Of a stretch of DNA of 64,000 nucleotides, positions 1 to 64,000 are shown piece by piece; the stretch's first letter is position 1; each line of letters opens with the position of its first letter. The notes under the pieces were generated by a model. It ran no database searches. It was not told the origin of the DNA and worked only from the letters and a program-made list of their open reading frames with translations. The stretch is from Vicugna vicugna (lineage: Eukaryota). The position numbers were made by a program, and so were the translations under genes. The stretch lies in the NCBI GenBank assembly GCA_013265495.1, contig MU058065.1, positions 1,772,364 through 1,836,363 on the forward strand, written 5' to 3'.

Positions 1-39
1 TTCATATCCTTGTGAAACATAGAAAATAAAAGAATATAA

Positions 40-770
40 AGACCATCTGAAAATGTCCAGGGGAAACAGAAAAATTACATAGAAAGGAATGAAAATGAAA
101 TTTATAACATACTTACTAGCAATAGAGGCCAAAAGATAATAATAGAACAATGTATTCAAAATTCTAATTTTTTTGCCAAACAAATGAATTTCTCCTTATT
201 CAGAGAGTCCATACAAATACTTCACATGGGCAATGTTACTGGAGAAATAAAAGTTGAATCAACACGGAGAACGAATACTGCCCATACTTCTTCATGGGGT
301 GATGGGTGTTATTCAAGCCATAATGTTTGCACTCTCAGGGTCCATCGATGACAATCAACATAGAGATGAAATAGAAGCAAACAGGAGAAAGAAAATACCC
401 AGGGCGTTGAGATCATGATGCCTGCATCTCTCTGCTGCAGCGTTCAGAACCATCCCATGGTCTTATAGTTGATAGATAGTGTTTTGGAAAAAAAAATCAG
501 TGACACACAATTGTGACTGGTAATTTTCAGGAGGCCTTACACAGACTATAGAATTTTTGTATATTGAAGTATAGTCAGTTTACACTGTTGTGTCAATCTC
601 TGGTGTGCAGCATAACGTTTCAGTCATACTATACATACATATATTCCTTTTCATATTCTTTTTCATTATAGGTTACTACAAGATATTGAATAGAGTTCAG
701 ACTATAGGATTCTGTAGCCAGCTAAACCCTCATTCACAAGCAAGGACAAAATAAAAGCATATCTAGTTAT
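40..770 (+). mobile_element. Old degenerate L1 ORF1 C-terminal fragment, interrupted by later insertions
   Basis: A-rich segments resembling the L1 ORF1 end (aatagaggccaaaagataa...ttcaaaattct; attctgtagccagctaaac...aaaataaaagc), separated by inserts. Confidence 0.4.
552..697 (-). mobile_element. Short 5'-truncated L1 3' end (artiodactyl/camelid type) with TSD
   Basis: tattgaagtatagtcagtttacactg...ggttactacaagatattgaata is the reverse complement of an L1 3' terminus. Flanked by direct repeat cagactatag (542-551 and 698-707). Confidence 0.85.
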
Positions 771-819
771 ACATACATAGTTTATACACCCGTAGATCCG
801 CATTAAAAGAATTGGTAAA

Positions 820-862
820 GACACAGCATTGTAAACTGACTATAACTCAATTAAAAAAAAAA
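820..862 (+). mobile_element. Ultra-short L1 3' end with poly(A) and TSD
   Basis: acacagcattgtaaactgactataactcaattaaaaaaaa, flanked by aaagaattggtaaa and aaagaattcgtaaa. Confidence 0.8.
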
Positions 863-1204
863 AGAATTCGTAAAAAAAATTTCTCTAAAGTAAGAGGAAA
901 GATTAACCCTGAAAAAAAAGAGTAATTTCAGAAAAATTTAAACTGTATTGTTAAATTTAATTGTCTTATAACTGCAAAAAAAATGTTCTTCAAAACCAAA
1001 TTTGAAATAACTATAACAAATAGGAAATGTTTAAATGAAAGTTAAAGACTGTTAGGTTTTTGTAGTGGTCAAGAAAGAGAAGAAAAAAATTGTGTAACTT
1101 TTCACATTATTAAAAAATATGTTGAAAAATCAATGCTAAATGTTAGAAGAAAAAAAAAACTGTCAATAGCTTGATTCCAAACCAGTAGAAGCATATTGAA
1201 ACTT

Positions 1205-1400
1205 CTTGAGCACTTACTACAGGTGAGCCACTGTTTGAAGGGTTTGATGCCATCCTCACAACCACCCTATGGCCGTCGTGACCATTTCCAACAGATCTGA
1301 GTCTAGGGCACAGAGAAGTTAAGTAACTGACCCAAGGTCACGTGGCTGGGAAGTGCTGGAGGCAAAATTCAAACCCAGAGGGTGGGCTTTCAGAGGCTGC
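1205..1400 (-). mobile_element. MIR SINE
   Basis: ttgagcacttac...cagagaagttaagtaactgacccaaggtcac...aaattcaaaccca matches the MIR core. Confidence 0.75.
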
Positions 1401-1579
1401 GTTCGTCAACATCTGTTACATAAAGTCAAGTTGATGAAACCATCTGACCACAATGGTAGAGGGGAGAATGGAAGCTGAGAAAAGAGAATGGCAAATAGAG
1501 AATACAAATAGACATACATCCAAAAAATCAACAATAGCAATAAGTGGAAATGGATTTTAGAAGTTTGTTATTTGGAAAA

Positions 1580-2105
1580 AGAAGCCAAAGTCTGCCCAGT
1601 AGCCTACAGAGCCCACTGGACGAGGCTCCCAGTTACCTTTCTGACACTTTCTGTTACTTTCTCCATTTCATATTCCATTCAAATGGCTCTAGCCTCCTTG
1701 ATGCCGTCAGACATGACATGAATACAGTTCTATCAGTGCCTTTGCTCCTTGCGTTCACCATGCCTGAAACACTGTTTTCTATCGATTTTCTCCCTTCCTT
1801 CCCCCAGGTCACCTTTAGAGTGATTTCTTTCCTACCTGCTCTGTTTTAAAATGAATTTAAATTGAACTCTCACTGCCCTCACCAGGCATTCTGGGCCCCT
1901 TTATTTTTCTCTACTGCTCTTTTCTTCTCTCACAGGCTTTACATTGTGCTTATTTATTATGCTTCTTTGCTGTCTTCCTGACCAGACTACATATTCCGTG
2001 AAGGTAAGGATTTCTGTCTCTTCTGTTCACTGACTATTGTGCACTGCTTTGAACAGGGCTTGGTACATGGTAAGAGGTAATAAACATTCATTGAATGAAT
2101 GAGGG
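1580..2105 (+). mobile_element. L2 3' fragment
   Basis: Pyrimidine-rich body ending ctgttcactg...ggcttggtacatggtaagagg-taataaacattcattgaatgaatga, typical of the L2 terminus. Confidence 0.7.
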
Positions 2106-4484
2106 AGGTGATAATAATAGAAATTACAAAATATTTACAGCTAAATATTAATGAAACTACTACATAACAATTCCTCTCTGCTGAGTCCCAGTATTTTCAG
2201 TTTCATGAAAATCCCCTTTGGAATTTATGAATCAACTGGGAAGAATTGACACCCTTCCTATATTTAATCTTTATTATGGTATTTACTCAGATCTACCTCT
2301 AAGTATTTCAGGAATGGTTTGTGGTTTCATCCGTTTAATCTTCACAATGACCCATTAAGATAATTATTCTTATGTTTCCTTTACTGAAAGGATGCAGGCT
2401 CAGAAAAGAGGAATAACTCGCTCTTGCAGCTGAAAGTTCACAGGGCCAGATGCTTCCAGGATGTCTTGCTGGAGGCTTAAACTTGGCCCTCAGTAAATGT
2501 TCATTAGAGCAAGTTGATCTTGGAAAGCCGTCTTGTTTTTCTGGTCCTTAGGTTCTCCTGGGAAGAAGGACTCTGCCTCCTAGAAGTCACATGCACTGGA
2601 ATCCAAGAAAACTTACCCATTCCCTCTAACTTATTTTGCTGGATCTGCACAGTATATTTGAAAGATTGAATTAGTTGCCCAGCTTTAAATGTGTGATGAT
2701 CGCTCATAAAATCTGGATTCCAACTTTTTTTGGACATTCTAAAGAACCAGAAACACTAGAGCTGCATTTTTTCATGGCAACTAATGGCAGGAGCTGAGTA
2801 GTTGTTGAACTCAGCCTAGCATTCATTTGCTTTACCTGCTTTTATTTTATGAGTAAGATTTAAACAATGAGTTAGTGACAGAACAAAAGTTAGGACCTTA
2901 GGAACCCGGGATCTCTGCCCCATCCACTGTATCAGTTTAAATTTTTTGCATGTGTGCCAGTTTCAGGGAAGCCTTGGAATCCTCATTCTCATTGGAAACT
3001 CACCGCAGGCCAGTGGTAGTCTATCAGACAGCAGATTTTCCTTCCCGTATCCGTTTCCATGAAAGTCTCTTTGTGCACCCGAAGCTAGTCAAGCCAAGAT
3101 CATCTCACATCTGGCTGAACAGGGAGGCGGCTAATCTCTTCCATGTGAGTTCACCCAGGATACTCTTAAACATCCCTCTCACAGGCTTATCAGCATTTCA
3201 TGGGTGCTGTGCCCGTCAAAAACTTCTCATCCCCTCCTTCCTTTCCACATGACTGCTCTGCCACTGCATGGTACTCAAATGTCAAAAAGACGGTGAGATG
3301 GCAGACTGTCAAATCTGCTCCTGAGTCTGAGCTCATTGCAACACCAAATGCTTCCAGTCACCTGGGAAATCACTCTGACAATCGCTACATATCGAGTTCA
3401 AGGTCAAAGTGAATTCTCAGCAAATGCTGCAAAAGTAGGCTTTCTGAGCATCTGTTTAAATAATTCATAACAACAGGGTGTATGCTGGCTTGAAAAGTGA
3501 GACATAAGATTTCATGTAAGTGACATTTTTCTATTATGTCTTAGAGGGTAAGGCAACTGGGTACCTCCCCACAGGACATGTGGTCGAGTGGTGATGATGC
3601 AGTCAAAATCCCTGGATTTTAGTCTAACCTTGCCCATCCTCTGTCATGGACTAAAACTGAAGGTTCTGACAGATAAGGAAGCCACATGTCAACCCTACAC
3701 ATCATATTTTAGCAAGACATCATTTTATGTCCAGAAAAAGGACATGCTGTGTCATCATCTATTTGAAGAGAATGGAAGGAAGGCACTTGGTGCCACCTCT
3801 CCATTCTCTGGAAAGCAGACATGCTAATGCAGTTCATCTTCCTTTTTAGACTTAGATGTGGGAAGAACCAAAGACTTACTTCATTCCCACAGTGTCAACT
3901 CATGCTGGAGGCCGGAGTCATGAGGTTTCCTAGAGGACGTAGAAGATGAGGGAATTAGCTATGTGGATATCTAGGGGGAAATTTATTCAATCACAGGGGC
4001 AGCTGGGACCAGTGTCCCAAGGAAGGAATGTGCCTGGAATGTTTATGGACTAAAAAGGCCAGTGTGACTAGGGTAGAACAGAGTGGCAGAGCAAAGGAGC
4101 GAATTTCTTATTCATTTTCTTGAGTTTTCTGGATATACAATCAAATTGTTTGTAAATGAGGATAACTATTTTGTCAGTTTCAACAGTTATACAAGTGATT
4201 TTTATCTCCTGCTTTGTTGCACTGAATACAATTTCAAGAATGATTTTTTTACTGCCTGCTTATGAAATATTTTTTACAGAAGCTGTGACAGTATACTCAA
4301 GGCTAATCAGATGCCTTCAGGAGAATGTATTTAGACCTGGACATCCTCGTTCAAGAGGCCTTATGACAAATGGAAACGTGTTCAAAAAACAGTGGCCATG
4401 ATGAACTCACAGTCCATGAACCCACATTAGATGACAAACAGTTGGAAAAACTGTGGTGTTCCTCTGGCGCATAGAGATTTCTAT

Positions 4485-4615
4485 TTTGTAGTAACCTATA
4501 ATGAAAAAGAATATGAAAATGAGTATCTGTATGTATATGCATGACTGAACTATTATGCTGTACACCAGAAATTGAAACAACATTGTAAACTGACTATACT
4601 TCAATTAAAAAAATA
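4485..4615 (+). mobile_element. L1 3' end fragment with A-tail
   Basis: gtagtaacctataatgaaaaagaatatgaa...cattgtaaactgactatacttcaattaaaaaaa; same family as 552-697. Confidence 0.85.
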
Positions 4616-6183
4616 TTTTTAAAGAATAGAGTGAAACAAGAATTTTCATTCAAACAAGGATAGACTTGTTACATAAACTCCCCAAAGAGATGAACTTGGA
4701 AAAAGCTACATGGAGGGCAATTTTTGGGCAATGTAAGTAATTTCAATTAAAAAAATTGCAGTATACTTTGGTAGGAATGGGACGATCCTATAGGGGAAAT
4801 ACTTAAATATAGAGTCAATAATCCATTATAAAGATGCTGTGGAATAGATTTGAATATCTGATAGGTGGTCAGACTGGATGACTTTTAAGATCCATTTTAT
4901 TCCCTGTTGCTTATTTCCACAACCACCTCTACAGCATCTAGCATGCCTGGCACACAAATGTTTACTGGGATTCGTTTGAATACAAGTGTAAGCAGCATAT
5001 CAAAGCAGCCTCATTGTTATTTTAGACTGACTTGTTAGTAAGCGTATCCTAAAACTCAAGTACATATAATAAATGTGTGCGAACGAAAAAAGAATAATAC
5101 TTTCCCCAGTCACTCCTACCTACAGCCTTGGGTCAATCAACAAATATTTATTAAGACAGGCCCAAAACAGTCAATGTACATAGAAAACAAAAGTAAACAA
5201 ATGTGCAGGGAAAACATGAAAAGTTTTCTAATGATTTTTACCCTGTTGTAAAAGAGCACTTATGTTTAAACATTCATTGAATTTCCATACGGATACTGCT
5301 ATCAGAGCACATGTGCTATTTAATATTCATATTTTTCATTTCCAGAAAAGAAACCTCTTTAGGAAATAGGTAATGAAAGCTTAACTAATGAAAGGTTAAC
5401 TATTGCATGTTCTTCTCATTCAAGATTAATGCTTTACCTGTATCTTCTTGCGTTCCCAAAATAGCCCTGGGCAAATACTGTGAAACCAAAGAACAGGAAA
5501 AATGCCTGTAAGATAGAAACCTACCGAAAACTAATTACATGGTCCTTGACATTATCTTGAGGGATTTAGGTATAATTATCAATATCTTATTTAAATAATC
5601 TCACTGCAATTCATATGACTTCCTATGTTGGTTATCCTTAATCATCAGGTGTCAAAATTAATAATTTACCCCAAAAGTACAGAATTATTATCTACTTTAC
5701 AGAGAAGACAAGGTATAATTCTTATGTGCCAGTTTTGATGTGCTCATGACAGTTAGTGATTCTATGAAATATTTGACCCCAGAAGTAGCAACAGAGAAAA
5801 AAACTGTATGGCTGGTAAGATGGTGAGTTCATGACAGAAACAAGAAACTCTGTTCCTCATTGGAAATTTTTGGATCATTCTCTTCTCTTTGGACACAAAG
5901 CAATATTCTATAGCTGTGGATTGACATGAAATGAAAGCTACAAAGAAAAGCTCTGTTCTGAAAAACAAAACCCAGAATGAATAAGTCATGGAGATCCTTT
6001 ACTGCCCTTGACAGGCTAACTCCCCAGGTGCTGAAAGATGGCAGAGAAGAATGATATCTATTGTTCAGGACAATTTATGGGAGGGATCAACCTGTCCCAC
6101 TGAGTAGAGTGCACATTTGGTTCATGAGCAAACATTGGCCTGTCTCCCCAAAGAAGCAAACCAGAGCAACTTGAAAAGAGGCA

Positions 6184-6445
6184 ATGGAAGCGAATATCCA
6201 GCTCATGAGAGTCATCCAGGAAATGCGGGCGGAGATCCACGAGCTGGAGAAGGAGAATCAAGCCCTCCGGAGGAGGCTGACTTCAAGTGGTCAGAGAACC
6301 CCAGGCTCAGGGGAAGAATCCGGAGATGAAAAGGAAGAGGAAGTCACAGACCTTGGTAACCCTGGAAAAGCGCCTGGACAACCTCCAGCAGCCCATCATG
6401 GTGGTGTTTCCACTGATTCGGCCCCAGCTGTGAGGGAACACCCAG
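6184..6445 (+). CDS. CCDC195: CCDC195 coding exon 1 (N-terminal coiled coil plus acidic/Gly-Pro linker)
   Basis: ATG in strong Kozak context (gcaATGG). Encodes MEANIQLMRVIQEMRAEIHELEKENQALRRRL...AVREHP, matching my recollection of human CCDC195 (MEADIQLMRLIQEMRAEIHKLEKENQALR...). Phase-1 donor CCAG|GTACTG at 6445/6446. Confidence 0.92.
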
Positions 6446-6684
6446 GTACTGAACGTCCATGGCTCTTTCACCTTTGCAAGTTTCTCCTAAATACTACGTT
6501 TATTGTGCCTTTCACATAACTGCCTAATTTGGTATTAACAGTGGTGAGTTCGACCGTTCTCTCCTGCTAGATTAGTTTTGACTCCCCAGGCAAAAATTTC
6601 ATTAGCATCCTCAAGCAACATATTTTAGCAACATTAAAAATATATATCCAGATATTCTTGGAAAGATAAGAATGAGAGATTTGT

Positions 6685-6831
6685 AGTCAGGAGTCGGGGT
6701 GGATATAGCTCAATGGTAGAGTGCACTCTTAGCATGCATAAGGTCCTGGGTTCAATTCCCAGTACCTTTGTTAATAAATAACATAAACAAACAAACCTAA
6801 TTATTTTCCCCTACAAAAAAATTTTTAAAAT
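6685..6831 (+). mobile_element. tRNA-Ala-derived SINE (camelid Vic-1-like) with 14-bp TSD
   Basis: A box tatagctcaatggtagag, ttAGCat anticodon loop, B box gggttcaattccc, AT-rich tail. Perfect TSD aatgagagatttgt at 6671-6684 and 6832-6845. Confidence 0.9.
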
Positions 6832-7109
6832 AATGAGAGATTTGTGTAAATTGGGCATATTTTTAAAATGGGTTTTTTTTTCTTTCTTGACTTCAAGCAT
6901 TTAAATGCTACATAATAGAACATTGAATGGGTATGTGTCAAATGGCATGCCCACTTATTATGCTAGAACAAGGTAATTAAGTGTATGATTATCGGAGTCA
7001 GGTCAATATGGTTGCCAAAGATTTGACACCCACTAGCCACTTGACTTCGAGCTAGTTGTGAGAAATGTTTAACCCACATTTTCTTCATCTGAAAGTGTCA
7101 CGGTACCTA

Positions 7110-7203
7110 TCCCCTCTCCCTCTGGTCATGACCATCAAAAATGTCTTCAGGCATTCCAGAAGTCACCTGGAGGGCAAAATTTTTTCTCATTGAAAACCAC
7201 TGT
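7110..7203 (+). mobile_element. MER20 (hAT-Charlie) partial
   Basis: gaccatcaaaaatgtcttcaggcattcc...gggcaaaat...ttgaaaaccactg resembles the MER20 end. Confidence 0.6.
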
Positions 7204-8185
7204 CTTACTCCAAAGGTAGACAACACTTCTTCAAATCTATTTTCCATGATGCTTATCTCAGTGGGAAAGTAAGTTGGGTCGTAGTATATCTTGTGCTATT
7301 CCAGAACAAACATTACACTGTTCGAAGTACAAAGAGAATTACCCTGTAAACTCTCAGGGTCTGAAGCCCGCACCCTTAGAGGTGGTTAGAATATTATTAA
7401 GGGCTAAACGCACAATTGATATCATACTTGTTCAGTATATGAATAGAGTGACCGCCAATAAGAATTTAAGAATTAAGTTTGGAAAGGACTAGTGAAAAAC
7501 AGTTGGTGAAATTTTGGGAACTCTTGCCAGTTGCACCAATAAAACACAGAAAGAAATGTGATTCACATTTGTGCTTGGAAGCTCAGTTGAATCACTGCAA
7601 GTGATATTTATGTGTGTCTTATGAGTGATGTTTTATTATGAAAGTAAGTGATGTAAGTAGAAGAAACATTGGCCTGAGCATGAAGACACCTGGGCTGCAG
7701 CCCCAGTTTTCTAACAGTTGGTCAAAGCTGGGTAGGTCACGTAAAATTCCTGATCTTAGCGTTCTCACACAAAACTAAATGGACTGGATTAAGCGTCTCC
7801 CAAGTCCTATTTCAACTGTGATTCTGTGAATGTACCGTGCTTTTACAATCACTCTCCTCATCTGTAAAATGGAGATATTGATAGAATCTGTGTCATAGGC
7901 CGGTTGAAAAGATTAAATGAGATATCACAAGTAAGGCTCAACATGAGTTACTTAGTAGTTGTCTTACTTTCATTGGCTATGTCAGAAAAATATTCTTTGA
8001 CTTAAATATTAAGTATTTTATTAGCAGTTTTAGTAAGATACTGCCAATATCAATGAAAATTCATCCTTGCAACTGAATTGTAGAAATGTGCTGCTGGAGA
8101 GAAGCTCTGGAGATCCTCCCCTTATTTTACCATTGAGGATGTAAGACAAGATAAACTGACTGGTCCGATCCTTTCCTGAAAACAA

Positions 8186-8330
8186 GGAGGAGGGTATAGT
8201 TTGAATGCTAGAGCGCATGCTTAGCATGCAAGAGGTCCTGGGTTCAATCCCCAGTGCCTCCTCTAAAAGATATATAAGTAAACCTAATTACCTCCCCCCA
8301 CAAAAAAAAATTTTTTTAATTAAGGAAAAA
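8186..8330 (+). mobile_element. tRNA-Ala-derived SINE (Vic-1-like)
   Basis: ggaggagggtatag...gagcgcatgcttagcatgcaagaggtcctgggttcaatccccag...aacctaattacctcccccc plus A-tail. TSD gaaaacaa at 8178-8185 and 8331-8338. Confidence 0.9.
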
Positions 8331-9007
8331 GAAAACAAAATAATATAAACCTATTCTCTGAGAAGGAACAATGTGAAATCAGAAATGTGTCTCACATTAA
8401 GAAAAGGAACATTAAAGAGGACATGGAAGCAAATCACTTGGAACTAAATCTTCATGGAAGCGCCTATAACAGTGTGCAAACATTTGACAGATTATGAAAT
8501 CCAGTCTCTCCATTTTGAGGATGTTGCCCTCACGGCGCCTGCCCTTGGCAATCTTATCTTGGGACTATGAGGGAAGCGGTCATTTGCTACAAAGAAAAGG
8601 CAAGAAACAACTCTTTCCAGGGAAGCTCCGGCATCGCTGGATTCTCTTCAATCTGCTCATATCCTTTGCTGGCAAATAAACAGCATTTGACGGGGATCTC
8701 TGAAATTGGGCTAACGAACCCGTGTTGTTATGTTACATATTCTTTCCTTTTGATTGACAAGAAACTAAAGGATACAGGCTACTTGTGACCCAGGGACCTA
8801 AACAAAGAGCCTATTTGCTGATCAGTCAAACTGGAGTGTAGGTCCAAAATCAGAATTAACTTAACTTTGCTGTCATCAGTATAATTGCCACTGTTGCTTT
8901 TCCTACAATTCAGTATAAAGAGATTGCTTTATAATCCTTTTAAACTGAAACTTCTATGTTTGTGAACAATCGTCATACCCCTGTTTTTAGATAATTATAA
9001 GAGTGAT

Positions 9008-9135
9008 GGGGGAAGGGAAATAGTTAAGTGGTAGAGCACATGCTTAGCATACACAAGGTCCTGGGTTCAATCCCCAGTACCTCTGTTCAAAAAATAAACA
9101 AATAAGTAAAAAATAATAAATACATTTTTTAAAAA
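9008..9135 (+). mobile_element. tRNA-Ala-derived SINE (Vic-1-like)
   Basis: gtggtagagcacatgcttagcatacacaaggtcctgggttcaatccccagtacctc plus A-rich tail. Imperfect TSD aagagtgat/aagagtaat. Confidence 0.88.
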
Positions 9136-10069
9136 AGAGTAATAGATTATAGCCAAAGGAAGTGTTTAAAGATAATTTATGAATAGTATTTGCAGTTAAT
9201 TACTTCAGATAGATTTGCACTTAAACTGCCCACAAACTCTTGCCTAAAATGTGACCTTCTGCTCTTCCAAACTATAAAAAGCCAGGGCAGCCTCCACATT
9301 CTGTAATGGCCATATGATTGGCTGTGTTCTGCAAACATGGGTGGCAAAGTTAAATAAGAGAAAATTGTGCATCTAGCACTCTCAGAACCTAAACACAAGG
9401 CTTTCTTATACTTTCATGCTAGTTAATGGCAAAGCTGTGATGAGATAGAATAAAGATTCAACAGACGTTCATGAAGTGCCCCAGAAAACGGAAATCAGCC
9501 CACGAGGTCAGCGTCATCACCCCCGGGGTAATAGCTAGACGTCTAAGTGGAGGTTGAAGAACAGGCCCCAGGTCAGCTAGCGCAGAGTTAGAAGTGAGAT
9601 CCAGACAAGCCAAGACTCCCTAAAAGAAAGCTCTTTTAATCCAAGTGCTTTCACAGCAAGGAACAGTGATTTGATTTACCTTGAGAAAAGAGTTTATTAG
9701 AAGACACTTATGGACGGAAATTGAATTGGAAGCCCTCAGAAGCTAAAGCCATACACCTCTCCGTCTCTCCCAGGAGAACACCTGTCTCCTACACAAGGCA
9801 TCTTTACTTCTTTCCATGTGTCTGCCTGGCTTTCATCCCTCATTCAACAGGCTTCCTCATATTGACTGTCCCAGCTTAAGCCAACGCACACAGTTTAGGC
9901 TGGTTGGTAGCAGCCAGTTCAATTATTTGTGGTCATGCAGTTCATGAGGAACTGTGGATAAGCACATTCTTCTAGACTGAGCAGTGAGGAAGCAGCCCAG
10001 AGCTGGCATCTCTAGAAGATTCATGTCCTTCCCATTTTAAAATCATGTTTTATTATCTCTATATATTCA

Positions 10070-10378
10070 GGTCTCTTTTCATATTCTGTGTTCTCAGAAA
10101 GATCTCCCCTGATCACACTATTTAAATCGCCTCCAGATCCCCTCCTTCATCTGCTTCTATATCTTTCCCCTCATCAGTCTCATTTGTCTTCCTAGAATCT
10201 ATCACTATCTGAATTTTATTATATATTGTTTGTTTATCATCTTTCAGCCACACAGGAAGATAAGCTCTATGCAGGTAAGAGTTTTGTGTCATTCACTCCC
10301 ACACCCTCATCTCTTAAAAAAGGTGCCTGGTTCATAGCTGGCACTCAATTATTTGCAAAATAAATCAGTGAATGAGTG
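10070..10378 (+). mobile_element. L2 3' fragment
   Basis: ggtgcctggttcatagctggcactcaattatttg...gtgaatgagtg terminus. Confidence 0.6.
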
Positions 10379-10512
10379 TCTTTTATGCAAATAAAATGTC
10401 ATCAAAACCAATAGTTTAATTAGTTTCAATAGAGTATTATCAACACAATTCCCATGTGTGGGTGTCCTTAAGGGTAGAATTTTTAAACTTGAATTTTGTG
10501 TCTCCTGCACAG

Positions 10513-10759
10513 GTAATGTCATGATTGTGAGACGTTATTCCATTTCCTCACTAAGTCATTCATTAGCTGCAAATGATCCGTGGAAAGCTGGGAAGAAACT
10601 TCCAAATTGTGAAACTGTAGAAGCACAAGGAATAGTGGAATCATCAGCATGTTCTTCAATTAAGAAGCAAGACAATGAAGAAAAAATGTTTGCCCCAGAT
10701 TCTTTTACCAGCAGTAGTTCCAGCCAAAGAGCCTTTCCCGAGCATGTCTTTGGTTTCAG
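10513..10759 (+). CDS. CCDC195: CCDC195 coding exon 2
   Basis: Acceptor tgtgtctcctgcacAG|; continues in frame as GNVMIVRRYSISS...RAFPEHVFGFR; phase-2 donor TTCAG|GTGATG; 247 nt. Confidence 0.92.
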
Positions 10760-12334
10760 GTGATGTACAATCTGCCTCAAGATAGTTGATCGTTGCGTGC
10801 TATGACTGGCTGCGAGAGGTTCTCCTGGAGAAGCAAGGTCTTATCTAGTGGAAGGAATAAAACCAAATAGGCAATTAGGCCAAAGTCATTTCCAATGTAC
10901 TTATGTCTGTTTCGGGAACCAAAAGAAACAAAGTTATTTGAGGTCATATGGTACTCTCTAAGAGATGCCTCTAATAAGTGGAAAATGGTCTGTCTTCAGT
11001 TGCTCATCAAGCATTAATGATCATAGTCTGAGCTAGGCGCCAGTGATACAAGATTCTGCAAAAGCAAAGCATTATGTTCAAAACTTTTATGTAGGAACAA
11101 AAAACACACAAGTAAACTGACCACTACAGTAAAGAGTGTCTCAAGGAGAAGACAGAGTTACTTTAGAGGCTGAGTGCAGAGTTCCTCTCTGAGAGAGGAC
11201 TGTTCTTGTGGAGGAAGGTGTCTTCATGGGCATGGAGGGGGGTTGTATAAACAGGGCTTTTTAGGTATAAGTCAAACGAGTCAAGAGACAGAGAAAACTG
11301 ACCTTCAAAATACATGAATTGGAATTTAGAGAGTTAGGAGTAGCCTGAGAATGGGAGGACCGAGAAAATATTTGAGGGGTTGGCTGGGAATCTTTAAGAG
11401 GAAAGTTGGCTGGTGGCCCCTGTAGCAGGGGGCTCTTCTGGAACAGGATTGTCACTGTGAATGTAACTGATCTGCGCTGCTCTCCTAGAGCGTGACCCCC
11501 GCTTCCCCACACTCTGCATTCCTACATGCCAATTCCAGTTAGACCCTGACTCTCTTGCAAGAGTCTCTACACGTTCATTTCCTTTGAGTAGAAGGAGGAA
11601 AATTAAGAAAAGGGGGACCTGGTTTCATGATTAGCTTATCACGGAGAAGAGAAAATGGAACAAATATGGTTGTGTTGAGAGAATAAGTGAGTCATCTAAT
11701 TCAGCAGTGGTAGGAAATCAAATCAAGGGATAACCATCAGTAATAGCCCTGCAGAAATTCTCATAAATATTGGAAAGAGCACTGGACTTCCCCCAAGGTG
11801 TGGGATTCAAGGGCTGAGCCAGTTTTATTTGAATTTTATAAGACAGGATGAATATTGTATTTCATTTGTAGAGAGTTTTATTATAAAAGCAGAGAGAGGA
11901 AACTGCCTGGGTCAGGATGCACAGGCAAAGACAAATGGAAGGGTCATCCCAGGAAAGCAAAAAAGACAAGAATATAGGCGAAATCATGACTCTGGAGAAA
12001 ACTGAAAGCAGGGAAGTGAATGAGGGTGGAAGAGTTAGCAGGATGCATCATAAAAAGCCTTCCACGGAATGCTAGGAGTAGGTGCTTTATCCAGTACTTA
12101 TTGGAAAGCTAGTAAAAAGATCTTTATAAAAATTTTCAAAGTTCACAGATATTCAGACACTAATAATACCAATACCAACGTATTCATCTGCAAAAGTTCT
12201 GTCATGTTTTATATATAAAAGAAAAAATAATGTTACTGATAAAGAGAGAGGTCCTATATATCTCTCCCCCGTCCTCCTGAGGGGCAAGTGCTCTCTTAAG
12301 TTTTGTTTCTGTCCTTTCAGTCTGTTTTTTACAC

Positions 12335-13055
12335 ACATTCATTCATCCAACAAATGCATCTTAAGGGTGAATGGTGTCCTGAACAGGATTCTAAGCCCTG
12401 AGGGTACAGCAAGAAACAAAATTGTCAAAAGTCCCTGTCCATGTGAAGCTTTTCCCTTTGTAATATGATATTCAATAATCGTATATGGTGCTAGACAATA
12501 AGAAAAGTATACCAATCAAAGGAAATTGAAGGGGGTGAGGAGCTAACTTTATGGAATCTTTCTATATAGTGGCCAGGAAACACCTCACTATTTGAATAAA
12601 GAAGAGAGAAAATGGGTCCTGGGCAGGGGAGAGCAGCCAGAGGAACCTCCAGGCATTGAGAACAGCAAATGTGAGAGACTTGGGTGGACCCATGACTGGT
12701 GTTGACTGCAGCAGAGTGAGTGAGGGAGACAGAGAAAAATGAAGGCAGAGCACCAAGTGTGGCCTTCCACTCCCTTCCAATGATTCTGGACTGATTCCAA
12801 ATGAATTGGGCCACATAACATACACTTTTCATCAAAAATAAAATAAAATAAAATAATGGTTGGGAGCTCCATTTTGAAGACCAAACAAAAACAATATAGA
12901 AAACAGGGGGACCAGGTGTAAGGCTAAAAAAATAATTTAGGCAGGAAATGATTACTTCTCGGCCAAAGACAGTAAGAGTAGATGTGGTCTGTAAACACGT
13001 TTTGAAGGTGGAGCCAACAAGATTTGTTAACAGAGCAGATGTGGGTATAGAAACA
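12335..13055 (-). mobile_element. L2 fragment
   Basis: cattcattcatccaacaaat..., ttttgaaggtggagccaacaagatttgttaacag are L2 hallmarks in reverse orientation. Confidence 0.7.
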
Positions 13056-15163
13056 AGACATGTACACCCAATGGCCATATGTTTTCTAAGACAGAAGAGG
13101 GAAGAAAGGCAGACATGTGCCCTTTGCCTAAATAAAATTACATATATATATATATAGTTATATAAAAGCATATTTTAAACATTGCAAATCACAAAATATA
13201 AATGCAATCTACAAAGTAAAAATATTAAAAGGAAAGTCTTCCCTAATCCCATGACCTGAACAACCACCATTGAGATTTTTTTTTTTTTCCACCATTGAGA
13301 TTTTAATGGATACCTTTGCAGGCTTGTGACCCCAGTGGTGTGTAATCGTACAGTGCTTGTACAATGCTTTGGTTTTTACACTTAAGCCATTGTCAGCTCA
13401 CAGACCTACAGTGCCAACTGAGAAATACAGGAGTATTAATTTTCCCACTTCAATTTATATTATTTTCTGTGATAGTTTAGGAACCTTGCCAATGCTTATA
13501 ACGTATTAGTTTTCTGAAGCAAAATGTTTTCCAGCTTCCAAGCTGCCAGCGAATAAACTACTAAAACACAATTCATTTTGAATTTGGAATCTACTTTAAT
13601 ATGAAAAATTGAGCCAATTGTAGAAGTGTGTTAAAGCGAAAAAAGCCAGTAATGGCTTAAAATCAACAGCTGGGTTGGCATAAAATCCAGTAGATACAGA
13701 GAACCGTTGAGTAGAAATTAGGCATTTTTTTGGGTAGCCTTTTTTTATTTTGTCTTTTACTTTCTCAAGGATTAACAGGTAAAGTAACACGTCATTACAT
13801 TATTCCTCTGATTTTTTTTTTTTGGTAAATTCATTTACTTTCTAATACTTTTCAAAGAATCTTACAAAGATTTATCAAGGACTAATTTGTTTCAGCCAGC
13901 TTTCAAATCAATCAGACATCATACCTCGTTTGCTTGTGAACTTTTTCATTATTATACCAAGAAACTATTTCACAGAATAATGCCAATGTCAATATCTCTA
14001 AGAGCCAATGCTTTCCAGAAACTAGAGACTGAATTTTAATTTTTCCTTAATTTTGACATAGAAACCCAATCTTTTCCTCCTGCATTTAAGAAAAAATAAA
14101 TAATCTCAGGCTGTTGAAAAGATTAGGGAAAAGGGACCATTTAGACGACTAAAATTAGAATGCTATTTTACTGATAAGAGAAAGCAGACGCATTAAAATA
14201 AATACATTGTCTTCTCTTCCTGTAGCCTCTGGCATCAAATGGCTAAAATCCCAACTACACCAGTTACAAATGGCATGGCCTCGGAAGAATTATTAGTCTG
14301 TCCTGTGCCATAGTTTATTCTTTCATTAAAAAAGAGAATCATAATAGCAGTTACCTCACAGGTTTTGTGAAGAACAAAGGAGACAGTCAAGTGAATGGTC
14401 ACTAAGTGGCCGAGCAGTTGTTAATTTATTGATCCCAACATATGGAACCACTGGCCTTCCTCCTGAAGGAGGGAGCAGACGGCTTCCCCTGCACGCAGGC
14501 CACTATATGCCATTCAGTGAAATTACGGCCTTATCTAATTAAAGAGAGATCAAAACTGGAGAAAAGGTGATAATTTTAAACACTATCCTTTATACTTATT
14601 CCTGGAAGCAGTTTATCCTGGTTAATGTCAAAATTATATATAACACTGTTAGAGGGAAAAGCGGGCAAAATGAGTGGACTGAATCCTTCAGATAACAGCG
14701 GGTCATTGCAGTCACTCTTCACTCCCCTATATTGTTCAGGTGTGATGGATATTCAGTTCATTCAAAATCCAAACTGCAGATTGCTCGGGATTATAAAATA
14801 ATCTCCCCAAATTTCTGCTTCATTTCAACTGAAGAGCTTTGATATAAAGAGCCCTTTGCCTGAGAGAGCATGACACTCTTCAACTTTAAACATCAAGCCA
14901 ATAATCCTCAGATGTACAGATCTTCCCTCAATAATTTTACATTTTAGTTTTATCAGCACTACTCATTGGGTTTAATTAAAAGCCCAATTCCAATATATTT
15001 TCTGACATTATTATTGAATATCCAAACAAAAAAATTGTGATATATTTAAGATGGACTTTGAATACTTAAGGCAATATTTGGTGACTTGGAAAAATAGTAA
15101 ATGTTTTGCATAAAGGCTCACTAAAATGTCTTATTTCTCTCTCCCTTATTCTGTCTTTTTCAG

Positions 15164-15287
15164 GGACAAGATAAAAACAGTCAGTTTCCTGTTACCCACG
15201 AACATGTCTTCATATTCCAAAACTTCAAGTTCCTTGAAGAACTCACCAAATCAGACCACAAACCAGTTAAGTACCATTACAGAATAG
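15164..15287 (+). CDS. CCDC195: CCDC195 coding exon 3 to stop codon
   Basis: Long polypyrimidine tract ending ttttcAG|; reads (R)DKIKTVSFLLPTNMSSYSKTSSSLKNSPNQTTNQLSTITE-TAG. The three exons total 633 nt = 210 aa plus stop. Too short to appear in the ORF track. Confidence 0.92.
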
Positions 15288-16476
15288 GATGTGTAAGGTA
15301 GTGAAATTTAAGAAAGTTAATTCCTGACATATGGGAACACCAAGGCCTGGCTGGGTCAATGACTTCCCCTGCAAAGAGCTCTGGCAAGATGTTCAGTAAG
15401 ATACACAAAATACTCAGCGTTGGGTCAATGGACTTGTCAATGGACTTGGCCAAGAAGTGCAAGCTATTACTTTACTTTGCTGTTGAATGCTACTGTTGAT
15501 GTGTCTGTGTGTGTGCACAATGGCTATGGTGGTCTCTTTAAGCAGCATGTGAGCAATTAAATGCAATTAAATTAAATTGCATGCTAAGTGTTCAATATCT
15601 GTGTTCGGCCATCAGGAAATGCTGCTGTTCATATTATGTGTCACTTTCCAGGTGAAACTGTAACAAATCTAGGAAAGAAAAGTTCTATTTTTGATTGATT
15701 AATGACGTAGAAACAAGTGATTATCCTTGTAGTTAGTTGTGTTTTGATATTTCACTGGCACAATCTCATTTGGTCTTTTAATATCCTGTGTCACTGGCAT
15801 GTGAACATCAACCCTGCAAACTCCCATGGCGTACATTGTGGGCTCAGAGTAACTGTGGGCTGGCTAGTGGCAAAGACACTAATCCTGGTTGGAAGGAGAG
15901 AGGAAAAGTTTCAAATGATCATTATTTAGGGGTTGGAAAGCTCAGAACACCTTCAATTCCTGAACTTCAAGTCAAGAGAATATCACCCCTTCCAGGTTTG
16001 TGGCAATCATGTTCTAATACCAATACCCCTTTTAAACAAATATCTTAATTAAAATCTCCAGAGTGTTACAATGCAGATTTAGGGGGCCCAGGCAGAGAGA
16101 AGACTAGAAATTCAGATTTTAAGCAAGCTTTCCTAGGTGATTTCTTAAACAGCTATGTTTGTGATCCACTGTCATAAATATTAAGAAACATAGGGCCCCC
16201 CAGGCCTGACACCAAGTTGAAGGGGAAGTAGTAAAGCAAGGAAAGGGTAGGAATAATCCAATCTATTTCTAACAAAGGATTTTAATTATCACAGACTCCT
16301 AGAAAGGAGGCGGATGAATCAACGAATACCCTGAAGTAAAAGTCACATATGGGTCAAATGCTTCTTTTATTTATAATATTCATTTAAGATGAACAATATT
16401 CTCAACAGATGTACAAGAAGGCAAGGTTACAACCAGAGGCAAAAGATACAAATGAGATGTAAAACGTGTGTCTAGC

Positions 16477-16482
16477 AATAAA
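16477..16482 (+). promoter_or_regulatory. Candidate polyadenylation signal for CCDC195
   Basis: First AATAAA I noticed after the stop codon. ATTAAA variants near 15556-15576 are alternatives. No transcript evidence. Confidence 0.25.
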
Positions 16483-17060
16483 GACACACACCAAGTAGAT
16501 AATTAACCTATGTGATTATTGGCATTTTTAGTTCATGCATAATTCCATTCTCTGCATATTTACAAAATGGAGAATTTTGTGTTAACATCAGTTAAAAGAA
16601 ACATTTCCCAGGTTTTTTTTTAAAGCAATGAATGACAGCCACCCAAATTACAATGTCATAACTGACAAAGTTATAATGACGAATTACCCCTGTGCCAGGC
16701 TCAGTGACTATCATGTGATTGGCATTTCATACACGTTCCATGAACTGAACTGAATTAAGTTACACAAGTCTAGCACTACTCAGTGGAAAATATACCACAC
16801 CATCAAATTTTAAACTTTGAAATGAAATCATTTAATATTATGATTAAAGAAACAAAGCCCCATTTCTGTTCTCTGACTCTCTGTAGAGTTTGATAGTAAG
16901 CGCTCTGAGCATGTTTTTAAATATAATGAGCTACAAAGGACACAGAATATATCCCAGTCCTGCTCTGTTCAACTGATTATATTTGTCTTCTTCTGTGGCC
17001 CAGACTTCTGTGAGTTAGGAACTCAAATGTCCACAGGGACAGGCAAGTAACGGAAATGAG

Positions 17061-17770
17061 TGTAAAACCAAGCAGGACCCTCTGGGGCCGTCCTAGGACA
17101 GACCACTCCTCAAGTCCTCCTCCTGTCTCTTATCTGTAAAAAATAAACTTTAGCCAAAGAAGAAATTTAATCAGAGAAGTAAGAAAATGCAGAAGCAAAG
17201 GAAAACAGTGGGAAAAAGACCAAATAAGGATAGTTTAGTTATTAAACAAAGTCAAGGATCCTTAGTTCCTCCTCAAAGACTATAGATAATATGCTGAGCT
17301 GTACCCTTTGAGCTGTTTTATGGATACTGGAACCTCAACCATGTGGAAGAAGTTACCCACATGATGTCTAGACTGTAGTCATGACATAAGCTGCTCCACC
17401 TTGCACAATCTTGAGAACTGGCCTCAAGGAAATGGGAGCAAATCAACCCTGGAACTGAAGATTAACTGTATTTAAAACAATCAAGTTGATGCTGATCAGA
17501 CAACCACATGACAAATTTCAAGATGATTATCACAGCTGACTATGCGGTTCTGCATATAGCTCCCTCCCTCTGCCTACACATCTCTAAAATTCCCCTTATT
17601 AAAGCTCTTGCCCCTTGATCAGCAGTGGGGAGTTGGCTTTGGGACATGAGTCTACCTTCTCCCCAGGTTGCTGGCCTCCTGAATAAAGCAACATTTCCTT
17701 TCCCACCAACACTTGCCTCTCATATATTGGCTTTTGAGCTGAAAGCAGCTGAACCTGAGTTAGGTAACCA
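17061..17770 (+). mobile_element. Solo ERV (ERV1-like) LTR inserted into an older hAT/MER-type element
   Basis: About 700 bp, aaaccaagcaggaccct...cctgaataaagcaacatttcc...ggtaac. AATAAA near the 3' end. Flanks (about 17015-17060 and 17771-17945) resemble a split DNA-transposon relic. Confidence 0.75.
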
Positions 17771-18369
17771 GTGGGGGCTCTGAAGAACAGCTGTGTGCGC
17801 ACCCCAGCTAAAGGGAGGGGCAGCTACTCACCCTTGTGATGCTGTGTGGGGAAGTAGACACTCTATTGTTACGTGGTTTATCACTCAAGGGATGTTAAAA
17901 TCATGATGTTTATGCAAAAAATCTCCTGATTTATAGATACTGGCATTGTGTTCAATTTTTAAAACATTGTGAAAACCAAATAAAATGTCTAAGGACCAGA
18001 TTTAAGATACCAGGTTTCAACCTCCGACTTACATTCAATTTTTTAACTGTAGAGACCCCAAACAAAAAAGTTGATCTGGAAAGTGACAGCTGGAGAATGG
18101 AAAGGGAAGAAGGAATTTTGAGATTGGGAAAAGAGGATGAGATGGTACAGGAAGTGGAGCCTACTTAGATTTAAAAGGCGAGGGTTTTATATCATCACAA
18201 AAATGTGACTTAATCCAGAGTCAACACATGTTTGCTTACAGAACCAAAACAATGTGAGAAACCATGAGCTATTTTGTTTTATTCTAATTTATTTTATTTT
18301 ATTTATTTTTCCCCCAGGGTTGGGGATAACATTTGTTTAATTGAAGTTCAACATTATTGTTTCCTATCT

Positions 18370-18930
18370 TCAAATGTATTCAAATGTTCATCTGTGTTAT
18401 CAGTAATGAGATTTCATATATTTCTTCTTGGAAAATGTCTTTTCACATAAAGAGGTGCTGAAAAATACTGATATCAATCCACCAGCTTTGTAGTATGTTC
18501 TGAAATTGGAAAGTATAAGTCTTGTCATTTTATCTGGTTTTAAAAAATCATTTTGGCTCTTCTGGTTCCACTGCATTTCATATGAATTTTAGGATTAATG
18601 ATAATTTCTGCAAAAAAAAAACTGCTGGAATTTTGATAGGAATTGTGTTGAATTTATTGATATTTATTTTGTTGATATTTTGTTGAATTTTTGTTGAATT
18701 TTGTTGAATTTTTAAATATTTTGTTGAATCTGTTGACATTTTGTTGAATTTATTGATATTGAATTTGTTGATAAATTAGAGGTAGAATTGACATTTCAGT
18801 GATAGCGAGTCTTTCTGTTTATAAACATAAAATGTTTTTCTTTTTACTTGTAACTTCTTTGTCTCAGAAATGTTTTGTAGTTTTCAGTGTATAAATCTTG
18901 CGCTTTTAAATTAAATTCCTTCCTGAGTAA
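18370..18930 (-). mobile_element. Old L1 ORF2-region fragment
   Basis: ctttgtagtatgttctgaaattgga...tttcatatgaattttaggatt...ggaattttgataggaattgtgttgaattt matches antisense L1. Confidence 0.75.
18645..18772. repeat. Degenerate 10-11 bp tandem repeat (TTTTGTTGAA/TTGATA)
   Basis: Roughly ten imperfect units within the L1 fragment. Confidence 0.8.
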
Positions 18931-21900
18931 TGTTTTGTTTTAATACTTTTATTCTATACTTTTGTGTGTTTTACATTTTTCACTTGTATAGAGCTCTGGG
19001 CAAACAAGCTAGATGACTTCTCTTCCTTTTGGTGAGCAAGGAAGATCCTGAAGTTAGAGGATCACAGAATTTTCTAGCACAAATCTGGTTTCAGGCCATA
19101 ATTTCAAAGAGTAAGCATAGCTCAGGGAAGTTACTCCACTAGTCTGAAGTGACAGAGTTTATAGCACAATCAGACCCCTGCTGACCCCTCCTGTTAGAGT
19201 TCTCTGGAGCCCCCTGAATTTGCTACATTAAGCCAGTCATTAAATTTAAAACGTTTGTAACCTGAGCCTTTCTCAAAATGTGAGGGTGATCTCAATGGTC
19301 TCACATCCAGGGTATCTCAGGATTGGATGAGATCACTTATATGGATATGTTGCATAAAGCGCTAAACAAATACAAGACACTATTGCTTTGTTCCACTTAA
19401 CACATAGACTCTGAACATGTGTCTAATTTTAAATCAAGAAGTTAAATCAATAAAAATGAATGCATGAAATTTCTAGCTTTTGTGTTTTCTAGCTTTTGAT
19501 TTTCTCTTGGTTAAGTTGATGAATCATCAGCGAAAAGATGAACAGCAAGACACCTCTCTAGCATCCAGAATCACGTACTTTACCTGTAAAGAAGAGGGAA
19601 AAGGCAAAGAGGAAGAAAGAAGAGGAAACTTCCCCATGATGAGTTCTTAATGGTCACCAGCACTGCTGTGACGGTGCAAGTTAATAACTCTGTGGCTGGT
19701 GAAAGCCAGAAGTTAACAAATACATCAGTCTACTATCAAACAACACCAATGTCTTCCAGAGCTTTTTGCTTTCATAAATTGGTCTCCTGCAAATATCCTT
19801 TAACAAGTAAGCATATTGAAACAAAGGAAAATGCAAACAATGTGTTCAGAATCAAACGGCAAGCCCTGGCAACTTTTCCAGACCCCAGTTCTGTCTGTTC
19901 CCATTTCTCCACGCTACTTCTAGTCTCTAAGCTGTGAATCTAAACTAAACTTAACCAGAAAGATAGCTGCATACAGGAGTAATGTGAAACATTATGGAGC
20001 ATCATAGAATATTTGTTTATTCCTTAGTCCAAATTGTAGTTTATCCTCTAAAAAACAGATCTTAGGAACCTAAGAATCCTGGCAGGCACAATCATTGAGC
20101 CGGATGTCTTTGCCACCAAAATAAAAAGCAAAATACAGTAGCACCTGCTGAGTATGGAAATCACCATCCATAGAACTTAAAAGATACAATAAGACAGTCT
20201 GAGAGATGACTCCACGGATATCAGTTGTAGTTCTTTTTTAAGAGACTGAGTTCTTCTGCCCACAGCAATACTTCATTTTTAAACATCAATGCAGGGAAAT
20301 GTTCGTTCATTCAAGCTGTGTTTGAAAAAGCCAGTAGTTGGAGAATGCTCTTTCTTATAAGGGAACGAATAAAAGACCTGTTGTGGCTTTAATTTGTCTT
20401 TGATTTCTGCTTTTATCATTAGTGCCATAAGACCAGCAAAGTACTTTGTGATATGATAATCTGCCTGCAATGACTTTTCTAAAAGGTGAGAAGGAAAGAC
20501 AGTTTATCCAATCTCATACATACTGAATACTTGACATTACTAGAACTACTTTGAAAGTTGATCTTGAAACACAATTTACCCTGAACTCGGAGAGAGAGAG
20601 TCAACTTGTTCTTGTCCAGGTTTTAATCTTCTGTGGCACTCAGGTTTAGATTCAGAAAATGTCTCCTCATTTTTCCTTTTCTTTTAACTAGAATTTCTCC
20701 TCCTGCTGCCACCACAAAATTCAAAATTGTCTGAGTTTGAGGACCAGTGAAAAGTCTGTTCTTAATAATGATAATTCATTCTGTCATCCTCTCGATACCA
20801 TTTTATGAAGACCAATAGTGATTCTTCATATGTTCTTTAGGGAACGCACTTATCAGTCTTAATTTTACTCATTCGTGAAAATTGTCCCTAATTCCATCCA
20901 TTAATGCCCACGCCCACACCCCTTCTCCTTTCTTTCCTCCTTAGCTTTGAGGATTTTTAATTCACATAGTTACTTCAGACCAGGAACTCACTTCTGATGG
21001 AAAGACCAGGGGAGCAAGCTGGACTTCCTAAGGAGGAAAAAAATTCTCTCTCTGAAACACCCAGAAGACTCTTGATTTTTGGAATAACATTTTGTCCAAC
21101 ACACCTCCTTATTTAATACAAAAATAGCTTTCAATATTGGAGAGAAGGTAAGTGAATGGGTAGCTCAGAAGCAAATGGCACTTTGGCTCAGTTGCTAGAC
21201 CACTTTGTGCACTAGACAAAGTAATTTGTTAAATAGCACATGGTCACATGTAAGTTAAATGGGTACCCAAGAAGTGAGCCAGTTACTCCCTTTCTAACTA
21301 TATTATTTCGTCTGTTATGTGGCTGATTTTATAGTGCCCAGCAAAGATGTGGCCTTTTGCATCCCTGCCATTGGCTCCGGTTCTGGTCCTGTCTGGGCTA
21401 GTTGTGTGGAAATCTGCTATGACATCATCAGACCCAGACACTTCCTCTCTTAAAACAGAAACTCCCTCTGGCATCGAATGTGTTCTAAACCAACTCATTC
21501 AGGTGTTCTTCTCAAATACTTACTTCTGTTTCTCCTCAGGTGCTTCACGTTTTAGAGCTGCACGGAAGCTCCAGCACAGCCCCAGGAATCTAGCATTTAA
21601 AGGATATTTTCAAGAGGTCATTCCAAGAAAAGGCAGCTCTGTGAAAACTGGAGCTCCAAAATCAGAAAGTGCCCCAGCCCTCGCAGCCTTCTCCCCCCAG
21701 TTCCTGAAACCAAGCAAAGCGGGGGTTCTCGCTCCTGCTAGAAGATAAACTGAAGAGCATTAAAAATCCCACTTCCCAGGCTAGACAAATTATGACAGCA
21801 TCCCTGGGGGTGGACTTTGGCATCAGTATTCCTTAGAGCTCCCCCATGATTCCAGGGCACAAGCAAGGTTAAAAGTCACTGTTGTGAAGGCTAAGTTCAG

Positions 21901-21939
21901 CCCCGCGTGTTACAGATCTTGAAGGAGGACACGCACAGA

Positions 21940-22135
21940 CCTTGAAATCAGACAGCCCTGGGCTCTCCCTCTTACATACTCATAGGACCTTAGGCAGCAT
22001 AACTGGGCTTCCTAAAGCCTCAGCTTCCATATCTGTAAAATGGAGATATATTGACATTTTCTGGCAGATGGAGATTTAATGAGCTAAACTGCCTGAAGCA
22101 TCTGCTACAATACCCAACACCCAGCAAGCACTCAA
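21940..22135 (+). mobile_element. MIR SINE
   Basis: aatcagacagccctggg...agcctcagcttccatatctgtaaaatggagat. Confidence 0.7.
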
Positions 22136-23370
22136 GAAATCACAGCATGAGTGGTAGCCGTAGCAGTGGTACGTACAAGGCATGGTCTTTGCCTCCAAGG
22201 AAAAGTTAAGAAGAGGATTTCCCACCCCCAGCCCTGCCTAGGGAGTTAGTGGCAGGCCACGTTGCAAAACTTCATCTCCTGATTCGTGATCCAGTAGCCT
22301 TTCCACAGCATCACACGTCTGCCCTTGATGAAATCAGCTGTCCTGTCACTGAGTTTGGTGGCTGCAGAGGATTTATGCAGTAAATAAGGCTGAACACAGC
22401 CCCAAAGTTCTCTCCCATAAGAAATATTATGTTTTAAATCTACTTTTCGAATATACCCTTAAAGAGTTCATTTCTTGTTTGAAGATGGAGCAACTTCAGA
22501 AGGTTTTAATTCACTCTGAGCCATTTCCCATCCTCTGCAGCCCTACCACAAAGGCCTCCTCCCCACAGGGACTGTCAATTACAGAGCCGCTGAGCTAGGA
22601 TGGAGACCCCACCCTTAGGAAGATTTCCAACCCAATCTCTACACAGACTACCTTATACCAGTGAACCCTGACATCATTCTCCTTCTCAGCAGGTCCTCCA
22701 AACAAAATGGGTGCAATTAACTGAATAAGCTAATAAATGGAATTGGTCAGTGAAATCTATTTTGGGAGCAAAAATGCCTTTGAGAGAGGATTAGTTAGAG
22801 GCAAATAAGTACATTTTTGTCCTTTTAGAAGGAAGTCTGCATTCAGAGCTTTCAAAAGAAGACTACAGGCCTTTCAAGTAATGACTAATTCCATAGCTAC
22901 TCATAAGTACTGGGACTGAATTAAATTTTGGTTGAAATCCTATGACACTCTCTGCAAGATGCTATGTCTCCAAATATTCAGTAAATGCACATCTTCTCAA
23001 CAAATACTCCAGTTAGGGCAGGCTGCCCTGAATGCCAGCTCTCATCTTTACCAAACATGACAAGAATATTCAGAGAATCAAATGTCACTTACCTACTCAA
23101 CATATCTCAATAACCACTCAATTCTTTGCAATGTTTCCTTTAGCTATTCTGACTTGAAAGTCAATACAAGAATAGTGAACATACAGGTGAAAAAGTATTT
23201 TGCTGTTATAGGAAGTGTCCTTTATGTCTAAAAACTAAAGACCAAGAACATTCTCCCTTCCTGACTTAACAGTGAGGTGTGAGATGCAATGCTTGGAACC
23301 AAAGTAGCAATCTTGTCACCATGAGGAGACTGGCCTGAAGACAAAAGCAAAATCTACACTGAGGGTGCCA

Positions 23371-23421
23371 CGTGTGTGTGTGTGCGTGTGCGTGTGCGTG
23401 TGCGTGTATATATATATATAT
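23371..23421. repeat. Compound microsatellite (TG)n(CGTGTG)n(TA)n
   Basis: Directly visible alternating purine-pyrimidine tract. Confidence 0.9.
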
Positions 23422-23519
23422 AATTCAGGACCTTGAATATGCCACTAAGCTCTTAAATTCACCAATTTCCTGAAACCACCCTACCTCCTAGCATCACTCT
23501 GATATTCTCTGGGAAACTT

Positions 23520-24024
23520 TTATTAGTTCCCTATTGATACCATAACAAATGACCACAAACTTAGTGGCTTAACACTACACAAATTTATTATCTTACAGTT
23601 CTGGAGGTCAGATATCCAAAAATCACAAGTTCAGCAGGACTGCATTGCTTCTGGAGGCTCTGGAGGACAATTCATTTCCTTGCCTTTTCTGGCTTCCTGT
23701 ATTTCTTGGTTCATGGCCCCTGACTCTCTTCACGGCCAGTGGAGTGGCATCTTCAAATATCCCTCCCTCCGTCTCTCTCTCTCCCCTTCTATCATTACAT
23801 TGCCTTTCCTGACTCTGACTCTCCTGCTCCCCTCCTTCCTTTATTACACCCTTGTGACTTCATGGGGCCTCCACAGATAATCCAGTGTACTCTTCCCATC
23901 TCAAATATTTAATTTAATCACATCTACAATGTCTCTTTTGCCACATAATGGAATATATTCACCAGTTTGGGGATTAGGACATAGACACATCTGGGGGAAG
24001 AGGGGCATTATTCAGCCAACCACA
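23520..24024 (-). mobile_element. MaLR MLT1 LTR
   Basis: tattagttccctattgataccataacaaatgaccacaaacttagtggcttaa...ttattcagccaaccaca. Confidence 0.85.
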
Positions 24025-24220
24025 GACTTCAACGCAGGGGAAATTTCTTCTAACTGTCTAACTGTAGTAAGACAGAGAGCAAGAAGGTTGCTACTGCTCT
24101 GGGGTAAATCTACAACTGTATATTCTTATCTCTTCCATGAGAATGAAAATTGTTTCTGATCTTCTTTTCCAAATGGGCTTTAAAAGAATGTGTTTGCCAA
24201 TGCTGGGATCATATTCATCT

Positions 24221-24861
24221 TGCCACTAAACTGAGCTTGGATCCACTCACCTAATGTGCAGCAAAGCCAATCAACTGACACCAGGCTGTGGTGAAGGAAA
24301 GTACAGCGTTTATTGCAAGGCCAAGCAAGGAGAAGGAACAGCTCATGCTCAGAAGACCCACACTCCCTGATGGCTTTCAGGGAAGGGTTTTTAAAGGAAA
24401 GGTGAGGGAGAGGGTCTCAGGGTATATGGTCAACTCATGCACATCCTTCTGATTGGCTGGTGGTGAGGTAACAGGATGATGTTTCAGGAATCTCAATTAT
24501 CAATGTTCTAGTTCCAGTCAGTCTGGGGCCTACATGCTGGTGGACAGCATGCTCTTAACATCTCCCATCTGGTAGGGATTTAGTATCTGCAAAACAACTC
24601 AAGGATATGGCTCAGTATATTATCTATAGCCCTAAGGAGGAACTACAAGCCCTTCCTTGACCTTGTTTTATGGCTAAACTATTACTATTTTGTCTTGCTT
24701 GACCGTTTTCTTTTGTTTCTTCATTTTCTCACCTCTCTGATTAAATTTGCCCTTTGGAACTTGGAGAAGACCTAGGAGGCTAAAGCTCTTCTACAAACAT
24801 GAGGCAGGGAGCACAGGAAGTCTGTCTCCAGGAAGGCTTCACAGGGTCCTGGTCAGTTTCA
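24221..24861 (-). mobile_element. Solo ERV1-like LTR
   Basis: gcgtttattgc (AATAAA on the minus strand), ctgattggctgg CCAAT box, and end agggtcctggtcagtttca resembling the reverse complement of the 17061 LTR start. Confidence 0.78.
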
Positions 24862-25769
24862 ATCTGTTCCATAAGAGATACCTTATCTTGTTTGCTGTGA
24901 TCTACAGCCATTCTCCAGGGTCCAACAACTTTCCTTGGGGACTATATTGGTGGATAAAACAGAAATATGATGGGGACCATCAACCCTGCATCCATTTTTA
25001 AGGGTAGCACTAATCTCCCCCTGCCCTTTTGGTGCAATATTGTTTTTATGTACTATCTTGTCCAGCGATTGAGAGACAGTCTCAGATGCTTCCACTTGAA
25101 TGTCCTCACTCTAGGCAGATCTCACTCTACAGCACAAGGACTCAATGTGAAGGTACAGTTGAAAGGAAGAAGAGAAGACTATTTGGGTGATTCTAGCCTT
25201 CTCCTTGAAAAGAGGAAAGCAAAATATAAAGCCTTCACAAGAAATAACAATTTATGTAATGTACAGAAATCTCTCAAGAGACAAAATTCTTAATAATGCT
25301 ATATTTCTATAATCCTAGAAGAGACAATTTATGTCTTAAAAAGCTGGCACATAAATAATATCCCAAAGAAAAAAGTTGGGACAAGTTTATCATAACAAAG
25401 AAAATAATAGCTACTTTGTTAAATAGAAGTATGAGAAGGAAAAGGAAAAAAACACAAGTCTAGGGGTACAGGAAGATGAAAAATTACATGACTTTTTTCT
25501 GTACTTTGATTTACCATGTTTTTTTATGTGATCTCTGTTATTCTCCAGATTAAATAAAAGGCTAGGTGTATCTTGAATCTCTCCTGTTTATGAATGGCTA
25601 CACCAGTTATCTATCTCCTATGTACACAATAAGAGTCATCTTAGGAAGGAAAGAAGTTCACCACCACAAGGAAGGCAGCCTCCTTCCCCTCCACACACCC
25701 ACATCAAAAGGCCCTACCATTGCAAAAGGTCCAGGGACTCCTGTACCAATACTGGGAAAATTTCCCGTA

Positions 25770-26180
25770 CTCCTTACCCCACTAATTACAGGTCTGGGAA
25801 TTTATCCCAAGGGCACAATCAGAGCTTTACAAAAAATATTCCAAGATACCCATCATGATGTGATTTGACAAGAGCAAAAAATCACTTTCATGTCCAAAAA
25901 TTGGGTATTGCTTGAGTAAATTTGGGGACATGCAGGATTTTATAGTTTTGGGAGAATATTTTATGACATTGGAACATACACATGATATATTGAACTCAAA
26001 TGGCACAAAATAAAGCATATAATCCCATTTTGTTACAAAAGCACAGCAAATGCCTGTGAATATGTACACACAAAGGCTAAAACACATCCAAACCCCAAAA
26101 TGTTCACCTCTGAGTGGTAGAATCATGAGTACATTATTTCCTTCTTCACTCTTTTGTTTTCCAAATTTTCCAGCATGAAC
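25770..26180 (+). mobile_element. Old L1M 3' UTR fragment
   Basis: ctgggaatttatcccaagg..., tgttttccaaattttccagcatgaac. Confidence 0.55.
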
Positions 26181-27304
26181 TTTCGTGATCAGGGGAATGT
26201 TATTGATTACACAGAAAAATAACTCAGAGGTTATGTCATGCTGACAGGGTGAGCTGGTAGCATCTCCTTCATGCATGAGTAACAGCAGAGCTCAAACATT
26301 CCAGAAGCTCGGATTTCTGGCATGGTTGCTTCTCTCCAGACTGTGGCATCGTGCACCTCTCAGTACAAAAAAAAAAAAGGCAATATAATTTTATCATATA
26401 TGTATGCACATACATAATAAAAATGAAAATATTGGCTATTAATAAACACCTGAATAACTGAGATATTAAAAATTACTTCATGTTGTACACTATGGAATTT
26501 TGCTCAAATCAAATGTCTGCATTCTGAAGGTCAGGAACAACATTGTTAGTTGCTCATGCCAGTCTGTTTCACCGTGAACAGGTGAAAAAAAATTCAGTTC
26601 CCTGTTCATGAAATCAGTAAGCTGGGCTTCCCTAAAATGTCACTTTGGGTAAGCCATATCAGATAACTCTTCAAAAAAATCAGACTGTTACTTTGGCAAC
26701 CTGCTGGTCAAAAGATTTCTCGGCAGTGTGATACTGTCAATCATCCGGATCCAGGGCTTGTAAGGATAGAATACTGCATTGTCTGAGAAACATTTTTATT
26801 TATCACCCAAGCCTATCAGATGCTGATAATACAGATTTTATTCTTACTATATTGATTTTTTAAACATGAATTTCATATATTCATTGTTATCATCTCTGCT
26901 CAGCTCAATTCATATTTATTAAGGAGAAGGCAGCTAAAAGAAATGAAATTTCAGATCATGGGAATCCTTCCACCGCTCTGAGCCTCAGATTTCTCACCTG
27001 TAAAAGAGGGAGTTAGGCTGATAAGACTCGAGGGTCTGGGCACCACCAACATTCTATGATATATGACCATTGCCACAAGCTTATTTTAGAAGAAAAGCAG
27101 TTATGAGCAAATATGAAGCCATCTGCCCAGAACCTAAAAGAGATCAGAATGAGCTTGTATGAAACTTGGCTAAAAATTTAAAGGATTCCCTTCAGTGGGT
27201 TAATAAGAATCCTAGGTTTCCTCATTGCTGTGTTAGTTTGGTGTGTTTTATCGCTGTGAATTTCTAGGACATATCTGCGGAACTGAGGGTCTGTGTTCTA
27301 TATA

Positions 27305-27927
27305 CAGTGGACTGTCATTATTCACTGTAATGTTCTATAAAAGTCACCGCAAACGCTGAATTAGCAAATACTAAACAATTCTGCCCTGAGAGGAAATACA
27401 GGTTTAGCTTCCTATGAGCCTCTGATCACAAAATTTTCACCAACTGATTCGTACATAAGCTTGTCTCATGTGTATTTCTGTTTAAAGACACCCTGTTGAA
27501 TATACATCATGAGCCAACAACCTTATAACTCATGCCCAAACTAACACTTGTATTTTCTCCATAAGACATATCGATAGCAGTTTTCTTGTGCTGAGCAGCA
27601 GATAGCACTTCAGCATTATTTGCTTGGAGGCCATTTTAAACATCAAAATCCCTAACAAAAGACACAGAAATGTGAAAAATCGTGGCACCAACAGACTGTG
27701 GAGAACACTTTTGTCTACAGCCCGAAGCTGAAACCAGAAGGCAGGGCACCAGCCAGGTCAGCGTCAGCTGGGAACACGTGCCTCCTGCCACTCACGCTTT
27801 TTGGTCGCTCTGCGCATGTCCGCAGATGTGTGTGAAACAAAGTGAGTGTTGATAGGGGGGTCACGGAGAAATGTTAGCAAAACGCGAACTCACAAATGCA
27901 GAATCTGTGAATAGTGAGGAAAAACCG
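27305..27927. mobile_element. TcMar-Tigger MITE (MER82-like)
   Basis: TA-flanked. Imperfect terminal inverted repeats cagtggactgtcattattcac ... gtgaatagtgaggaaaaaccg. Internal text matches recalled MER82. Confidence 0.75.
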
Positions 27928-28539
27928 TATTTGTTATCTCATCACTAATTGAAACAGAAGAGGAGGAGGAGGCTGGAAGTCTGGGGGACTAGAGCATTCT
28001 TGAGCTTTAAGATTTTTGAAAAATCGATGCGTAATGATCATCAGGTTCACGTCTTCTCCTGGTGCTTCTAGTTTCTGTTAGGACCCCTGCACTGCCTAAC
28101 TTGGGGGTCACCACACTCGTTTCATTCCGTGTTGTGCAGTGGCATGACGATCTCCCATGCCCAAGGAGAGTTTTCCCATCTTTTTCCTCCTCTTCCTTTG
28201 GTCTTGTTAACATCTGCAATCCATTTTTCCCCCAAATAGTGATTAACACATTATTAGTGTTAAGTTAGGTTTCATAGTATCAGCTTTTGATTCTGACAAG
28301 CACCTTGGACAGAGCTAAGTATTTGAAATGGCAGGTGAAAGTCTGAAGCGCAGAGTTCCAGCCATGGTCTCACCCAGCTCTCTGTTCTCCGAGCAACTTG
28401 GGAATGAGCCCTGCGCAATATGGTGCCACAAAACAGACCATTTTCATCAATAATCATGACATGAGGCAGCCCACACAGGATGTCTTTACGTTCCTCCTGA
28501 GAGAGCTTGTGCAGCTGGTTGAGATATTTGTAAAATTAT

Positions 28540-29600
28540 TCTGCAATAGTGCAACCACTCGGGGAAATGTTGGCAGTTTTTATTAGAGTTAATATACACC
28601 TTTCTAAGGCCCGGCAATTCTGCTCTGGGTGTATCTCCAAGAGAAATAAGTGCCTGTGTCCATTAAAAGCCTTGCACAAGAAGGTTCAGAGAGCATTATT
28701 ATTAACAGACAAAAACTAGAAACAAGGAAGAGTAAAAGAATAAACTGTGATATATCCATACAAGGGAATACTACATCACAATAAAAACTAATGGTATTAA
28801 TAGATGAACCTCGTCACTATTATGTTAAAGAAAGAAGTCAGACATAAAAGAGCGTATGGTGATGCTGTTAATAAGAAGCTCAGAAACAGGCAGATCTCAT
28901 CTATGAAGACAGCAGTCATGAACAGTGGCTGCCTCTGATGGGTGACTTGGGCTGGCACAGGGCACGAGAGGAGATTTGCAGGGTGGTGAGAATGTTCTCG
29001 ACCTTGTTCTAGGTGGTGGTTACACAGATTTTATACACACGTAAAAATTCACTTAGCTGTGGTGTTAGTTTCCTGTGGCTGCCATAGTGAATTATCACAA
29101 ACTCAGTGGCTTCACACAAGACGTGTTTATTCTCTTACAGTTCTGGAGGCCAGTAGTCCAGAAAGGTCTCACTGGGATAACATCGAAGTACTGACAGGCT
29201 TGTGTTCCTTTCCTAAGGCTTTCAGGGAGACCGTGCTTTTCGCCTGTGCCCGCTTCCAGATGCTTCGCTGATGGTCCCCTCTCTGCACCTTCAAGGCCAG
29301 TAATGGGGGTGGGTGGAGTCTTTCTCGCATCTCATCACTCTGACCTCCAGTTCTGCCTCCCTCTTCCACTTTTAAAAACTCTTGTGATTTCATTGTACCC
29401 ACATGGATAATCCAGAGTAATCTTCCCATCTCAAGGACCTGAATTTAAGCATCTCTGCAAAGTCTCTTTTGTCCTGTATGGTAACACACTCAGTTTTCAG
29501 GGATGAGGATGCAAACGTCTTTGGCAGTCCGCTGTTCTGCCTACCACAGTACTGAGGATGTGTGCATACACTTGTGTATAAATTATGCCTCAATTTTTAG
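28540..29600 (+). mobile_element. Old L1M 3' end, split by an MLT1 LTR
   Basis: cccggcaattctgctctgggtgtatctccaagagaaat...gtaaaaattcacttagctg resumes after 29548 as ...taaattatgcctcaatttt. Confidence 0.75.
29060..29548 (-). mobile_element. MaLR MLT1 (MLT1D-like) LTR
   Basis: gtgttagtttcctgtggctgccatag...ctcttacagttctggaggccag...ctgttctgcctaccaca. Confidence 0.88.
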
Positions 29601-30954
29601 AAAATAATTTTTTCAAGAGTAGAAAAAATTGGGGGCCAGAAATCTTGATAAAAACCTGAGAGGGTCAGGCTTCTGAAGCACTTCCTCGAGATTTATGACA
29701 GAAGCCGACAGAATCAAAAGGACTAAAAGTTAATTCAGAGCCCACTAGTTAGCCTAACATAAATAATCAGCCCAACTTAGGAATAAATCAGATGCCCACG
29801 TTTCTGTTTGGACTTAGCTGAAGGACATATGCAAATTCTACGTAAAGTATACGGAGTATGCAAAAACGTCATGCAGCCTAAGAACCGATTCAACTGTGTT
29901 TATCTCATGCACCCTATGCTCCCTCCCCCAAGAAATGTTAACTGGTATTTGATGATATGGATCATTTAATTTGCAGTTAGTGTTGACTTTTAACTGCATA
30001 AACAAGCCAAAAGATAAATCGTTATCCCAATCTTGAAGATTCTCATTTTGAACTTCCTCTTTAAATATTCAATTGACTGAAAAGTTTATGAAACTGAAAT
30101 GATTTTCAAATGCACAAATATTAGATGAAGGTAACATAATGGAAATTGATAAAAGAATGGTATCAGCCTTATTTTTAAAGGTATTTTAGCTACTGCTTTG
30201 TTCACATTAAAATATGTTCACCACAGATACTTGCTATTCAAATTGAAAGTATTTGCCTAATAAGAAAATAAATACTCCGCCAGGTGGTCTCCATTACATT
30301 TGCACTGCTTTGCCAGTATGTATCGTCATATTTGCTTGAGGGAGAACTCAGTGGATTAAGCTAAGAACATAACATGAAAAGCCATACCTCTGGCCCCACG
30401 TCAGCCGTGTCCTGCTTCCCTGTGCACCTGCTGCCCTGCTGGAGATCCGGGCCATCTCACCTTAAGCATGCCCCTAAGAGTGGATATCGTGCCAAACATC
30501 TTTCACTATTGCTTCTCCACTGATTATAAACAACACTAAACCTGAACGTTGGATTTTCCAGTAAGGAGACTGTCCTTGTATGCCAGCTGCCAGGGGACTT
30601 CTCACTGTGTCTGAGCATGGGAAATGCCTTTTGGTCTTAGAAGTTTGAAGAGGAAGGGACTTTATGGGCACAGAATTTAGCCCCAGAGGTAAAATTCAGG
30701 CACCCATTTTGGGAGGCAATTGCTCAGATAGAACACTGAGCAAGTCACTCTCCCAGAGTCGCACTGCCGCTAAGTGAGAAAGACAGAGTTTGAGCCCTGG
30801 CAGTCTGACTCCTATGGGACTAACCACTATTTGTGTCTATTTGTGGCACGATTCTGTGGCCTCCCAAGCCTCAGAAATCATGGTCATCTGTGCATCCACC
30901 TTAAAGTGAGTCTGCCTCCCCTCTCCGCGCATTGCACTGGGCAGGGAGGAGGAA

Positions 30955-31400
30955 TATAGTGTTCCCTGGGCATGATGCCTGAAATGCCATGAAGGGTCCC
31001 ATGGCAGACTGACTCCAGCTTGAAGGATCACAAAGAGTTGCATATGTCCCCCAAACTTCCAGGCCACACTTACGTAAACCAACCAGTGAGGCAGCCCAGA
31101 GTCACTAGGGTAATCCAGGAAATAGAAACAAAATCCCACCAAAAAAAAAAAAAAACAAAAAAAAAAACCATGCTGGATCTCCCCGGTGTGAACCGACTCA
31201 GGATGTTACACACGTGGGGAGAGCCAACACCTCCTATACTAGACAGATTTTTAAAAAGGTGGAATAAAGGAGTGGAGATAATGAGCTCCTTCAGCTTCTC
31301 TAATTCTCCGAGCTAAGGGGCCATGTGCAGAGTTCAAGGTCCCAAGAACACTCAAGCCTGCTCATAGAAACACGGCTTCCAACCGCCTGAAGGTGTGGGA
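30955..31400. mobile_element. Old ERVL-type LTR fragment
   Basis: Resembles LTR16/LTR33-class text; family uncertain. Confidence 0.4.
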
Positions 31401-31423
31401 CGGCTTCATAGCAGCAAGCTACC

Positions 31424-31945
31424 TGTACAAGAGCCTGCCATCCAGGGACATATGGTTGCCACTCAGTCCTTTTGTAATAGAAAAGAACAAACCTGACTCT
31501 GTATGAGATCCGTGCCTTTGGCTCTAACCCTGTGCTCTGTTTCCTGGGCTTAGTCTTGCTGGTTCTGCACCTTTCGTAAAACAATATTGCCTAGAGCCTG
31601 AAATACGCAGGAGAGCCTGTTCTCAAGGCTCTGACCTTTAAGGATATTAACACTTTTCCATTCACATAAGAATAACAAGTTGCAGAATAGAAAATAGCAT
31701 TTGTTTTGTTGGAGTTTTATAGGGACACCAAGATCTGACCCATGTGGACAGCTGCAAGAGCAAAGAATTCCTACACGAAGGAGTTTGCAAAAATCAAGCC
31801 TATCCCTTTTGAGTATGAAAGGAGCCTGAATTCCTTCTTGGGGAAGATGGTTCTCTAGGACATTAGTCTGCCATCTTCTTGGTTTGCCAGCTTTCCAAAT
31901 AAAGTTGCTATTCCTTGCCCCCAACGCCTCATCTCCTGGTTTATA
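31424..31945 (+). mobile_element. ERV1-like LTR
   Basis: caggagagcctgttctcaaggctctgacctttaagg...cattagtctgccatcttct...ccaaataaagttgctattccttgccccaac. Confidence 0.7.
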
Positions 31946-32897
31946 AAGGAGATTCCCCAAAGCCCTTGCTGCTGCCTGCAAAGTTCTATGTGTGATTTAA
32001 ACTCCTCCTGTGCTCCACTTCATGGAATGCCTTATTTTACAGATAAGGAAATCAGGCACAAAGAGTTTAAGAAACTCACCACCAGGGTTACACTGCTAGT
32101 GAGTGACAGAGGCAGGAACTGAACTCTGACTCCAGAGCCAGCATGCTTGCTCTCCACACGGACAACCCCAAGTGTTTTCCTGCCCCATCATCTTCACTCA
32201 GGCTTTTCTCTCTACCAGGAGCGCTTCTCCTCCACTCTTTGTGTAGACGATTTATTCTCACTCTTTAGATCTCAGCTTCAGTGTCATTCTGCCCAACAAG
32301 TTCACCCTGACCTTGCTATAGACAAAGTTGGCACCGCCCACCATTATTCTCAGCCTTTTCTTTGTTCACTTCGGAACATTTATGTTAATGTATTATTTGG
32401 TTATGTATTGTAACATTTATGTTAATACATTATTTGGTCCATTCATTTGTGTTCCTCTGCCTTTGCCCTTAGTACCTATGACCCTTGAGGGCAGGCACTG
32501 TGACCGTCTTCTTCTCCACAATTTCTCCAGTTTCTGGGACAGAGTAGTGTTCAATAAATGCTAGGTGGATGAAGAGTACGTGACATCCACACTAGATGAT
32601 TGTTATCCTCTAAGAAGAGGGAGGCATATCCTAGAACTTAGTCCACTTTTTTTTTTAATGTACTTCCAGGTATTACTAGAAAAGGTCCTATTAACTTGTA
32701 GTAAATTTTTTTCATCAATGTTACCTTTTCAAACATGCATGCATTCAAAACACTCAGCAAAAGCAAGTTCCATGTACTCATGACACGTACTTTCTAATAA
32801 AAATAGTCGGACAATGGACATCAGACAAAATAATGGAGTGAAGTATAGAGCACATTCAACAGCAGTGAAGTTCGATGGAAAAAGAAGAAACAGTATG

Positions 32898-33300
32898 TGC
32901 AGTAGACTGCTTCACTGGTGGCCCCCAAGAATTTTTACCGAACAGTGTTCATATGCTTGGGTAGTGAGTCCCCTCCGCTTCAGCTCAAGCCTTAGCCGTA
33001 TGACTTGACTGGCCAATGGGAAATTAGCAAGGATGATGCAAGCAGAAGTTCAATAAGTGCTTTCACGCTGGAGCTTGAGCTTATGGAATGCTCCTTCCTG
33101 GAAGCCAGACACTATGCTGCAAGGAAGCTTGGGCTAGACTAGTGAATCAGAGATGCCACAGAGATAGCGGCCCTGGGGAAGAAGAGGCCATCTTGGACAT
33201 TGAAGCCCCAGCCAAGATCCCAGTTGAATTTAGTTGCAATCAGACCACAGAGATGAACCCATCCTCTGGTGGCAGAAAATCTACTGCCCAAGCAAGCTAG
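32898..33300 (+). mobile_element. MaLR MLT1 LTR fragment
   Basis: tgcagtagactgc...ggtggccccca...tgacttgactggccaatgg...gaggccatcttggac. Confidence 0.6.
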
Positions 33301-34334
33301 CTAACCTCTCAAAGTCCCTGCTTTCTCAGCCACAAAAATTGGCCTCTAAGAGAGGCGATCTCTAGCCTCTCCCTCAATTCCAACTTTCTAACAGTTCAGA
33401 TGTTTAAAAGTTAAGTGAAATATGCTGAATATATTGGTTTCATTAGGAGGAAGTGGAATGAAGAGAAGATGAAATAACCCAAATTGCCCCCAATGAGCTA
33501 TTGTGATATCAAAGGTATTTCTATTTTTCTTTTGAAAGACAACATGAGCTTTTGAACCTCAATAAATAAAACATGCTCTTTTTGTCTTGTTCTTTCTTCT
33601 TTTTTGCCTGCTCACAATTTCCACAGAAATTTTAGTGTTGAAAAAGTAGATGCAAGATCATTGCTCTAATGCCTGGTGAGAGAGAAAAATGTGACCAGAA
33701 AAGTAAAACTTCCCACATTGAAAACAAATTTTTACAGACAGGTTTAAAAAAGTGTTGATGTCCACATTGGGTCAATGTCTCTCCCTTGAGCTGTATGGCA
33801 TACATTTTCTTAATAGCACGAGTCTTCTTTACCATTTGGCAATCTGATATGGTATCGTTCAGGATCAAAAGTATCTGAAAATCTTACAGTCAGTCCTTCC
33901 TCCATCAGCTTCCAGTAAGGGGCTGAATCTCACCAGAATCAGCATAGGTAATAAGGGAAAACACAAGAGAACTGGATGAGGGAGAAATCATTGTCCATGG
34001 AGAGAACAAATCATCATAAATCAATTCAACCAGTCACTACAGCTCTTGTCCAAATTCCTGTTGAAACTGAAATCCAAGAAGAATCTAACAGTAAGACATA
34101 CAATGGCAGTGCTACTTGAGAGGTGTTTCTAGGATAAACAGCTCAGAGAAGACTGGGAGGATACTCCTGGGAAAATGGGTGGGAAATGAGGGAAAAAGCA
34201 GAGCCCTGTGAAAGGTGAAGAAATGTCAGCTTATTCAAGGTATCCAAACAGAGAAGGAAAAGCAAATATTTTGTCTGCTGTCAGATATGCTTGGGTGGAA
34301 AGGAGACTGGAGAGGTGAGAGTAGCAGCAAAGAT

Positions 34335-34820
34335 TGTCTCAGTCACCTATTGCTGCATAACAAACCATCCCAAAACTGTGTGGCAGAAAATAGTAAGAAT
34401 ATATTATTTATCACAATGCATCTCACAGTATTTTCACTCAGTGGTTCTTCTGATGTTTTGCCCTTATCAGCTGAAAAGCTGGCTGGGCTAGAAAACCCAA
34501 GATGACTCACTCAAATGTTTGACAATGTGACTGTCTGCTAGGACAGCTTTGTCTCCTTCCTGTGGTCCCTCATCCTCCAGTAGGATAGAACTGCTTCCCT
34601 GTCTGTGGTTTTGGGGCAGTATTCTGAGAGAACAAGGAAGAAGCTGCAAGGTCTCTTGAGATTTAGGTATCAGAAGTCTTCCAGTGTCACCTCTGCCACA
34701 TTCTGTTGGTCAAAGCAAGTGGTAAGGCCAGCCCAGAATGAAGGGGAGGGGAAATCAACTCCACCTCTTGATGGGAGAAGCTGCAAAATCTTGAAGCAAG
34801 GGTTTTCAATTTATCACAGA
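34335..34820 (-). mobile_element. MaLR MLT1 (old, J/K-like) LTR
   Basis: tgtctcagtcacctattgctgcataacaaaccatcccaaaact...ctgttggtcaaagcaagt...ccacctcttgatgggagaagctgcaaa. Confidence 0.8.
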
Positions 34821-35715
34821 GTCCACCACTTCAGCCCTCTGCTTCGTCACAATCAAAAATTATCTTCACACTCTACTAGACCACTGAATGAAAGTTAACT
34901 CTACTCTACCTGGAGGAATTCTCAATGATTCCAAGTTTGAGTAGAGGGAGACTGCAAATAGTTGGATGATCAGTGAAAAATAACGGGCTCATGGTAGGGC
35001 TGGGGTTGAAATTTATAATGAACATTACAGGAACTTACAATGATTTCTGGGAAACTCATCCCTTGATTAACAAAAATCATTTCAAGAATTTTCTGAATAA
35101 ATTAGCTATTATTATTAGTTTCTTTTTATAATTATCTCTTTTTACAGTATTGACTGTGTTGAGTCTTTCTTACTTTAATAAGTAAACTATTCATTATTTA
35201 AAAGAAAAAAAGCACATGCTTTGGATAATAATACCATGTTTATTTTTGTGAGTAAGCCTAAATCCCTCCCTTTAGAAAATGAATACAAACAGCTGTCTGC
35301 CATGAAGTTCCTATCAAAAGCATAATGCTATTTGGTTGGGCTTTGCCAGGTTATATTTGTTTTGCCTTCGAGCAAGATAAGCTTTACATATGTTCACAAA
35401 ACTCAGTACATTCAGTTTTCAAGGTGCCCTCTTGGAAAAATCCTGTGCAATGCCTCTACTCCCAAATCAGAACAGACAACATAACATCTCTGATTACTGC
35501 TCTCTTCAATATATAGTAAAAAACAGGGAAGTATTAATAATTATCAGTAAGTTACTTGGACTCAAACCTCTTGAGAAACCAACTAGACAATTTTGTTAAA
35601 TGAAGTCAACCTTATAGACCACTGGATTAACCCTAAATATACAAAGAACGGAAGTGATTTGAGAAAAATATCTCTAATCGAGTGCTTTTATCTAAGAGGA
35701 GTCTTCTGTTAAATC

Positions 35716-35901
35716 AATACCTCTCAAATTTCAGCGTGCCTAAGAAGAACCTGGGAACTTTGCTAAAACACACATACCCGGGCACCACCCTAGAGATTCT
35801 AATTCAGCAGGTCTTGGTGGAGTCTCTAAGTCTGCATTTCTAACAGTCTCTCAGATGACGCTGATACTTCCAGTCCACGGACCCCACCTTGAGTAAGACT
35901 G
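35716..35901. mobile_element. MER5A (hAT-Charlie MITE)
   Basis: ctctcaaatttcagcgtgc...gagattctaattcagcaggtct...ctgcatttctaacag...ggaccccaccttgagtaagactg. Confidence 0.8.
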
Positions 35902-36194
35902 TCCTAATCTCCGTCAGGTGTGAAAAGAGTCTACAAAAGAGAGCACACATTTTATTTTTCACCTTTGCTCAAAGATGCTAAACGAGCGCTCTGCAACATA
36001 CGCTTCCAGTGCAATAACCTGTGACCCCTTTCTACTTGCTCTGTGAGGTTGTGCGACGAGTTGTTGCTAAAATTAGTCTGTTGAGCTTTGGCTTTTGTTG
36101 TGGTCACGAGCAAACCTTTCACACAGCAATGGCCTTTGGTAGTAAAACACCCAAATTACCTGAAAGAATAATGACAACCTGTCAGACTGCCGTT

Positions 36195-36722
36195 GTGGTA
36201 GATTGCTTAAAGGCCAGAAATCCCTCCCATCTCACCCTGCATCCTTTGCAGTGTGACTCTGCTGGTTCCCATCCAGAATTGCAGCCTATTTTTCAAACTG
36301 CTGAACCTGAACTGGCCTCATGACTTATTTTCACCAATAGAATGAATGCACTGAAAGAGACATTACACAAATCCCAGCCCCTAAACCTCAAAAAGCCTTG
36401 CAGCTTCTGCCTTTGCCTTTTTGGAAAACTTGAAATTGCCATAAGAGGAAGCTAATCTGGCCTAGTGGAGGATGAGAGATCGTGGATGACAACTGAGACA
36501 CCCCAGCCAATAGCCAGCACCTGCCAGATGTGTAAAAGAGGTCATTTTGGACTTTGAGCCCCAGAGACCTCCAGCTGAAGGCTGTTGCATGAATGAGTCC
36601 AGGTCACACCAGTGGAGGATCTGCCCAGTCAACCCTTAGAAACGTGAGAAATAACAAATCTAGTGTTTTTAAGTCACTAAGTTTTGTGGTGTTTCGTTAA
36701 GCTGCAATAAGCAACTGATACA
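36195..36722 (+). mobile_element. MaLR MLT1 LTR
   Basis: tgtggtagattg...gtgagaaataacaaatc...tttaagtcactaagttttgtggtgtttcgttaagctgcaataagcaactgataca. Confidence 0.82.
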
Positions 36723-37310
36723 GCTATCCAGCATATTTCAGTGAATCTGGGTGAGGAAGGATCCTGGGAGTCTACAATAAGGACAAGAATAATGATGTAA
36801 CAGCACCTCACAGTCAGCAATGCCTGCAGCAATAAGGCAGAGTCCACATCAGGAGTAGCGATGCGATGTATGGGCCACCCTCATTCTTCTCTGCTCCAAG
36901 AGAAGGTATAGTCATGTTCTAAAAATAAAAAAAGTAAGTATCATTAATTATTCTATGTCTGAAAGAGTAAGTGGCAATAACATAGTCAAGAAAAAGACCC
37001 TCTGCTTTTCTGATTTCACTTTAAGCTTAGAAGATACAAGCAGAGCTTGCTTGGAAGCACAGTGCGTGATCACATACAGCAGGAAAGAGGGATTCCCCAC
37101 TGCACTGTTAAGCAGAGTACTGGTTGTGGGAAAGAGGACACAGATCTTTCCCGACTACCACGGATAACTCAGCATTCACTCTGTCAAGGGCAGTGGGTAG
37201 GATTTGATTGAAGTAATATTTTCCTCCCTAATCCCTCAAGCAAATGACCTAAAAAAAGGTACTTTATAATACTACTTTGCCTTTCTAAAACACTTCATAC
37301 TTTTTTTTTT

Positions 37311-37484
37311 CAGCTTTCAACATTTTTTTTTTGCACTTTCAACATTGTGAAATATCTCTAAAATTTTTAAAGTGACTTTCTTTACTGGGGTAACTTTCTC
37401 TAAGATATCTTCATTCTTTTGGTCGCAACCATTTTCCTCATTTATGTCATTAAGTTTGCTTTCACTAAGTTCCTCTAGCTGCAG
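37311..37484 (-). mobile_element. Tigger-family transposase C-terminal relic, part of a chimeric insertion
   Basis: Minus-strand translation [51 protein letters not shown] resembles recalled Tigger (Tigger13-like) C-terminal text QPEELSEGEL.DINEESGCDEKDEDVPEEV. Confidence 0.65.
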
Positions 37485-38072
37485 AAGTGGCTGCACCAAA
37501 CTGCATTCCCACCAGCAGTGTAGGAGGGTTCCCCTTTCTCCACAGCCTCTCCAGCATTTGTCCTTTGTGGATTTTTGAATGATGGCCATTCTGACTGGTG
37601 TGAGGTGATACCTCATTGTAGTTTTGATTTGCATTTCTCTGATAATTAGTGATATTGAGCATTTTTTCATGTGCTTTTTGATCATTTGTATGTCTTCCTT
37701 GGAGAATTGCTTGTTTAGGTCTTCTGCCCATTTTTGGATTGGGTTGTTTATTTTTTTCTTATTGAGTCGTATGAGCTGCTTATATATTCTGGAGATCAAG
37801 CCTTTGTCGGTTTCACTTGCAAAAATTTTCTCCCATTCCGTAGGTTTTCTTCTTGTTTTACTTCTTGTTTCCTTTGCTCTGCAGAAGCTTGTAAGTTTCA
37901 TTAGGTCCCATTTGTTTATTCTTGCTTTTATTTCTTCTAGGAGAAAATTTTTGAAATGTATGTCAGATAATGTTTTGCCTATGTTTTCCTCTAGGAGGTT
38001 TATTGTATCTTGTCTTATGTTTAAGTCTTTAATCCATTTTGAGTTGATTTTTGTATATGGTGTAAGGGTGTG
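37485..38072 (-). mobile_element. L1 ORF2 C-terminal fragment with open frame
   Basis: Translates [11 protein letters not shown]...PTEWEKIFA...[23 protein letters not shown]...[18 protein letters not shown], the L1 ORF2 CCHC region. Stops at LVQPL with no 3' UTR. Confidence 0.95.
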
Positions 38073-38540
38073 TAAAACACTTCATAATTTTTTAACTTTC
38101 ATTTTTCAAGAGATTTGCTTTGAACCTAGTGGGTAAGATAGGAAACATTGTATTATCCTCATGTTAAAAATTTTTTTTGAATCTTAAGTCCAGATAAAAA
38201 CTTGCCCAACATCTAATTGATAAACACATCAATATCCCTTAGTACTTGAATCACCCCAAGTTCAATGGATCCTCGTGAGGAGGTAGAGGCCCCTCATATT
38301 CAGTGGGTCTGGGATAAAACCATGAATCTGTATGTTTAACAAGTATTCCAAGTGATTCTTATGCGCTTGGTCCTCAGATCAGTTTTAGGAAAACACTGGA
38401 GGAGTTTGGAAACATAGTGCTGGAGCAACGTGAATTCAGCCCCAGCCCTACCCCTCACTGGCTGTTTGACTTTGGGCCAGTTTCTCTCTCTGTAACTTAT
38501 CTCAAAATTTTCATCTATAAAATGGGGCCCAGAACAGTAC

Positions 38541-38992
38541 TGTACTAGTTTGCTAGGACTGTTATCACGAAGCACCACAAACTGGGTGGCTTCACAACAG
38601 AAATTTATTATCTCATAATTCGGGAATCTGCGATTCTGAAATCAAGGTGTGGGCTGGGCTGGTTCCTTCTAAGGGCTATGAGGGAGAACCACGTCCACGC
38701 CTCTTTCCCAGCTCCCGGTGGTTTGCTGGTAATCTCTGGCACTCCTTGGCTTACCGATCTCTGACTTCATCTTCACGTGGTGTTTTCCATGTATCCATGT
38801 CTGTGTCCAAATTCCCCCTTTCATGAGGACACCAGCCATGTTGCATGAAGGGCCCACCCTACTCCAGTATGACTACATACTAACTAATTCCGTCTGCAAC
38901 ACCTCTGTTTCCAAATAAGGTCACATTCTGAGGTCCTGGGGATCAGAACTTCAACATATGAGTTTTTGAGTGACACAATTTAACCTGTAACC
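38541..38992 (-). mobile_element. MaLR MLT1 (B/C-like) LTR inserted in a MIR
   Basis: tgtactagtttgctaggactg...ccaaataaggtcacattctgagg...acaatttaacctgtaac. Near-TSD agtac/agtat. MIR halves on both sides. Confidence 0.88.
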
Positions 38993-40214
38993 AGTATCCA
39001 CTTCTCAAATTTGCACTCAGACCCTAAGGAGATAAATGTGCATAACATATTTAGCACAGTGTCTGGCACTTCTAAACTGTCATGAATGAGAGGCATTAAC
39101 TGTTATTAATGTTCCATTGTCTCCCTTCTTTCTGCCTTTACTACAGATGGTGACGGGGACATATAAATACAATGTAGACAAGAGTACCGACCTTTTCAAA
39201 ATGCTTTTTATATACTAGGAGAATAAATGATCTGGTATGTTTTCTCTATTTTAGAAGCTACAAGGAAATATAACAATTACACAAATCCTATTGATGCACG
39301 CAGGATCTGAAAACTCCTGGGAAACAGGGCAACTGCCTTGGCACTTTCTTCTGCTTTATAAAGCAGCTTTTTTTTTCCTTTAATGCTGCTTTTAATAATA
39401 TTACTTGGGCCCCAGGGTAATAAGTCTTTTCTAATCTTTTGCCTTTTGTACAGGGTTTTCCAATTGGTTTGAGGTTTTATTTGCTTATTTATGCCTCAAC
39501 TAATAGAGTTGTTGAATCCCTTGGAAATTAAAGTACTCTAAAGAGTTTACTGTTTAATTCGATAATTAAATTCCCCATAGCCTCTCACGATGTGGTGCTT
39601 CTTACAAAGAGAATACCCACCATTAAAATGTAAGTAGACGTGGGCAAGAAGCAATTCTCAGTGTAACCATGTCTACTCTCATTACCTCCCAGCAAATTAT
39701 CCACTTTGTAGACTATCTGCTAAAAACTCAAACTCTTATCAAAGAGAGTAAATGAGAGGGAAGGAACTGGCTCTGCCATTAACCCTTTAGTGGCTTTTTG
39801 CAAAAGCCTGAAAGCTCTCGAAATATGTCGTTTCTTGGTTGGTATGGCAGGGACAGGTAACTATGTCATGCACCCAAGTTTTCCATGAAGTTGTCAGAAT
39901 TTCCAGCTAGGGTCGTTAGCAGACGGCCAGAGTCCAACCTTCTGCAAGACAAAGAAATATTCTTCCAGCCCCTTCAAAGGTATATGGGAGTCAATATCTC
40001 GTAAGATAAATAAAATTGGGTATGGTTTGCTCTTTATAATATCTCCCTTCAGGGACCTGAGAATGATAACTTACCTCACCTTTGTAAAATCCTTTACAAT
40101 TTTTGAAGTTCATTCAAGGGATTGAACGTGATCCTGTGAAGTAAGATAAGGCACATTTTATTGTCCCCTCTTTTAAAAAACTGACTATATCTCACCATAT
40201 TTTGCAGCCTTAAA

Positions 40215-40750
40215 GAAGACATCTATTGTTTTAGCCTGGCCAACATCCAGCTCCCCTCTGTAAGTCAGCCCCTGGTGTTCTTTCAGGGAACCAGCCCCTT
40301 CCCAGCTCCTCTGCCACATGATTAGATGAACTGACCCCACCCCACCCCCACCAGTCTCCACGCTCTAGAAATGAGCATGTGATTCACATTGCTCAATAAG
40401 AGCATTCCACTTTCCAGGCCACAATGGCTGATTCAGGAATGGAGTGACACAAGATGTTTCAAAGAGAACTGGCTCTAGTCCCTTTGTTGAAACTGGTGGA
40501 AAAGGTGAGCTGTTTTCCCAGAGGTGCTTGGCTGGCATGATGCTATCCTTGTCACCACAAAGGAGAACGTAGCCGAGAATGAAGCCAACACAAAGAAAAC
40601 AGAACCAGGAACTGAGAGAGACATTACTGATGGTGTTTGGCACCTGGATTTCACTGTGCCTGAAACACTCCTGCTTGACTCTTCAGATATGTGGGCAGAT
40701 ATTTATTCTTTTTCTGCTCAGGTTAAGCAGTATTTCTGTTATTTGATACT
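40215..40750 (+). mobile_element. Old MaLR MLT1 LTR
   Basis: ccaggccacaatggctgattcaggaatgg..., gagaatgaagccaacaca, cacctggatt...gtgcctgaa. Confidence 0.6.
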
Positions 40751-43700
40751 GAAACCGCCCAAGGTCTCCACTACATTGATTAACAATGAGATGTAACACT
40801 CCCGGTATTAACAAGGACGTCCGTCAATGGGGAGCGGAGCAACTGCACTGTGATTTCCTTTTGAAATGAGCTCCACTCTTGTGGTCACATGAGATTTAAG
40901 AAAATGTTAGTGAATGTCCAAAATAAATATGCTCAAAGAAATCATGGGACTTTGCAAATCAGCTCACCTCCTTTCCTTCGTTCTTTCGTGGTCTCAGATC
41001 TGGCTTCCAGAAGCTAATGTTAAGATGAGGATTCACATGCAAGGGATTGATTTAGAAGTGGAGAAACTGGTAAGACAAAGGAGGAAAGCAGACAGGGAAG
41101 AGGGGGAACCCAGCCAGGTCCAATCCAGCAGAGTCCAGTGAGGGTGGCATCAGCCTGATCGTGCTGGAGAGCTCTGGAGGGTGTCACACCTTAGAGTGCT
41201 TCCCATTTGAGGCAAGGAGCTGGGGCTTTCCCCACTCCTGAATCTGTACAGCCCCCAGAGAGTATAAATTCTATGCACAGTCAAAGGCATCCAACCGCTC
41301 AAGGACAGACCTCTGGAAAAGCCAGGGACTTCTGAGGAAAAAGCACAATGATGGAGGAGACTCAAAATGGATAAGAAGGACACACAAATGTCTGTGTGGA
41401 GCCCCAATATTATCTATCACGTTCCCCCTATCCCTTTGCCACTACCAGTGACTTCAGGCAGGTTCTTCTAAATTTATACTTGAAAGAATATGGAGAAGGA
41501 ATATTATCCAGGCTTTCAATCATTGTTTTTCATTTCCTGCAATCATTTAAAAATTAATCTTTATTAATACTAAAAAGACTATATTCTAAACTTATTAAAA
41601 GTACAACTGTCAGCTGGGCTTCAAAAATTCAGTAGAATTAATATGGAAAAAAAAAAACCCAGATTCTTCCATTTGTAGTTCCTCTGGCTATTTAAGTCAG
41701 GAACTTTGAAAAGTTTGAAGTCTTTCAGATTCCTTGGTTTCGATTCATAAATGCTCTGGTGGCCTTAGAAGATTCACACCTCATTTATGAACAGAGAATA
41801 TGTTTACCCTCTATTCTACCTTGGCCTTCAATCTCTTTGTAGATTTGAAAAAGCACATCTTTTAGATCATAATACAACGTGCAGTCATCATACTTCAAAA
41901 ATATGAGCTTATTTTTAAATTGATAGTCCATGAGTGACAGTGGTCTGAAGGTAGAAGACATAAAATACCACGTATGTTATTTATTCATACACATCCTCAT
42001 CTTCTAGGAACATCAGATAAGTATAAAGTCATATAATTGTCCTGTTATATCTGTTTGTATCTATTGTCCATGATCTCCATTGATCAGTATTTAAAATCAT
42101 TCACATTCAATGAATTTTTGTTTACTGGGTTATTTATCTCACTTTTTTCTAAGCTCTCTCATCACATAAAATTTTGAAGATTGGTTGTACCTTGATTTAC
42201 CAAAAACCTTTCTAACATCAAGATATATTCTAGCCACTGAATGCCTAAGAGGCTGTCCACTTTCTTTAAACATGTTACAGAAACTATGAATCATTTTACT
42301 ACCAAGTTATAAAACTCTGAAAATGTGAGAGAACTGATGAAGAAGCTAAGATTCCTTGGAGCGTCTCTGACCATATCAGTGACCGTTTTCCTCCCTTTTG
42401 CCCAGGAACACATTCTTCCCATTTTAGATAAGAGTCAGCTTTTGATCATTAAACTCTATTGCAGAAAGAGCCGGGTACAACCATGGGGATTGTGATAAGG
42501 AAGGAATAAGAGAGAAATTAATAGGTCTTCTTTTGAAAAGCTTTTCTCTAGATAAATCTGGCTTGAATGAAAGGAGCCAAGTTGACATTGTTGATCTCTG
42601 ATTCCTGAAAATGAAGAGAAGAAAGACATGTGCAGGTCGGGGTGGGGGTAGGTACAAATTAGAGTCTCAGATATCATTCAGTATTCTTTTGCCAAATGGT
42701 TAAGCACTGAAGAATATTGAAGTTAAGGTCTGAGAAGACTTACGTTGCCAACAGAAATGAACTCTTTATTTGAAAGAGACTGAGAATCCACTGACCATCT
42801 GTCATAAAACTTACAGAGGACTTTTAAGGGCATCCTCTTCCAGGAAAAAGAAAATCATGTTATTCCCCAAATACTAACACCACTTTTCTCTTTCTTACCA
42901 TATACACACTCACAATTCTTTCTGTCAGCATCATAGTACTATTAAAAGACAAATCTGCTGTCATAACCCTTCAATGTCAGATTAATCAGTGGGTATTCCT
43001 CTTCCATTGGGACCAAAAAAAAAGTTTTAATAAAGAAGTTGGTACTCTAGGAAACATTCATGCCAGTTCATGCCAGTTCTCCTCATTTCCATACAAAAAC
43101 CAAAGTTTCCCAGACTTCTTGATTCCTTTAGCCTTCATCACCTGCTCCTTCTTAAGCTCTTACCCCAGCCCACTACCACAGAACAAGCACCAACAAGCTC
43201 TTAAGCACATAGGGAAAATTGTTAATGTTTTGATCACTTCTCTGTTTACCCAAAAATAAATAAAATAAAATAAAAATGTACACAGTCATATATACCTGTA
43301 TCCCCCTGCTTGCTGGCCGGAGGCAAGTGTCACACTGGGTTTACACGTGCTTTGTGGGTGCACCTGACACACAATGACTAGTACTTTGCAATTGTACAGC
43401 AGGATTTGTGGAGCTGTTCTGAGCACAGTGCTGAACTGATTAACACATCATTAGGGGGTCAGCATTCATTCCTCAGACTTTGAGGGCATTACAGCGTGCT
43501 CCTCAAGCTCAAAACTGTCAGATTGCTCTTGTGAGCATCCTCTAAAACCACATCCACTAGAAAATAATTTGCCAGCCTAACTGGGGCAGAATGAAAAACC
43601 TCAGGAAAAAGACACATTAGTTGACTACTGGGTTCAATGCCAGAAGCAGGGAACTCAAGCTCTATGAGATTTCAGGGTCAGACCCTGGTCTCTCCTGTGA

Positions 43701-45706
43701 GATAAAGGTCTTTGCGACATAAAACTGTCTGGATTGATGCAAATGCTGCTCTCCATTGTGACAGAGTATTATTTTAGTCATAAGAATGTACTTAATTGCT
43801 GTCTTGAGGTCAGAGCCATAGCAATTCCTCCAAAGATAAAGCCTATAGAATAAAATAAAGATATTTTTAAAGTTTGGGGGAATGTATGACATCATGCCTT
43901 TTTAACTTAAATCATTTTTTGTTTGATCAATGAATATCACACATGCTGCCTAGATTAACTGAGGTAGTCTTAGAGAAAAAATAATGTCCAACATGTTACA
44001 CGAAGTATATCGGGTATGTATGTATGTGTGTGTGTGTATATTTGCTTCTTAGGCTCAGTTTATCACAGGTGTCCCAGTCCTTTTATAAGTACTAAATCTA
44101 TAACTATTATGCTTTCTTTTCCAAAAGCAACCACATCAAAACACAACCCATTGTACGTTTTGTAATTTCAAATGCTTAACAAATGCTAAGTGATTTCATT
44201 ACCAAGAATAATGACATATACAAATTTCAGGTTAATAAGCATTCCATCCAACGTTCTTTAAGATCAACAGAGACAATTACAGGTTCTTTTTCAGTAATAA
44301 TGTCCTTTATTTCCATGGTCTTATAAGGAACGTAAAAAGGAAAAATATTTGTCAACATGCTATTTAAGTTGGAATGATACTTAGTTCCCTAAAACTATAC
44401 ACAAGCCAGATTTCTTGATGCGAAAAGTACTTCTTTGTGCCTCTTGTTAAATTTAAGTCAGTGGTCCAATATTTCTGTGCTTAGTCAGAGAAGACTTTCT
44501 TTTCCTCCTGATTATCTACCTCTGTATCCTGAGTTTTAAGTACTCTCTCTTTCAAGTCATTTTCACATTCTGACTTCAGGCTCTCAGACGTATATTTCAC
44601 TGATGCTATTACTCGTGTTTACTGATTTGATGAGTGACTCCTAGAATTTATGGTCTTGGGAGAACTGCCAGGTAAGATCCAATCAACTTGCAGCTCACTT
44701 TCAGTGAGAAACGTGAAAAACATTTAGAAATAGAATACCTTAAAAACAAGATGATTTTTTCCCCCGTTTCCTGAATGTAATATTCTAAACACGCTGATGG
44801 CAAATTTCACAGAACTAAGTGACACTAACCACAAAGCCCCTTTATTTTTCTATTACCAATTTATTGAGAATTAACATATATAAAAAGATTAAATGACTTC
44901 AACATTTGATTGCCAGCTTGCTGTTAGATGTAAATGATATTGTTCTGAAAACGACTCTCCAGGGCTGAAAAACTATTCATATTGAAACAAGGGTATTGAG
45001 TCTTCAGCGATCAAAGTGGACCAATGCAAACATCTTTGGTGAGTGCCATTTTCGTAAGGAAGTAAATTTTAAATGAAAATATTCTGCTTACATTTGGATA
45101 CCAGCTTTAACTCTGTTCAAGTATGCATAAATATGTCTTATTAATTACCACTGTAACTGTATTTTCCAAAGGATTTCTCCTACACTCTATCCAGGTACCC
45201 AATGCAGTGACCATGGCTTTCTCACTCATCAGCCCATGCCCTTCATCAACTTACTTCGGCACATTCATAAGCAATGGTAAGAGGAACACAAATAAAATGT
45301 AGCGGACCTGGCATTTTAACACGTTCTGCCCAGTCTTGGCAAATTAACAGAATTATGAGTATAAAGTTGAAGCAATCACTCTTGTGGCAGTGACGGTCGT
45401 AAGTAAACAGAAACGGCCCATCAGCTGCTGAATGTTGTGTCTCTTATTTACTGTTCTGAACTTCCTGCTTTTGAAAGAGATTTGTCATTAAAATCTGCTG
45501 CTTTAATTAGTGTATTGGGGAAGCCACAGAAGGGAGGGAAGCTAAATTACCTAATTACCTGAATTACACTAATTATCTCCACGTGTTAAAGCTCCTTCCT
45601 CTCTGCAAAATTTAAAGCCCTCTCCTCTCAAATTAGGAGTGTCTTTCCACTCCCAATCCTGGTAAAGGGGAATCTAGTCCACTTTGTGGTTAGTCTCTTT
45701 CCATTT

Positions 45707-45725
45707 TGACCTCTAGAGGGCGATC
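45707..45725 (+). promoter_or_regulatory. Candidate CTCF site
   Basis: TGACCTCTAGAGGGCGATC closely fits the CTCF core CCASYAGRKGGC. Confidence 0.45.
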
Positions 45726-46216
45726 CTTCCTAATTTTAAAAGGATCTGATTCTAAAGGGAAAAAGCTGAGAAACTAACCAAACCTCAGAATTGGAAAGTA
45801 ATCACTCATACAGACTATAACAGGAGAAAAAGCTGCTTTCAAGTTACCTGTGACCCAGCAACCACCCGAGTCTTTGTTTTTCACACAATGCCCTCTCTTT
45901 TCATTCCCGCATTCATAAGAGTCGACCCACTTTTAACTGCCTTGAGATAAAGAAAAAAATCACATAATCTCCTAAAAAACCCTTTCAGCTTTATAAATCC
46001 TACCTGCTTCATTGTGTCATTTTGTTTCTGTTTCTACAGGTTAAAATATTGACATGTTAGGTTTCCCACCTCTATTTTCCTCTTCCTGGGCTTCGTTTGT
46101 TTAGTGTGGTATTGTTTTTAAGAGAAGAAACATGCCACTTAGTACATGATAAAGATGGCCTTAGATTGTGGATTCATGGAATACATATTACCTGTCCTTT
46201 ATAAAGTAAAGTTTCC

Positions 46217-46485
46217 AAATAAACTTATGGTTACCAGGGAGAAAAGGGGGTGGGAAGCGATAAATTGGGAATTTGAGATTTGCAGATACTAACAACTACA
46301 TACAAAATAGATTAACAAGTTTCTTCAGTATGGCACAGGGAACTATATTTGGTATCTTGTAGTAACCTATAATAAAAAAAGCTATGAAAAGGAATATATG
46401 TATGTATATGTATGACTGAAATACTATGCTGTACACCAGAAATTGAAACATTGCAACTGACTATATTTCAATTTATTAAAAAAAA
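46217..46485 (+). mobile_element. L1 3' end with A-tail
   Basis: aaacttatggttaccaggg...gataaattgggaatttgagatttgcagatac...tgactatatttcaatttattaaaaaaaa. Confidence 0.9.
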
Positions 46486-46959
46486 GGAATGATAATGTTT
46501 TGAGAGATCTGAAATAGAGAAAATTTAAATACATCATCTACAAAGCAAAAAAATATTATTTACAGAATGAGTGACAGTTATTTCGCATAAGCAAAATTTT
46601 AACTGGGAAAGTTTTATTGTATTTTAGAGAATCATTGTGACGATTATAATATCCTGATACTAAAAGATTATGTTTAAGTATTGAACATTGAGTTATTTTT
46701 AAAATTTCATTCTACGTTTAATATTTTCTCCTAAGTTTCTCCTGACAGAAGTACTGCATCATTTAAGATAAGATTTTGTTAATCAGTACATTCTTTTCCC
46801 CATGAACAACTCAAACCTAATTTGGAAAAAAATAAAGCAATGCATAGAGGTTTAAAAAGCAAAAAATAAATAAATAAAATGTTCATCTAAGATTTCCTTG
46901 TTAATCCACCCACATTCTATAATTCCACCACTAGGCTCCCTATAAAAACAAGGACCAAT

Positions 46960-47160
46960 GTTTATTTATTGAACATTTCCTATGTGCCAGGCATCGCACT
47001 AGGCAATTTACCTGAATTTTATCATTTAATCCTTAGAACAACTCAAGGATATATTATTACCCACTTTACAAGTAAGGAACCCAAAGCTCAGAGACAGTAA
47101 GTAACTTGCCCAACATCACTTAGTAGGTTTCACTAGAATTCGAGCCACTTCCGTCTAACA
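46960..47160 (-). mobile_element. MIR SINE
   Basis: atttattgaacatttcctatgtgccaggca...aaagctcagagacagtaagtaacttgccca. Confidence 0.8.
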
Positions 47161-48707
47161 CAGGGTCAATTTTCCCATCCACAGCTGCCGCATCAACCTG
47201 GGAAGACTGCCCTGAAATGCCTCCAAACCTGCAAGCTTTTAAGTTCTCCTTTCTTTCAACAACAGTAAAGAGACCTTAAAGAAATCTCGGGAAAAACAAG
47301 GAATTTATTTTCTCAGTATTCCCCCTGGCAAAACTGACTCAATATGGCTTAGAAAAATCCCAAATCCTTATTTCATACCATACTGGGTACTGTTCACATT
47401 TAAGCTAGCCAGACAGCCTCGATCAAAACTTTAGCTCTTCGGTTAACTAGCTGAAATCCTTCTAACACATGGTTTAATCTCCCTGGGCCTCAGTTTCCTC
47501 ATCTGGAAACTGGATAATAGTGTAGACTTCACAAGTGAGGCTTAAATAAACAGCTCTATGTGATGGACTCACACCAATACCTAGTCAATAGTCAGTAAGT
47601 GCCAATTCTAATTGTTTTTCTTGAGGTCAGAGGAGAGAGAGGTTTAATAATGGGAAATATGAGAGAGGATCTCCAACCTGAAAATAAAAGAACAAATAAA
47701 AGGATGTGCACATCGTTTAAACTTAACAGATAAGATTTTTTTTTAAGTCCCATGTAAATAGGCCCGTTTGGTTTTGGTTTCTGTTTGTTTTGTTAGGGTG
47801 ATACAGCTTCCGTGGGTACATAGGAGGTTTTCCTGGGCGAGAAAAAAAAGTTTACCTAGTTTAACAGGTTATGCGCATATTTCACTCCAAATGCCGAGCT
47901 CCACCCCTGCCCCCACACCGCGAAACTGAAATGCCTTATTTCCTTAAGAAAACTTCAGACACCAAAGCCATCTGTGCAGAAAAAGTTAAGAAATCGATTA
48001 CGCCAATCTCACTTCCTTTCTATCAGGTGTTTCACAGAATTCACTGTTCCATCTCAGTATCCCAACCCTGCCAGTCACTTTGTGTTGCCCTCCGTCCTGA
48101 ACAGCTCAGTCTGAACTTCAGAGTAGAGCCTCTCCTTCGGAAATAATGTCGTGCATCTTCAATTCAGGTATACCTCCTAGGAAATATTGTACTGGCCACG
48201 GGCGATGAATCCACAGCACGTCTGTTGCATGAACTCTTCAGCCTCCACTCACTTGCCTTTGAATTTCCTTTATATTGAAAGCACTCAACCAGTAAAACAA
48301 GACGTCAAATGTGGTAAACTCTACCACCTGCTGGGAGCAGTCGGTGGAAAAGGCACAATCAGTGGGTCCACTGAAGGATCAAGGACCTTAGGCTTTGCTT
48401 TTTGGTTTCTATCTGCTTGTATGATTATTGCTCTGGATAGCAGCACATTCATCTTTGGCAACGTGGCGCGGGAGGTTTTCTATGTGAAACTCTAAGCTCC
48501 TTTTTAGTGAAAAGAGCTTCTTGTTATAGGAGGAGCGATATGCTTTATATATAATCGATTTGATTAATCTGGCTACAAATCCATGAAGAGATCAACACAA
48601 ACCTTTAACCCAGTGCATGGCAGCCTTTTATCTATACCCCTAATTTTATTTCTAAAATTATCTTCTCATGTTAACACTCATATAAATTTTTTTCTTTCAA
48701 CCTATTA

Positions 48708-48921
48708 CAGGTTTCTCAGCCTTGTCACTGCTGACACGTTGGACCCAATAATTCTCTGTTGTGGGGGACTGTCCTGTGCCCTGCAGGGTGTTTCGTAGCA
48801 TCCCTGGCCTCTACCCACTAGACGCCATCAGCAAACCTCTCTCTGTTATAACCACCAAAACTGTCTCCAGACATTGTTAAACATCCCTCGGGAGCAAAAT
48901 CACCCCTGTTAAGAATCGCCG
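48708..48921 (+). mobile_element. MER20 (hAT-Charlie), near full length
   Basis: caggtttctcagccttgtcactgctgacac...gcatccctggcctctacccactagacgcc...caaaatcacccctgttaagaatc. Confidence 0.88.
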
Positions 48922-51089
48922 ATCAACTAACATTGTCCTATAGCACTAGGTGTTTGATTTTCATTTTGAATATTAATAGTAATTATTGAGGTTTTATTTT
49001 TTTTTCCCCTGATTTTGGACTATGCTTTTCTCTGCTAGCGGATGCAAAAGCATTCTATAAATATCACGGATCCTTAAGTCGGCATTGTTGAGTTGTGAAA
49101 ACCATAATCAAACAGCTGTGCGATGGTCCAGGACATTGACAGTGAAAGTCAGCGCCAGCATCATGTAGGCACCTGCTCGATGGTTCAGCCTGCTGTGCTG
49201 GCTTCTGTGATCCGATCCCAGCAGTCTTCCTGAGGATGCTCCCTCCAAAACGCCTGCATGAGGCAGGGCCCACAGGAGCCTCAAAACAAAGGCAAGCAGT
49301 TGCCTAACTGAATGATGCCATATCCATGCACAGCAGGTGTGACCCGGGCCCCAGGAAGCAGTGAATTGAACAATACTGCCTCTATGTCACCTGACTGCCG
49401 AGGAAGTAAAAACAACCTGGTTATTCAAAGCACAGATATCTGTGGCACTGAGGCCAGCCCTCCATCAGGTTCTGAAGTATGCGCGGGTCACCTGGGTCAC
49501 ACACTTCGTCTTTCAGCATCCTCCCTCATCACAAGTCCAACCTGTCTCCTGCCCCAGAGGAGCTTCTGAGGCATCCCCCACCTGGGCTTCCTGGACTAAA
49601 ACATCCTTTCATATAAATGTTCTTTCCTGGAGTCATGTGCAGCTGATCCCACAATCTGATCTGCAGTTATCTAGATCCAAGTGTGTAAACTGGCAGCCCA
49701 TGGGTCAGGTCTACCCCAGGAAACATACATTCCTTTAGCTAGCAAGGTGTTTTTTAAACTTTTTGGTCTAACTCCCAGCATGTATAAACCTGGAAATTTT
49801 CTCTAAAAATTCCAGATTTCCAACTACTCTTGAAGACCTTGCCTGTGACACCACCGGCACCCAGCAGTCACCTGTAGCCACAGAGCCATGCAACCTGTTT
49901 AGACAGACCAGATCACATGCTCCCTGGACCATCCCCAGGCCTGCTTCCCTCAGTTATTTGTGTCACCTGCCTCACCCCCATAGGCATCTGAGTATGTCAT
50001 CCCCTCATTTGAATCCCAGAGATTCACGTGCTGAAATTGTAATTATTTCTGGAAAACAGAATCAGCAAGACTGACAGAGGATGTAATAAAATTTAAAACA
50101 ACCACATTTTAATGCTATTCATGCACTTTTCCTAGACACCATTTTTTCCTAACAGACAAGAAATATCTCATCGAATTCTCACAAAAGCCATTTGAAGTAG
50201 GTACAACTATTATCCTCCGATGGGAGAGAAGGAAACTGAGGTACAGATGGGTTAAGAAATGTGTTCTAATGTCAGGATCCATATGGGAAAGAACCCAAGT
50301 GGTCTGACTCTAGACTCCAAGCCAAGCTTGCCTTGGCTCTTTACTGCCTCTCAAACTGTGAATTCCCACAATACCTCAGAAGCAATCGTTATTACTATCC
50401 CATCTTTACAGATGAAGGAATTGGAGATCAGAGAAGTTAGGCGCTCTCCTGGAAAGAGTTGTCCAAGTGCTGCAAAGGAGAGACCAGCTACTGTCTGCAC
50501 CAGCTTCTCAGAGTCAGCCCCAAGCAGCAGGGCTGGGTTTTCAGGACCACAGACCACCCAGGGCTGCAGGCCCGTCCTGGTCAGACCTTAACCAAAGGAG
50601 GCGCGAAGGGCGGTCTGCTCCGCTCTGCTCCAGCCCCCAGGCCCTGTGCGGGATCAGCACAGGCAGCCAGCAAAGCCTTCCAGATGGGCCACACCGCCCA
50701 AAGGGCTGGACTCGTCCAGCAGGGCCGATGCCAAGTCCGCTGAACTTGCCGTGCCCTGCAGGGCGGTGGCTGCTGTGCCGAGGTCAAGAGGAAGTCGCAG
50801 AAGTGGGAGCGGAGAGCAGGGGTGGAAGCTGGGACAGCTGGGGGAAAACTGAAGCCAAAGTCACAAAGGAATCCACCCTGCGTATACAGAAAGAAAAAAA
50901 CCTAAAGGATTCCGGAAGCAGCAACATCTCTTCTTCAGTCTGACCAAATCTATAGCCCAGTCTCAGTTCCCACGGAGTATCGCACACACAGGCTTAAATG
51001 AGCCTGTCTTGTACAACACAAGAAATTGCTCCATTTTAAAATACACAGCGGGGCAGCGGAGAAAGTCCTAGATGTCCCAACAGACACAT

Positions 51090-51910
51090 CTTCAGCCAAG
51101 GCCTGGAGATCATCCTTGGCCCCCGTCTCCCTTTAACTTCCCTTGTTCTATTCTTGTAGGTCCAGTCCCCTCTTCCCCAAACCTTCTCCCACACTCATCC
51201 TCCTCTCTCCATCTCAGCTGCTAAAGCCCTTGGCCAGCCCACAGGCATCTCTCACCTGGATTGTTGCCTTGGCCCCCTCATGCTTTCCTTTTCATGCCCC
51301 CTTGTCATTTTCACCTCTCCAGTCCATCTTCCAAACAGCAAAATGTAAATCTGATCGCATCATTCCAACATGCAAAACCCTCCGACACATTTAAAGTCGA
51401 ACTTCTTGCCATCCTAGAAAAGCCAGCGTCTCCATCTTCACCTCCGACGATCTCTCTCGGTTGCTGTCTAACACTGGGAATCCTAAACTTCGTTGCTCCC
51501 CAAAAACATCAAATTCATTTCACTTGCATACACTCTGCCCAAAGAGAGTAGCAACTCTCTTTTCCTACATTTTCCCATTGCTATTTCCTCACTTCCTTCA
51601 AGTTTCTTTTCTGACGTACACGCTTTCTGACCATCAAAATTTTCTAAAACAGCCTCATTCACTGTCTCCCCCTTCCCAGGTGTCTCTGTGTCCTCACAGC
51701 ACTTGATCTTTTTTTACCTCTTTTTTTAGCACTTAGCACAGTCTGAAATTGTCCAATACATGTATCTGCTTTTTTTTTTTTGAGTCTCCCTTCACTAAAA
51801 TATAACCTCTGAGAACATCTACCTGGTCTGTCTTGTCCGGGGCTGTGTCTTCAGAACAAAGAACCATGCCTGGCACACGGGAGTTGCTCAATAAATTTTT
51901 GTTGAGTGAG
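51090..51910 (+). mobile_element. L2 3' region
   Basis: tcatccttggc..., aaatgtaaatctgatc, terminus atgcctggcacacgggagttgctcaataaatttttgttgagtga. Confidence 0.72.
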
Positions 51911-52807
51911 AGAACAGAGTTATAAACTCACCATCACAGTTCTAGCTTTGGAGAGAGAACAAGAGAGGAAGAAGACAAACAGAAATTAGAAAGAGGACAG
52001 GGAACCCAGTCATGTTTTTAAGGGCCTCCAAGGGCACACAAGAGGACAGTGCCTCACATGCACTGAGTCCCCAACAAATGGTGGCTGTGTTTGTTGATCC
52101 TATTATCCACTGATTTCCACACTCAACTGAACTTCATGCTTTCATGGGTCCTGTGAGGTAGACTTTAGTGTCCCCAGTTTAGAGAAAAGGCAGCTGAGGC
52201 TGAGAGATGTTAAGTCAGACAGGCCCGTCAAACAGCTAGAGAGTGGCGGCACTGACTCTGAAGCCAGAGATGGTTTCCCTCCCACCTGTCTATGACTTTG
52301 ACCATCGTCTCTGAGATTCATGGCCGTGGCCTTATATCCCTGCACTTTCTCTTTTTTAAACAATGGGGGCTGAAAAGAACTTGTCTCCTAAATCCTAAAT
52401 GTGACAAGGTAAGAGATAACACTCAAACCGTGTTTCAACATCTTGGAAGAGGAGCAGCTGAGGATGACAAAGTGCCTCTTGATTATCTGGGATGCCAGAA
52501 CTGTGTCCGCGTGGATAAGGTGAGGGCAACAGTGCAACTACAGCAGGTCTGATGTGCTCGTTTCTGTTCCTATCCATCCAGCTTGACCTCTGGATCTGTG
52601 GTCTCTTGTAAGCCATTTACTAGGATCCGAGTTTTTCCCATCAATTGTGTTGTCTGACTTTGCAAACAGAACATAATGCGGTTAGACAGAATAATCACAA
52701 ACCTATTCATAAATTGACTTTTTCCATTTGAAGAACTTTATCAAGAATCAGTTTCCAAAGGAATCAATGCTTGATTTTTTTTTAAAGAATAAAAATAGCA
52801 TGCTGGG

Positions 52808-53349
52808 GGTACTATTTACCATAGCCAAGACATAGAAACAACCTAAATGTCCATTGACAGATGGCTGGATAAAGAAGATGGGTTATGTTTATATAATGGA
52901 ATACTACTCGGCCATAAAAAAGAATAAAATAATGCCATTTGCAGCAACATGGATGGACCTGGAGATAACCGTATTAAGTGAAGCAAGTCAGACAAATATC
53001 ATATGATATCACTTATATGTGGAATGTAAAAAAAGTACAAATTTTATTTATAAACCAGAAGTAGACTCACAGACATAGAAAACAAACTATGGTCACCAAA
53101 GGTAAAGGAAGGGAGGGATAAATTGGGAGTCTGGGATTAACAGAAACACACTACTAAATACAAAATAGATAAACAACAAGGACCTACTGTATAGCACAGG
53201 GAACTATATTCAATTTCTTGTAATGCACTATAATGGAAAGGTATCTAAAAATATATACATATGTATGTACATGTGTAACTGGGTTACTTTGCTGTACACT
53301 TGAAACTAACAGTGTAAATAACTACACTTCAATAAAAAATAAAAATAAA
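52808..53349 (+). mobile_element. 5'-truncated L1 3' end with perfect 17-bp TSD
   Basis: ORF2 tail (gccatttgcagcaacatggatggacctggag) plus 3' UTR and A-tail. TSD aaaaatagcatgctggg at 52791-52807 and 53350-53366. Confidence 0.93.
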
Positions 53350-53366
53350 AAAAATAGCATGCTGGG

Positions 53367-53890
53367 AATGGAAAGTGGTGCAGCCACTCTGAAGACACGG
53401 TTGGGCAGTTTCTTTAAAAAACGAAACGCATACTTACCAGATGACCCAGCAATTGCATTTATCCCAGAAAATTGAAAATATATGTGCACACAAACCTGTA
53501 TACAATTGTTCACAGCAGCCATAATTGAAATAGCCAGCAGACTGTGGCACATTCATGCCAGGGAATAGTGCTTAGTAATACAAAGGAATGAACCGTTGGT
53601 ACACTCAACTACTTGGATGGATGGCAAGGGTATTATGTTGAGGGCAAAGAGCCAATCCCCAAAGGTCACATACTCTATGATTCCACTAATATATCCCCAA
53701 AATGACAAAAAAAAATAGAAATGGAAAACAGATTAGTGGTTGCCAGGGTTTGGTTGTGGTGGAGGAGGGGCAGGTAGCAAGAGGAAAATCTCTGCAGTGT
53801 TGGAATATTTCTGTGTCTAGACAGTGGGGGCAGTTACACAAATCTACACGTCATAAAATCACAGAGAACTATGCACACACATTGTACCAA
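53367..53890 (+). mobile_element. Older L1M 3' fragment
   Basis: aaagtggtgcagccactctgaagac...gacccagcaattgca...cagattagtggttgccaggg. Confidence 0.8.
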
Positions 53891-54159
53891 TGTCTGTTTC
53901 CCAGAGGGTGTTTCTCACTTGATGCCACAGTGCCTTGTGCACATTCAGAAAACACTATTCTCTCTAAAATCAGACACTCTAATAGAAACAATTAAGATAA
54001 ACCATGTTCCTGGGGTAGTCCCAGGAAACTCCTTTGAGTTCCAGGTCAATCCCAAATCACAGTTCTTTACAGCTAGATGTAAAGATAACTAAATTTTGAG
54101 GGTCCTTCTATTGGTTTGAAACCTCAGGAGCTTCCCAGGTGAACTCTGAAACTGGCCCC

Positions 54160-54525
54160 TGTACAAGGAGGGCAAGGAGAGACGGAAAAAAGAGGTGTCT
54201 CCCCCAGATTGGTAAGTGGCAGTGTTACTAAGCAAGGAACTTACATAGAAGGCTTGTCCTGGGCAGCTGCGAGATGAATGGATCTCTGCATCTTGAGTTT
54301 AGATGGAGACTTTCCCTGGTTCAGTCATGTATTCAGTCCAGATGGTCCCAACACCTTATTCTCTCAAGGCTGTGACCTTGAAAATGGCTCCCACTGTGGG
54401 AACAGCGGGCAAAGCATACATTCCAAGGACGGGGTTGGGGGGTGGGGAGCCTCTACTTGGCCGTGTCCAGCTCACAGGTAAAGCAGTGGTCACGTCGTCT
54501 CAACTTCCTCCAGCACCTTCCATAC
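54160..54525. mobile_element. Probable old LTR fragment
   Basis: LTR-like text (aagcaaggaacttacatagaaggcttgtc...gaccttgaaaatggctccc); family not assigned. Confidence 0.4.
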
Positions 54526-57500
54526 TGGTTTCAACTCAATTCTGGAAGCAATGATTGAAAATATATTTATTCAAGGATGGTGCTTTCCTCTGTATTTTCC
54601 CGACTGAAATAAGTAAGTTCAGCCTCGATGTCTATTTCGTTCTGTGGTTTAGTCGGCCGTGGCAAGGGGGCCAGCAGGTGATGTAAATACGTCAAATAGG
54701 AGTAGTGAGACTTACAGTGAACAGGGGAGGGCACCTCGTTCAAAGTCATTCAAATTCAAATATTACAAAAAGGAAGAAAAACCACACACATTATCCCAGC
54801 CCAACAAATTTGCAACCTCTGGTTAGACCGTCCCGGCCCACAGCAGCAGAGTGACTGCTCCCCTATGTAAACAGCCCCACAGGTGCACAGTCACGGAGGT
54901 GGAGGCCAGGCTTGTTTGTTTTCTTTTGAATCAGGATGAGAAGGCAGTCATCATGAGGAAGTGGGGAACGTGTTGCCATGAAATACTAAGGGTTCCTCCC
55001 AGAGACACCCACCCTTTGAACTGTTTACTTTCTAAAGAGTCTGGCCTGGAACACCAAGGTGTCACTGATGCAATGAAACAGAATGCAACTCTTAAAAACA
55101 GCTAGTAGGTTGGGCACATTGGGGTGCAAAAGGCTGCCACAAAGTATCCCTGAGTATTCTGCTCCCTCTCAGTCCCAGTCATCCAAAGCGGCCATTGGTA
55201 ACATTTGTATCGTCCTGGAGAAATCGCCAGGAAAGCAGAAGAAAAGTTGCAACAACAATCAGGAGTTCCTAAAATCTTGCTTACTGTTGAATTTCTGTGG
55301 CGCACCATCATTCTAAGTCCCAAGAATCACTAAATCTGTTAGACTTAGCTGCAGATACCCCTCCCACGTGTCCATTCCCCCATCTTTGAGCAAAATCATT
55401 CTCAAACTATTAATGCAGACTGGAAACCTGGAAGCTGCCATTGTGTGAAATTCAGAAGCTCATTTGATTCAGGATCCAAATTGTTTATGAATAAAATATG
55501 TAGCCCTGATGCCTGTTTACTAGTAAGTGTTATTCAAATGGTGACATCTGGTCTATTATACAGTCCGATGTAATTTGGGTCCTGGGTATGTTGTGTGTTC
55601 CTCTGTCCCCTGTGGGTAGGATGCTCTTACAAATGCCTTCCTTTTTAATTCCAGGACGCCCAGGATTATTTGGACTTTTTTTTTTAATTATAAAGCAAAT
55701 ATAGGTCAGTTTTGCCACATTTTTGGACACTCGTTTATTTATTTATTTAGTCAATGGCTTTTATTGAACAGCTACTATGTCCGAGCCACCATGATAGAAG
55801 CCTGAAAGGAAAGAATAAGTAAAATATAGTGCTCGTCCTCAGCAAAATCCAGCAGAGAAACAGAGTAGGTGGACACTGGCGATGGTCTGTGTAGCATGTA
55901 TTCCCTGCTTAGGCCTTCCAGACAGAACTCTAGCTGAAGGGTAAACCCATTCCTTTTGTCAGTGATTAGCAGGAGAAAATCCTTGTCAGTGAGTCATGAG
56001 AAGAGGTGCGCTGGGAGCTTCCCTCGTGCTCTTCAGAAGGAAATTCTGGAAGCTTTTTCTGTCTTCCTCTGATGATATTGTTCATGGATTATGTGTCTGG
56101 AACAGCTGCATCTAATTCATGACCAGCCTGAGGATGGAACTGATCCATGGAGAGGTACAGAGCTGAGAACGTCACGGGCAAATGGAGTCAGTCAACGGAT
56201 TAAGGCAACTGAAAATGTGTCCTATGTCTGGGCTTCCTCTTAGGGGGCCCAATGAATTTCTTTGTCATTTAAGCCAATTTTGAGTTGGGTTTCCTTACTT
56301 GCAAACAAAATTGTTTGATATATATTTCCCCAAATCTCTTCCCAAGGAGAAGATCCTTGGTTGACACCATTTCTGCCTCAGTGCTGATACTGACAGGTAA
56401 TGCCGCACACGTCTCATCACACAGGCTTCTTCTGACTGTTCTTCTTCTCAGTTAAGGCCCCTGAGGTTATCGGACACTTCGTCCTCACTCTTTGCCCTTG
56501 TAGTTAACGGTGTTCCTTCACCTATTCCCAACTAATTTAACCTAAACTGCAACATGAGAAATGCCAGGTTGGCATGGGGAAGTTTCTCAAAATATAATGG
56601 TTTCTGTAGGTATATTTTCAGCTATAAAAATTATTTTTAGTAAAAATATATTTAAAATTAGAGATCGATTGCATTCACCTGACATGGCTTTTGGATAATT
56701 TGGCTGAAATAAGGCCACAGACACAGAGTAGACAGTCTCTTAAGAGTGGTTCCAGCCCCAGCAGCCTGCGAATCATGGCTCTATGTGTAGCAGACACAGC
56801 AGAAAGCGAGCTGAACTCTCCTCATTGCTATCCTCAGTAGGAAAGGGCTGAAAGAGAAAAAAGATGGGCATTTAGGGTGGCTTAGTTGAGGGACAGGGTC
56901 CAACACCAATATGGCTAATTCTAACACTGAGTATCTGCTGGTTTTGAACTAGCTGTGGCTTTGGGTTTTCATCCATCAGTATTTATATCAACCATAAAGG
57001 ATGTCATTCTGGGTGTAAACCTCATCAATTCAAAATTGAGGGGCAGGGTACCAGGGAGAAAGAATATTCTGGAACTGATTTTACGAAGGTTGTGTTGATT
57101 CCTGGTGCATCCTACCCACCATCTCTAACCTTGTTTGCATATCATCATGAGCAGCCAAAGTCTCTTTGAGGGGTTCCTCTGAGAATACCAAAGTGACACA
57201 GAGTCGGTTACTGATTAACTTAGGTTACCATTATTTTAGACTATTATGAAACTATTATTTCAATTTTAAGGTAATAATCACAAATAGCTTAAGGATAACT
57301 CTCACATGACTTCCCTCTACCCCGCATTGCTTGTCCTAGTGTTTTAAATGTAATAGGTTCTGAAGTACCCCAGGCCTTCTATTCAGCATGTGTAGGAGTC
57401 AATAAAGGGCAGTAGCTTGAAGCAAATTCTATCTTTCCAAGAGGTTCTGAAATACAGCAACAGAGGCCAAAGAAAAGCATCCTGCTCTCACTTTCTTACC

Positions 57501-57759
57501 TCCAACAGGGTCAAAAGGGGAGCCCCAGATATTCCACTTTGCCCAGCTCCTAACATTCAAAGCCTAAACACCTCTGCCTTGAATCCCCCAGGACAAATCT
57601 CATTATGCCCCGTACGTACACATCAATCACCCTAATAAGGCCCAGATTCTCAGGTCATCCGAAATCTTCCTCACTCTAGCCCCCACAAAGCTCTGCAGAG
57701 CCCCTGCTCAGTCCCGGTTCTGACTCCTCGGAACTCTCAGAACCCTTCCCACTCTGCCC

Positions 57760-58945
57760 TCTGCAATTCCCAGTCCACCCTTTGCAATACCTATATCCTT
57801 AAGCTGTCTCTGATGTTTCTGTCTTTATCTTGCTCTGACTGTAACCTGGCTGTCCCTTGAGGACGCTGTTTCCCCTGCAGCCTCCCAGACGTGGGACCTC
57901 TTTTCTCCCACAGCCCTTGTGTTACCTGGATGTCTACTAGGCATCTCAAGGCTAAGATGCACAAAACACCTCCTGATCTGCCTCCACAAAATTCCACTAC
58001 AGACTTCGCTATTTGACTGATAACAAATCCACCCTTCTAGACATTCCAGTCAAAAGCCTTGGCGCCATCCTTGATTTCCTTTCCCGTCACATCTCACGTT
58101 CGATCTGTAGGAAACTTGTTGGCTCTACTCTCAAAAACACTACATCCAGAATCCGTACTCTCCTCATTACCCCTGGTGATCCACTACCATCCCTCACCTA
58201 GGTTACTAGAATAGCATCTTTGAAAGTCTCCCCGTTTCCACCTGAGTCTCTTCTGTCTTCCTGGACTCTATACTCAAGTCATCAGCCAGAGCAGTCCCTT
58301 AAGAGGTAGGTCAGATCAGGCCCCACTCTGCTGGAAACTTTTGGTAGATCCCCTGTTTAAACTGGAGTGGTACAAACCAAAGTCCTTAGTGGCCTACCAG
58401 GTCCTGCAGGATCTGCCCCCTTGACCCATCAGGTCTCTTCTCTCCCTGACTGAATTACTCTGTTCTACACATTCTTCACTCCCCAGTGCTTCCAGGAGGA
58501 GCTAACAAGGACTGTCTCTCTTAAGACATTTGCACTGACTGTTCCCTCTGCTCTTTCTCCAGATATGTCCCCCAAACCCACTCCAGCACCGCAGATCCCC
58601 ATACCCTGCTCTGTGCTTCCTCCTAGCGCTCATCCCTCCAACATCTGTGTGATTTTCTCGTGTCACATTTCTGTCCCCAGCCTTCCATGCGAATGTAATG
58701 GCAGAAGCTGGAACCTTTGCTTGCTTTGTTCATTGAGGTGTCCCAAGTACCTACCTAGAGAACAGGACTGACTCCTGATCATGTCTCAGAAACCTGCCTC
58801 ACAACAGACACTCCCACATCTTGGGTGATGGCAACTCCATCCTTCCAGTGGCCCAGGTCAAAACTATTGAGGGCATCCTTGACTCTTTTAGTTCTTACAC
58901 CCACATCCAATCAGTCAGGGAGTCTTTGGGGCTCCACCTTCAAAA
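57760..58945 (+). mobile_element. L2 fragments (two overlapping pieces)
   Basis: cctggatgtctactaggcatctcaag...catccttgatt...ccagaatcc; the same L2 segment recurs near 58830-58945. Confidence 0.7.
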
Positions 58946-60469
58946 TAATTGCTTGGTAATTTCATGTTGAAAGAAGGACTGATTGATCCATGAAATTGGC
59001 TAATAATATTACCCAATCCCAATAGAATGCCATGACCTAATCCCAACACATCTAATCCTTTTACATATCCCACCCATTGATACCCTACTAATTATATGGG
59101 TAGTCTTTCTAAATATTATTTTTGAATCTAATTTTGTATAGCTTGACTTCTACTTTGTATAGACTTCATTAACTTCCTAAGGGCAGAAACCATGTGCAAG
59201 ATACTTTATAAATTTTGTAGGTCCAGTTTAGTTCTTCTAGCTGTGAAAGCCCAGTAAGTGTTAGTTGATGGTGAGGCAAAGAGTAGTGTCACAATCTGCA
59301 GTCAAAAATCTAAACATGGAGTTCTTGAGATCCTATTAAAAAGTCAATCCAATTCAACAAGTCTTCACTGCATGACTGTAGTACGAATTCTACTGGATGC
59401 TGAAGAGGACAAAATACATAACTTTGAAGGCAGAGAACACAGTTATTTAAACTAATAATCTCAATACACTGTGGTAAATGACATTTGAGCATTGATACAA
59501 GGTGAGAGGAATTAACCCCAGAAAACCAGAGGAAGGCAAAGGCAAGTCAGAATTTATCAGGAATACAATATGGGCGAAAACATTACAAGCCAGGAAAAAT
59601 TGAACAGGACTTTTTTGTTTGTTGTTAAGCTTCTCTTCTTTATTATTAGTGATGTCGCTTTTGGCCATAAGAGGCCTGATGGGGAAGGGAGATTCAATTC
59701 ACGGACCAGAACACATGTATTAGGTAAGGAGTTTGAATTAATCTGTTTCTGGATCCCTTGTGAAATTTTGATACATAATGACTCAAATGATCAAAAAAGG
59801 ACTATATTAATTTATTCAAGTTTTGACTCATAGTCACTCATGCTTTTGGCAAGGTTTGCATGAATAATACTATTTTATGTGTCTGATGCCAAAACTGAAA
59901 TATTAATAGACTGTGTTAAGATTTAAATCTAGTCATAAACATGTCTCCAAAATAAGATGCATGATAATTAGGAGAAAAAATAATCTGGAGCTGTTTCTTT
60001 CTGTGAACATGCAGAACAGCTCCAATCTGTCTTTGCATTTTCCTTGAAAGTAAAATAGAGAAACAACAAAGAACAAAACTGCCTGTACTTGTACAACAGT
60101 CTGAGTATAATTCTGTTTCAATTCCATTTTAAGAAATTTTGACCACTTGCTATGGAAACGTTTTCTTCTGGAATCTGTAAATTGTCATCTCTTTTCCAGT
60201 AGGCATGTGTAAATACATTCACATCTTCCCCAAACTAAAAACAAACAAAAACTTCATCTTTCTTTGGAAAACAGTGTGCTTCTTTTGACATTCCTTAAGC
60301 TATTCTTGAAAATAGAACTGGATTTGAGTGCTGACATTAGCACATACTAAGCAGTTATCTCTGAGGATCCCTGTTTCCCTACCTGGAAAGTGGAAATAGC
60401 AGGACTTGCCTTATCTCACAGTATTTGTGAGGCTCAAACCGATATCATAAATGTTAAAACATCATATAC

Positions 60470-61435
60470 TAGCAAAACTTATATACAAACGTTCATAGCC
60501 ACATTATTTGTAATAGCCAAAAAGTGAAAATAACTTAAATGTCCAACGACTGATGAATGGATAAACAAAATGTAGCATAGTCATACAATGGAATATTATT
60601 CAGCCGTGAAAAGGAATAAAATACAGATCTTCCTTGATGTATGGTGGGGTTACATCCCGATAAAGCCACTGTAAGTTGAAAATATGAAATGTCATAAAAT
60701 GCATCTAATTCACCTAACCTGCCAAACATTATAGTTCTGCCTAGCCCACTTTAAACATGTTTGGAACACATACGTTAGCCTAGAGTTGTGTAAAATCACA
60801 TAACACAAAGCCTACTTTATACATGAAATGTTGACTACCTCACGTAGTTTATTGAATTCTATACCGAAAGTGAAAGACAGAATGGTTGTGAGTGTGTCGG
60901 TTGTTTACCCTCATGATCACGTGCCTAACTGGGAGCTGTGGTCACTGCTGCAACCTAAAATCATGAGTGTGTCATACCCTATATCACAAACCCAGGAAAA
61001 GATCAAAATTCAAAATTCGAAATATGGTTTCTACTAACAGCGTATCGCTTTTGCACCACCGTGAGGTGGAAAATCATCGGTCCAACCATCATAAGTCAGG
61101 GACCACCTGGACTGATGCATGATACAACATGGATGAACCTTGAAAACATTGTACTGACAGAAGCCATATACAAAAAGCCACATTTATATGATTCTATTTT
61201 TATGAAATTGCCAGAGTAGGTGAATCTGTAAAGAAAGAATGTAGATTAGTAATTACAGGGCTAGGGGGAAAGAGGACAGACTAGGAAGTCACTGCTAATG
61301 GGGACAAGGTGATGAAAATGTTTTGATATTAGGTCAATGATGATGGCTGCAAAATTCTATGAATATACTAGAAACCACTGAATTTTGCACTTTAAAAGGG
61401 TAACTTTATGATTGATGAATTATATCTCAATTTTA
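60470..61435 (+). mobile_element. L1M 3' end split by a Tigger MITE
   Basis: gttcatagccacattatttgtaatagccaaaaagtg...ggaataaaata, resuming after the MITE as ctgatgcatgatacaacatggatgaaccttgaaaacatt...gaattatatctcaatttt. Confidence 0.85.
60624..61109. mobile_element. TcMar-Tigger MITE (MER6-like; subfamily tentative)
   Basis: ta|cagatcttccttgatgtatggtggggttacatcccgataaa ... ccatcataagtcagggaccacctg, with imperfect terminal inverted repeats. Confidence 0.75.
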
Positions 61436-61822
61436 TAAATTATACATTGCTAATATATTAACTCTTAATTTTAATTATTAATATTTATTGTTATTATCAT
61501 TAAAGATTTAATTATTATTGTCATTATTTAGGAGTCTATTTCAATTAGGGAGTATTTCCCTGAGAATATGCTATAGTTCCTTCCCCCCTATTCAAAATTT
61601 CTCCCTAAAGTATTAGAGCTGCCCTACCAGAGTTCTGGACAATAGTATTTTGGTATTTTGAAGAAAGCAGGCATTGGGGAAAGGGTTGGAGTTCATAAAC
61701 ATAATGGCATGAAAGAGGTGGTCCCAGGGCCAGGTGTGTTGTGACATCACTTTTTATGCACAATTGCACTTAGTGCTTATTTTGAGTCATTAATTTCACC
61801 TGGGTAAAAATGTGTATTTTCA

Positions 61823-61825
<3 letters not shown>

Positions 61826-61863
<38 letters not shown>
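61826..61863. repeat. (GT)19 microsatellite
   Basis: Perfect dinucleotide run. Confidence 0.97.
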
Positions 61864-61865
<2 letters not shown>

Positions 61866-62535
61866 GGAAAATATGTGAAGATAGAACACAGTTTTACCAG
61901 AGCTCTTGTCTTCTTGCCACTAAAGTTCACCAACTTCTTACCGTTTCCCATGTTTTGGAATAATTTTTTCTTAATTTCTAGAAATTCTGCATAACCAGTT
62001 TTAAAAACTTCTGTCAGTAGACGAATGATGAAAATATAATTTTAAAATTATATACTCTCATCATCCAAAGGTGGCATAACATTTATTTTCTACCCACCAA
62101 TTATTTTCAAACAAAAGGGAATGTAATTTTATTTAGCTTGGTCACTTTATCAGAACAGCTAGGGAATACACATCACACCAAAATATGTTTTTAGTAAAAT
62201 CACAACATGAGTTTCATAGAGAATTAGTTTGTTGTTGTACTAATTACTTTCACCACCCAAAGAAATAGCGTGGAACAATGCATGCAAAAAGAATTTTTTT
62301 AAATAACTTCTTTCCGTATAAAACTATGAATACAAAAGTGAAAGCAAATTAAAAAGCAGCACACGTAAGATGCTCTTGTTTACTTGTTTGTAGTGTATAA
62401 AACGTGAAAAGAAGAGGAAGTGAAGGCTGTTAATAGTAGCTGTCTCTGAGCAGATGGATGGCTGGCGGTCTTAGCCTGTTCATTCTCATCTGTGTCCTCT
62501 GACTTTTCTGTCATAGAGATCTCATAAAAGAGGAT

Positions 62536-64000
62536 GGGACCAAAATGGCAAAGTAGGAAGACCCTGAACTCACCTCCTCCCAGGGACACACTAAAATTAC
62601 AACTATTTACACATCAACTATCTGTAAGAAAAACCTGAAGACTGGCAAAAAGAAAAGAATTTCCACAACTAAAGACATAAAGAAGGAATCACAACAAGAC
62701 AGGTTGGAGGGGCAGAGATGTGATATAGTCAGACCCACATCCCAGGTCAGTGACTCACAAATGGTGGGACTATCACAACTGTAGAAGCCCTCCCCAGGGA
62801 GTGAGGGGTCCAAGTCCAACATTGGGCTTCTCAACCAGGGGCTCCTGCCCTGGGAAGATGGGTCCCCAGATGTCTGGCTTTGGAAACAAGCAGGGCTCAT
62901 GTTTGGGAGAGCTGGAGGGTTACGGGAAACACCGACTCTGCTCCTAAAGGGAGCACACAAAGTCTCACATGCCTCAAGTCTAAGCACAGAGGCAGTACTT
63001 TGAAAGGAGCCTGAGTCAGACCTGCTTGCTGAACTTGGGGAGCCTCCTGGAGAGACAGAAGGCAGCGGGGACCCCCCGAGACACTGGAGTCAAGCACTTC
63101 TGGGAGCTGGTTCCAGCACAACAGCAGCAGCACTGCCAAGCTCCATTTTGAAATACTCCCCCCAGCCTATCAGCACTGGGGACCCAGCCCCGGCCTCCAG
63201 CAGGCTGGCATGAGCATCAGGCCGCACAGACAGACCCTACAAGACCTGGCCCCCCACCAGCAGGCTAGCAGCAGTCCCACACCCCCTAGGACTCACAGCC
63301 AATTTGTCAGGAAGCCTATCACACCTTACAGCAGGCCTGTTGCCTCCTCAAGAGAGATGGCCTCCCAGTCAACCAGGCCCGGATCCAGCCCCGGGATCCA
63401 GCCCCACCTACCAGCACGCTCACAGTTGTTAGCTCCACCACAGCAGAAGAGTGCATCCAGCCCTCATAGGGGGCACCCCTAGAGCATACAGCTCTGGTGA
63501 CCAGAAGGGAGTGTGCTTCTGGGCCCCAGAGGACATCTCCTACATAAGGCCACTTCTCCAAGATAAGGAAATGCAACCAACCTACCTAACTCATAGATAT
63601 AAACATAGACAAATGGGCAAATGAGATGACAGAAGAATATGTCCCTAATGAAGGAACAAGAAAAAAACCTCAGAAAAAGAACTAAATGAAGAGGACATAA
63701 GAAATCTACCTGATAGGTTAGGTAAGGATCATCAAGATGCTCACAGAACTCGGGAGAAGAATAAACATACCCAGTGACGATTCAAGAAACAGCTAGAAAA
63801 TATAAAGAAGAAGCAAACAGAGCTAAAGAATGCAATAAATGAAATAAAAAATATACTAGAAGGAATCAACAGTAGATTAGATGACACATAGCAATTAATT
63901 GGCCATCTGGAACATAGAACAGGGGAAATTACTCACTAGAGCAAAAAAAAAAGGAAAAAGTTTTTTCTAAATGAGGACAGTTTGACACTTCTGGAACAAC
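62536..64000 (+). mobile_element. L1 5' end: about 1.1 kb 5' UTR plus disrupted ORF1, continuing past the window
   Basis: Starts gggaccaaaatggc (YY1-type AAAATGGC). ORF1 relic from 63621 reads MR*QKNMSLMKEQEK...ELKNAINEIKNILEGINSRLDD with stops and frameshifts. Confidence 0.88.

Follow-up and report, generated by a model that had tools for sequence, protein, structure and literature searches.

Results and Discussion

The window (the whole stretch of DNA that was analysed, 64 kb in length) contains a real and well-formed chimeric insertion, in which a piece of L1 ORF2, a piece of an old repeat and a short A run follow one another in this order, in a common minus-strand orientation and in one frame, within a single target-site duplication (TSD). 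Both pieces were probably carried here by one L1-primed insertion of some kind, a reading to which we give a probability of about 0.8. It agrees with the preliminary description, which had proposed a single L1-mediated event, and it is borne out by the long TSD, the endonuclease-type site, the 5' truncation at the TSD edge and the co-orientation of the two pieces. Regarding the joining step, we tentatively favour, at somewhat less than even odds, a template switch in which the RNA bearing the repeat was copied first and the L1 RNA afterwards. The chimera is likely a dead and putatively single copy, left by a one-off accident of L1 copying, and not a new mobile family: with no promoter, no L1 3' UTR and an ORF2 cut in its C-terminal domain, it would have been dead on arrival and therefore single-copy. 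In its workings it resembles both retro-DNAs and template-switch chimeras, but it departs from each in one defining feature, the fusion to L1 in the former case and the reversed order in the latter. The coordinates of its components are given in Table 1.

Table 1. Components of the chimeric insertion and of its target site.
Feature	Position	Strand	Remarks
TSD, 5' copy	38073..38093	-	21 bp; exact 14-bp core at 38073-38086; outer edge TT/AAAAAA
L1 ORF2 fragment	37485..38072	-	5'-truncated at the TSD, 3'-broken just past the CCHC motif; frame open
Junction	37478..37495	-	hexamer TGCAGC present twice, starts 12 nt apart
Piece from the interior of an old mammalian repeat of high copy number, putatively Tigger-like	37311..37484	-	174 bp
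A10 tail	37301..37310	-	T10 on the plus strand; six A's match the A6 of the target
TSD, 3' copy	37286..37306	-	single mismatch at 37300
Predicted fusion ORF, 194 aa, ATG to stop	37317..37901	-	inside a 254-aa stop-to-stop frame, 38081-37317

General features of the insertion site

The direct repeat of 14 bp, identical in its two copies (37286-37299 and 38073-38086), is a unique pair within the 64-kb window; with a single mismatch allowed, it lengthens to 21 bp (37286-37306 / 38073-38093). The perfect 14-bp repeat reported earlier is thus confirmed as an exact pair, but the duplication itself is longer. For an L1-type insertion a TSD of roughly 7-20 bp is expected, and the values found here are 14 bp exact and 21 bp with one mismatch. 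The minus-strand 5' border of the 21-bp TSD reads GTT/AAAAAA, an L1 endonuclease-type TT/AAAA site. A 14-mer was shared in 13 of 200,000 zone pairs drawn at random (each zone 40 bp long, the two 600-1000 bp apart), and after removal of low-complexity words the window has six exact repeats of at least 14 bp at 100-2000 bp spacing, the TSD among them. On the strength of this chance count and this census the TSD is real, and its copies are placed at both ends of the insert. A further exact direct repeat, of 13 bp, encloses the insert at 36362-36374 / 39276-39288; its copies are 2914 bp apart, no element was matched to them, and they likely occur by chance.

Other repeats are found elsewhere in the window. 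The stretch at about 62530-64000 (plus strand) has, by eye, the look of an older L1 that runs off the end of the window, with its 5' UTR and a decayed beginning of ORF1. At about 60620-61110, what is presumably, again by eye, an old element of Tigger type lies within the 3' part of an old L1. Three copies of a repeat of 134-146 bp (553-698, 4482-4614 and 46340-46484) are 84-89% alike, and probably represent a short interspersed element. No tRNA genes were identified by ARAGORN in positions 1-36000.

Identity of the two pieces

The L1 fragment, of about 585 bp, matches human ORF2p (PDB 8uw3, 9k6g) from residue 953 to 1153/1154 with an E value of 5e-83, the match covering residues 6-200 of the open frame. 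The last identical residue is 1153 of the 1275 in the human protein, past the CCHC motif, and what is absent is the last ~122 residues of ORF2p together with the whole L1 3' UTR. This alignment bears out the earlier claim of some 590 bp of L1 ORF2 that end just past the CCHC motif and have no L1 3' UTR. Compared with human LINE-1 ORF2p, the fragment has the same residues 953-1153, CCHC motif included, but it is without the endonuclease, the reverse transcriptase core and the last ~122 residues. At its other end, the L1 sequence begins directly at the TSD edge, reading H-T-L-T-P-Y from 38072, in agreement with the LEHS or LEHF that precedes LTPYT in 66 of the 93 readable homologues (out of 120). 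A protein search with 172 L1 residues gave a top identity of 75% among the best 120 of 7530 matches, and the named L1 proteins among these 120 are from pig and porpoise, matches that are compatible with a relative of even-toed ungulates or whales. Set against the best 120 homologues, the fragment carries a residue other than the majority one in 38 of 172 columns, and it shows two in-frame gaps, of 6 aa and 1 aa, which also set it apart from the human protein. The six-residue gap lies at about 37930-37940 on the minus strand and is seen against nearly all of the 120 homologues, with the one-residue gap further on.

The 3' piece is of a different kind. Its 54-residue translation (37481-37317) matches 101 protein clusters, with identities of 38-70%, and almost all of these are short unnamed ORFs; one, a sturgeon repeat protein (P0037), was dropped as unrelated before the later counts of repeat relatives. 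A profile built from 51 relatives has a single significant match in the six frames of the window, from 37484 onward (E 5e-29). The piece has one codon missing, loses the family frame at an internal A10 run, and departs from the majority residue of its family at 17 of 55 protein columns (31%, the median of the matches being 35%), in the manner of fossil copies, whereas the L1 frame is open. The family is also present within a sperm whale SLC38A9 gene model (P0125), over ~135 residues that are probably a mispredicted exon. From its presence there we infer that the family is far older than the open frame suggests for the L1 part, and it supports the assignment of the 3' piece to an old, widespread mammalian interspersed repeat, copied from elsewhere. 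This gene model was the one longer relative among 8000 scored candidates, in which no full transposase was found. The 64-kb window has no second copy of the piece.

Terminal inverted repeats are not seen: among the 12 inverted pairs there is none that connects the two ends of the piece or those of the insert. The sequence type is presumably that of an internally deleted Tigger element. Among its Atlas neighbours are a Jerky-like cluster (0.94) and a TIGD6-like one (0.88), with a recognition value of 1849, below the bar of 2300, and a second Atlas search gave no usable match. Searches for the pogo/Tigger transposase domains (CENP-B-type HTH, DDE_1) returned no Pfam match for the piece, for its 51 relatives or for seven longer relatives, and a PDB search with the piece gave no match. 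These tools point weakly to the Tigger name. From the preliminary description, which spoke of about 175 bp of Tigger-like transposase, an old interspersed repeat of 174 bp can be retained, the transposase being confirmed by neither Pfam nor PDB.

The possibility that 37311-37484 is the normal 3' end of a catalogued L1 is ruled out, as the piece belongs to a separate old repeat and L1 sequence accompanies it in 0 of 126 relatives; conversely, the repeat is found in 0 of 120 L1 homologues. Four relatives (P0002, P0006, P0026 and P0103) have the one-codon gap and several residues in common with 37317-37481, and the gap occurs in its exact form in 4 of 100 repeat matches. Three of them, P0002, P0006 and P0026, were considered as orthologues of the parent copy and rejected, with permutation p values of 0.36 for the best and 0.24 for the third best, and with a tree in which they and the piece form no group.

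The joint, the tail and the reading frame

The repeated TGCAGC noted earlier at the junction is present on the minus strand, with one copy on each side of the joint (37495-37490 and 37483-37478). At this point L1 reads V-Q-P-L and the repeat profile M-Q-P-E. When the two pieces were joined at random, a common hexamer within 10-12 nt was observed in 2-4% of cases, so that the repeated hexamer is near chance level and suggestive only.

The tail is weak. The 10-nt poly(A) of the preliminary description exists as a T10 run at 37301-37310, but six of its ten A's match the target and lie within the 21-bp TSD, leaving ~4 extra. Neither AATAAA nor ATTAAA occurs in the 174-nt repeat piece, and the variant poly(A) hexamers that it does contain end 55-130 nt ahead of the tail. 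Such a weak tail, with the canonical poly(A) signal missing, is consistent with priming inside the RNA or at a short tail, for which there is a precedent in the available part of PMC5322556. The 3' end of the insert (37307-37345) also slightly resembles the flank at 38094-38130, and 2.6% of random 37-mers score as high.

The 194-aa fusion ORF reported across the joint does exist. In-frame joining is a 1-in-3 event, however, and does not count as evidence of function; the predicted ORF is judged to be incidental, a verdict reached from the sequence. Its ATG falls where human ORF2p has Ile, and it ends where the repeat piece shifts frame at the A-run. As a candidate gene it was rejected on its non-conserved ATG, on the fact that no promoter was seen and on the frame shift that ends the reading. 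No fused L1-repeat protein was detected at E 0.01 among 18 candidates.

Origin of the chimera

According to the template-switch reading, ORF2p would nick the target at the TT/AAAA-type site, and the T-rich 3' end of the target would prime on a cellular RNA, such as an intron RNA, at a short A-tract or a short tail. The primed RNA would cross a fossil copy of the repeat, of which 174 nt would be copied. The enzyme would then jump into L1 RNA just behind the CCHC codons, perhaps aided by the common TGCAGC, and copy ~585 nt of it before stopping, as in ordinary 5' truncation. The individual steps have parallels in the available parts of three papers: ORF2p performs template jumping in vitro (PMC10830420), internal switching onto U5 RNA is described (PMC4476161), and there are nine de novo two-RNA insertions, of which the same-orientation ones are ascribed to template switching or RNA ligation (PMC11702581). 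Two observations speak against such a switch. The catalogued chimeras with which we compared the insert have the L1 3' end last, the opposite order, and two TGCAGC are kept where a clean microhomology switch would leave one; the kept pair fits a repair-type joining equally well. The evidence at the locus also fits both a template switch and an RNA that was already joined. Twin priming at the site is ruled out, since both pieces have the same orientation.

An already joined RNA might derive from a locus elsewhere at which the old repeat lies directly next to a 3'-broken L1 or to the inverted arm of a 5'-inverted one. Read-through RNA from such a locus, with priming at a short A-tract, would have been copied here by ORF2p in trans, on one or a few occasions. 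The L1-first order would then be explained without an unusual jump. TSD-flanked 3'-truncated L1s do exist, 90 against 708 full-length elements in the portion of PMC5322556 available, and Tang and Liang removed DNA-transposon pieces at 50 bp or less from a retrotransposon as possible transductions (PMC11195612, available text). We nevertheless consider this origin rather unlikely, as two rare steps are needed and the activity must be supplied in trans: ~122 C-terminal residues are missing, and the C-terminal domain of ORF2p is needed for retrotransposition (PMC10830420, available text). Moreover, the canonical poly(A) signal is absent, and no source was found in the 64-kb window or in metagenome contigs, a null that is near-uninformative. 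Splicing offers another way to the same kind of molecule: in an L1 read-through RNA, a cryptic donor just past the CCHC codons would be spliced to an acceptor within a repeat further downstream, and the product would afterwards be retrotransposed. L1 RNAs are indeed spliced and their products retrotranspose, according to the available part of PMC5860796, and the orientation agrees; but CTGCAG is retained just inside the 3' piece instead of ending ahead of it, and we regard this path as highly improbable.

The joint could also postdate the insertion. An ordinary 5'-truncated L1 would then have made the TSD, and after a subsequent break had taken away its 3' end, the gap would have been filled with 174 bp copied from a repeat far away, a stub of the tail staying in place. 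Both the doubled hexamer at one joint and the A-runs at the opposite one are traces expected of microhomology-driven patching. Such a patch, however, must have stopped within ~4 bases of the TSD, in the same orientation and with its A's exactly at the tail position, which makes later repair improbable. We give similarly little credence to the insert as one 5'-truncated copy of a non-autonomous L1-derived family, spread from a master, in which the 3' end had been exchanged for the repeat piece. The frame that stays open across the joint speaks for it. The tail extending only ~4 bases beyond the target and the missing canonical poly(A) signal speak against it, as do the protein searches, in which the fusion was found in none of 18 candidates, L1 in none of the 126 repeat relatives and the repeat in none of the 120 L1 homologues; these nulls are weak, because the lineage is poorly covered, with a best L1 protein match of just 75% identity. 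A lineage-specific L1 derivative present at many sites, with the ORF2p C-terminus and the whole 3' UTR replaced in frame by a DNA-transposon fossil, is improbable to the same degree.

What the chimera means depends on these alternatives. If present only once, it neatly illustrates how the L1 machinery moves a piece of a fossil repeat, and no general picture is changed. If the template switch that we tentatively favour is true, ORF2p started on a foreign RNA and returned to its own. If, on the other hand, the junction recurs under many TSDs, it would represent a natural swap of the L1 3' end between two classes of mobile element, and would bear on how L1 families gain new ends and on how far the C-terminus of ORF2p is replaceable.

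Occurrence in sequencing data

The distribution of the region 36800-37600 was assessed with 80 sampled words. Of the 22 sequencing runs listed, 18 contain 0.80-0.93 of the words; they bear four organism labels and come from six studies. The flank and generic L1 words explain ~0.73 of them at most. Because the best shares exceed this ceiling, the runs that reach them contain the repeat piece; in the top run (0.93) the joints are probably present too. For the lower shares the excess over 0.73 amounts to only 1-2 standard errors, given the 80 words. The list is confined to runs with the highest shares, so that a run without the insert would not appear in it, and the highest of them may come from the same sample as the window itself. 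Scans of metagenome contigs gave 597 and 593 pattern matches with 0 confirmed, a result that is near-uninformative, being without a positive control.

Comparison with known chimeric insertions

The literature search, the scope of which lay outside subscription journals, Repbase and Dfam, found neither this locus described nor any insertion in which L1 comes first and Tigger last. A survey of camelid repeats (PMC8605555) counts ~42,000 Tigger copies, and the word "chimeric" is absent from its available text.

Some known types of insertion have two sources of sequence within one TSD. Among them, normal L1 3' transduction retains the L1 3' UTR ahead of the extra piece, whereas the insert has neither the last ~122 codons nor any part of the 3' UTR. 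In place of an intact L1 3' end, the ORF2 match ends at residue 1153-1154 of 1275 and the repeat follows directly. The likeness to L1 3' transduction, as described in the available part of PMC6500023, lies in the succession of L1, non-L1 sequence and tail within one TSD. The de novo two-RNA insertions of PMC11702581 (available text) likewise have a TSD and a poly(A) around the sequences of two transcripts, but they are cell-culture events. The U6/L1, Alu/L1 and mRNA/L1 chimeras, for which the available parts of bioRxiv 10.1101/2025.02.02.635956 and PMC4476161 propose template switching or RNA ligation, are also similar to the insert, with two co-oriented RNA-derived pieces, one TSD and an endonuclease site; here too, both pieces lie in one orientation (minus strand, one frame) within one TSD. 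In these chimeras, however, the foreign piece lies on the 5' side and the sequence closes with the L1 3' end and its tail, whereas in the insert the order is reversed, L1 coming first, its 3' end being absent and the foreign piece carrying the tail. The pipeline of Law and Burns (bioRxiv 10.1101/2025.02.02.635956) examined only the sequence 5' of L1, and the available text of their paper contains neither "Tigger" nor "DNA transposon".

The retro-DNAs of Tang and Liang (F1000Res 2024, PMC11195612) are, in the available part of that paper, 748 primate events, of which 221 are Tigger, with a mean of 209 bp and long TSDs, and they are ascribed to L1 priming. With 221 Tigger retro-DNAs published, the headline of the preliminary description, that a DNA-transposon piece had moved by retrotransposition, is already known. 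The repeat piece resembles them in being internal, without terminal inverted repeats, ~200 bp long and A-rich at its end, and in having a long TSD and a TT/AAAA site. Retro-DNAs are recognized by a TSD of at least 8 bp and the lack of terminal inverted repeats, both of which are found here, and by a position not within 50 bp of a retrotransposon, whereas this piece is fused directly to L1 ORF2. They also differ in being described from primates only, and in that here the repeat piece and L1 ORF2 are fused within one TSD. As far as the available texts go, the order with L1 first and the foreign, tailed piece last was omitted by design in both published surveys, one of which looked only 5' of L1 and the other of which applied the 50-bp filter, and this gap points to a small uncounted class of insertions. 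The chimera works like a retro-DNA, yet falls outside that group by the 50-bp filter.
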